From: Lama guanicoe
Taxonomy: Eukaryota
Length of the DNA stretch: 64,000 nucleotides
NCBI GenBank assembly: GCA_013239625.1
Contig: MU053557.1
Span: forward strand, 1,557,063-1,621,062
Direction: 5' to 3'
Position 1 is the first letter of the stretch. Every line of letters begins with the position of its first letter. Shown in pieces: positions 1 through 64,000 of this stretch. Under the pieces are notes generated by a model, which was not told the DNA's origin, did no database searches, and saw nothing but the letters and a program-made list of their open reading frames with translations. Both the position numbers and the translations under genes were made by a program.

Positions 1-99
1 AAAGAACAGTATCATGATCCATCCAGGTAGCAAGCAAAGTATTCAGGGGTCATCTATGATAGCCCCCTTTTCTATACAATTCATATCCAAGCTGGCACC

Positions 100-840
100 C
101 AACCTCTCCATTTAGCTCGTGAATATAATTCTCAAATCTGTCCATTTCTTTCACCACCAACAGCATTACAACCACCACCAACAGAACCACCTTAGACCGA
201 ACTACCATTATCTCCCACCTGAATTAATATGATAAATTCTTAATTATCTAAATGCATCTAGACTGGCTCCCTGATAATCCATTCTCCATGATGCAGCCAG
301 ACTGATCTTTTCAAAACACTAAAATATTTATGACTCTTGTTTAAACCCTTCAGTGGCTTCTCCCAGTTCTTAAGATAAAGAGCAAAGACTCTCAGGTAGA
401 CAACAGAGCCCTGGCTCCTGCCTGCCTCTCCAGACTTTCCCTTATTCTCAATGCTCCAACCACAGTGATATTTGAGATCCTCAAACTCACCACGCTGCTT
501 TCTGTCTTGGGTCCCTTGTGCAGACTTTTCCTTTTTTCTGGGAATGTTTTTCCCTCATCTCACTCAGTTAACACCGACTCATTCTTTATTACTTCAAGTG
601 TCACTTCCCAGGACTTATCTCCCAACCTGTAGCATCTCAAAAGCCAGATGGGCTTATTATATGTACCCTTAGAACTGTGTCCCTTTATTTCATAGCACTT
701 AGCTTATAAAAGTGTGCTCATTTTTACAATATAAATACACACACACACACATCCAGTCTCATCAGGCTACAATCTATATGAGAGAGGCTATGTTTGCTTT
801 TGCTGATACTCAATATATATTCATTCCATGAGTAAATGAA
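100..840 (+). mobile_element. L2 LINE 3' fragment, ancient and degraded
   Basis: L2-like text (atccattctccatgatgcagccagactgatcttttcaaaacac; ttaaacccttcagtggcttc) ending in a gagtaaatgaa tail; boundaries approximate. Confidence 0.7.
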
Positions 841-1189
841 GCACAGGGACTTTTTCACGGAGCCATAGTAGGTAAACATTCAAAAAAATTTTTTTAACCA
901 ACAGGTTTTGCACAGTCCTGATGATAAGATGCATTTTCCTCAAGCAATGAAGAAGAAATTAACCCAGATGTTTTCTCCCTGAATCACGGTCATGACCTAG
1001 TTGACTGGTTTCCAGGGAAGGGTCACAAGTTAGACAACTGATAATAGTGTTCTGACTCTCATCTTGATGTGGGGCCAAGGTAGACCCAAACTGCTCCTTT
1101 CTGGGAGTGATAAGGGGCAGTTCACTCTCCCTCTAACTCCCAGGTGCTTTCTTAAGTTCTCCTGGGGCTTCTCCACCAATTCTAGATGT

Positions 1190-1667
1190 TGACTTTTTTG
1201 GCTGAAAGTGACAGAAGACCTCACTAATTATGACTTAAACAAATCTTTCATCCTCACGTAATAAAAAGCCAAAGAAGGCAAATTCTGACCTTAGTTTGCC
1301 ATCAAATACCCGGGCTCTTTGCCTTTACTCTGGTGTCCTTAATATGCTGACTTTCCTCTTCATGCTTACCATCTAAAGGTTAAAGAAACTGCCACATGTG
1401 TGGGCATCACCTTAAAGTTCCAGGCAGACATAGGGTCTGAAGAAATAGGAGCAGCTGCCTAGATACTTTTAAATCAGGAAAATAAATGTTTTCCAAGAAG
1501 CCACCAGCAAGCAGATTTCTCTCATACCTCACTGGCCATAATTCGGAAACACAGACATCCATTGGTATAAAGAAAGCAGAGAAATTGGTTCTCTATAATT
1601 GGGCAGTCCAGGGAGAAGGAAGCTAGGAAAGACCTTTGCTCAGACAATCTGCAGTATATCTACCATA
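1190..1667 (-). mobile_element. MaLR LTR, MLT1J/K/L-like
   Basis: Motifs gaagccaccagcaagcagatttctctcatacctcactggccata and gggcatcaccttaaagttccaggcag resemble reverse-oriented MLT1; subfamily uncertain. Confidence 0.55.
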
Positions 1668-2073
1668 TTAATATGTTTTTCTCCTTTTATAAAATAACCA
1701 TTAATGTGGAGGGGATATAGCATGGTTAGACTTTAGGAATAAAAAACTTGAAATGTTGGCTCAGAGCAGTCTAATCTAAACAGTTTGACTTTTTGTTTTT
1801 TTAACCTGATTTGACCACTATGGCAGACAAATAGATTTTAAATATAACCTTCTTAGCAAAAAAGACACTAGCATATTTAATATAAATTTACACTTCCGCT
1901 CCTGATCATGCAAATGCCTGTGTTTTCTCAGTATAATCTTTTCAATAAAATCACCTGGTAACTGAGATATGTCTTTGGATCAATGTGTTCTGAAATTTAG
2001 AACCAAAAGAAGTATATTCCCTTTGACACAAAGTGTATTATCTGTGCTAAATCAATCAAATTCAGTGAATATT

Positions 2074-2113
2074 TGAGTTATAGTTCATTTACAATATTAT
2101 ATTAGTTTCAGGT
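2074..2113 (-). mobile_element. 40-bp LINE-1 extreme 3' end insertion
   Basis: Reverse complement acctgaaactaatataatattgtaaatgaactataactca matches the laurasiatherian L1 3' terminus; flanked by direct repeat gtgaatatt (2065-2073 and 2121-2129). Confidence 0.65.
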
Positions 2114-2435
2114 AACTCCTGTGAATATTAACTGAGTATCTCTGTGACACTCTCCTATATACTTGAATCCATGATCAGATGTCTGAACCAAGCTCCAAAG
2201 TCTGAATTTAAGAATCAAATTCTAAATATACCTCCCAGCCTAGGAACAAAGAGGAGGAAGCCACTCTCAGTTGTATGTTTTAATTTGATTCTTTCTCTCA
2301 AATTCTGTGCCTAGAAGGGTAATTGCTTCTCGAAACTATGCAGAGATGCTCAAAAAGCAAATCTCAGAGGAAAAAAAAATTTCCCCCCTCCCCACACACT
2401 CCTTCAATTAGAGAAAATAAGAACTCTCTGTAGCT

Positions 2436-3767
2436 AGATTTAATGCAATCCCTATCCAATTACCCAGGACATATTTCACAGAACTAGAACAAATCATAAT
2501 AAAATTTATATGGAACCATCAAAGACCTAGAATTGCTAAAGCATTACTGAAGAGAAAGAAAGAGGCTGGAGGAATAACTCTCCCAGACTTCAGACAATAC
2601 TATAGAGCTACAGTCATCAAGACAGCATGGTATTGGTACCAAAACAGACATATAGACCAATGGAACAGAATAGAGAGCCCAGAAATGAACCCACAAACTT
2701 TTGGTCAACTCATCTTCGACAAAGGAGGCAAGAATATACAATGGAATAAAGACAGTCTCTTCAGCAAATGGTGTTGGGAAAACTGGACAGCAGCATGTAA
2801 AACAATGAAGCTAGAACACACCCTTACACCATATACAAAAATCAACTCAAAATGGATTAAAGACTTAAACATAAGACAAGATACAATAAACCTCCTAGAG
2901 GAAAACATAGGCAAAACATTATCTGACATACATTTCAAAAATTTTCTCCTAGAAGAAATAAAAGCAAGAATAAACAAATGGGACCTAATGAAACTTACAA
3001 GCTTCTGCAGAGCAAAGGAAACCAGAAATAAAACAAGAAGAAAACCTACGGAATGGGAGAAAATTTTTGCAAGTGAAACCGACAAAGGCTTGATCTCCAA
3101 AATATATAAGCAGCTCATACGACTCAATAAGAAAAAAATAAACAACCCAATCCAAAAATGGGCAGAAGACCTAAACAAGCAATTCTCCAAGGAAGACATT
3201 CAAATGATCAAAAAGCACATGAAAAAATGCTCAATATCACTAATTATCAGAGAAATGCAAATCAAAAGTACAATGAGGTATCACCTCACACCAGTCAGAA
3301 TGGCCGTCATTCAAAAATCCACAAATGACAAATGCTGGAGAGGCTGTGGAGAAAGGGGAACCCTCCTACACTGCTGGTGGGAATGCAGTTTGGTGCAGCC
3401 ACTATGGAAAACAGTGTGGAGATTCCTCAAAAGACTAGGAATAGACTTACCATATGACCCAGGAATCCCACTCCTGGGCTTGTATCCAGAAGGAAATCTA
3501 CTTCAGGATGACACCTGCACCCCAGTGTTCATAGCAGCACTATTTACAACAGCCAAAACATGGAAACAGCCTAAATGTCCATCAACAGGTGACTGGATAA
3601 AGAAGAGGTGGTATATTTATACCATGGAATACTACTCAGCCATAAAAACTGACAACATAACGCCATTTGCAGCAACATGGATGTTCCTAGAGAATGTCAT
3701 TCTAAGTGAAGTAAGCCAGAAAGAGAAAGAAAAATACCATATGAGATCACTCGTATGTGGAATCTAA
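2436..3767 (+). CDS. LINE-1 ORF2p C-terminal fragment, 443 aa, 5'-truncated and non-autonomous
   Basis: Frame is open from the truncation point ([10 protein letters not shown]...[24 protein letters not shown]...[14 protein letters not shown]) into track ORF 2685-3767; C-terminal cysteine-rich motif [20 protein letters not shown] and RT core absent. Confidence 0.93.
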
Positions 3768-4038
3768 AGACTCATGGACAGAGAATACAGACTTGTGGTT
3801 ACCAGGGGGGTAGAGGGTGGGAAGGGAGAGACTGGGATTTCAAAATTGTAGAATAGATAAACAAGATTACACTGTATAGCACAGGGAAATATACACAAAA
3901 TGTTATGATAAATCACAGAGAAAAAAGTGTGACAATGAGTGTGTATATGTCCATGAATGACTGAAAAATTGTGCTGAACACTGGAATTTGACACAACATG
4001 GTAAAAGGATTATAAATCAATAAAAAATGTTAAAAAAA
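2436..4038 (+). mobile_element. Young 5'-truncated LINE-1 (ORF2 3' part, 3'UTR, short poly(A))
   Basis: Perfect 14-bp TSD aactctctgtagct at 2422-2435 and 4039-4052; AATAAA at 4019-4024; A tail; G-rich 3'UTR tract at 3805-3826; uninterrupted ORF2 frame. Confidence 0.97.
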
Positions 4039-4254
4039 AACTCTCTGTAGCTGACATTATGCATTATAAAATAGCATGCATTAAAGACTAAAGTCCACGG
4101 TACCTATAACTATTTCTGAGACACATTCTTTACAATAAGTAAATGCATGAAAAAAATAATAATCCAAACTGTGAAATTATAGTGCCATCAGTGTACTTCA
4201 GTAATGAGGAATACTGTATGTCAGATCATCTAAATGTAAGTGCTACTGCTTAAC

Positions 4255-4970
4255 AATCACTCAATAAATATTTATTGAGAATGCATGTCAACATATGTTT
4301 GGTAAACAATTATTAAGATCCTGCTACATGCCAAGGAGAGATCTCAAGAGAAATAAGACAATAAGATAATCTCAGTCTAGCAGAGGAGACACCATGCCAT
4401 AAAATAAATAGAACCCTAGTGAATAAGAGTACAAGCTTTAGACTGTACTTGTGACCTTGAACAAAAATTTACTTAAGGAAAGTAAGGCTCAGAAAGTTTA
4501 TCTGCAAAATAAACATAATTACAGAACCTGCTTCATAAGTTTATGTGTGCAGCAAATAAGATATGACCTGAAGAATGCTATGCATATAGTAGCTTCTCGA
4601 TCATGATAGTCTTTAATTTTAATTTCATTATTATTTATATGGCACCAGAAAATTTATCTGAAGAAGAGATGATCAGTCTGAAAAACATTAAAAGGATTCC
4701 TCCAAAAAGGAGTATTTGATCTGAGTCTTGAAGGACGCAAAGGAATTCACTAAGCAGACAAGACACAGAGAAGGCACTTCCGGGGCAGAAGGTACAGTCA
4801 TCTACAAAGGCTCTAAAGCTTGGAATCCCACAAAGTGTAGGGGAAACGGGGAGGGAGCGGGTAGAAGGCAGTGTCAGTGTATTGGCAAGTAGGGAGATAG
4901 TTAGCATCTGGTGAGACTAGGAAGGCAGCGTGAGGGTTGACTGGGGCTCTTCAAAGCCCAGCCATGGAGA
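4255..4970 (-). mobile_element. L2 fragments with an embedded MIR-like piece
   Basis: cactcaataaatatttattgag (reverse L2 tail); tttgatctgagtcttgaagga; aaggcacttccggggcag. Confidence 0.55.
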
Positions 4971-5389
4971 TTGAAAAATAAAAGTGTGTTCAGTTATTTG
5001 TGTCTCATTCTTTTGCAGGGTGTCTCTCATCACTCACCCTCATCTTTTATCCATGATCTCTCTTACACACATGTGCTTGTCCACATGTGCACACACACAG
5101 TCTCTATCAAACTGCCATGCCCGTAAGGAACCAGATTTGAGGGGGCCACCGAGGTGATTATGGAGCTTGGGAATTCCTATATATAGGATTCCCGAGCTCC
5201 AAGAAGGGAGGCAAAGATTTAAATATACAGCAGCAACCCAGACAGCAAGAAGCTCACATTCTCCCATGTTCTAGGCTGATAATTTCCAGGAAGAGAGCAT
5301 CCTGGCCTGTGAGATTTGAACCCAGAGCATGCCCAGTGGATCCACTTACTGGACATGAAGAGGACATGACTGATACAGTGATAATGACA

Positions 5390-5610
5390 AATAATATACT
5401 ACTGAGCATTTGATACAGGCCAGTCAATAGGCAAGTACCTGGTATGCCTTATATAATTCAATTCTCACAACACAGCTAGTAGGTATAATTAACCCCAATT
5501 TATGAAACAGAAAATTAAGCTCAAAGGTGAAATGACTCTCCCATGCTTACACAACCACTGAGTTGCAGAGCTAAGATTCCACCTCAGGTCTGTCTGACTC
5601 CACAGCCCAA
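5390..5610 (-). mobile_element. MIR SINE
   Basis: aattctcacaac...cagaaaattaagctcaaaggtgaaatgac...gcagagctaagattccacctcaggtctgtctgactcc is the reverse MIR core. Confidence 0.75.
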
Positions 5611-5839
5611 CGTCTCATTCACTCTGGGATGGGTAAAAGAGCCTCATTCACGGTCGTAAATGATTTTCTGAGGTCCTTCTCCAGCCTTCTCGATTCTCAC
5701 CAGCTTGACGGAGTTGTCCTTACCACATCCAATGGCTACTATAACCTTAAACCTGGGTTCTTCCTTCTCCTGCCCAAGAGTTAGGAAGAATTTCAAGTCC
5801 CTGGGAAAGCAGCCAAGTAATACAGCATCAGCACTGTAA

Positions 5840-6070
5840 ACTATCTCAGTTGGATGGCACTTTTATGATTTGGAGCACTTTCCCAACGCTCTCACTTGCC
5901 CTTCCCCACAAGTTTGTGAGGGCAGCATTATCATCCCACCTTTAGAGACGAGGTAGCAGGTTCTGAGATGTTCAGCGACTTTCCTGAGACAGCACAACTA
6001 GGGTATCAGAGAAACAGGCTACTGACATGAGTTCATATTCCTAGTCTGCTGTGTTTTCCTCACTATGGGA
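5840..6070 (-). mobile_element. MIR SINE
   Basis: attatcatcccacctttagagacgaggtagcaggttctgag...cacaactag. Confidence 0.6.
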
Positions 6071-7419
6071 CACAATTTGGAGAGGCTGCCACATCCTGTG
6101 TTTATATCTTATTTTGATGGTGTCCAAATTTTCTTTACTCTTTATTCTTGATGGACAATACTCAGGGTTCATGAATGGTGGAAAAAGAAAATTCTTGGTT
6201 GAAAACAATCTCCCCTACCTTCGTAGATTTGTGTTTTCCCTAATTTGCTCTTCTCATTAATGAACCTTTCTACTACTGCCCATCTGTATAATTTATTACA
6301 ACAGAGAAGTGCTACAAATTTCCAGCCTCAAGAGCAATACACTCTTACTTTCTGTCTCAACTCCTGTGCAGAATTACTTCAATAAGGCTCTTAAAACAAC
6401 CACCACCATAAGCAACCCATTCCATATGTGAGCTCATATAACAGTAACAGTGGACTTCCTAAGTAAACTTGACTCTCAGGATGCCTGGGAGAGAGATGAA
6501 AGGGTGGATCCATATGATCCTTAATGAAATCATGGATCATTCTTAAATTTTTTCATTGTCACTTTAGGGAGAAGGGGGAGATTAGAGAGGACTACTCAAC
6601 TAGACAAATTAAATTATCACACAGTGTATACACTGTTCATTTGAGATGCTCAAATGATTGAACGAGCTCTCCTTTTATGGGATGCTAACAATGAAGGGGA
6701 TCTCAACTGGTGCTATTAAAGACCAAACAAAATTGATGATGGAATGAAAACTGGTTCAGTGGCTAGAACCACTAACTAGGATGTAATGAGCCTTTTTATT
6801 AAAGGCAGTGTTTAATATTCATGATTTATAATAATTGGTGATTTATTTTAAGATGGGCTACTTAGTTGGGGTTTCACATTGCATATTATGGCACTGAAAC
6901 TTAATGATATTTTTTCTCTAACAAGAAAAAAGAATCTGTAAGTTGTTTTAAAAAAAATTCCCTGAATAATCAAGTAAAGCTTTCTAAAAATGGTGAAAAA
7001 AGTGCCATGGGATTAACTACAATATTGATAGGACTGATTTTGAGACAATCTTCTGACAAATACAGTAAGCTCAAGTGTAATTAGACTCGTGGAAATATTA
7101 AAGGTTAAAAAATGCATTTACAAGTATTTTCGACAATATTCTCTCTTTTCATACATGTGTGCACATGTGTGTAGAGATTAAAGGAAAGAGCAATCTTTTC
7201 TTTCCTATCACAATAAGGTGGTCCTGCTGATGACACTGTCCCTTGATAACTAAAGATTTTTAATGTATCAGATGAGTTTAGAACACAAAAGGACCTTGGG
7301 ATTTAAACAATTTACTGTGGGAAGTCAGACAGCAGCAGATCATCCAAACACTCACACCCACACTTGAAGGACCCACAAGATGGTTGGCAAGACATCAAGA
7401 AAAAGAAATCCTACAGAAA

Positions 7420-7645
7420 GAACACAAGCCTTGAAGTCTGGTGGTCCCTGGTTTAAATCCAAGTTCTGCCACTTATTAATGAAATTACTGAAAATAAATT
7501 ATCTAACCTCTTAGAATGTCCTCTTTGAAATCTGGAAAGTGACACCTGTCTTACACAACTGTTTTGAAAGTTAACAGGAGGTGGTATGTACTTTGTCTAG
7601 CACAATACTACACAGTGGGCATGTAAATGAAGCTATGATTATTAG
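7420..7645 (+). mobile_element. MIR SINE
   Basis: cctggtttaaatccaagttctgccacttatt...aattatctaacctct. Confidence 0.65.
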
Positions 7646-10600
7646 CACTATAAATACTACTAGCAACACTAAAAATACATCATGTACATGCCTGTATGCC
7701 AGATACACTAATTGAACCTTCAATTATGAACAGCAACATTTTTTGTGTGTGTGCAGAAATAACATGTCTCTGCATGTTCTGCTTGAATATGAGATGACTT
7801 TTCCTAACTTGGCTGTGAGTCAAGAAAGTAGATACAATTTAAATGCAAAGGTGACCAACGGTACACAATTTATAAATTTAACATAAAATCAGTCATTGAA
7901 AGTGTTTAGGACCTCAGGTACTGTGCCTATTTCACTGCCTTTTCTCAGCACATGGTGTAATTTAACATTAACTGAGAATGTATACTTCATGAGTTTAGGA
8001 ACTTTGCCTTTTTTTTTGGTCACCATTGTGTCATCTGTCATTTGCACAATGCTTGGCACACATGGGAATATATTTAACAATTACTGGATGAAAGAATGCA
8101 TGATCGAATGGCCTTTCCAAATGATATTGCTCCTGTCAGCCAATGAGTGTAACGTATCTGAAGACGCAGATTTCTGATGTTCCATGTATCCTTGCAACGT
8201 CACAACATGAACCATAAATGTGTCTGTTCAAAAATGGAGAAGAATAGGTTTGGAGATTTAAGGATGGAACAATCTCCTTTGGTTTAATGAACTACATCTT
8301 CTGCAAAGACCTTGAATCAAGGAGGATAGTGATTTATATTAAGTGTGAAAAGTAACAATCCCTCGGAAATGCAGAGCCAAGGAAGCATAATGAAGCGGGG
8401 ATTAAGAAATCAGAGAACATTTGGCAGGTTCTTAGAATGTAGCCAATATTCATAATGAAGCCTTATGTATTTGTAAGATGCCAGAATGCTAGGGATGAAA
8501 GGTAACTAAGACACAAAATAGGAGAAGTTCACAAAGAAAACAGATGCACAGAGACAAGGCCAGGCAAATGAAAACTTGACCACATGCTTGGGTGTTGGCC
8601 CCTCACTCTTGTGCACTACACTAGATTGCGAGAAGATGAGAGATGATTTCTTTGACAACTTGAGAGATCTAAGGTTTCCTTTTCCTTGAGCTTCAGTGTG
8701 CTCCGGGTGTCCCTTCTAGGAAGACGGGGCAGAGAAAGGTACTTCTTGCAGAGATAGCAAAAGCTCAACTGTCTCGTCTCTCATTAATGGTGCAGGAAAA
8801 CAAAAATAAACAAACAAAACCAAGAGTCAGAGAAAGATAGAATTGAGTCTTTCCCCAGAAGGAAACTGCTAGCCGGCCTTAATTCTAGCCTCATGGATAA
8901 CAGTATGACCAAAAGAAAAAGACGATGAAAGTTGAAGACGTAAGATGTCACCTCATTTGTGTAATGAAACTAAAACACGGCTGGTACCCAAAAGATGGAA
9001 TCACATGAGCGGGAAGAGTCTCTTCAAGGTTTTTGACATTGACTCTTGGATGGAGAAGCAGAGAGAGGTCTTGACTTCGCTTCTCAAGTATGCATGCAAA
9101 ATATCTGCAAAACTGTGACTGACAAACTCAAAGTTCTGGAATTAAGTTTAACCAGCCCTCTGCTTCCTCGTGGTAAGCTTTTAAATTACCTTTTGAATGG
9201 ATTTCCCACAAGAGAAGATTAAGGGATGATAGTCCTGAGCCTTGCCAAAAGGTCATCCATGCAGTCCAAACATGATTCATAATGAGGACTGTGGGCACCT
9301 GCCTATCAAGGAGGGAAGCAACCCAGCAGCAACTCCCCCAATTCCCTGCACAGCTGTCAGCTTCCCTTCCAGATGGTGATGACGGATGCATGCACTGACC
9401 TGGACCCATCTTTAACTGGCACTCCAATTCTGCTCTTTTACCGAGGACTCATTAATGCCAATTATAATCTTTGATTAAGCCTGTGCTTGACAAATGGGCC
9501 TATTGCAAGTCTTCACTCCAGACATGAATTTATAACTAGAGGTTAGCATAATCAATACCCCGGACAGTGTACTGTCAGAAACAGGATTTGCCAGAAAACC
9601 TAGTGCCGTGCAGCCCATGGCATTCCATCCATCACAGCTGCCCACGACGAATGAACAACAAGCCATCCTCCATTAATCTCCCCTGTCCTCGGATGTTCCA
9701 CATTCAATCAAGAGCAGGGCTGCAGGAAATGAGATCGCCTATTAAAGAAGACACTGCTTAGAAATGTGTCAACAAAATGACCACTAGGAATTTTAACAAG
9801 GAAACAGGAAGTTTTCTTTGCTCTCCCATGGTGAGCACACATCAATTATGACCCTGTGGAAGAAATTAGACACAGAAGCGATTTTTCCAATCTCACAAAA
9901 GCAAGTACGGTTTCAGAACTACCCATTTACTCCTCTAAATACTGAAAAGCCATTCCTTGGACCAAGCTCAAACGCTAGAAGGCTATGGACTTGTATGTAC
10001 CATGTTAGCTTCATAGAGTAATCCTCACTAAATCGTTCCTTAAAGACTGTTGTCAGAGGTTGCTACAAGAAGTAGAATTTTTGAAATCCACTTTGCAATG
10101 AGATCCCAGCTGCAGTGGAGCTAAGGCTCAGGTATGCTGGAATGTCAATATTATATATAACACTTTGCGAGAAGGTCATGTCCCCTGATCCTCTTGGTCC
10201 AAAAGAGCCTTGGGGATAAACCTGAAGCACATTCACAGTGAGGTTCACTCTCATACAGACATATCAGATACACTGAGGCAGAGCCAGAGAAAACAGAACT
10301 CCAGTGAGAATGGCTACATGTGAGAAAGAAGTTAGGTGTGCCAAGGGAGATAAAGCCTGGGGCTTCTGGAGGTGCTGGAAGGACCAGGAAGCCTAAAAGA
10401 ACTAGGGGCCCAGCCACACTCCAGTGGGATCCCCTCTCCCTCAAAAGCAAGCCACACATCAGGGACGTACAGCCTAAGACAGCAAGAAAGAGGACAGTGT
10501 GGCACCAATAGGGAAAGAGCCCCCAGAGGATACCTCGAATTCAACAGTACATCAGCCCGAGAAGGGGGCGGCCTGCAGAAACAGGCCAGAGGAGGCCAGT

Positions 10601-11010
10601 CCTGGCATCTCTGAGGGCAGACCACAGGCCAGGGGGAAAGAACAACAATCAGGATGAACAGTAGGGAGGCAGGAATGTGGCCAGCATGGAGTACCAGGTG
10701 AGATGTCTCAAAGAGATGCCAGGGGGATGGACTAAGGTCCAGCCAGATTGTGTAGGACCACACCCTTGAAGTGTCCTGAGCTGGAATTCAGAACACAGAG
10801 ACCCAGCATCCAATTGCATGCGATGTGTAAAGTAACAGCTACTGAGGTAACTGCCCATTTCATCATTCAGCGTCCATTCCATAAAATGTTGCCATGAGAA
10901 AGAGCATTTGAAATTTAATGCCAAGAAAATGAAAAAATGTCAACATCCCTGACCAATACTTACCCTTCCTGACTATAAGACTAAGAGACCCATCACATTT
11001 CCTCTTTTTA

Positions 11011-11150
11011 AAAAAAATGTTTTGTTTTGGTGGAGGAAGTAATTAGGTTTATTTATTTATCTACTTTTTTAATGGAGGTACTGGGGATTGAACCCAGGAT
11101 CTCATGCATGCTAGGCCTGCACTCTACCACTGAGCTATAGTCTCTCCTCC
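11011..11150 (-). mobile_element. Camelid tRNA-derived SINE (Vic-1-like)
   Basis: ggaggtactggggattgaacccaggatctcatgcatgctaggcctgcactctaccactgagctata is a reverse tRNA-like head with A and B boxes; (ttta)n linker; degenerate TSD acatttcctcttttta / acattccccttttaa. Confidence 0.85.
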
Positions 11151-12629
11151 TACATTCCCCTTTTAACTTGGCTTCAAGGAAGTCAATAACACAACTTTAC
11201 ACTCTATCGTCAAATAATCCTCATCCTAATTCTTTGAATTAGCCTATCTCCCCATCTCTTTCTAGATCACAATTTCTCTTTCTGATGCTATTATATTAAT
11301 TTTGTTCCATGCATCTTTTTGTTGTAAGCATTGGCATGAGTATATAAATACGGTACTCTTAATGGCACAGTGATCACTAGGCCTACATTCCACCAGGATA
11401 TGATAATATCTGTATCTCATCATTACGTCTTGTGGATGGAATCTACTGGGTATTCTTACCTCAGCCGCTTCATTTACCCACCAACAAGGTTGTTAAAAGG
11501 ACTCAATACCAAGGTAAAAATACTTTGTAAACTTTAAAACACTTTCCAAATGTTTGATGGTGCTCTTCTAGGAAAGACACTGGGAACATTTCTTCTGTTC
11601 CAAGACACTTCCCTTATGTTCATGCCGTGGTATTTGACACCACCATAGTACTCAAAGCTCTGTTAAACTTTAAAAGCTCATGTTAAAAAATGCAAATGTT
11701 TTCTGAGAAGGTAACATTATAAATTCTAATCAGCTCTTAACACCTTAGCTTAGAACAACATATTGTTTAATCTTGCTGAGACATAGAGATGGAGAGAATG
11801 AGCCCCGTGATGAGCAAGTTTCAGGGGAAGAAGGAAAGAAGGTGCACGAAGCCCAGGACTGAAACTCCTTTCAGGATTCTCAGCAGGCTGCTTACAGGGA
11901 GTCGTGCCTCATAGGAATTAAGAAATGGGAGAAAGGAGAAAGGTACAGAAAGGGCTCATCAGTTCTTTCGATGGACCATGGCTGGTCCATCCTAGTTTGT
12001 TGGATGCATCAGAGAGGGTGGAAGGTGGACTCAAGAAGACCAAAGAGCCTGGTCCGGTAATCAAGTTGGGACTGACTGTTTGTCTAAGGCTTTCTCCCGT
12101 AATTAGAGCCTGTGTGGTAAGTGTGCATCCTCAAATGTACCTTAGCTAAAGTTTAGAGTAGCATCTGGCAATAAAAACAGCTGGAGTGAGAGCGGCGTTG
12201 GGCAGCATGGGGAAACGACTATGTTCAGCTACATAGCGCCTGATTACGCATCCATTGTCCAGAGACCATCTTTAATGTTGGATCCTCGATGTGCAGTGTA
12301 GAGAATACATTTGCAACTGCTTAAAGGGAAAAGCAGGAACATCAAGGCATTTTGGTTTATTCTGTTATAAGTGCTTTCTGAATGAAAGCAGGTAATAGCA
12401 AGGCTGGAGAATGAGTGACAGTGTAAAAACAATGTGCAAGTAATACGACTTCCAAGATGCCTCTCTTAGTGGGTGCCTTCTGCTGACTGCCGAGTCCCAT
12501 AGAACGGCTGACAAGAGCCTGAGACAGAGCTCTGGTCCCTGTGGAGAATTGATCTATTTAATCTTCTGCTCAGGATGCCTTAAGGAACAGAGAAAGGTAG
12601 GTAAAAGGCCCCAAAGGAATTTTCCTTTG

Positions 12630-13250
12630 ATCAAATCTCCCCACAACAGCCAGAGGGCTGTTTTTTAAATGCAGTTTAGAGATCTCATCTTGGGATCCCC
12701 ATGCCCCACCCAACCCTTAAGAGCTTCAGTTTCTTCCCTTTTCCAACACCTTTAAGATGGTCCCCAAGGCACCTCGTGAACTGGCCCCACGATGGGTCCT
12801 TCTCGAACCACATCCCACCTTCTTCTCTGAGCTCTGGCTGATACTGACTGGCCTTCATTCTGTTCCTGGAACCTTCACTGAAGCTTCCCTCCTGCCAGGA
12901 AAGCAGTGTCCCCGCTTACCTTCCTCCCTGCTTTTTTGTCTGGAAAACTCCAAATCATGCCTGAGATTTCAGTTCAAAGTTTAGCCTCTCAAGGAAACTT
13001 CTATGATCCCAGATAATGCCAGGTGCCCTGTTCCATGGACCTGGGGCTCCTTGTAACACACTTATGCATAGTGTTCAACACAATCACAGTTAAATAAGCA
13101 CCTGGGCTGTGATGTATTTGTGATCAGCTTCCTTACTAGAACATTCATTCCACAGCATTCTGTGTCTGTCCCACTCATTACTGTTTTCAGGGCCCAACAG
13201 AGTGCTTTGCATACCTCAGGTGCCCAATAAGTGTATGTTTCATGAAAAAA
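12630..13250 (+). mobile_element. L2 3' fragment
   Basis: acagccagagggctgttttttaaatgca...tactagaacattc...cagagtgctttgcatacctcaggtgcccaataag. Confidence 0.65.
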
Positions 13251-16200
13251 ATAAGGAAAGGCAAGATGGGAATTACCTCTTAGTCAAGACAATGTGTTGA
13301 AATTATGAGGACTTCAAGACTCTCATTTAAAAAAAAATGGAGGTTGAGGAGGAAGAGACTGGGAGATCTGGCCATCTTCGGGGTCCTCATAGCTATGCCT
13401 CAGTTTTGTGTCACTGGGAAGCCTTCCTTGATACCTTCAAACATAGTTAAGCACTTCCTGCTATTCATGTCCACAGAGACACACGTTCATACCACCATCG
13501 CTGCCTCATCATATAGCTAGCATGACCACTTTCTTGTCTGTTTGTCATGATTCCCTGAAAAAAGTTTCTGGTTTTGCTCATTTTTGTTTCCTCAAAGCAT
13601 GGTCTAGAGCCTGGTATGTGTTATGCACTGAATACATATTTCTTAAATGGTGGGTGAATGAATAATAGAATATACTTCACTGATGGAAACAAGAAACTCT
13701 GACTGCTGGAGGTCAAGGATCAAGGACTAAAGGGAGAAAACTGAGAGTCTCGTGATGAATTGAGGCTTAGGAAATCCTTATGCAACACCAGGAAACTCAT
13801 GAGAATGTCAGTCATGTTTGTTCCAATGATGTATCAGTGACGACTAAAACAGAACACTTTGAGAGGTACCCTCATGCCTGCTGTTTTGGATGCCGTGAAA
13901 GGAACAGATCTTTCTAAGATATTTGGACAATGCTTAATGGCCAGAAACCAGCGTCCATATAAGGCTGATAAATAATGATAATTTCATCTGTTTCAACACC
14001 GCATTCTGAGTAGTCCTTCCACAGTCTCTCCCCTTCGTAATTTAGAGCTTTAGATCTTACACTTGTAACATCCCAAGATGGGGATCTAATTTTCATCCCT
14101 CCACTACAGAAATTAAATATTTTTTGAATAAACAAGGCCTGCATTCTTGATTACAGCCACACTTCGATGGCCAAAATAACCAGAGAACAGGACAAGGCTA
14201 GTTCAGCACAAACTTATCACCACCCTAAGAACGAACAGTGACTACGTTAACTACACTGGCTCACTAACACTGATAACTGGCTATCACTGTCCATAGCCAT
14301 GAGGTATATCAAAGTTCTGGAGACTGAGTAACTCAAGGCCCCCATATATATATATATTAGCATCCAAATTAGGGAAACTGTTAATCCCAGTATTTGACTT
14401 ACTGTGGGCTTACTGTGATAGTTTCTCTGTTTTCTACAGTAAGTTATATCAAAGACCGTCTTGTAACAGCTACCGAGGGACCAACCAGGCAAAATGGGAG
14501 AAGTCTTATGTGTTCTGACACCTTAGCAGATAAACCCCTGTCTCATTTAGGCTAACTGTACAAGTGTTGCAACAAAGCTTATAACCTCATTGATTATTTT
14601 AAACTTTCCCTAAACTTTTAATGTTCATTACAATCTTTGTGAATACTACTACTGAAGTAAAGAGAGAATTCTTAAAAATTATCCCAAGAGAATGTATCTG
14701 TATCTTTATACCTACATTTTCTGAATTATTTAGCTAGTACAAAGTACTCTAACCATAATCTGAATTATATTCTTTCATACAAGCAATGTTGCCTTCCAAA
14801 TAATATTTACCATGAGTAGGACATTTGACTATGTTGATATGTTGAAAGGAGGGTCCATGTTGACAGGGTTCTGTTTCCCAAATAATATTTCAGTATCAGA
14901 GAACATTTAAGTGGCTGCACAAACCTATTCAAATTTGAATGAAACAGACTAGAAACATTTAAACTTTCAGCAGAATATTATTTGGAGGAAAAACTCGATC
15001 TTATTTGGCTGATTGTATGCTGTTGCTACATTTGCAAATAAATTATTCTTGGCTGCATAAAACTTCACACAACAAATTCTGCTTAGAAGATTAAATGACT
15101 TTGAAACAGATACTCAATAATGGAAAAGTCACTATTACTTCATAAGAGCTACTTTTAAGTTAATGGGTTATCAGAAGAAAATAAGAGCTGATACAAATAC
15201 CAGATGTAAACAAAGCTGGAAGGAAAACTATCTGGCTTGAAGTAAATGCAAAGAGAAGTATTCTGTCAATATCCAAATTGAAATTCTTTCTCTTTCCACC
15301 GTCCCTTTAAGTTTCCGTATTCTGGCAATTTGATTAGATCTTTGGCATCTGGGAGATGCGTTACAGCTATTGGATTCCAATTTCTAGCAAATGAGTAATT
15401 TGCCACAGTCCAAACAACTCCCCTAAGCCAGGATATGTGCTGAAAGAAGTTACGTATTTGTCCAATTATTTTGCCTTTGAATCATTTATCATATTCTCTC
15501 ACTTTCCTTTCCTGCTTCCCCGTTAGAGTGTAAGCTCCCTGGGAAGTGGGAATTGGTTTTATTTACTTCTGGGTCCTTGGCTTATGAAACAGTATCAAAT
15601 ACACAGCAGAACTCCGTAAATATTTGTTGCATGTTGAATGAAAATGGAAGTGAACAGTGAATCAGATGACAGGCTATTACACCAGTGAGACAGTGAGGAG
15701 AGGAGAGGAGTAGCTCCTGGTGAGCAAATTTAAGTCTCTTATTTGCCTAAAACGGAAATGTTATGGTATATGCGGGCAACACTTGGATTTTACCTAGTTA
15801 TGCAATATCTTACATATATCAGTTGCTTTGTGGTAAAAGCTCTGCCTGTCCTTTGATTCTCCATATACGTGACCAACTGTCTGCAGTCTACCAAACTCAG
15901 TCCTATTTAAAAAAAAAAAAAAAGCATTTCTGGAAACTCTCAAAAGGAAATACTAATTTAGGACCGGTCTGTAGTAAAAAAAAAAAAATACACACACACA
16001 CATATATATACATACAGGAAATGAAACAAAATTGTTGGACTGCACAAAGTAGTGTGAAAGGATGGTTACTGGACGAAGTCTTGCTATCTCTCTAGAGAAA
16101 ACTAAGCTGAGACTTTTACACATAATGGCGACTTACACAAAGAGCCAGCTGTCCAGAGATTCATGCGTGGGTGTTTAAAGAGAAATGTCTGGAGAGGGAA

Positions 16201-17749
16201 TTTAACCCAATTTGGGCCGAAGTACCTGCCATAAAGTGTGCCCACTGTGCTCAGGCTCAGTGTGCAGCCACAAGAATGTAACTGAATTATCAAAGCCAAA
16301 TGGGAATGGCATTTGGATGAGTTACTCTTTTCTGGGATAGACAACAAAGTCCTGAGCTAGAAATACTTGACCTCCCTCTGCCAATAACTGACACGGTCGC
16401 CGTGATCAAATGTTTCAGCCTTTGAGCCTAAATAAAATGTAGGACAGGATGACCTTTTAGAATCTTTCTAGGGTTACTTTTAGGGGATTCATGAAAATCT
16501 CCTGGGCCTATGTGATTTGACTGGGTATCTCACCCCAAAGTACTTAAGACAAAAAAAAAAAAGTTAGTCTGACAAATTAGAAAATGAGTAAGTGGTTCTC
16601 TGATGAATATAAATGGTATTTTAAAAAGTTTAAAGTTCTCAAGGTATTCAGGCCAAGATGGCTGTCATTTTTTTTTTCTAAACAGAAATTTTCTATTTCT
16701 AAAATACCTGTTTTTCCCACCTCTCTACTTCAATTTACCTGCGCAGAATTTGCCTAAATTAACTTAAGTGGTTATGTCGAGGACAAGTAGCAGAGAAAAG
16801 GATTTTTATGAAAACTATAGGAGGACATATGTTTCAGAATTATTAGGCTAGGTTTTCGTGATGTTCTCCATCCACAAATTTCCTCAGAGTTTATTCTTGT
16901 TTCCAAGAAGCAACCTGGGCATAAATAACCTGAACAGGTCCCACAAGACACTAGCAGCTCTATATTTGTGTCTCTAACTCCGACTTGCATGCACATTTAT
17001 ACTCTCTGAATAGGTCCAGTCATTTTCCACGGAAGATTCTGACACTTGGAAAAATGAGTGGAGGGAGAAAGTAACAAGAATTTGGAGTATTGTTTAGCCG
17101 GCAAACATGTGATTTGTCGTATCCCCCATCCCACCCCCAAATAAACTAAGTGACTTCTGGGACGAACCAGGAAACCTCAGCTGTCACCAAGCATTCTTGA
17201 GAAGATCTAACAGCTCCTGTCAGGAAGATTCCTTCCTTAAATCACATCAAGTTACATAATAGGACAAAAAAATTCCATTGTAATTTATTTCATTATTTTT
17301 TGTTCTAAAGCGCTCTTAGATTATTGACCCACTTGGACTACTCCTGTTGAAATTACCCACGATCTTACAAACCACAGCCTGTCTCTGTGCCCCATAAATC
17401 ACCAGACCCCCCAAAGCTACTGATCTTCTCCCTTCTTAAACAAATGAGGACATGTGGATGATGCAGAATAAAAAATACCCACAGATGTTTCATTTTATGG
17501 ATTTTATTACAACCTCAAGGAAATGCTTAAAAGGTGATGTTCCTGACATTCCGTACTCTATTTAAGTACTTTTCTGATTTAGCACATTAGATGGTGCACA
17601 AGGTGTCAAAAGGCTTACAAAAGTCATCGCCTGGAAATCAGGTCTGATTAGGACTTTTAATCCAGACAGCCATGTATTAGTGGGTCCTTAGCATTCCCCA
17701 CTCTCATCCACTAAAATCCAGTCACATAAGATAATACTAGTCCTTTCTA

Positions 17750-18880
17750 CCTCAGGATCTTTCTCCAAATGTTTTCTCTACCTGGAATTTTCTGCTCAAA
17801 AATCACTATATGACTTCTCTTTCATCATTTAGGTGAGAACATCAGAAAAGCCCTCTTTGACCACTCTGCACAAAGTTGCACATCCTTCCAGCCCAAGGTA
17901 CTATTGCCTTAGTTTAACTCTCCTCAAAGCACTAATTGTTGGAAATTTTACTGTTCAGTCATTTGTTTATATATTTTTTTCCTGTCTCACCCAACAGGAA
18001 TTTGAGTTCCTTGTCTGCCTGTCTAAAGCCATATCCTTGACAACTTGTATTATACCTAGAATATACATAGCACTCAATCAATACTAATTGATTGATTTCG
18101 TTAGATGGAAGTGTCATAATTGAATATGTCAGGGCTCTAAGGTCACCAACTTGCTGGTTGGCCAAAGAATAGGCGGGAAGAATGGCTGAAGTACCCACTT
18201 CTGGCCCCAGTATTGTACATCCTGTTTGCTCATTATTATCTTCAACTGATGTCTTCAAGGCACCTCAAATTCACTATGTCAAAACCAAACCAGTGCCTTT
18301 AACTTGCCTTTAATCAGGTTCTCCTCATGCATTCCCTATGACTATAAACAGTACTGCACCTAATGCCCTGGAACTCCAAACTCCTAACACCATCCTTGAC
18401 TTTTCCTTCTCCCTCATACAATCTTAACATTCAATCCACCAGGAATAACTATTTATTTTAGTTCATAAATATGTCTCAAAGTTCATTTATTCCCTGGCTC
18501 AGGGCCTGCACTTATACTGTTTGCTCTGACATGAAGGCCCTTCTTTCTGCCCCTCTTTGCCTAATTAACTTATAGTCTCAGATCAAATATCTTTTTTCAG
18601 CAAAGTCTTTTGTAGTTCTTACTCTAAATCAACACTTTCAATCTTCTATACACATAGAAAGTGACTTCTACTACATTTTACAATTTTAAAAATATTTTTA
18701 TATGATCATGTGGTTATTTAAGTAATTTCTGGTGAAGTAATGTCTGGATGTGATCCAGTTTTTTTCTTTTTTCTTTTTTTTTCCACTTTTGGGACTTCGG
18801 GTTTTAGAGCAGAAGTCGTTTCTGGTTTTTCTCACTATAAATGGCATTAAATTATCATTAGTTGAGTGAATGAATGACTA
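17750..18880 (+). mobile_element. Cluster of L2 fragments
   Basis: aggcacctcaaattcactatgtcaaaacc; catccttgacttttccttctccctca; gagtgaatgaatga tail. Confidence 0.6.
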
Positions 18881-19379
18881 CAAGATCTTTGAAGGCTATG
18901 ATTGAGTTTTAACTTTTTCTGCCTCCACAAATGCCTAAAGCATTGCCATCTACAGTACAAGGGCTCAACAAGTGTTATTGAACAAAATGAATCCAGTTAT
19001 CAGTGATCTCGTAACTATGGGACACACTGAATTTGTATACATGTCCTGGAAAAGCAAAAATGGTGTAACGTGGAACATGATAGAACAGTTGTTACTCATT
19101 TATTTTTTCTAATGATCCACTGGAAATTCTGATTCTAGTAATAGCAATGTATTTTGCATAAGGCTGAGCCTTTCCCAGTTAATAATCATAAACTCTAAAT
19201 AGATTATTTTATAAATATATCAGTACTAAGTTAAAGGCTCTGAAGAATGATCAAAAGCAGGAAAAAAACTGAAATGGATTTGATCCTTGAAAGGCTGGAA
19301 CCAAACAGGGTCAGATCCATGTTTATACATCTATTCCATGGATACATACATACTCTCCATTAAGACACGTCAATCTCAA

Positions 19380-22300
19380 GTGTTAGGAGAAAAAAAAGTT
19401 CAGGTCTGCCACAAAGAGGCTGAAAAATGAGGAAGGAAATCCTAGGAAGTCGAGTGCCACAGAGTGGAGAGCCACAAAATCTCCATGTAAACTTTTTTTG
19501 AATTCTTGGCTGATGCCTGTAATGTGCATGTATGGGGGACACTATGAGAAGCTCAGTGGAAAGTAACAGCTAGAAGCCCAAAAGGTTTAGGAGCTGTTTC
19601 AGTTATCACCTACCATAAGGAGACAGAATTGGATCCCAGCCAGTCAGAAAGAGATAGAATCTGAAGCCCTGGATCTTTCCATTGAAACTCCAGAGGGGCC
19701 AGACCCCGGAGTAAATATTGTGGTCCAGAACTAAGAGATTTCCCTAAGAACAAAATGCAATAAACATTCCATAAGAGAGTAAAATCAAGACATCACAAGT
19801 CCTAGATGATCAGCCTACTTAGATAAAAATAAACATTCGGTAGAACACCAAAACAGAATATAGTGTCTCTACATGATATTACCCACAGTTCCATTAAAAT
19901 AACTAGACATATGAAAAATAGAAAACTTGGATGCACAGTCAAGAGAAAAATTCATAAAAATATACTCTGAGATTATTCAGTTGCTGAATTCAGTATGTAT
20001 TACTTTAAATATATTGAATAACTTTAAAATTGTGGGCAGGTGGTGAGGTAGCATAATGAAGACAAAGGAATGAAAAGGGGATTATAGAAGAGAAATAGAA
20101 ACCTTAAAGAATGAAGTAGAAATCCTAAAATTTAAAAACACAATATAAGCACTGAAAAAGTCATTAGATGGGTTATCAACAAATTGGAGATGGAAGAAGA
20201 AAGGATTAGTTAACTTGAAGACATACATAAAAAGTATCTAAGCTGAAGATAGTAACATATAAAAAAAAATTAACAGAGATTCATGACCTGTGTGAATAAT
20301 GTCAAGCAATCCACCACACATATAATCAAAGTCAGAACAAGGTAAAAGTATGATTCAGACTGAAAAAAATGTTAATTAACACCCAGAAAGATACCAAGTT
20401 TGGTGGAAAATATCAACCCAGAGATTCAAAAAGCTCAGCAAAAGATACTTCATAGTCGAAGCTCTTTCAAAAAAAAAAAAAGGAAAGAAGGAATATCTTG
20501 AAACAATCTAGAGAAAAACTACACCTTAATTTCAGGGGGACAATAAAAATGACAGTTAAATTCTCATCAGAAACAATGGAGGCCAGAAGAAAATGAAATG
20601 ATTTTTAAAGAGCAAGTGTGGCTATTAAATAAATGTAAACTTAGAATTCTAGTTCTAGAAAAACATATTTCAAAAACAAATATAAGACAAAAATATTTTC
20701 AAACATACAGAAACTATGAGAATGTATTACCAGCAAAACTGTACTGTGAAAAATGCTCTATGAAGCTCTTTTCTTTGAAAGAAACTAAAGCTAGGCAGAA
20801 ACTCAGATCTACAAGAAGGGATGGAGAGCACCAGCAGTGGTAAATACATGGTCAAGGAGAAAAGATAGTTTTAATTTACTTTTAATTTCTTTAAACAACA
20901 ATTGATATTTATCATGATTCTCATAATACTTGGAGTTGTAAAATATATGGCAACAATAGTGTAAGAATGGAATAAAAAATTATATTGTTTCAAGTTTCTT
21001 ATATTTTTATATCAAGTGCTACCAAGTATTTGTAAACGCACTGTGATAGATTAAGGATGTAATCACTCTTTAAAAATTACCCATAGGTAGGGCTAGAGCT
21101 AAAAAGCCAAGAGAAGAATTAAAATACTTTAAAATATCCCATTAACCCCAAAGAAGACATAAAAGGAGGCATTAAGCAAAATAGACAACAAAGAGCAAAA
21201 TAGTAGGCTTAATCCAACTATATCAACAATCACTTTAAATATAAATGGACCAAATATTGCAATTATAAGGCATAAATTAAGACTATGTAAAAAGCAAGAC
21301 AACTATATGCTATCTACACAAGCCATGCTTTAAATATCTACATCCAATAGCTTAAAGCAAAAGGATGGGAAAAAATAAGCATAAGAAATCTGAAATAGAA
21401 TGACTAAAGAGTAATAAAGCTTTCAAGATCACTTCCTGATATATGATTTGGAGATGGCCTGGCTTCAGGCAGAACTGATTCAGAGGGTCTGCCAAGCAAG
21501 GTCAAGCCCTGGACCTCAGTGGTGGTACTCAAACCAGAAGATTAGCACCATACACCAGGATGGGAGGCAGACAGGGCTGGTAAAAGCTACTGCTACCAAA
21601 CCAAAGTGCTTCCAGAAGCCAAAGCTGGAACAATTTGAGTACTGATGTAAACAGCATGATATTATATTATATAAATAAGCCCAAATATAAAAATAATATA
21701 GCACTGGATTATATATAATAAATTTATATATTTTCAATTTTTAATTTTAAAAAGGAGATCTGAAATCGAACTATTAAGACAAAATCAAAGAAAAAATATT
21801 TTCGAGATAAAGAGAGATGTTTCATAATTATAATAGGATAAGTTTGTCACAAAAGTATAATAATTCTAAACATGTATGCATATAATAACAGAGCTTCAAC
21901 ATGGAAATAAAAACTAACAAAACTGGAGAAAAACTAGACCAACTCACAGTCACACTGGGACATTTTAAACTCTCTTACTTCAGTTGAAGAGCAAAGACAG
22001 AGACTTCAACACATCATTATTAGCCACCTTGACCTATTTGATATTTATGGAGGACTACACACAAAAATGGCAAAGAGGAAATTAACAAAGATAGGCCATA
22101 TGCTGGGCTATAAAATAAGTCTCAAAATTTTCAAGAAAAAGTCATGCAAGACTTGGTTACTAATCTCAAAAGAATTTTATCAAAAGTCAATAATGGTAAG
22201 ATAAATAGACTAACCCTCCAACTACATGGAAATTAAACAACACATTTCTAAATATATCCTGGGTCAAAAAAGAAAGCATAGAAGAAAATAAAAATTATTT

Positions 22301-23430
22301 TGAACTAAATGATGATAAAAACACAACACATCAAAATCTGTGGGATGAAGCAGTACTTAGATAAAAATTTTTATCTCTAAATTCTTGTATTAGAACAGAA
22401 GCCAAATTAGCAGTCGAATTATACCCAAATTGAGTAGAAGGAAGGAAAAAATTAAGGTAGGAGCAGAACTCAATGAAACAGAAAGCAAACAACAGAGCAA
22501 AAGCTTATAAAAATCTAGCAAGACCAGTTTTTAAAAAGAAAGCATAAATTAATAACATCGAGGTGGGTGGAAGATCATATCAAAATAATCCTACAGGTAT
22601 TAAAAATATATTAAGGAAATATTTTGATTGTATTCCAATAAATGTGACAACCTACTTGAAATGGACAAATTCTTTTACAATACAACTTATAACATTGAAT
22701 CAGGAAAAAAAGAGGATAGATAAACTAATTAATAGTAAATTGAATATATTATTACCAAAAAAACCCTCTCACAAAGAAAATTCCAGGACACATAGCTTCA
22801 CTGTAAAATTCTAACATTTAAGGGGGTACATTTTTTTACTCACTAGAACGAACAAGCTTAAAGAGACTGACAACATCAGATGGGGGTGATATGGGCCTTA
22901 CATACTTTGCCAGAGAAAATGTAAAATCGTACATACACCTACCAGTTTCTCTTGGAGGCATTTATGAAAACAACGTAGGTCCACAAAATAGAGTTCCATA
23001 ATAATAGTCAAAGACACCTTACTCATAATATTCAGAAATGAAGACATTTAAAATGTTCAACAGGAGAATGAATAACCAAACTGTAGTATATCTATCCAGT
23101 GGAATACTTCTCTAGCAATAAGAATAAATTATGTATAGATACAACAGTATGGACAAGGCTCTTCAAAGGTACGTTGTGCAAAGTAAGGCAGAAATAAAAT
23201 AATTCATACTATAATGGCAAAATAATCTGTGATGAGAAATGAGAACAGTAGTTTTCAGTGGAGAGTAAACATTGACCTGACAGGGTTAAGAAAGAATTTG
23301 TGGAGGTAGCAGGAATGTTCTACATCTTGGTTTGGGTGATGATTACGCAAATGTTTGCATTTATCAAAACGTATTAAATTATGCAAAGGTCTATGGATCA
23401 CACTGCATGTAAATTTTACCTCAATAAACG
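19380..23430 (+). mobile_element. Old L1M-type LINE: 5'UTR, ORF1 and EN remnants joined to the 3' end, RT region missing
   Basis: ORF1 remnants (ttctcatcagaaacaatggaggccagaagaaaatg); EN start atcactttaaatataaatgga at ~21229; KKSPGPDGFT-like relic at ~22770-22815 followed directly by C-terminal and 3'UTR relics ending ttttacctcaataaa; many stops and indels. Confidence 0.8.
21401..21757 (+). mobile_element. Nested retroposed insert in the old L1 (L1MD/MC-like 3'UTR fragment?)
   Basis: Flanked by atctgaaatagaa (21388-21400) and atctgaaatcgaa (21758-21770); contains gccaaagctggaacaatttgag, recalled as an L1MD-type 3'UTR motif; AT-rich end. Confidence 0.5.
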
Positions 23431-25329
23431 TATTTTAAAATTTAAAAATTTATCTTTTAATAAAATTGGATTGTAAATACCACAGTGACCAAAGTGAAAC
23501 AGGTTCCCTTCCTGAGGGACTTCTTAGAGCCTTTATGAAGACAAATATACATTGTAAGTGTCTGTGAAAGAATACAGTCTTTATTATTGCCCAGGGTTAT
23601 TTGTCTATGGAATTTTTTTTTTAATTATTCCAGAGCACCTTGAAGCACATTAATGCTTCTGGAAAAAATGTTCTGCAGAAAATGCTTTTGGAAGTGCTGC
23701 CCTAATGGCATCTTCCATCAGAGGAGATAGTTTCCTGGGCAACACTGTAGGGAGGAAAAATGCAAAGTGACCACCCTGTCTGATAGGATCCAGGTTGGAA
23801 ACCAATTCGCTTTAGTGATGAGAAATCTCAGTCATCAAATTTTTGCAACTCATACATTTTTTATTCCTGTAACACATGGTAGTGAATAATGTAGGACTGT
23901 TTCCTCTTTTACCGAGAACTCTTGGCCTATGTGTACAGACAGTACAAGACAACTATTGCATTTTACATTTCCATTCATGGAAATCCATCCCACAAAGTGG
24001 AATTATTTATATTTAGACCATAAATGACGTTGAACCCTGCAAGACCCAACTCAAAAGCCACCTTCATGAATCCTTCATAAAGCCTTTTCAGATCCTCTAC
24101 AGACTGGGACCACCTTTTATTTCTCTGAACATCTCTATCTCTCTCTTTCTTAGTGCTTATTACTTTCTCCCTTTTACTGGCATTATTTGTACAGTTACTA
24201 TGTTCCTCTAGAGATACAGAAGCTGTGTCTCTCTGTTAGACAAATATCTCATGGAGTAAATTCTTAATTCTTATTGAAATAGTGAATGAGCACTTGATAT
24301 GTTATTTTAAGAGCTGACTTTCAACCTCTGGAATCAGAACTGCTTATTCTCTGGAATCAGGGAATAGCTTACTCTACGTTACTTTGTAACACCAGCTCTC
24401 CTGGGAGCAGCCCAAATAAAATTGAATCCTGGTTTGTTTCCCTCATTGAACTCAGCAAGCTGCTTCATTGTGAGGGATAAGCTCCCAGCCATTTCTAAAG
24501 GTTGGGAACATAGCTTGATAATTCACGGTCTCCCCACCAAAATTGCTTTACATGAGTTAGTAATAATAATCAATAAATTGATAGATATTTACATAGCACC
24601 TACTTAGTAAATTACACTAGATTAGATAATGTGAATGACCAAATCTACTGATGAAATGATTCAATCTGTTATATCATCAAACATGAGCAAACAGAACCTA
24701 AGTGTTGCTCTTAGACATGTCAAAAAAAAAAACCATATTTGTGAACTCTTATTTAAACCTTTTATTTCTCCAAAGGGAAATGGAGCTGCATGGCTACACT
24801 GAGCTAGTGGAATTCCACATACAAAGTAAAGAGTATCCATGAAGCAAAAATTTGGTCTTCAGCTAAAATTAGAGAATATTAAAGAGAGAAAGGACCACTT
24901 CTTCCATTTAATAGATGTAAAAATGAGACCAGAAGAAGTTAGATGATATATGTAATGCCGTGGCACTAGTTTAAGGAGTGAGGCATATCTAGAATTCATA
25001 TTATCAAATGCCTAGTTCAGGGATTTTCAAAACTATTTCACATTGTTTCTTTTTAAAGAATTTTTACTTATCAGTAATTAACCAGTGAGTTCTATGCACT
25101 TGAAAACTGAAGATGTTCAGTTATGATTGCATTATTTTGTCCACATGTGACCCCTAGCCCTCTGGATGCTACTTTCGAGAAAATAATCTACTACTACAAA
25201 TTTGAGGGTGGCAAAATGTCCTTTAAAAATAAAAGCATCTGAGGAAGCTTACCCTTAATACAGGTAAAATAGACTTGCAAACACTTCATAAAAATCAGAA
25301 GAGAAGGCTCAAGAAATAAAGGATGAGGA

Positions 25330-25500
25330 TGGAAGGAAAATACAAGAACGCATCACTTGGTACTAATTACCCCTTGGGTGGGGAGTTGGGTGCCTGTGGA
25401 ATGGGGTGAACAGAACACGTTTCACTGTGTTTCTTTTCCACCTTGAATTCTGCATCCTAGTGTTGCTTATTCAAACTCTAAAAATAAAAATCATTGGCAC
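25330..25500 (+). mobile_element. L1ME-like 3' end fragment
   Basis: ggaaggaaaatacaagaa...ttcactgtgtttcttttccaccttgaattc...ttattcaaa...aaataaaaa. Confidence 0.45.
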
Positions 25501-25739
25501 TTTTCATAATTAAAAAACAAATATACAACTTATCTCTATAATTAGCTACAATAAATAGTGTATCTTAGTCTCGCAAGTAGCAAGTGAAAACATGGGAACA
25601 CTATGGACAACGAAGGTCCCCAGACGCTTGGTAGGGCTCTTCCCCTGTCCATTAGTACTTGTCTTTTTCTCCCTCCCATTAACTGGACCCATTTTACAAA
25701 GCCTAGTTTAACCTCCATCACCTTTATAATGGCTGTAAT

Positions 25740-26420
25740 GACTGCCCCAGCTCTCACAAAGCCTTGTTTCTCTAAACTCTGGCAGACCTTGCGGACCAGG
25801 CCCCCTGCCTACACTCACTGTACCATACCATTCCTCCTCCCTTACTTTGCTTTGGCTAAAACAGTTGGTCTCTTCTCTGTTTTTCAAACATGCCAAGCTC
25901 ATTCCTAAATCAAGGACTGGTCCTTATTATGCCCTGTGTCTGCAATCTGTTCCTCTAAATCTGTACATAGCTGGCTTTTTCTTGTGCCTCAAGCCAAAAA
26001 GTTCAATGATCACTTTTTTGTCAAGGCTACCTAGACCACCCAATCTCAGTCTAACACTTCTCCTGTCCTGTACCACTCCCCTCCCATCGATACCTATTAC
26101 ATCCTGTTTTATTTTCATCCTCCTACCACTTTATCTGAAATTACCTCTTTCTTGGAGGAGAAATAATTAGGTTTATTTATATTTATTTATTTATGTATTT
26201 TTTTAAAGGAGGTACTGGAGATTGAACCCAAGACCTCATGCTTGCTAAGCATGCTCTCTACCACTTAGCTTTAGCCTCCTGTCTTTTTTATTTCAATGTT
26301 TAGGTTTTTTTGGTTTTCTCTACTACAATGTAAGCATCATAAAGGTAAGAGATTTTCACTGTTTACCACTCCAGCTCTAGCTTCTGGCACATAATAGATG
26401 TTTGATAAATATTTACCCAA
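25740..26420 (+). mobile_element. L2 3' fragment interrupted by a camelid SINE
   Basis: tttcaaacatgccaagctcattcct; ctggcacataatagatgtttgataaatattta. Confidence 0.65.
26147..26280 (-). mobile_element. Camelid tRNA-derived SINE (Vic-1-like)
   Basis: ggaggtactggagattgaacccaagacctcatgcttgctaagcatgctctctaccacttagct with (ttta)n linker; same family as 11011 and 30192. Confidence 0.85.
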
Positions 26421-27737
26421 AGAACATCCTGTATCCCATTCTGCCCTGTAGTACTTGCTGACTGTCTCATTCTTTACCTCCCCAATTAAATTATAATTCC
26501 CCTATAGCTGAGAACCATATTTCATCTGCCTCCCCTCCTGCTTGTTGAAAACATCCAGGCAGATCTGCCCTATGTAACTAATTGATGGATCAGAGTTTGT
26601 GGATGTTATGCAAGATGACAGATAACAGGGAAATAAAAACAGGTGATCTTAGACGGGTTTGTGGATGATGTAAGTTAACCCACCTCCACATGTCCGGAAT
26701 GGGTGATGAGCTGTCTCACCCCCTAACACAGAGGCAATAAACACCCCTGCTCTGCAGTATCTACAAAAGCCCAAATGTCAATACCTGTTAATGTCTGAGG
26801 CTCACTGCTCCCCAGAGAATTTTTACTAAAGGGAGAGAGTAAAGCATTAAAATGTAAATTCTGCTATTCCGACTGCTTTGCATTTAGGTAACATCTTCCT
26901 TCCAAAAAGCTTAAATAAGTGGTAACAACTCTGTTAAACATAAAACGCAGTATACATCTCACACAGTCCAAATGAACTGAAATTAAAACTCGTAGGAGTT
27001 GTTCTAAAAATCTCTCCTGGCAGCATGGCATCCAAACTTAGGGAAAATGCAGATATAGTTCTTGGGAATGATAGCTGGGTTGCTCACTTAGTCTCTGAAA
27101 TTTCAGTTCTTGGTAGTTCAGGGGAGAGGCTGAGTTAGCACAGGAGTGGTGCCTGCATCGCCACCTCAGGGACCTACACTCACTCAACTCAGAAAGCCAG
27201 AAACTTACATCAGAGCTCCTCAAAATGTCTCTAGTAAATAATACTACTATTTGAGCATAAGAACAACTTGTATGATTTATTCAAATACTCAACAAATATC
27301 TGTTCAGTAGTTACTAAGTAAATGCCAGGCTATCACCATGAAAACCCAAGACAAACGTCTGTCTTGCTAGGTTGGCTATGGAGACAGGTGAGTAAACCAG
27401 TATCTTCAATCCAGTAACCCAGTGTCATGGAGCTCTGATGGGAATAAGGTCAGTGAGAGTACCTAAAAAAGATAACTAATCCTATTTTGGAAGATCAGAG
27501 AAGGTTCTCAACGAAGTGGTATCTCGTCTGGGCCTTTGGAGGAGTTACCAGACCAACAGCAAGAAGAAGTACCCCAGACTCAAAGAACGGAATGTACATA
27601 GGCTCAGATGCAGAAGAAGTGTGGAGTATGAAGGGACTTGTAAATGAGTAATGCACCTCAATCACAGAGGCACAGTTGAATACAAGACACTCTAAAAACA
27701 GAGCATCAACTTCATTAGGACATAACCCAGTCTATCA

Positions 27738-27765
27738 GGGTTTGTTTGTTTGTTTGTTTGTTTTT
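27738..27765. repeat. (GTTT)n microsatellite
   Basis: gtttgtttgtttgtttgtttgttttt. Confidence 0.9.
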
Positions 27766-29152
27766 AAGCCTTTATTGACCCTGCAGCCAAGAAAAAAACA
27801 GAGTTCCTGAAAGAAAAATACAGGAATGTTCTCCAAGCACACCATTCGAATATTCCAGTATTCCCCTGACAAGAACACCATGTCCCCCACCATGACGCAG
27901 CTGATGCGATGGGTCCACATTGTCTATGGCATGGTCTGACCATGTTTGTCTCCAAACACTTTGCCTCTATGTCAAATCTCATCTGCTTAGCTGAGGGCTG
28001 TAATCTCCTGCTCCCTCCTCTCTCTCCATTGCACCTTGCTACTTTGTTTGGAGAAGCACCAAACTTCTTACCAAGAGCAGCTTCAGTTATTTGATTTCTG
28101 CTAACATGCAAGATTAATGTGTAAAGCGATGTGAATCTGGTGTAATCCATCACACAATCAGTCGTTGGCCTTGCTTTAATGAGAGTATTATGGAGAATGA
28201 CATTGTTAATTAAGTCCCAATATGGTAGAGCAGGCATCTCAAGGAGAAAAGGCCAACACTATGAGTCGCCATCTGCAGATTTTTGATTCCAGAACCACAG
28301 CCTAGCTATTCATCTTCTCAGGGGACATACGGCTTGGCAGGTTCACTCTGCCAGGACAAGAGTCAGAGGAGTACCTCCACATGGGAAAAGAATAGGCTGA
28401 CTTTGGGTTAAGCCTGCTGTGGGGAGACTGCATGTTGCATTTATTGGTAAATCCAACAAGACATTTGCAGGCATGCAGTAAACCCACCAGGTTGAATAAC
28501 AGTGTCTATGCTACAAAAGAGGGCCAGGGGAGGCAACATGATGCGGCGTAAGGAACCCAGGGCTGAGAGTCTTGGAGCCGCGACTCTAGGTCCCGCTCAG
28601 CGGGTTACTCATTCCAAAACTTGGGCTTCACTGCCTCCACCCAGATGGTCATTGGTTACCTTCCAAGACTGACAGTCTCTTACTAGAGCACCACCTTTGC
28701 CACAGTTCTGCCATACGAACAGCCTGCATTTCCACCTCCTTGGCTGCTAATAACTTACACTTCCCCACTTGCCTTAAGAGCTGTGGATCTCGGGGGCCAG
28801 AGTAGGACAGAAAAAGCAGAAACCATTCCGGAACACAGATGCTTGATGAGATACATCGTTGAGGTAGTGCCCATCAACATCACAGGTAGATGTGATGTGA
28901 CCTCTCAAGGCTAGTTCAAAAAAGCAATCCTTTACAAAGGTTACTATAAGACTAAGCACATTTTCTTCCAACTTCCCAGTTTCCCCTCAACCATCCTAAA
29001 ATAACTGGCGTCCTCAAGCTGCTGACTTTTCAGATAATTGAGCCTGAAAATGAAGTCTCATTGTTCAGCAGAGTTACTTGTCCTTCATGGTCTCATGGAA
29101 GCCTTGGGAAATGTTTGATGTTTTACTACTGACAATACTAATAACCATGTCT

Positions 29153-29299
29153 CAAGGGTCAGCAAACTGTAGCCTGTGGGTCAAGTGTGAACCATAGCCT
29201 ATAAGTTAAAAAAAAAATGACAGAGATACTATTGCGCCTACTACAAAGCTTAAAATATTTACTCTCTGGCCCTTCACAGTAAACTTCTATCCACCCTTG
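29153..29299 (+). mobile_element. hAT-Charlie MITE, MER58-like
   Basis: Termini caagggtcagcaaac and ccacccttg; internal aaagcttaaaatatttactctctggcccttcacag. Confidence 0.7.
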
Positions 29300-30191
29300 A
29301 ACTAGCATAAATTTGAGACTTCATTACTTAAAACTTATATAGGAGATATAAAGCTAGAGACTTCTTTCACACTTGACTCTAATTTCTAAGCAGAAGGTTA
29401 AGGTACCCCCTCAAAGAAAAGCTCCCTGAGGCTCTCTCTTGAAACAAAGAATAAACGCCACGAAGGCAAAGTACACCCTCTGAAATCGTATCAGAGAAAT
29501 CAGCATCATCAGCTGGGAGATGAGAATGAGTTGCCCAACTGAAGAGAAGAAAATGTTCAGAAGTACAAAAGAATATAAAGAGTTTGAGAAAATCCAAGAG
29601 GTCCACCTAAGGTCCGAGTGCAAGGTGAGTATTACTGAGATTTAAGGCTACACAAGTAAATAAAGTTTAGAAATGAAAGAACTTACACACAGAAAAGTCT
29701 GCACTGGGGAGCAACTGGAACTCCAGTCCACTGCTTGCCTAGACACTTACCACTAAACCCAGAGCATCCCCTGACAAATGAGTCAGATCCTACTCTTAAT
29801 GTGAGGCTGTAATGGTAGTTGAGTGAAAAACAGGAGATGTTATTGGATCTCAGCTCTAAAAGTCCATCTGAGGCCTTCCAAGATCCATAAAGCATCCATT
29901 TTCCCTCTCACATGGTCCTAAGGCCCTCAGGTGAGTCGAGACATTTCAGATAGAATTAGGAATAGCAGCGAAAATACTCTGAAAATAAAAATCTGAGAGT
30001 CAGGAGAATCTCCTAGGGAAACATATTTTGACAAAACACACACCAAAAGAAATAGCATGTTGCTTGCTGTCAAGAAATGGTTATCACGTTGTCCACTGTG
30101 GGACCAGAAGGAAGAAGTTATCTCATTTATCACGTATTTAGGCAAAAGGAAAAGGATGAAAAAAAGACGTTACTTAGTAAAATGCAGTGTT

Positions 30192-30329
30192 GAGGGAAGG
30201 TACAGCTCAGCAGTAGAGTGCAGGCCTAGCATGCATGAGATCCTGGGTTCAATCCCCAGTACCTCCATTAAATACATAAATAAATAAATAAACCCAATTA
30301 CCTCCCCCACAACAACAGTAAAATAAAAT
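30192..30329 (+). mobile_element. Camelid tRNA-derived SINE (Vic-1-like)
   Basis: Head gggaaggtacagctcagcagtagagtgc...cctgggttcaatccccagtacctcca with A and B boxes; (taaa)n; TSD aaaatgcagtgt (30179-30190) / aaaacgcagcgt (30330-30341). Confidence 0.9.
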
Positions 30330-30641
30330 AAAACGCAGCGTCAAAGTATATTGCATCCTCACAATTCCCATCCAGAAAGTCAACCTCCATACCTGTTTTG
30401 ACAATGCTTTAGCAAACTTCTCTGCAAAATGTGTCATTTTTTGGATAACTAGTTAGCCACCCACAAAGCTCAGCAGGGAGACCCCAGGAAAGAAGATGAG
30501 AAAAGAGGGAAGCGACAAGAGATCCACTTGTACCTTGCTAAGAGCCTTTGGGAAATCGCAAGCCTGGATTCTGATGTCTGTCACAGGTGCCCAGAAACCG
30601 TGGGTCCAAGATCATGAACCGTTTCTGCCACTGGTCATTAT

Positions 30642-30680
30642 GACGAGACTGGGAACGTTCAGGGTGGTATGGCCGTCGAC
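30642..30680 (-). pseudogene. 5S rRNA 5'-end fragment (nt 1-39), tailless retropseudogene
   Basis: Reverse complement GTCGACGGCCATACCACCCTGAACGTTCCCAGTCTCGTC versus mammalian 5S GTCTACGGCCATACCACCCTGAACGCGCCCGATCTCGTC gives 34/39 identity; 17-bp TSD ccactggtcattatgac (30628-30644) / caactggtcattatgac (30681-30697). Confidence 0.9.
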
Positions 30681-30685
30681 CAACT

Positions 30686-30698
30686 GGTCATTATGACC
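30686..30698. promoter_or_regulatory. Perfect consensus estrogen response element GGTCAnnnTGACC
   Basis: GGTCAttaTGACC inside the 17-bp inverted repeat ctggtcat-t-atgaccag (30684-30700); motif match only, no binding data. Confidence 0.55.
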
Positions 30699-30939
30699 AG
30701 AGAAGGGAGAACCGCATTTTCATGCCCTGGGAGAGTCAAAGCAGTCAGACTAGCTCAGCATCACCAAATGGGGGTGTGGTGGGGAGGGCGAGTATTATTT
30801 AGGAAATTAACCTCAAAGGCACAGCATGCCACATCCATTAGGTTGGTTAAGAGTAAAATTGTGAGGTGAAGATCGGTGAAATAAGGAATTTAATGAACCA
30901 TTCACTTCTTAAATGGGCTAGAATTTGATAAGAACTATG

Positions 30940-31449
30940 GGTACCTCCTGTGCATTAATAAAGCCTCTCAGCCCCACTTTTCTTCCAGCCAGGGCTGCAC
31001 TGACCAGTATGCACTGACCACTATGCAGGCTTCAACCAGCTTCAGTTAGTGTGACCTGACCGTCCTTTACCCCAGTTAGTACTCCTGCCTGGGGCATCCC
31101 TCAGGGATCCCCTGGCACTCACGCATGTGCAGCCCAAGAGTGCCGAAGAGTTAATGCCCCACGGCACAACTGCTGACCAAAGAGTGGGTCACGGTGGCTG
31201 CTGTATCATTATTCCTCTTTTAGATGAACAATTCCAAGGCACAGTTCCTCAAAGTCCTCAGCAACCCTCAGAATCAATTAACTGGCTGATTAGCCAAATC
31301 AATAACACACCCTCTTAATGGCCTTCCGACCTTCCTTGTTTTCATCTCCTTGTCTCTCATGCCTGCTTCCTAGAATCACTTTCCTAAACAAAGCATCTGC
31401 ACACTGGTCTTTCTCCAGTCTCTGCTTTCAGGGGAAGCCAGGTTAAGAC
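30940..31449 (+). mobile_element. ERVL LTR, LTR16-like
   Basis: gcactcacgcatgtgcagcccaagagtgccgaagagttaatgcccc; tcctagaatcactttcctaaacaaagc; 3' end tctgctttcaggggaagccaggttaagac. Confidence 0.75.
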
Positions 31450-31529
31450 GGGTGACATTTAGCAGCCTCTACAGCACTGGTTTTTAAGTTGGGACCCACA
31501 GGACTCTGGGTTTCTTCACCAATGCAACA

Positions 31530-31980
31530 TATACTTACTCTTCCTATTAGGCACCTGGCACTTTTCTAGGTGTCTAGGATATAGCACAGAACAATGTTCC
31601 TGCTCATACAGAGCTGGCATTCAAGTGGGCAGAAACAAGTAACCATCAAGTCAACAAATAAACAAGGTCATTTCAGAAAGGGAGGAAGAAAATAAACAAG
31701 ATGAATGTGGCAGTGAGTGAGGGGCATGTGGATGTCTAGAAAGTGTAAGGAAAGAAGTCCCTTCTCAGGAAGTGACACTTGAGCTCAGCTCGAAATCTGA
31801 AAAAGAAACTAGTACTAGAGCTAAGATATTGTAGAAAGAAGTTTCCATGAAAAAAGCAGCAGTTGAGTACAAAGGCCATAAATTCTAAAAACGTATGCCT
31901 GGAGTCCACTGAGCCAGTGGGAGACTGTCGTGTCCTGACCTGATACTGGAGAGAGGTGGAGGGTTAAGCCAGGTGGCCAA
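31530..31980 (-). mobile_element. L2 fragment
   Basis: ggcacctggcacttttctaggtgtctaggatatagc; cttctcaggaagtgacacttgagctcag. Confidence 0.65.
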
Positions 31981-32289
31981 CAAGAGAGTGTACACAGCAT
32001 TACCCAGCCTCTCAAATCGCCGAAGTACTCCTGGTGGGTCAAGTCCAGCAGTTCTGTCCTCTTCCCTGGAAGGGGACTTTCCCTCTTAGGCACTATGTAA
32101 AGGGGATTCTCTGGAGCCCACCATGGGCTTCTTCAATGTCGATGCCTTCGCTACCATCTCATGCCTTGTGGTAATGGAAAATGATTAAATGGGGCTTAGA
32201 AAAATCAGTGTCAAAGGTGCTCCTGGTTAAAAAGTTGGTAGGCAACAGAGAGTTGTAGAAAATATATCAATACATGGAAATCACATACC

Positions 32290-32339
32290 AGAAAAGGATT
32301 TTGAGGGGTCAAAAAGAAAAGGATTTTGAGGGGTCAAAA
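32290..32339. repeat. Perfect 25-bp tandem duplication
   Basis: agaaaaggattttgaggggtcaaaa x2. Confidence 0.95.
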
Positions 32340-33669
32340 GACTCATTCCTATATCTTGCTAAAATGGTATTTTGCAAAATAATATGGTCTTCCATCTAAG
32401 ACCAAGGCAATTCTATTACTTCATCCAGAATCTTAACAACTCTCTCAAAAATGTCCAGCTGAATCTAATGAATACCTTCTTTTACCAGCCAGAGCAAATC
32501 TTTTCTCTCCTACCCTCTCATCTTCTAGGGCTCCCCGTCCTTACACTCTCTTCCCTTTCCCTATTTCTGCTGAAGCCTGGTTTCCTGGCTCCTATCTATC
32601 AGGATCTGATAATGGCTCAAAGTGTGAGCCCTGACCAAATTCAGGAATCAGCCATTAGGCAAGAAAGGCTTATTCTGAGATGTCTGAACACCACTGTACC
32701 CTCCACAAATGTGTCCACACTAGTCCTGATGGCAAGGAGACAATACAGAAAAACATAAAACTTCTTCCCCTCATAACCTAAAACATTTTCTTCCACCTGG
32801 ACCTCAAGGCTCTGAATGTGTAATAAGGTGCTTTAGTCTGAGAAAAGAGCAGGGTCCCCAATCAAACTTTCTTCTTCCCATCTTCTGAGAGGAACTTTTC
32901 CCCGTTCCTATTTGAATTGTTAATCCTCTCCTGTTGCTGTTGGCAGAAACATATATCTTATGTCATTTTGATAAAGTTGTGCATTTAATGTTCCTACAGT
33001 TATGTGCAAAGGAAAAAAAATCCTAACATTTTTAAAATAAGGCACTTGAAGCAGCAGAGAGAACATGATGGGGAATGACTAATTCCTAGGTAGTAGGTTA
33101 CCCCCAGGAACATACATCATTCTCCAGCCTGCAGAAAAGAATAGGCATTTTTCATTCTCCTTTGCACACATGCTCTGTTTATCCCCTACTCTGTGAGAAG
33201 GAGAGGGTCTGGCTTTGTTTCTTTGGGCCATCTGAAACATGAAGAAAAAGAGATGTGTTCCCCAAGCCTTTTTCTCCCAAAGGAAGGAAAGACACTGAGA
33301 CATTCCAGTTATAATGAGAATTGAAGGGCCTCAGAGAGGTAAAGTGGATTTTCCAGGGACGCGCTGGATTCCTTTCAAGTGCCCCTAGCAAAACCGGCTT
33401 CCAAATGAGTGGGGAAAAGATAAGGAAAGCTGTAGGGTGCCTGGTCTCCAGAGTAAACTCACCAAGATTCAGCACACTTTGCCCTGAGCAGAGCTGCGTA
33501 AGCCCTGATACGAGGAAGGTGACAAGGTGCATTTGTAAATATTTAGAACGGTTTATCTCTAAAATATATATCTAAATTTAGGGCAAAAACTGAATTTATG
33601 CTAGGAGACATTTGAGACTTGGTTTGAACTGGACCCAGGAAAATCATGAAGGAAAAGTAAAATGCTCAG

Positions 33670-33910
33670 TATTGCAAAGTGTGCTTAAGAGCAGAACTCC
33701 TTGCTTCCAATCTATTCCAGTCCCCACTGGCTGTGTAATCCTGGGAAATCTGCTTACCCTCTGTAAGTCTTGGTTTCCTCATCTACACAATGAGCATTTA
33801 CTATTATTCATTATTAACAATAGTGCCTACTATTATAATAGGGTCTGTGGTAGGACTGTGAGAGACAGAGCTGGCGGGGGGTTTAGTGTTGTGCCTGGCA
33901 TGTGTGAGGA
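33670..33910 (+). mobile_element. MIR SINE
   Basis: ctggctgtgtaatcctgggaaatctgcttaccctctgtaagtcttggtttcctcatctacacaatg. Confidence 0.75.
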
Positions 33911-34669
33911 GGTCTGACTGAAGGTCAGACACCTGATGGTGATGATCAGGACGTGAGGAGGAATAGGCACAACAGCCTGGGAAGATTCCAGATGTTTGAT
34001 CCAGGCTTCTTGAAAACCAGTCCTTTCTAGGACACATGCATGAACAGCAAAAAAAGAAAGAAAAAAAAAAAAAACGGCCAGGCTATGCCATCCAGATACC
34101 ATAAACTATGAGCTTGGGGGCTGTTATCATCATTTTGCAGAAGGAAAATTGGCCTTCAGAGTTACAGTGACTCCCCAGGGCTTACCTTGGGATTAAGTGG
34201 CAGAGCTGGGATTTGGACCCACTTGCTCATACTCACGCATGCTTTTCCTGCCGTAAACTCCTCCCCGGAAGGCAGAGCTTTCCAGGGGGAGGCAGTGGGA
34301 AGAAACTCTGAAAGGTCCCAATGCAATGAGGCATCACTAGAGAATGAAGCTTGTCGAGGGTGGGCTCAGAGGGGCCTTTCTCCTCTTTTTGATTATAAAG
34401 AAAAGCTCACAGCTTTGAAAGTGGTTTTAAGAGGAGGAAATGCTTGAGTGCTTGCTCCACTCACGTGCAGTGGCAAGTCTGAGGAAGGGGGTCTTGTCAG
34501 GAGCTCTCAATCTGCTGACCCCGTTTGTCATTGGCCTGGTTCTCTTTCCGGGACATAGGAATGGACTGCTGTGGGAACACCTTGGCTCATGGCAGGGCTG
34601 CCCACCCAAACTCCCTGCCCAACACAAGCATCTTCACTCAGTAGGTAAAAGTCAAAAGGCTTCATGTCA

Positions 34670-34900
34670 GGTTTGCTATGCACCAGGTGCTGTGCTGAAC
34701 CCTGAACAAGCCCCATCTTGTTCCATCCTCTCAACAATCCTATGACATGGGTGTTCCTATGCCTGTTTTACAGGTAAGGAAACTGAAGCCCAACAAGGCC
34801 AGGTCCATGACCAGTGTCATACACATGATGAGTGGGAGATCCAGGATTCAAATGCAGCCCAATCAGACTTAAAACTCAGATTCAGTATACTGTCACAGCC
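34670..34900 (-). mobile_element. MIR SINE
   Basis: ttttacaggtaaggaaactgaagccc...ccaggattcaaatgcagcc. Confidence 0.7.
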
Positions 34901-36889
34901 TGAAGAGAAATTCCTAAAGAGACTGCATCATCGAAACAGCCATTGTTAGCTCCCAGGAAACAAAAATCGATCTAGATCCTTTTTTATTAGGACAGTGCAT
35001 CTTTTCTGGGAACAAGGTTACTTCTTTAAACTGCCACAGCCCTACCATTGAGAAAAATGTCTTGCTTGTAGATGGCAGCCACCCTGATTTGAAAGGGATT
35101 AACTATCGGCAGTGGCACCTGTGACTTCTACGATTTCCAAAGGCTGGCAGGACAAATTCAATGTAACATTCTCTGCACACATTCTCTGCATCATCCTTTA
35201 CCACTACCAAGTGGTGGACTCATTCACTCTGAGTAATAGAGCAAACACAGGACAGTGAAAATGTGTGATATATCGAAAGCTTTAGCTTATGCAAGGAAGA
35301 TGGCTTTTTTTTCCTCTTCCCACACTCTGTGCACCTCCATTAGCTCAGGCACCGGCTGCAGAGTTGTCCTTTAAAAGGACAACACAGGGAACAGAAACTT
35401 GGGACCAAACAAACATGATTCCTGTATCAGCTCTGCCTTTTCCCCTGCTGCATGCCACTGGGCACATGCATTTATTCATCCTCCAACTACAGGGGCACGC
35501 TCAGCACTGTGGCAGGCAGAGTGGACACCAAGGTAAAGGAATTATGTCCTGCCCACAAGGAGCACGAAGCTGGGGCAGAACCAGAGAAATGGACCGACAA
35601 TAATGACACAGTGTGGGGACTGCAGGAAGAAAGGTGTGTGCAAGACAATGTGCGTATCACTCTGCTTCTCTGAACCTCCATTTCCTCATCTGAAAAATGG
35701 AAACGGTAACAAAAACCGATTTCATAAGGCTGGTGTGAGAGAAATAAACAATTCTCCACGGTTCATAATCTCTGGCCACACGAAATTGAATGACTTATGA
35801 GAACATGTCTTCTAATATGTATTTCCTACAGAATCTGCTTCACATTTGCTCGGCCGCTTGTGATCTAGCCAAAGGTAGATGGCCTTCCATGACCAACATG
35901 CCCCCTGAAAATTTATCCCATCTACCAACATATCTCTGTAAGAGAACCCCACAGAATCTGTAGGAACCCTCTTTATTTATCTATTCATTACTATTACTAT
36001 TATTATTTCCTGCTCTGTGAAGGTAGGAAATCTGTCACATCTTATTGTTTATGGTAGTTTCCAATGTCTAGAAGAGTGGCTGGCACATAGTAGGTCTTCA
36101 GTACCTTATGAATGAATGAATACATAATGCATCCAAATCTCTAATATGTCAGACTTGCGAGTCCGAGGCTAAGCCTCCTCTTTTACCTAAGATATCTGTA
36201 GCATTAATTCAGCAAAGGTTTAAAAGAATCAACTCTGCCTTCCAGGTCCTGCGCAGCCTTCTTTTGGAGATCAGAAGAAGAAACCAAGGCACCAATGATA
36301 CTGAACCACCAGATCATTTATTATCATATTATTATTACCCTGAACTCAGCTCAAGTCCCAACCATTCCTCCTTCCCTGCCTCTCTGAATTAAATGGGCTG
36401 ACTGTCTTCCCCCAACATCCCATTGGGAAAAGAAGAGGCCTTTGTCAGAACCACGAGAACTGGCAGATGAGAGAAGAGAAATAAAATCCATCTTTAAAGC
36501 TGTCCTGTGGTTTGCCTGCAGGGGTGGTGCCGCTCTCCTCATGTTTCTCAGTGACGTCCAGCCCAAACATCTATGCTCTCGAAAAGAGAAATAAGCTGTC
36601 CCTCAAGATCAATATAGAAAGAACTGACATTTCCTTCAGACATTAAGTTTTCATTGTGGTGAAGACAAGACAGGGAACAGGGAGGATGGAGAGGTTTTGG
36701 AGTAAAACTAACTTTCAGCTCCACGTTAAATGGCAAATGCTCCAACAGGAATCAAATGCCTCAAGAGCTGCAGACTCTGGAAATGATCTCTGGGGTAAAT
36801 GCCCCAGGAAGGTCTCACTTTGACAAATTGTTCCTGTTACTCATTTCTTTCTTACAGGTAACATAGAGGGGACCTCCCAAACAATGACA

Positions 36890-37110
36890 ATGATCAGTAT
36901 TTATGGTGAATTTTCTACATGTCAGGTATACTGCTAGACCATTTGCATCCACTATTTAATTCTCATTAAATCCTAGATTGGTCTTTACTATTAAAGTGAT
37001 TGCTCTTTTAAGGCTCAGAGAGGTGAAGTCACTAGCCCAAGATCACACAGCTAGTCAGTGTCAAAGTGAGGATGTGAACTCAGATCTGTTGACTTGAGGG
37101 CTCCAAGTCC
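36890..37110 (-). mobile_element. MIR SINE
   Basis: aggctcagagaggtgaagtcactagcccaagatcacacagctagtcagtg. Confidence 0.8.
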
Positions 37111-38399
37111 GTCACACAACCTGGGATAGAAAATATGCAAAAAGAGAACACTGGGAGGAAAAAAGTTTAATCTGGCCTTTCCTTCCCACCTAGGCCACCA
37201 GGATTCTGACTCAGATGGTGTTAAAGGATCTCAAACTTGGAGGCATCCAAAGACAAGCAGTTTACCCATCACTGAGGTGTTTTTTTTCTAAGCCAAGTCA
37301 CCGGGTAACCAGATTCACTTGCCAACATATAATTGGGCTAGGTACATCACAGCTCTGACCTACTTCAAAATCAATTTTGCTGTGCCCCACAAACTCTTCC
37401 AAACTACTTTACAAGCACCATTCTGTTTTTGTTAAATAAATCTAATTGCTCCTGGGGTGTTAACAGATGACACTGCCTCCCAGGAAGAGTTGGCCACGAT
37501 CGGAGCTTCTGTGCAACAGTCTTGCAAGAAAAATTCCTGAGTCCTGGCTTTGGACAAATTCACCAACAGTCCCCAAGGATGGCCCCAAGAGTACCCCAGA
37601 CATCTGCCTGTGAGTTTAACCATCTAATGTAATGTGTCATTGAGAGACCCTGTAACGCAGTCCTTCTATTAATCAGATTTAAGATTTTCCTCTCTCCTGA
37701 ATGCTTTACTCCAATCTTAGCTTTTCTTTTCTTTTTTTTTTTGAGACCAGGATCTAAAACAAACAAACAAAAATGGGTTTCAAAGATGGTATCCATTTGT
37801 AAATATCCCCCCTTAGAATTAACTGAGGGTAAGAAGTACAGAATCAGTGGTAAGAGAACAGAATAATCTGGGAAAGATAGATTCACTTATTCAGTCTCAT
37901 ATTCAGTCCCCAGTAGACCGTATTCAGCCCCACAGTACCATAAACCAGGCCCTGTGCTGGGCTCGGTGGGTTCACTGCCACACTGAGCCAGCCAGATTTC
38001 CTGCCTTCATGGAGCTTACAGACTCGTGGGGGAGAACACCATGAAAACAATCACACCAACAGATGTCCACTTTTTTTGTTGTGATAAATGCTATACTAAT
38101 AGTGAATGGTACCATGAGAAAGTGTAAAGAGAATGTGGGCAGAAACTCCAAGGATGTGACTGTTCAACTTAAATCTCAAGGAGGAGATATGAATTAAGAG
38201 AAGAGAGAGAAATCACCAGATGAAGGTACTATGGTGAGAACAGACTGGAGGGGTGATACTGGGCCCTGATGAACAGTGCTTCTTCTAGACCAGTTCAATT
38301 TGTACTCCCTCTGGCATCACAGATGACTTGAGTTCCCAAAGCCCTAGAAATTATCTCAATCTCTCAGCCATTGTAAGAATCTCAGACTCAATTTTATTT

Positions 38400-39480
38400 A
38401 TTGTTTTAAGAAGTGTTTCTAAGCTTTTCTAGGTTCTGGAGATAGAGCAAGTTAACAACAAAAGTCCCTGCCTGTCTGGAATTTATGTTCTAGTGAGGAG
38501 AATCAGATAATAAACAAACAGGTAAATACAGAGTATGTCAAAGATTGGAAGCTCTGTGAAGAAATAAAAAAACAGGGCAAGGGGTAGAGAGAATTTGGAG
38601 ATGGGGAGGGTTGCTATTTAAATACAGAAGTCTAGAAAGCCCTCACTGGTAAGAAGATGGCATCCGGGTAGAGACTTGGAAGAAATAAGAGAATGAAGCA
38701 TGCAGCTGTCAGGAGAAAGGGTGGTCCATGTAGAGGCAAGAACAAAACTAAACCGCTTGTGACAGGTGCATGTTGGTGTGATCTAGGGGCAGTCAGGAGG
38801 CCTGCGTGGTTGGAGCTGAGTGAGCAAGTGCCGGAGGGGAACAGGAAATGAAGCAGAGTGGTAAGAGGAGAACAGTTTGCATAGGGCTTTGTAAGCCCTT
38901 GTAAAGAATTAGGCTTTTGCTTTCAGGGAGATGGGAAGCTCTTGGCGGGTCTTAAAAAAGGAAGTGGCATAAAACGATTTACACATTTAAAAAAGCATTC
39001 AGGTAATTATGTGAAAAGACTGACTGCAGAGATCTGAGCAGAAGCAGGGAGACAAAGGAAAAGGCTATTGCCAAAAAAGTTATGAGTTGGACCCAATGAC
39101 AGCAATAGAGATGGTGAGAATTAACTGTGTTGTCGACATGTGAAGAAGGTAGGGTTAAGATGTGCTCATGGACTGAAAGGAGACCAAGATGACTCCAAGG
39201 TTTACGACCTGAACAACTGGACCAATGGAGCCACCACTGATGGAAACGGGAAGATCTGTGGGAAGAGAGAATCTTGGGGAGAGGAGCCCAGGTTTGCACA
39301 CATCAGGCAGGAGCTGCCCGTCAGAGAGTTATGTGAGATCATTTAGGCAGTTGGTTTTATGGCAGAAACTTTGGGGAAGAGACCTGGGCTGGATACATCC
39401 AAGTGAGAGTCCAGGATGAGATTACCTGGGGAGAGAGAATTGACAGGAAAGTAGAGAAGTCCAAGGACTGTTGTCCAGGC
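38400..39480 (-). mobile_element. L2 (L2a-like) long fragment
   Basis: aagtccctgcctgtctggaatttatgttctagtgagg; gatgactccaaggtttacgacctgaacaactgg; gagaagtccaaggactg. Confidence 0.8.
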
Positions 39481-39499
39481 AACCCAGTCCATGATTCAT

Positions 39500-39660
39500 A
39501 AGATTATTCCACAAATATTCAACTCCTCCCACAGGCCAGAAATAGGAGATCAACAAGTGAGACTATTTCCCCATCCTTTCAATTTAGCCTGGTTTTGTGG
39601 CTTCCAATGACCAGTCGGATGGGATGCAAGCAGTAACCTGCTGGTCCTGAGCCTAAGCCC
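39500..39660 (+). mobile_element. MLT1 LTR 5' fragment
   Basis: tatttccccatcctttcaatttagcctggttttgtggcttccaatgaccagtcggatg...gtcctgagcctaagcc. Confidence 0.5.
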
Positions 39661-39730
39661 GCTGTACACCTGAAACACTGTAAATCAACTATACTTCAAT
39701 TAAAAAATAAAAAAACTAAACATTAAAAAA
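39661..39730 (+). mobile_element. LINE-1 extreme 3' end with A tail
   Basis: gctgtacacctgaaacactgtaaatcaactatacttcaattaaaaaataaaaaaa. Confidence 0.75.
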
Positions 39731-40138
39731 TTACATTTTGTGTCTTTCCAATTGTAAGACAATATATGCACTGCCGTTAAATAAAAAATAAGATCAAAAT
39801 GAAAGCTATGTAAGGGGGATGTTCATTGTGGCATTGATTCTGGGTGCAAAAAATTAGGATATGATCTCAATATCCACCAACCGGATAGAGTTAAATAAAC
39901 TATGAGAAATCATGCTGTGTAAAACAGAGGGCAATCCACATGTGATGACCTGGAAAATATCTCTGACGTATGAAATTTCAGACATATGACAAATGAAAAT
40001 TCAGATGAATATATGCATGTATGTATATGTAGATAAAAATGTATATGTATATAAACACAGATTTTTTTTATATATGTATATAAAAATCTTGAACTGCTAC
40101 TTTACTTCTGAGGAGGAAGGAACTTCACTTCTAAGTTG

Positions 40139-40163
40139 ATATATATATATATATATATATATA
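40139..40163. repeat. (AT)n microsatellite
   Basis: About 12 AT units. Confidence 0.95.
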
Positions 40164-41227
40164 GTAAACTGTTGGCAATTATAACTTTTTTTTCATTATT
40201 TTTCCAGTAGCAAATTTGTACACAAGACTGACAACTGAACTTCCTTTTGGCTGTTCTAGTTTAGCCAGTCGATAATTCTTTGTAACCACCTTTGAAAAAA
40301 TCCAGGAGAGACTTTAATTTTAAGGAACTGCCCGCCTAAGTCATCTGAGTCAAGCAGCATAAAACGTAAGTGAAAAACCTGACTCGGAAAATAAGCCCAG
40401 GTTGTTTCAGAATAAAAGGAGAAAAGCATCTACAAGTAACTTACATTTCAACCAAGAACCGAAGTTCTTAATTTCAAGAAATACAAAGCTGCCTGTGTAC
40501 TAATTACCACGCATTGAATTCCTCCAAATGCAGATCTATTACATGTTTGAGTTCAGACATGAAATAGAGAAATAGGGGGAGGAGGAGGATACGGCTACAA
40601 GCTGTTTTCCTCCCTCCTTCCACAAACAATAATTTGAGTGTGATAAGGATTTGCAAGACAAACACCAAGCTGCATAGGGCTTTGTGTTTTGAAGCCAAAG
40701 CTTGAAAATCCATTTAAGCAACTATCTTTCTGCCTGCCGAGATAAACAGGTTCTAAGTAACCTGTATAAATCTCCAAACCATGGACGAAAATAACCCCCA
40801 ATTTTTTTCTTTATTTGGCCCCAGTTAAAGTTCAATGTGGGGGATTTATAATCCCCATCTAAACAGGGCATCTACAATTTGTAGCCTGACATAAATAGCC
40901 AGCTCTAATGCTGTAAAAGGACAAGAAGGGTCAATTCCATATATTTATACAGAAAGGACAATGATACCCACATTCAGGACTCCACCATGACAGCGCTTAC
41001 TAAAAGGCCACAGGAGGTGGCTGGCATTTTGCCTCTCCAGCATCCATTCTTCCTGTCTACTATCACTGTATCACTGCATGGAGAATTACTTCTTCCCCAT
41101 GGGTGTCGTACTGGGGAAACAATTTCAGTAAGCCACTTTCAGTGACAGAAGGAAAAGGTCAGGTCCTCCCCAGCCCTGCCCCAGTTAGCCGGAGGGTGAG
41201 CACCTGACCTAAGTTCTGCCAACAAAC

Positions 41228-41883
41228 TGCCCGGCAGGTTCTGAAACTGCTGCCTCTCAACTCCAAACTCACTTCTCTACCCTGCTTGGTGATGCTGGAC
41301 CTGGGGTTCTGTGGACCATATTTCTCCATTCTCAGGTGGCTTCTGGTGTTCTGCCAATGGGGAAACTGGAAACAGGAGGAGAAGAAAAGCAACTGTTCCT
41401 TCCCATTTGCTGGTTTTCCTTCCGGTGTCACCCAGCTGCTCTTCTTCACCCCGGCAGCCATAATTCATTCTGACAGCAACGGTTTCCAGCTTCTTTCCAC
41501 AGTCCTAGAACCATCCTCATCTCACTCCCTCAAAGGTACCAGCCAGGCAGTACTTGCTCATCCAAGGTCAGAGCCCCAGCCCTGTGGGGATGCTCTCCCA
41601 ACCCCTGAGATAGCAGCAGAGGCTGGCTAGTGCCCTGCCTTTAGAGGCCTGAGGTTCAGCTTCTCCATGCATCTTCTCCATGCATCTTCTCCGAGCTTTG
41701 AGATGCGGATAGCTTCATTCCTAGCATAGTAGCTTCTTCCTGCAGTTGCTAAATCCACGTTGCCTTGGTGTTCATTTTCACTACTGCATTCCTCCAACCT
41801 CTGCTTAACCAATCCCTACACTAAAGTCTTTCTTAAAATAACTAGCCTGGTTTTGTTTTCCTTACTAGCCCCTGATTGTTTCA
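41228..41883 (+). mobile_element. ERVL LTR, LTR41-like, nested in an MLT1 LTR (flanks ~41010-41227 and ~41884-42175)
   Basis: aaactgctgcctctcaactccaaactcacttctctaccctgcttggtgatgctgg and gttctgccaatgggg resemble the LTR41 5' part; 3' part tcctgcagttgctaa...cctgattgtttca. Confidence 0.7.
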
Positions 41884-42954
41884 GGCACTCTCGCCCAGGA
41901 TACTGGCCCCTGGAGCACGGGTTGGAGGTTTCCACTGCAAAGTGGACGTGGCTGTAAAGTGGTCTTGACTCCATTTTTCTTGTGATAGAACCACTGCTTT
42001 GCTTACTCTTTCCAAGTCCTCCACTCCTCTCTCTGTTTCTGTTCATCCTCAAGCCTGATCCTCCAACCTCCTTTGGATTCTGTAAGCCCACTGGAAATCT
42101 TCCAAAAAATTCCTTTTTCTTAGCTTAGCTAAAATCAGTTTTTTGTTTCTTGTAAGAAAATAAGATGATACTAAGACACTAAACAGGAAAGTTTATGCAA
42201 ACATTTTAATTTGCTCCATCTTTCAGTTTATACGGATTCACTGAGCAGTGCACTTGGGACAGATGAAACCAATGCCAGGTACCCTGAGTACTTTATGTTT
42301 AAGCTTGAAAAACTGCCTTTAATTTCCGAAACCTTCCTAATAACATCACGTGGGCATGCACACATGCAAACAAATACACAAGGCACACCCAGCCCCAGCA
42401 TTACCAACCTCATACTGAAATATCCATCTAGGAATCATTTGTTCATTGATCATTGAGGTCACTCCTCTCACTTAACAGGTTCAGAGAGAAGATGAGATGG
42501 ATCCACGGTCATACAGTAAAAGCCACTATTATGACCCAGATTTCTCCAGTGTGCAGCCTACCCTCCATCCCACTTCTACCCCATCAGTCTGGGATCTGTG
42601 TTTTAGAAAGGGAAGTCTTACAAGATGAATATATACGGTGCACTGAGTACAGAATGGAGGAATTACAACCCTAGTCATTACAGAAACTGTTTTTAATCTA
42701 AGGGAATTCCATCCCCACATGTGAACGTCAGAAGGGAAAGAAAGCAGGAAACAAGCAAATCGTATTCCTGAGGTAACTGACAGGAATGCAGCAGGAAAGG
42801 AGACTTGGGTTCAATTCCTGACTCTTCCATTTACTTTTATTGTTTGATCTTGAACCTACTATATTACCACAGAGTCCCATTTTATCTTCTGTATGACAAA
42901 GATTAAAAAAACAAAAGCCTATTCTACTTCCCAGTTATTTTAACCATCAAATGC

Positions 42955-43360
42955 ACTCATTCAGCAAATATGTAGGCTAAGTACTATTTTAGGAGCTGGG
43001 AACAGAGCAGTGAACAAAACAAAACCCTCATCTTCTTAGGGCTTACATCTTAATAGAGCAAGGCAGACAGTGCACAAATAAGCTTATAAACAAACATGAC
43101 ATTTCAGACAACAATTAAACGCTATGGGAAAATTAAGCAGGGCAACCTGATAGAGTTCTTGGGCTCAGTGGGTCAGGAGGTCAGGAAAGGCTCTCTGAAG
43201 AGGGGATTCATGGGGTGATGAAAAAGAGAAGATCTAGAGGGGAAACAATCTAGGCAGAGGAAGAGTGCAGACGCCCTCATGTGGGAGCAAGTTTGGTGTC
43301 TGCAGCAATAGAAAGGAGGGCCAGTGCAGCTGGACCTGAGTGAGTGATGGGGACAGTGGG
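42955..43360 (-). mobile_element. L2 fragment
   Basis: cactcattcagcaaatat...gagctgggaacagagcagtgaacaaaac; gtcaggaaaggctctctgaagagg. Confidence 0.75.
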
Positions 43361-43664
43361 GTCAGGTTGACCCTATAGAAACAAAACTACTCACAATCCA
43401 TCAACTATTGGGACATACTTTAAGCCCTGCACTAAACCAACTGTTCTAGTCATTTCATTCTCTCACTTTATCATTTCAGCCTTTTATTACATACTTTTCT
43501 ATTAGTTCCCAATAGTCAATGACTTGCTGGTACTTCTACTTTAAATTTTCTGTGTTCTTCCTCACTTTCTGCCAAACAGGTGCACACACATTTCCTGTAA
43601 AGGGACTCTACGAGATTTTTCTGTTTTTAGGAAATAATCACAACAATTTATGTCTTGTGGGCCA

Positions 43665-43925
43665 GAGAGGCAGTATACTACAATCAGTAAGCTGTTGAGT
43701 TTGGGAATCAAGTCTTGGATTTGAAACCTATCTCTTCTAGAAAGTAGCCATATTCACCTGGGCAAGTTAATTGGCTCCTCTAAGACTTAGGTTTTCTTTT
43801 TTCCATGTACAAAACAGAGTTAAGGATATATAACTTATAGGGTTGTCATGAAAATTCTGTGAATGAATGTGTGTAAGGCACAGAGTTTAGCGCAGGGAAA
43901 AGCACTGGATGAATGCTAACTCTAG
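43665..43925 (+). mobile_element. MIR SINE
   Basis: gaggcagtatac...cctgggcaagttaattggctcctctaagacttaggtttt...tagggttgtcatgaa. Confidence 0.7.
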
Positions 43926-46309
43926 GTGCTCCCTTACACACAGATGTTCCTTCTTTCTTCTGATTATTCCTCCTGTTCCTTTAAGACTCAAGTCAGATGT
44001 CATCTTCTGCAAGGTGCTTTCCTTAGATTTCCAGGCTGAGTTAAGGGCCCACATTATTATGGCTTACCACTTATCACTTCATGACGAAATTTCCTATTTC
44101 TGTGTCTATCCCTCTATCCTATTAGCTTCTTGATGGCAAATAATGTGCTTTCTTCATCTCTGCACTACAAGCACAGAGCCAGAGCCAATATCTCACACAT
44201 AATAAATTCCCAACGTGCTTGATAAAGTCAATGGTGAATTCTTCTTGACCAGATAACCAGCCACAGATTAACGCTTTCTGACTTGGACATCTCAGTAGCT
44301 TTATGAAGAGAGCAGCTCTTGCTGGGGCTTAGAGAAAGGAAGAGAAAAGAAAACTTGACCATCTGGATAAGGAATGGCTTTAATCTGTTGTTTGTAACTC
44401 AAGGCATGTACATAAATGCACCGTTTTCGGAATTGTATAACATTAACTGTTTCTGTTAACCCAAAGGAGTAACTCTGAGATTGCTCCAAAGCTGGGTTAC
44501 TCTATCACTGAAGGAAGAAACAGAATCTTTTAAAAGAGGAAATTAAAAAGAAAGAATTCACCTAATCGCCAGAGGCTGTTTAAAATCTGAATTTTCAAAA
44601 TCATCCAGAAAACAATTAAATGTCTTTAGTATTTTAGCTTTCTTGGAAATGAGACTTCTAACTATTCTCTCAAGTATCCATTGACTGTACACAACAAAAA
44701 AAGTCCCCACTATAATGGAGAAGACAGTATCTCTTGGGAGGAGTATTATTTTGGCTCTAAGGATTCATCTGAGAACCTTGGGTTCAAACTACCACGACTC
44801 GACATGGAGGTGACAGTCGCAGAGAAAGCCAGGAGGAACAGTACCCTCTGGAATTCTGCACTGTAGCCCTCCTCCTCTTGGCCCATTCCCTCCCACGCCC
44901 TCTGTTTCCAGAGATAAAGAGTCCTGTAATCTCAAAACTGCATCAGGTATGAGAACTCATGCTCCTGTGAGAAAAATATGGTCTTTTTTTTTTTAACCCA
45001 AACATAATGGAAATTGGTTGGAAAGGCAGGAGATGCAAATGTCTACCTATTTATGGAAACGGTGCATCTTCACTGTGAAACTGCTTCCTTCGCCAAGAGC
45101 CAGGCATGCCCAAAGCTGAACAGTTACAAATGTCATGCTGTCTCCTGTGAGGTTGTTACATTCTTATGTCCTCCCTCGCAGAAGGGAAAATGCAAAAACA
45201 CATTCTCAATCCTCCTCACCTGAGCCTGGAAGCAGCTTTCCGTAGTAACTGAACTGAGGTAATCATATGTGGTTCACAAATTGATTCTGTCTATCAGCAA
45301 AAGGCTCATTTTTTAAAAAATGATTGATACCGGCTCAGGACAAAGACATCATTTTCTTTATCCCTCAACAAATAAATCTATCCTCATTACAAATGTCAGA
45401 GATTTGGGGGAAGAAATAGCAAAGACTAGAAAAAGAAAGACAAGGAAACAGGAAGGAAACACAGAGTGTATTATCAGGGAAAATACTATTTGATATTCTG
45501 CTGTGTCCCCAAAGACTAGTTACGAAAAACATGACAGATCTCCCTTTTGAATCCTCCTCCTCTGTCCTAAGACTCTTCTGTTCTGTTAACCTCTTTTCAC
45601 CCTCCTGGGCAACCCTAAAGAAACCAACAATAGATGAGATGCCTCCAGCTTCGGGGATTATCTCACTATTTTAGAGAGATGTGTTGTCTCCTAAATGTAA
45701 GCCATCAGGGTTTGTTTATTTATTTACTTTTAATCTTTAAGCTAAATGCCACGGGCCTGGAGCAGGGAAAACCGTCCAGAAATAATACAAAATAAACAGC
45801 CCAGACGGGTCGGTTAGTGCTCATCAGAGCAGACCCAGGTTCCACTGGTAATGTTCTTCCCGTCTGCTCTCAGAAACTCCATGCCTATCTCCCTGGAGAA
45901 AACACAAAACCTGTTGAACTGCAGTTACTGACTTGGGGATGGACTTTGGAGAAAGGGCTCCAGTTCTGTGTGTATCCTCTGCCTCCTCTTAAAAGTGCTC
46001 CCTCACCTACTCGAGACCCAGGCATTCATTTTGTCTTTCTTCATGCTTCTGTTGGATGCTGACCTCCCCCTTTCTTGAAATCTTACTATACATAGCCCTT
46101 AATCACACATTGTGCTGCATTCTGTTCTGGCTGTTTCACTGACCTGGCATTCCCAGCTGTCAGCTTCTGGAGGGCAGCAGCCATACATTTCTCCCCCACA
46201 GTTCCTAGTACTGAGCAAGCAAACCTACAGCTGCTCCAAAAGCACTTGTCCAGGGATCCACCTTTAGCTCTGACTTCCTCTTCTGCACCACTCCACAGTT
46301 ATTCAGGCT

Positions 46310-46650
46310 AGTTCATGAAATCTCAAACTCATGGCCCCCAGGGCTGCTCTGCAGACTTGCCTGGGGTTGGCTCATATTCGAGTTTCAGGAAAAAAAGAAC
46401 TGAATTGAATCAATTGCCAACATTTAAGAATCAGGACACTTTATATAACATTTGCTTTCTGGCTTCTCTTAAGAAATTAGATGATTTGACAGCCCTGGCC
46501 CCTTTCTGACCCAGCAGCAACTTGATGGAGCTGGTGGTAGCCACCGCTTTGCATGGGTCATGTTCTCAAACCCAGTGGCACTCAATTCCAGGCAGCTTTA
46601 CTTGTTTATTTCTTGGCTGGTTCAAAAGATAATATGAGTTGGACTGACAT
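46310..46650. mobile_element. hAT-Charlie MITE, MER102-like
   Basis: aattgccaacatttaagaatcaggacactttatataac...ggcttctcttaagaaattagatgatttgacagccctggcc. Confidence 0.65.
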
Positions 46651-46924
46651 CTGCTGTACAGGAAATTCAGATGATTCTCCCCAGAAGTCTGCCACTTTTA
46701 ATATCAGTATTAGCTATTTTGTCTAATACCAAGCCAATTATCTCACACTCTGGGAATGTGCTGGGGTTTTTTGTTTGTTTGTTTAGTTTTCCTTCCCTAT
46801 CTCAGTTGCTGACCTCACTACCCTAGTTACCCAAGACCAAAGCCCTTGAGTCTCTCTAGCTACACCCCCATTCCTCACTAAATCCTGTTCATTCCACACC
46901 AGAAGTATTTCCAAAATCCATCCC

Positions 46925-47454
46925 TGTGGAGCTGGTTGGAGCTCTCTGAAGCTGCTCAAAAGCCATAAAGCCCCCACTCCAGGGCTCTCTGTGTGGCTGG
47001 AGCCAACTAACACCTTTAATGTCCACTCCTCACTTTCGCACCCTCCACATACCTGCACTTCTGCAAGATAAAAAACATCTTCCCTTGATGTGTGTTTACT
47101 CTAACAAAACTAACCACCCCCAGGAAACGGCTAGTCTCACAATACCCTAGGGACAGGCCTCCTGCTTAGTCGTAAACCCCACCCATTATTCAGAGTAGCC
47201 CTGACAAGTCTTATCTCACTTACCAGTCAGGTACCTGTGCACAAGCTGATCGTGCAGATCCCTACTCCTTGTGTTCACAGCCCCTTCCCCCATGAAAGCC
47301 CCTGCACCCTCGTGCTCACATAGGCATCTCTTGTCTGTGTGGCTCGCTGTTGCCTGTAGGAGTGTACCTATTAAACTTTCCTTTGTTCTCAAACTTCTTT
47401 GTCTTTGGTAAATTCTTTTACCACCAGTACACTGGCCCACCATGTCCCGCAACA
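46925..47454 (+). mobile_element. ERV1-like solo LTR inserted in an L2
   Basis: TG...CA termini (tgtggag...ccgcaaca); perfect 5-bp TSD atccc (46920-46924 / 47455-47459); ATTAAA at 47370-47375; U5-like ggtaaattcttttaccacc. Confidence 0.88.
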
Positions 47455-49234
47455 ATCCCCTCCTTGCCATTTCTATACCCTGCTTTCCAGTCATCCCTCC
47501 TTATTATCTGGATCCCCTAACTTGCCTTCTATCCTTCAGTCTCTCCTCTTCAAATTCATTCTTCATGATCCACCAAGTGATACAGTTTTGAAACTGTCAC
47601 TCCTATTCTCAAAAACCCCCAAGTCCCCCATTGACTACAAAACCAAGTCTGAACTCCATGGCCTCCACCATTTGTCCTCAGTCTACCTTAAGATCAACCA
47701 GCCTTGTACCTTCCAGAATCAACTCCATCCCAGTCTTCAAAATGGCCCTGTGCCAGTTCACCCCAAGGCTGAGTTTTCAGGGGGTAAAGCCCTCTGGGGC
47801 AAACAGACCATTTAAAGACCTGGAGAAAGTAACTCACAGATGGCCCCTTCCTCCTCTCACGACGCAGTTCCGGACAGGGTGACTTAGGATGGGAAAGCTA
47901 CTTCCTGGGCGAAGAGAACCTTCTTGTGAGTTTTCTGAAGCAGGCACCTATCCTCCCCAAGCAAAACCAGCCCTTTCTGAGCTTCAGTTTCAGTCATTTC
48001 TCTGACTTGCGGGTCCCTCAGAACTCAATTTGGAGACTTCCAGTGGGAGAGAAAAATTATAGTTGATATCTTACTTTCAGAAAATAGAATGAGAGGTAAT
48101 GTGCCTTTTAGGAATCACACTAGTTATACCCTGATTTATATGTGTTCTGTTTCACTTCTAACAAGATTTGATTTTCAGTGGCCAAATTGTTAAGCACATG
48201 AAAAGTTTTTACAACTGGCTGAGGAAAATGTTGTTTTCAGGCCTCCCTTTCTTTGATCTCTATTTCTGTTAATGGGCTTAAAACTAATTAGAGTAAATTA
48301 ATTTCTGGAATAATAACAACTGCCAGGGAGTCACATACTAACACTTTATTCTTAGAGAGGAGAGCTTCCTGGGGGTCAGGAAGGACTTACAACTCCCTAA
48401 TGATCTATGGAAGGAAAGGAGGCTGGATTTGTATCAATTATTTTATTTATTTGTTCCAGAAACTTTTAATGAATTTAAGGGAAACAAATCACATATCTCA
48501 ATAAAAAATGATTACCATCTCTGAACTGTGTTCCAGTACCCACCCCTAACCCCACCACTGTGGTCACAAATGACTCATTAGGCTGGCTTTACAGTATTTG
48601 GGACAGTGAGAAAGCACCAAAGGAAATTGTGATGAGTAGTGCCCATTACTTATTCATGAGCATTTTTCTTTCATAGTTACCATTTGCAAACTACTTGGCT
48701 ATCATCAACATATGGGACTCCCAGAGAAACGTCTGTCTCACCAACTTGAAAGAACCAAAGTAGAGAACGCTGAGTCACCCTACCCAGAGGTGGGAATCCA
48801 ATCTTGGATTTTACCCTTAGTTTTCCTTGACCCAGTTTAAACAGCATGCCTTTGAATCATACTCCCTGCAGTCGAAATATCTCCACTTGGACAAACAATA
48901 TTGACATTTAAGGCTATGAATTCTCAACATTTCTCTACTGCAAATGGTTTAATGGCTGAAGAAACTGTCACGTCAATCTCACCTCCAACACCCCTCCTGA
49001 CCATATTCCATTCTGCTCATATACACAGTGAGAGACATACCACCAACCCATACTGCCCTTACCATCTCCTACCACCCCCTATCACTCTGAGCAGCTATGA
49101 TCAGCCCACACTGTTCTTACTTTCCCATCTCACCCCTCTCCTATTCATTCTCTGTATTACAGACTGAGTGACTTTTTCCCCACTACAACACAGGTCTTAC
49201 TATCACCATTATTGTCCCTCAAATTATATTATCG

Positions 49235-49760
49235 TAACTAAGGGATCAGCCAGGTCTTAATCACAAGCAAGAGAAACGAGTTCTGCCTAATTAAAGCAGA
49301 AAATGATGTGCTTAAATGGACGTTGGGGAGTTTCTATATTCTCTAAGAAATCTAGAGAAACACGTCTGAAGTTACATAGCCAGGAATCCCCTCTTCTCGG
49401 GGACAGTCTGATGAGGGTACACAGCATCCTCTGCCAAACAGGCCCTGCAGTTTGCACCGCTGGCATTTCTGGGGCAGATGCCAGAACTGCTGCCTCTAAG
49501 ATCACACACATCTGCCACCCTACACCACTTTCCCCAGAAAGAAGCGCACACTTGGCACTTCATTGCTCAATGTGATTCAGACTCAAAGCCTGTGTCAGAG
49601 GCATCCAGTTTGTGATGCCTCAGCCAGGAGCCCAAGCCCCACTGCACAGGGGGCTGGTCTTACCAGCTTCTAAATGGGCTCTGACTTCCAAGGTGGGAGA
49701 TTCCCCAAAAAAAGAAAAGGGATTCAGATATTGGGTGGCCAAATGTAATGACTAACGCTC
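49235..49760 (-). mobile_element. MaLR LTR, old MLT1 (K/L/N2-like)
   Basis: caagcaagagaaacgagttctgcctaattaaagcagaaaa; ggtgggagattccccaaa...ggattcagatattgggtggccaaa. Confidence 0.55.
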
Positions 49761-49899
49761 AATTCAGTATTATTTCTTTGGCACCTACTATATGCTAAAT
49801 ACTTTACAGACATTATTTTCATAATATTTCAGCAAAAGAGATATTTTTGTCCAGTTTATAAATTAGGAAATAAAATCCTGGACTTTCAGGGTCAAGGTC

Positions 49900-50462
49900 A
49901 CAAATGAAGAAAACATAAATGGAGTGCTCATTGGCTCGTAGAATTGAAATGTGAATTCCATGAGAGCAAGAGTTACTTGTTTCATACAGTGATGAATTTG
50001 TAACGCCTTTGGTTGTGCCCGGCATGGATCAGGCACTCAATGAAGCATCTGGATTTGGAGCTGAGAGACTGCATCCAGGGTCTAAAGACGTCTTTACAGG
50101 CCAGCATCATCCTACCTCTCTGCCCTGCACCATGGTTTACAGCCTACCAGGTTACATTTCCAAAGGCAAAAAATCTTCTCTTTCATCATGTCCCTCTGTA
50201 TACACCAGAATGAAGCCTCACTGTCCTGGACTAAGTCACATGCCATCTGTGAACTAGTCACTGACACCAAGGTAGTAGAATGATCAATTGACCAACCCTG
50301 GATCATGTAACCACTTCTGAACTTTTAAGAAAAGCAAACTGAACTATATGGACTAAAATAAAGGAAGGAGCACTTCCCAAAAATGAAGTCTGGGTCTTTT
50401 ACCATTATTAAAAACAGTAGAAATGACACTGAACAGGTAAAATCAACAAATGCCTACTGCAC
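49900..50462 (-). mobile_element. MaLR LTR, MLT1J-like
   Basis: gaactagtcactgacaccaagg...ctggatcatg; cacttcccaaaaatgaagtctggg...caacaaatgcctact. Confidence 0.55.
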
Positions 50463-50519
50463 AGAACACAGTTCTACACTGATACAACATTTTCAGCTTT
50501 TAACATTCTTAACTACCAA

Positions 50520-50690
50520 TTCTCTCCTTTGAACCTTCAAGGATGCCACTAGAACAACATAAGCTTTATCCTTACAGGGTAGGAAACTGAAACTGAAGAT
50601 CAGAGAAGGTAAGCGACTTGCCCAAGATCACACAGTAAGGCAGTAGTAGAGCCAGGACTTAAAGCCAGAGCTTCCATTTTTGCCCAGTGC
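50520..50690 (-). mobile_element. MIR SINE
   Basis: cagagaaggtaagcgacttgcccaagatcacacagtaaggcagtagtagagccaggactt. Confidence 0.8.
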
Positions 50691-51599
50691 CTGTCCTAGG
50701 CCCCAAGAATCTATGAAAATATGAGAATGGGGGGAATAAGTAGCCTTCTCAAGAGCAGACAGCCTCTGAACTGAGGAACCAGTGTTCAGGTAACACTTCT
50801 ATCATGACAATGTTTTATTTTCCTTAACATAATCCATGCAGTTAATTTAGCTCACCTTACTAGCTAAAGCAACGTCTTACTGCCTTCACCATCTGCAGCC
50901 ACAGTGCTGATTAGTGCCTTTCATGGCCTATTTAGGGGACTATGTTGTACATATTACCATGCCCTCTGTGTAATAAATTTGACATTTCAGATGGCAACAA
51001 ATGGCGAGAAAATTGGCCCCTTGAGACTAATAGCCCAGCAGCATTTACATGTAATTATTCTGTCCGAGAATTTAATTTTGTTGGGCACAAAAGTTATACC
51101 GCTGAGTGAAGAGACCCAGAACAGTGAACCCTAGACTCAAGAGGTAGACATCAGTGTGAGCAATGGATTCTGGAATATTCTTCCCAATACTTAAAGAGAA
51201 TTCCCCACGGCTGAGGGTATCTCTGTAACAAATTTACATAACGTTTTGCTCTGTGTGGCACTAATTATTCTGCAAATGTTGCAAGTGGGCTCTTTTCTGG
51301 TCCCCATGCTGTCATTTCTGTCATCGTTCCATAGCTCTGATTGTCTGCCTCCTGAGTTATGGGTCCTGAATTAACAACTTTCCCTGGATGTTTGCACTGC
51401 CCCTGCTCTTTCTGGTCAAAAGCCCTGTGATCCTGCTGGCTGAGGAGGGCAACCTGGTTACCGTTAGCTCCCTCCCTCTTTTCCTTGGACAAGTTAAGAG
51501 AATGAAGTCCAGGGAGATTCACCAACTCCGTCAGTGACACAGAGCTGGAAAAGGAGAGTGGAGGTTATCTGACTCTCTAGCTATCCCACTCCTATCTCT

Positions 51600-52450
51600 G
51601 TGTGCTCATTTGTCCATTCAATTTGCATAATCAATGAGCATCTACAATGTGTCAGGCATTGCATTATGTATGAAAATACAAAGATCAACTAAAGGAATAA
51701 GGGATCTGCTTTCAAGAAACTTATATGCTAGTGGGAGACACATAAAATAAGTAAGAAAATAAACATACACCCACACACAAAATTCAATTTGAGATAAAAG
51801 CTATCAAGGAAATGATGTGATAGAAAGTGACTGGCAGGAGGGACAAGCACTGATTCAGATGGAGCCATCTGTGAAGGACTCCAGAAAGAGAGTTTTGTTT
51901 TTTTAACTGAGAACTGAAATATAAGGAGCTAGTCAAAGAAAGAACCAGGGAAATAGAATCAGGGGTAGTAGACAGCTCAAGAATAAATGTCCTAGGACAC
52001 AAAAGAGCTTGGAATTCTTGAAGAACCTACAGAGGGCTTATGTGGCTGGAGAATGGTTTTCAGACATAGTTTGTATACAGGACCGGCAACTTGCTGATGG
52101 CTGGGACATAGAGAAAGGGGGGAAGGGAGAGGTCAGGGAGTTCTGCTTCCGTAAGATCTTGAGAAGCCAAGTACCTGCGGCTGATACTGAATGAAATGAG
52201 AAAGTTAGCTACAGGAACTGATGTTGAGGTGGCAACTGGGAATGAAGAATCCCATTTTTGGCATGTGGAGTTTGAGATTTCTGTGAAACAACTAATTTGA
52301 GACATTGAAGACACAGTTGATCATGTAGACCTAAAACCAGAACCCAGAGTGGAAGACAGGTAGTTCCCAAATGAAAATTGAGGTGTGTTACCAAAGGAGA
52401 TGTCATTTCTAAAGATGCTAAAAAGAAGAGAGTCCTCAAGTTCAAGTAAC
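51600..52450 (-). mobile_element. L2 fragment
   Basis: tgagcatctacaatgtgtcaggcattg; tttttggcatgtggagtttgag. Confidence 0.7.
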
Positions 52451-52789
52451 AAACCAACTATCAGAAGAGGATAGCCCATCAACAGACAATAAAGGTATAA
52501 TTTGGTAAAGGCTAAGTCACATATGCTCAGAGGGTTAGGTGCACTCAGAAGATGCAGTCAACTTAGTTAAAAGCAATGGGGAAAGGTCAGGAAACAATTT
52601 GGCTACCAGAGATTGGAGTTTAGAATAAACTATCTGTTCCTTAGCTCTCCTACATCTGGGCATCCCTTCCACTTGAAGAAGCTACAAAGTCATTGGCAAT
52701 TCGGAATTAAGATGCTTACTCTGCATTAGCAATGGGTGGTGACTTCTTCCTACTGGCCTGGGAAAAGACTGACACATTTGACTGCACCT

Positions 52790-53600
52790 GATTCTCCACC
52801 ACTCCCTTTACGTGCTATGCCAAGAAATCTGGCCATTTTTGATACCTCCCTCTATATCCACTCAGTCACTAAATCCTGCCATGTTACTTCTTCATCATCT
52901 GTCATAAAGAGTCGCTTTACTCTATCTCCACAGCCAACCCCACTCCAAGCCAACAGTACCTCTAACCCAGGCCACTGACATGGAAATCTAGAACCAGGGA
53001 TGTCCTGTGGGAACACAAAGCAGATACTGTTACCCCACTGCTTCAGTCTCTTTGGTGACTTCCTCCACACTCTGAAGAGAACAATTACACTCCTTTCAGC
53101 AGCCCACTAGGCCTCCATGTAACCCGGTCTGCTTGTCTCTTCAGCCTCAACTCAGGATAGCTTCATCTTCATTCTCCAAGTTTCCGACATGTGACCCCAC
53201 TCCTCTTTAGTTATTTTTCATTTCTTCCAACCTCAGGGAGTTCAACTATTCTGTTTATTCTTCCTATCCTTAGCCTTGCCTTTTATTCTTCTTTAACTTA
53301 TTAAAACCTATGTGTCGTTCAGGTAAGTGTTCAGTCACCACTTCTTCAAGAAGTTCTTCCTAGAGCCCCCCGCCTCCCAGACTAGCCGAGTTCCCAGTAC
53401 AGGCTCTCACAGCTCCCAGTATTTCCTCTTTGCAGCAATTATCATCATTTTAATTAAAGAATCAGACTCTCATTGGTCTATTAACTCCCTGAGGGTAAGG
53501 ACAGGGTTGTCTTGACACATCCTTGTATCTTCAGTGCCTAGAACAGGGCCTACCATGTGTCCCTGCTCAATGAATATTTTGGGGATAGATACATGGATTT
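52790..53600 (+). mobile_element. L2 3' fragment
   Basis: ccaagaaatctggccatttttgatacctccctc; ctccctgagggtaaggacaggg...cagtgcctagaacagggcct. Confidence 0.7.
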
Positions 53601-55930
53601 TTAACACTGGTCTGCCCCCCTCTGGAGAGAGCAGATCACTGTTTCAGGGTAGGCTCATTTGCAAATGACTAAAAATAAAAATGAAATGCAAACAAAATGT
53701 TCCTTGTCAGAATGAAGCTGCTGAGAAAGAGCAGTTTAAAAGCTGATTCTGAGCAAAAGAACATGGAAAACTAATACTCCTTAAATAGCTTCTTAAATAC
53801 AGTCATCAATCAAAAGTCATGTCTTCGTGGATCTTCATTATATGGGGAATCTACTGAAAAATGCACAGCCCCTTACTGCAAAATACACAGAGCAGTGACT
53901 TGCAAATAGTTTACAGAGATTGAGAATTTAAACAGACACAGCTGAGCCCAAGAAGTTATAGCCCTGTTGTCAACGAGAGGCAATAATTGAAGTCACCCAA
54001 CTAAATACTATTTCTAATGACACCTTGGCCATCTAAAAATATTAGCTGGAGGCCACGATGGAAACGCTGCTAAGTTGGCACTTTTCAGTGCACAGCAAAG
54101 CAACAATCTACCTCCTGTGCAGTGAGTCAGGAACTTGAATAGAAAAGCTGTCAGTTACCAAGGCATTGGTATTGCACTGTCCTGTTGGGAACTTTGAAAG
54201 AAACAGAAGACTCGGGCCGTGACCATCCAATCCCCATGCTCAGATGAATTATTAAGTATCAATTTAGATCAAACCACCCCAGCCTTCAATGCTGAATCCA
54301 ACTTAATGTTTGTTCTGTTGGGTTGTTTAATCAGACTGGATTCTGTCAAACCAGATGCGTATAAGGTACCAGAGCTGAAAACATATCAAAGGACACAATC
54401 GACTGGAGCTGGACAGAGAATTCTGTAAGGCAGTGTGGTAAAGCAGAGGATGCCTGGCAGGGAGTTGGTCAAAGACATGGAAATGTGAAGGTGGCAGCAA
54501 TGGGGACAACAACAACTATGGTGATCACGATCATGTTAAGGATCTGCAAAGGAAGGAAAGCACTTTCACAGTGTTGATCTCATTTAACCTGCAAGATGGC
54601 TTAGAGACAGGAAGAAGCATAGCTACGTCACTTGATTTGGTCACGACAGATGATCGGAGGTGAGTTAAGTTATTAGTGGAAGTTGGGAATGACCGTTCTC
54701 CCCACTTATTGGACATCTTATCATTCTTTCCCATAACAGCTCTATTTTAGAGCCTTCACTGGGTCCCAGTGTCTCTGAATTTCTGCGTCTTGACTTCAAA
54801 GTCATCCATTATTGCCCACACCCAGCCTTCTTTCCCACTGCTTCTCAGTACTTTCCCTCCCACACTGAAGTATCATCAATGTGACCCGGTCATTCACACC
54901 TCCAATCTTCACCAGGCCAGCCTTCAGCCAACTGCCCCCTCCCCTCTGCCCATCCAAGGCTGAGCTCAAATACAACCTCCTCCAGAAGGGTTGTCCCGAC
55001 TGCTTGGTCCTCTCCATTTTCTGAACAACCAGAATATCACACTTTTAGGCATGCAACTAAAACAAAACCTAAGAACGTGTTCTAAGTGGCTTGATATTTT
55101 CATATATGTTTGTTTTTGCCCTTTAAACTAGAGAACTTTAAGGCAGAGACGGTGTCTTATGGCCCTTTCCTGTCCCGTGGTTGTTCATTCTGTGTGGAGC
55201 TCACAATAGTGCTCAACACCCTTGTTCTCTGATCACTCCCCCTTCTTTCTATCATGGGTGTATGTTAAGAAAAATCTTAGGGGGACAGATTAAAATCTGC
55301 AGGATTTGATGCAACAAAATTTCAGAATTAATTTCCAATCATTCCCTTGACAGCTGCCTGCATAATAGACCGTTCATCAGTTTTTAAAGTCAGTTTATAT
55401 TTTAATGCAGCAAGAGAATATTGGACAGCTCCCCAGAGTAAAATTACCATCAAAGAGAAACTCCCCATTTTTAAGACTAAGAAAAATGCAAGTTATTTGG
55501 GATTGGTAAGACAGCAGGGAGAAGAATGAGAGGTGACTGGTCTCAAAACAGCTCTAACTGGAAAAGCAACACACAGATTAGAAGAACTGGCCTCTGTTCT
55601 TGCTTTTCCAAACCACCCTTTGACCCCTGGAAAACCACTCAGCAGCTCTCTGAGCATCTAATGAAAGATAGCACCTCACCATGTGCATGCACAATGTTCT
55701 CATTCTGTTCATTCCACATGGTTACTCTCATCCATATCCTTCTCTGTGGTCTCCTAATTCCAACTGTACCCACTTTAAGCCATTCTCCTTTCTAGATCCA
55801 GTACAACTTCTCTAAAGAGCAGACATGATCACATTACCTACCTGCTGAACTCCCTCAATGACTCTCCATCACTTTAAAGTCCGTACTCTTTAGTGTGGTG
55901 TATAAGGCCCTTCATGATCTGTTTCTTATT

Positions 55931-56495
55931 TGAGGCGGGAAGCCCCATAAAGAGACCAGCAGGACCTCTAGGCAGGGCCGCTGCTCTCCTCCCAGCACCG
56001 TCCGGTTCCCTGGACCAGAGGCTCTCACTTTTTGCCTCTAAAGCAGCTAACTTACACCTAAAATTCTGTTGGTTCCCTGAGCTCACTTCTGATTGGTTAT
56101 TTCCTTCACTCCTGATTGACTACTCTCACTCCTGATTGATTACTCTCAATTCTGATTGGTCCACTTCCCTAACTTCTGATTGGTCCATTTGTAGTACTTC
56201 ATTTGCATGGAGCTCACTCCTGATTGGCCTATTTCTACAAAGCTTGTTCCTGGTTGGTCAACTTCTGTTATATTTATTTGCATATGATGCTACAAAGTGT
56301 AAAACTGGCAGCCTATAAAAGGCCTGTGTAAACCTACAGATGAGGTTCAGAGCTTTAAGTGTTAACTCCTCTGGGCCAGCTGGCGTAATAAACCTGAGTT
56401 CTCCAACTCTGAGTGCTGCTTGGTCTCTCGCCTGGATCCAGGTTGCTGTCACATCTGAGCTGTAGCACCGAGCTGTAACACGTTTTTCCGCAACA
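55931..56495 (+). mobile_element. ERV1-like solo LTR with tandem CCAAT boxes, inserted in an L2
   Basis: tgaggcgg...ccgcaaca termini; probable 4-bp TSD attt (55928-55931 overlapping the first T / 56496-56499); TATAAAA at 56314-56320; AATAAA at 56387-56392; L2 text continues across the site (catgatctgtttcttatt|tacatctcc). Confidence 0.9.
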
Positions 56496-57752
56496 ATTTA
56501 CATCTCCTTCTTCCCTATCCAATCCTCCCTTTGACTCTAAAGCTCCAGTTACACTTATTTTATTTACAGCAACTCACATTTGCACTATCTCATCTCTGAG
56601 TTTTCACACAGATTTTTTTTTCCCAAGAACACTCTGCTTACCTCCAAACCTTCAATGTAATAACTTGTTATTCTTTGGATCTCAGCTTTGACATCCTTTC
56701 CTCCCAGAAGCTATCCTGACTCCAGTTCTAAGTTAGATGCCCAGCTTATGTTCCCCAATATGCACTATTTTCCCTCACTGTGGCACAGATCATCGTGGGT
56801 TGTGATTTTCTAGTTACTGTTCTATGTCCCAACAAGACTGTTAATCTCCTTTTGAACAGAGAATGTGTCTGTCTTTTTAATGAATTATTTCCAGAGCCTA
56901 GCATCATTCTTAGCCCACAGTATAAATGCTCAGTAAGGAGTCTGGAAGGAAAGAAGGAAGGAAGTAGGGGAGGGAGGGAGTAAGTCAAGGAAGAATCACA
57001 AAAGGAAGGGAGGGGGAGGAGAAGAAAGGGAACAGTTAACATTTCTGGGGCAAACAAATCAATGCCATAGCTTTTCCAAAGATGTAGCCATTTCCTAGGT
57101 GAGAAGAAAATGAACTCACCAGTATCTATTGTGAAAAAAATCTAAAACTCCCATCATGAATGAAATGTAAATATAAAGTTTCTGGATCTTAAGCAGTTGT
57201 TCTTTTCAGCAAAATATGTGCGAATTGGTAATAAGCTCTGTAGGTGTGAACATGGAATACTAATGCTGCCATAAAGAGATTTATTTTGAGATCTGAGACC
57301 CCTGAGCTAGAGGCATGTAACGTATTTACTTACTAAGCATGGAATTTCATTTGAATTGGAAAGAGTAACCTCAAATCATGGTGCATATATTTTGCTAAAT
57401 AAAAACAAACAAACAAAAAAGAAGAAAAAAAAAACACGCTGCAATATGCCCTCAAGAGAATCAGGACATATGTTATTGAGACCAATCCAGGAGAATACTG
57501 TTGGCAGAATGGATAGAAAAGCCCTGACTGAATGAGATGATCCAGTCAAAACTCACATTCATCATCACTTTGCAGTTTACAAAATGCTTTCAAGTGCATT
57601 AGAGCATCTGTTTCTCTCAAGAACAGATCATTCTACTCTTTGCTTAGATATCCCAACAGTCTCCCCTTGTTCTCAGAATAAAACTCAAGAATCTTTTTAT
57701 GGCCTCTAGTTTCTACATGGTCTAGCTCTTGCCCTCTGCAGTTTCATCTTAA

Positions 57753-57987
57753 CAATGCTACTAAAAGAAGCCAGCCTGCCAGTTGTGATTGGGATATGGT
57801 GAGTTATGGGCACCAGAATGCACATCAACTACGTAACTAAGCATACTGTTAGATTCAGCTGACTCCTTAGAAAATAAAAGAAGAATTGCATTTGTTACTC
57901 TCATATAAGTGTCTAACTTGTTGCACACCAGTAACAAAGAGTGTGGAGATGACCACTAGTCTATGGACCACATGTTGAACAGCAGGG
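57753..57987. mobile_element. hAT-Charlie-type MITE within an L2
   Basis: Ends caatgctactaaaag and tatggaccacatgttgaacagcaggg resemble degenerate MER5/MER119-type TIRs. Confidence 0.4.
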
Positions 57988-59516
57988 CATACAGCCCTCT
58001 CACCTTCTGTCAATATCATTTAGTAACACATGTCTTTACTCTCTAGAAGCAACCTTTCTGGTGACCTCTCATCCTTCAGCTCTCAGGTCTCCATTACCTC
58101 CTTAGAGAGGCTCTCCCTGACTGCCCTAATAAAGCAGCACCCTCAACCTCCAATCCAACTGCTTCTTTCTTTCTTTCATAGTGCTTACCACGATTGGGCA
58201 ATTATCATTTTGGTTTTTTCTGCTTGTTGATATCATGTCTACCACCACTACATTTCCCCTAACAAAACAAGATGCGCTTCGTGCATAGTATACGCTCAAT
58301 AAGTATCTGCTGAATGAACAATTTAACAACCTCATGAGATAGGAGTTATTTCAATTCTATAAATTAGTAAACTGAAGCTCAGGGAGTTTAAATGTCTCTT
58401 AAAAGAAGCAACCTTTTACAGTTTTGTTTTACTTTAGAATTAAGAAAGCACTTTCATCAGTATGAGCTCTTCATGTTATGTATTAAGTACCACATCATCT
58501 GTGGTGAGAAACAATATTCAAAGAAAATTAGTGACTAGTCCAGCATCACTGATAACTAAGTGATAAAGAGCAAGGATAAATAGGCAGGTCTCCTAAACCC
58601 AAGATTAGTGTCTGTCAAAGTAGATAACATGACCCTCTAAGAGAGCTTTAGAAGGCCTTCCAGAAAGTGATATATCAATTTTTAATGGGATGCATACAGG
58701 TAGGGCCATCCTTTTATAGGAGGTGGGGATAGTAGGGTATTGAAGGAGATGGGGAAAGTCTTGACACTGGGCAAACGGCTTAACCATCTGAATTACTATT
58801 AGTAAAATAATGGTATTATCAACTCTGTCCCAGAGTTACTGTAAGAATTCAACAAAAGTATGGAAGCAAAGGGTGAATGGTGTTTAGCAAAGAGTAGGTG
58901 CTCAGTTGCAATAGATATGATTTACCTTCCCTTTCTTCTTTTTCCATCTCTGTACTGAAAAGCAATGGCCACGACCATCGTCACTATGATGTGATACATA
59001 ATTCACTCCAGGGAGGACTGCTTATAGAAATGATTATTTCTCAGTCTACAGTGGGGAGTAAATTATATTCAGCCTAACGGGTGTGTACAGATGCTGATAA
59101 ACACCTCATGTTTGGTATTGGTTTTATCTTCCCTTGATACTGCTGGCGGTATCAGAAAAGGACTTCACAGCTGGGTCAGGCCAGCTCAGGAAACTTAAGA
59201 CTTCACTTACCCAATCCTATCACAGGTCTAAAAAAACAGAAAAAGTCTCACTTCTGTGCCTCCAAATTTTCCTTAATGTAGTTCATTAAATTTATAAAGA
59301 CTCACTGGGCCCCAGGCTTCTGGATCCAACACAGAGCCAAATTAAAAGTCATGGAGATGCCCCTTACTCTTGGTTTCCTCAGCTCTTTGTGGAGGTTATA
59401 ATATACACCATGCCTACCCCTTTATAAAAGGTACAGCAGGGACCAGGCATCTCCTTAACAGGACTCCTTAACCTGGTTATTCTTCATACATCTATAGCCC
59501 TCCTGAAATTGTATGC

Positions 59517-59521
<5 letters not shown>

Positions 59522-59552
<31 letters not shown>
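59522..59552. repeat. (TG)15 microsatellite
   Basis: Perfect TG run. Confidence 0.97.
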
Positions 59553-59554
<2 letters not shown>

Positions 59555-60067
59555 CAATGTGTATAGTTTTAAGGCATAACTGTCCTTAGCTTTCACTGGA
59601 CTTGCGAACTTTTGAATCTTTATTCAAAAGAGGTTAACAAGATATTCAGAAATCTTTTAGCTACTAACTTGTTTTGAGTAGAAGATGTCTACCACTCACT
59701 CCACTGAGACCTCAAAGTTCTGAAAAATTACTCATTTCAAAAGTACCTTATTATTTTGAAAATGAGATTATGAGTTTTGAAAGACATAAGAAATTTTCTG
59801 ATCAATGATGGGGTTAAATATTTACGTATAAGAATGTTCATTAAATTTTTATCTATAAACCAAAAGGAAATTAGGAAATAACTGAATGGGTCGATAATAA
59901 GAAGACTAAATAAGTCATATTCTATCAAGGGAATACAGCCAACAGAAATTATCATTTCAAGGCTCTCTGATGATATAGAAAGATTTCCAACATGCAAAAT
60001 AAGCTTAAAAAGCAGAATATAAAATTGTACAGACAGTAAAATTCTATTTTTGTTTTAATGTTTAGAC

Positions 60068-60289
60068 ATAGTTCTCAACTGAAGTCAATTTTGCTACCAA
60101 GGGGACATTTGGCAATGTCTGGAAACATTTTTGATTCTTATGACTGGGTAGCAGGGAGATTCTGTTGGCATCTCTACTCTTTTGAGTAGAGGCCATGGAT
60201 GCCGTAAACACTCTAGGATTCACAGGTCATGCCCCAACGACAATTATTCTGCCCAAAATGTCAATAGCGCTGAGGTGAAGAAAGAACCC
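60068..60289 (+). mobile_element. MER20 hAT-Charlie MITE inserted in an L1ME-like relic (~59740-60430)
   Basis: ggggacatttggcaatgtctggaaacatttttg; gagtagaggccatggatgccgtaaaca; gcccaaaatgtcaatagcgctgagg. Confidence 0.85.
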
Positions 60290-62489
60290 ATAGAGTGTAG
60301 GGGAAATATTGGAAGAAAATATACTCTAATTATAACATTTGATCTGATTTATTGATTCTATACATTTTTTTATTTAAACAAATGTTTCTCAAAGCACATT
60401 TTTCTTTTATAATTTGATAAAAATAATAATTAAGGGAAAAAAATCCAAATTTGCCCTTCCTTTTTGAAATAAGTCAATAATAATGAGGTCAGCATAGAAA
60501 CAGATTGTGAAACTGGTCAGAACATCAAAGGAGGAGGATCAACAGAGCATAAATATGAATTATCATGGGGTTTTATTTCTGCTCTGACTCCTTGGGTAGT
60601 ATAAGGGGGAAATGCCATCAGCCACCTGGGGTGTTAGAAATAAAAAGCAGCATGCTATTATGTGATTCTGACACTGATCTTCATCTTGAGTCAAGCAGAG
60701 GCAGTCACAAGAGGGACAGGAACGAGGACTACAGCTGCTCTGAATGAGTATCTAAAATGCCCTCAGGAAATTCAGATGTCCCTGGGGAGCTGTGTCCTGA
60801 AACCTCTTAGGGACTCAATACTTGGAGTACACATAATTTTCAAATTATACACCCTTCATCTATTTTCCTCTAGACAATACACCACAATTGAAAACACTTG
60901 AGATATTACAATTGCCCCTTTAGACTGAGCAACAGCCTTTCTTTTCAATTGATAAGATTCCTTGAGCTGACTCAGAAAACACTGTCTACCAATGTACCAG
61001 AACAAAAAAAAGTGTATCTCCTTTTCCCGTAAAATCCATTCCACCACATAAATTTACCATTAATATAGGTATGAACTATGATTCCCAATAAACAATTTAA
61101 GACTATTTAATTACCAGTTTAAATCAGAGGCATGTATTATTTTAATATATTTACCTTTTTATTTGTATAGGAAAACTTCTATTACACGGATGCATTTTCA
61201 GATTTGAAGTATCTTTACTCTGAAATGCATAATGATTAAAAGAGAAAAATAAAAGGCTAGATCACATCTCCAACATCTGCTGGGCACACCTCTTGCTTTT
61301 TCTTTGATGTCTGAAACTCCCAAAATGGAATTTGTAGAAAAGATTTGAATAATTACAATTTAACACGTTGAAAGAGTTATTACTCCAGCAATGCAAAAAT
61401 GACCAAGAGTCACCACAAGTCATGTTGATTGCAGCAACCTGATGGCAATTCCCCATCATTTTCCAGGCTACCTGGTCATGACTCTCAGGCTGGACCAGTG
61501 ACTTCAATGAAGGGCCCTTGCTGGTCACACTGCCACCATACACATCACCCTAATCATAGCAAACTGTCCTCATTTATTATAATGGTAATACATACAACAT
61601 ATATTTAGATATTTCAAGCAGACAGATTCCAAAATAAATGATCTGTTACTCCATTAGCACAGAAACTTATAATAATACATACATAACAAATGATTTGGAT
61701 TGAAATGAAAACTTTTTATTTTCTATACTTGGCTCCAAGTTGCCAACTTTTCTTCCCCTCACTTATTCTCCCCAGGCCCCAGCTCCAGCTTTGTAAGTAT
61801 TTACTGCCTTCCTTGTCCTAGGACTCTGCTAAGCACAGCACAGACATCCTTCATTCATTCACTTCACAAATATTTTGCAGTACCCTCCGTATACAACACC
61901 TCTTTAATCTTCCCAAAGATATATAAGGCAGGCATTACATAATTCATTTTACAGATGAGAAAATGAAAATTACAGAAATTTAAATAGAGTCACATAGACA
62001 CCAGAAGCATAACATGGATTTAATTCATCCGCTGAGTCCAAAGTCCATGCTTTCTATAACACTATACTACTTCCTAAGACCACACTGCTAGCAGCTCTAT
62101 GATATAATATTAGGAGTAACAACAATATGTCTTTGTTCAAATAAGCTCCTTCAAAAATATTTCCTATCCCACAACTAGAGATTTATTCTTCTTAGTTGCA
62201 GGATGATCTATGTTTTAAAAATAAGTAACTCTTAAAAATGAAAGAAGCTATTCAGTCTTTTTTACTTAAATGTGAATGACTTCCCAGATCTTCTTGTGAG
62301 ACCAACTGATAATGGAGAAAGAGAGAATGAGAGCTTAGGATACATGAATATAAGTAAAAGAAAATGGTACAAGTCAGAGCACAAGAAAAGAATTTCTGGG
62401 CAGCACAAAAAATCAATTTGTCCTATTTTCAACCTGACCCAAGATTTACCCTGTCTTTTGTTCTATTATTGGCCAAGAGATTAGATAGA

Positions 62490-62720
62490 TTGGTAATAAG
62501 CAACATGTGGGTTTGGAATTGACTGGTTCAAATCTCTTCTCCACAGCTAGTTGCCTTTGTATTCTTGGACAAGATATCTAACCTCTAGGTTTTACTTCTT
62601 TCATCCATAAAATGGAAATTACACTACCTATCCCACTGGATGGTCATAAAGATTAAATTAGAGAGTATATGCTTAATGACTATTTTTCTATAAGTGGTAT
62701 TCAATAAATGACAACAGTCA
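62490..62720 (+). mobile_element. MIR SINE
   Basis: ggttcaaatctc...cttggacaagatatctaacctct...catccataaaatgg. Confidence 0.7.
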
Positions 62721-62749
62721 TTAGAAGATGGAGAATGGAGATGAGATAA

Positions 62750-63500
62750 CAATAGTGTCAGGTGGATTCAACTTGGTCATAGGACTGCGTCTAAAAGATA
62801 CTAAATTCAATGCTCATCAAATATTCTTGTATTTCCCTGTATTTTTAACTGCTGTATACTTAGATTGGGGTCATACAACTAGTTCCAGCTATTGAACTAT
62901 CAGTAGACGGACATGGAGTAAGCATAAAGCATGAGTGAAAAATAAAATTTGGTGTGGAAGTCACTGAGATTTCAGGGGTTAATTTGTTACTGCAGCACAA
63001 CTTAGTCTAACCTGACTAATAACATATGAATGATTGTCATCCTAGAGTCTGTAGTGGTATGCAGGAGTTCATCCACAGCCACGCCCAATGTAACATTACC
63101 ATCAATGACTGGGTGATCATTTGCAGCTGATCATAGCATGACAAAAAGCTGGGAGGAACAACTGATTAGATAGATGATAAAATAACAGGCCCCAGAAAGG
63201 TCTCAGGAGACTGAAACTATGATCCAAATTGAATGTCACAAAACTTAACTTGAATAAACATCATCTCTTACACACAGCTCCAAAAACTCAACTTCCCAAG
63301 CATAAAATTGGAGAGGAAGGATGCAGCAGTGGTGTGTACAAGGAATTCTGACGGATATTTACCATGCAAATAATTGTTCAGCAAAGGTACACCTTGTGAC
63401 CACTAAAGTGAGTTCAATGTTACATTAAACGTGTCCTAAATAAGCCATTAAAAGCCCCATTCTCTTATGCTAGCCAAATACTCCTTGAGTACAGGAAGCC
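62750..63500 (+). mobile_element. CR1/L3 LINE RT relic, interrupted by an MLT1 3' fragment (~62870-63025)
   Basis: gcatgacaaaaagctgggagga resembles the CR1 FADDTKLGG codons; ggtggattca...; caaaaactcaacttcccaagcataaa; MLT end aagtcactgagatttcagggg...cctgactaataac. Confidence 0.6.
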
Positions 63501-63560
63501 ATGTGAGGATAATAGGTCCTGGGGAAAAAAGTCTACTTAACAGTAATCCATTTTAAAGAG

Positions 63561-64000
63561 TGTGCTGGAATCTTCCATTAATCCTCATAATTTCCACTCT
63601 CCTTCTCCATCCTGTTCCATGCTTAAGAAAATGGATCTATTTGCACTCTAGCTTCTAATTAGTTTTGGCCATTTGGAGGCACTGGCATGAGATGAGAGGG
63701 CAGGAGGGGAGCGAAGTTAAGAGTATTTATTTGCTGGCTTCCTCCTTGTGTGATCACCATGAGTTGGCTGTGTCCCCATTCTCTACCAAAAGTGGCACTT
63801 TCCAGACAGTACTCTTTCTGAGTTCAAGTAACTCCTCTCTCCAACTGACTTCTCAATCTTAGGCGAGGTTATGGCTTCCCACTACTGCTAACCCTGAGGC
63901 ACTGTATTATCCCTTGGGAGTTTCTCGAAAGCCTCTCCAAACCTTTGTAAGTAAACTCTCCTCAACTACCAGTATGACTGTGCCTTCTGCTTCTATCCAA
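63561..64000 (+). mobile_element. ERVL LTR, LTR33-like (runs off the window)
   Basis: ttttggccatttggaggcactggcatgagatgagagggcaggagg...gtatttattt; ggcttcccactactgctaaccctgaggcactg. Confidence 0.75.

Follow-up and report, generated by a model that had tools for sequence, protein, structure and literature searches.

The repeated motif at positions 30630 to 30700 of the window, that is, of the whole 64,000-nucleotide stretch analysed, is best explained by the insertion of a 5' fragment of 5S rRNA, a tailless retropseudogene probably made by LINE-1 through target-primed reverse transcription (TPRT). In the same reading, the second estrogen response element (ERE)-like site at this place would be a neutral and decaying by-product of the target site duplication (TSD), and not a selected estrogen enhancer. 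We give this joint reading a probability of roughly 0.8. The features of the locus are the following.

30630–30644, plus strand: upstream copy of the TSD, 15 bp exact; on this strand it would be the primer of reverse transcription
30633–30645, no strand assigned: second ERE-like site GGTCAttaTGACG, one core mismatch; product of the duplication, last base from 5S
30645–30680, minus strand: 5S rRNA nt 1–36, reaching nt 39 at 30642, by direct alignment; 3'-truncated, without poly(A) tail
30681–30682, no strand assigned: two additional bases next to the 5' end of the copy, unlike the flank upstream of the reference 5S gene (L022); the relative X17 has another base at one of these positions
30683–30697, plus strand: downstream copy of the TSD, which runs on from the original target
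30684–30700, no strand assigned: 17-bp inverted repeat with 7-bp arms and a 3-nt spacer, probably the target before insertion
30686–30698, no strand assigned: perfect 13-bp ERE core GGTCAttaTGACC, no mismatches; outer positions of the 15-bp motif T and A, spacer TTA

Target site duplication and identity of the insert

The two TSD copies form a direct repeat identical at 15 of 15 positions, and the 38 bases between them consist of the 5' part of 5S rRNA on the minus strand and the two extra bases. Exact non-simple repeats of at least 15 bases at offsets of 25 to 120 bp are expected 0.008 times per window and two were found, this pair and a 25-bp tandem duplication at 32290. Given an exact repeat that flanks a 5S 5' end and this chance expectation, the duplication is real and beyond chance. 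The final three repeat bases (30642–30644) equal 5S nt 37–39 as well, so the length of the TSD is formally 12 to 15 bp. The tandem duplication (32290–32339) is perfect and carries one GGGTCA half-site per unit.

Read on the minus strand, 30680 to 30642 corresponds to 5S rRNA nt 1–39 and agrees with the 5S gene L022 at 34 of 39 bases (blastn E 2e-8); the runner-up ungapped 5S placement elsewhere in the window reached only 21 of 39. L022 comes from a metagenome scan with 44 loci; two of the eight inspected by eye are full 5S genes (L009 and L022). A search with Rfam covered 20 of the 44 loci and gave six 5S matches. L022 lay outside those 20 and was chosen as reference for its by-eye agreement with the dog consensus (Table S9, PMC5322556) and with the Rfam-confirmed loci L032 and L003. 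Rfam did not report the 5S piece in 30400–30900 or in the whole window. Once the stretch was cut at the junction, the piece matched RF00001 (model positions 1–38, 3' cut) with an E of 0.41 and under the gathering score, which is weak alone; the identification is therefore based on the direct alignment to L022. In the viral collection, an 18-base pattern gave no matches.

The copy begins exactly at 5S nt 1 (30680), without upstream gene flank. At the other end the 5S sequence passes straight into the TSD and an oligo(A) tail is absent. A templated origin of the two junction bases, with the palindrome as template, was also considered; X17 differs at this place. The internal promoter of 5S genes lies beyond the end point of the piece, so transcription of this piece by polymerase III is not expected.

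Comparison with known tailless retropseudogenes

The class of tailless retropseudogenes was named by Schmitz et al. 2004 (as cited in PMC5322556), and 555 human copies derived from 5S are reported (Noll et al. 2015, PMC5322556). The filter used in that study selects copies with a 5' end complete within 5 nt, a 3' truncation of at least 10 nt, a length of at least 30 nt, an identity above 69%, and TSDs of 8–35 nt that are at least 70% identical (PMC5322556). In the present copy the alignment begins at nt 1 and covers nt 1–39 of about 120, with the 34 identical bases given above. The TSD copies agree at all 15 positions here and at 12 of 15 in X17, and the tailless end is the feature that names the class.

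The locus has in common with the 5S class of Noll et al. the whole 5' end, a truncation near nt 36–46, the lack of oligo(A), a TSD between 8 and 35 bp, and, under the 15-bp reading of the TSD, a short complementarity between target and RNA at the truncation point. This pairing comprises 2–18 nt in the class, and here 3 nt if the TSD is 15 bp long or none if it is 12 bp long. In contrast to the class, whose targets tend towards TT/WAAAAWW or TT/AAAA (a tendency and not a filter), the target here is not A-rich under the 15-bp reading, and it holds an ERE core. The end point at nt 36–39 is also slightly short of the commonest one in cow, at about 41–42. Among 157 rows of cow 5S copies on chr1–10, a subset of the published list, 68 span 33–46 nt and 25 span 36–41 nt, with a peak at 42. 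Truncations of 5S at loop C are described in LINE-1 chimeras too (preprint 10.1101/2025.02.02.635956).

The searchable files of the Noll et al. supplements gave no matches for 'camel' or 'vicugna', and nothing specific on camelid 5S pseudogenes was found in the open-access literature. Two of the sequencing runs compared below, X6 and X13, contain a second 5S 5' fragment elsewhere (about 40 nt, matching window 30641–30680), which is a second tailless copy. Its flanks carry a repeat of about 15 bases (13 of 15 identical by eye) and no ERE in 30 letters per side. The same architecture without the motif therefore recurs in this genome.

Presence in a relative and age of the insertion

Sixteen of the 24 listed runs, under six organism labels, contain all sampled words of 30330–30800, and 13 runs are marked as potential sources of the window. 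Four runs were aligned. X6 and X13 show no difference from the window and may be its source, hence they add no independent evidence. X19 spans 30355–30527 only and stops short of the insertion site. X17 crosses the stretch in one contig, with 20 of 471 bases different, no gaps and the whole element present, which places the insertion before the split from X17 (4% of bases differ). This contig is 6.2 kb long, comes from an RNA library with a depth of 13.7 over the site, and may represent intronic pre-mRNA or DNA. An empty allele was not found in the three of the four aligned runs that cover the site, all of which are filled and show no joint, in contigs that drop rare variants.

Eighteen of the 20 differences in X17 are listed individually and the other two were assigned to the flanks. 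Of the five inside the element, 30640 lies in the spacer and 30644 (a CpG transition) in a half-site of the new site, 30691 lies in the spacer of the old one, and the other two are 30680 and 30682. Judged against the other TSD copy and 5S, four of these five are derived in X17. In X17 the new site departs from the core at two bases and from the 15-mer at four, the old site keeps its core and has one spacer change, and three of the 30 TSD positions differ from the window. The element is changed at 5 of 68 bases vs 15 of 403 in the flanks, which is a nonsignificant difference (p 0.19). Among the half-site bases that match the consensus, one of 19 is changed where 0.7 is expected, in this one relative. 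The old 13-bp core is kept in both lineages; no change in ten bases has a neutral probability of 0.68 and thus no statistical power.

Five differences from 5S are common to both lineages. The insertion would be about 2–13 times as old as the per-lineage depth of the split, or 1–10 times with each group of adjacent changes counted as one event. Prior to the split, five changes arose in the 36 bases of the insert and none in the 30 of the TSD pair (Fisher p 0.04, or 0.16 if the changes are counted as three events). The zero differences between the TSD copies before the split lean against simple neutral decay; perfect TSDs are also likelier to be noticed.

Insertion mechanism

The structure of the locus is consistent with TPRT, for which LINE-1 ORF2p would be the most likely enzyme. 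A nick in the plus strand would free a 3' end, in the simplest case with GAC as its last bases, and this end could pair with 5S nt 37–39 in the loop region. From there the cDNA would be primed and extended up to the 5' end of the RNA, so that the plus strand would be the cDNA strand. Two extra bases would then be added, and a second nick 12–15 nt off would yield the duplication. The target was by chance palindromic and fitted the ERE core, so the duplication took along 12 of the 13 consensus core bases.

In coordinates of the downstream copy, the possible positions of the first nick range from after 30694 (TSD of 12 bp) to after 30697 (TSD of 15 bp). Under the 15-bp reading three nucleotides pair with 5S nt 37–39, at a chance of about 1/64, and the nick matches the L1 endonuclease motif TTTT/AA at two of six positions. 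Under the 12-bp reading pairing is absent and the nick, TTAT/GA, matches at four of six, a level that 7% of positions reach. We infer the 15-bp reading, since priming of this kind defines the class and the three-base match would otherwise be a 1-in-64 coincidence. The description of the target as non-canonical for L1 in the sequence-only reading of this locus applies to the 15-bp placement, and less to the 12-bp one.

Two other origins of the break have to be weighed against TPRT at an arbitrary target. The palindrome, or a receptor bound there (together with TOP2B or recruited ORF2p), might have steered the break that received the 5S cDNA, and the poor L1 target under the 15-bp reading would suit this idea. 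Breaks at target promoters that depend on the estrogen receptor (ER) and TOP2B are described, and the LINE-1 ORF2 endonuclease is mentioned in rearrangements driven by the androgen receptor (review PMC7707372), so guided nicking is conceivable, although one case cannot prove guidance. The nicks lie at +2.5 to +5.5 and at −9.5 from the palindrome centre, hence the symmetry of a hairpin cut is absent, and the earlier proposal that the palindrome favoured nicking is not supported, in view of this asymmetry and of the abundance of short palindromes in the window (nine with arms of at least 7 bp and a 3-nt spacer vs 5.0 expected). A topoisomerase II cut has a 4-nt stagger, and the stagger of 12–15 nt seen here suits TPRT instead. 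With a four-of-six endonuclease site also available at TTAT/GA, and in a single case, we regard a guided break as highly improbable. The hairpin as a special feature was likewise set aside as unremarkable: inverted repeats whose arms are 7 bp and whose spacers are 0–6 number 113 in the window. The remaining scenario does without LINE-1: repair of a break, or a polymerase that switched template to a 5S gene or cDNA, would have taken up the 5S piece. This scenario would explain the 3-nt microhomology at one junction and the two extra bases at the other. It is already disfavoured by the start exactly at nt 1 without upstream gene flank; the end within the known truncation zone and a TSD length typical of TPRT also speak against it, and its probability is close to negligible.

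ERE-like motifs at the site

Compared with the 13-bp consensus core GGTCAnnnTGACC (Mason et al. 2010, PMC2853111), the downstream site is exact and the upstream site has one mismatch. Relative to the 15-bp consensus AGGTCAnnnTGACCT, with the outer bases T and A in place of A and T, the mismatches rise to two and three, respectively. A search with RGGTCAnnnTGACCY gave two mismatches for the downstream site and did not list the upstream site at up to two mismatches; the extended 15-bp palindrome is absent. The perfect core within the 17-bp inverted repeat, described earlier from the sequence, is present at 30686–30698. The near-perfect second site said to be created by the TSD also exists at 30633–30645 with its one mismatch, but its last base (30645) is supplied by 5S. 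It is an impure product of the duplication, because one to four of its bases come from 5S, whichever nick placement is taken. The conversion of one ERE into two is supported to the extent that a retro-insertion duplicated 12 of the 13 core bases; to the 15-bp motif the new site has three mismatches.

The distance of 53 bp between the two sites, previously read as about five helical turns, indeed amounts to 5.05 turns at 10.5 bp per turn. Phasing as a meaningful feature is not supported, as this spacing is simply the length of TSD plus insert, set by the place where 5S was truncated, and by chance about 29% of spacings lie within 1 bp of a whole helical turn. Spacing rules for EREs were not found in the open-access literature.

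EREs carried by Alu, MIR and LINE repeats (PMC2853111) resemble this case in that retroposition alters the ERE content of a locus. In those repeats the motif lies in the body of the element, whereas here it lies in the duplicated target, in a single case.

Base rates from human ER data

The ER data used here come from human cancer lines and may not carry over to this species. The human genome contains 2310 perfect 13-bp cores, of which 51 are bound in an MCF7 set, and 49,803 sites with one mismatch (Mason et al. 2010, PMC2853111). Among the 646 bound EREs of this MCF7 set, 12 start with TGGTCA and none of those ends with TGACCA, so that the T...A outer pair with a perfect core, as in the downstream site, occurs in 0 of 646. 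Among the 51 bound perfect cores the pair is likewise absent, vs 3–4 expected from background base frequencies (p 0.01–0.04). A single outer T or A is tolerated, since two bound perfect cores begin with T and five end with A. The spacer TTA is present in five of the 646 bound EREs, vs 266 with the favoured C(A/T)G.

The new site carries a substitution (C at its position) that is reported in less than 1% of bound EREs and is the rarest in the core (PMC2853111). CGTCA/TGACG half-sites, counted in both orientations, occur in two of the 646, a rarity to which CpG depletion may contribute. According to a 2026 preprint (PMC13344994), less than 3% of 82,534 EREs bind or regulate, and 40% of optimal EREs are bound. 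Non-conserved EREs can bind as well (Lin et al. 2004, PMC522873), so missing conservation alone does not refute function.

Sequence context of the window

The window is mammalian non-coding DNA. It harbours two perfect 13-bp ERE cores, vs a mean of 0.07 in shuffled sequence, and two were reached in none of 100 shuffles; given that the window was chosen for the first core, a second one has a chance of about 5–7%. At the relaxed 15-bp level six sites were seen vs 8.1 expected, without enrichment. Further features of the window are the following.

2421–3767: open frame of 448 codons
11073–11144, 26207–26278 and 30196–30335: three tRNA-like SINE heads
16441–16455: ERE with A/T outer bases, one mismatch to the 15-bp consensus
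43359–43373 (core 43360): second perfect ERE, G/C outer bases, no mismatches to RGGTCAnnnTGACCY, 12.7 kb from the site

By its sequence, the ERE at 43359–43373 would be a better candidate than the reported one. Its surroundings resemble what we take to be an old L2 fragment. A kilobase rich in CpG, with an observed/expected ratio above 0.4, was not found in the window; in the 500 bp around the site the ratio is 0.41, in part due to the 5S piece. FOXA, GATA, AP-1 and SOX motifs were absent within 250 bp of the site, where about three are expected in total.

No exons were recognised in 3700–64000, and a crude splice-site scan gave nine weak candidates, none of them recognisable. Thirteen open reading frames of at least 110 aa are present in the window, of which one is recognisable as LINE-1 ORF2-like; the frame at 2421–3767 presumably corresponds to the C-terminal part of LINE-1 ORF2. 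A bacterial promoter scan, irrelevant to a mammal, gave nothing. The SINE at 30196, 300 bp from the site, has an A-rich tail and a flanking repeat of about 12 bases beginning with AAAA, a canonical-looking L1 target. The stretches at about 30830–31450 and at 55920–56500 may belong to LTRs, which they resemble. The latter contains, at 56106–56158, a tandem unit of 20 bp in which CCAAT-like boxes recur on the minus strand.

Regulatory interpretation

A regulatory gain from the TSD, as put forward in the sequence-only reading, is not supported by the motifs. The new site combines three mismatches to the 15-bp consensus with the rarest core substitution and has two core mismatches in the relative, and the old site has an outer pair that is missing from the bound EREs of one human MCF7 set. 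Judged by these motifs, the regulatory reading of the pair is unsupported, with some evidence against a function of the second site.

It is unlikely, though to be taken more seriously than a working pair, that the original site at 30686–30698 acts as an ERE in some tissue, in which case the insertion would be chance and the second site would add little or nothing. The core is perfect and kept in X17 apart from the spacer, single outer T or A bases are tolerated, and the second perfect ERE lies 12.7 kb off, with ER sites known to cluster within 10 kb (PMC7337896). Against this stand the T...A pair (0 of 51), the TTA spacer, and the lack of a gene, CpG island or cofactor motif found close by, and the conservation of the core is powerless (p 0.68). 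A phased and synergistic pair with a stronger estrogen response would agree with TSD copies that are still identical in this lineage and in X6 and X13, with the spacing of 5.05 turns, and with reporters in which tandem imperfect EREs can add up (PMC2853111). However, the mismatches of the new site here and in X17 count against such a pair, its spacing is dictated by the 5S truncation point, and at the flank rate 68 bp would stay unchanged since the split with a chance of about 28%; synergy therefore seems very unlikely. We attach just as little weight to the view that the TSD-doubled ERE acts here as an estrogen enhancer which the sister lineage has lost, possibly after a receptor-bound site drew the nick of LINE-1 in the germ line. 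The neutral by-product of a tailless 5S insertion is the reading that we prefer.

Significance

In the open-access literature, nothing specific was found on a TSD that creates or duplicates a binding site. At the human ERE density, a 15-bp TSD containing at least 12 of the 13 core bases is expected 3.7 times per million insertions. With about a million insertions in a mammalian genome, chance alone should yield a few such duplications in each. For inserts primed by GTC only, the probability of landing on an ERE is 4e-5 per insertion, yet a scan of this kind covers every motif and every insertion.

The locus is one more tailless 5S retropseudogene of a known class, and a tidy case of a TSD that copied a transcription-factor motif. 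The insertion is usable as a presence/absence marker that predates the split of the two lineages compared. If the doubled ERE did act as an enhancer, it would mean a lineage-specific difference in estrogen regulation, and if the pair outdid the single site with estradiol, it would be a clean regulatory gain from a duplication scar and not from the sequence of the element. The broader and more valuable question is whether TSDs duplicate functional motifs above chance.
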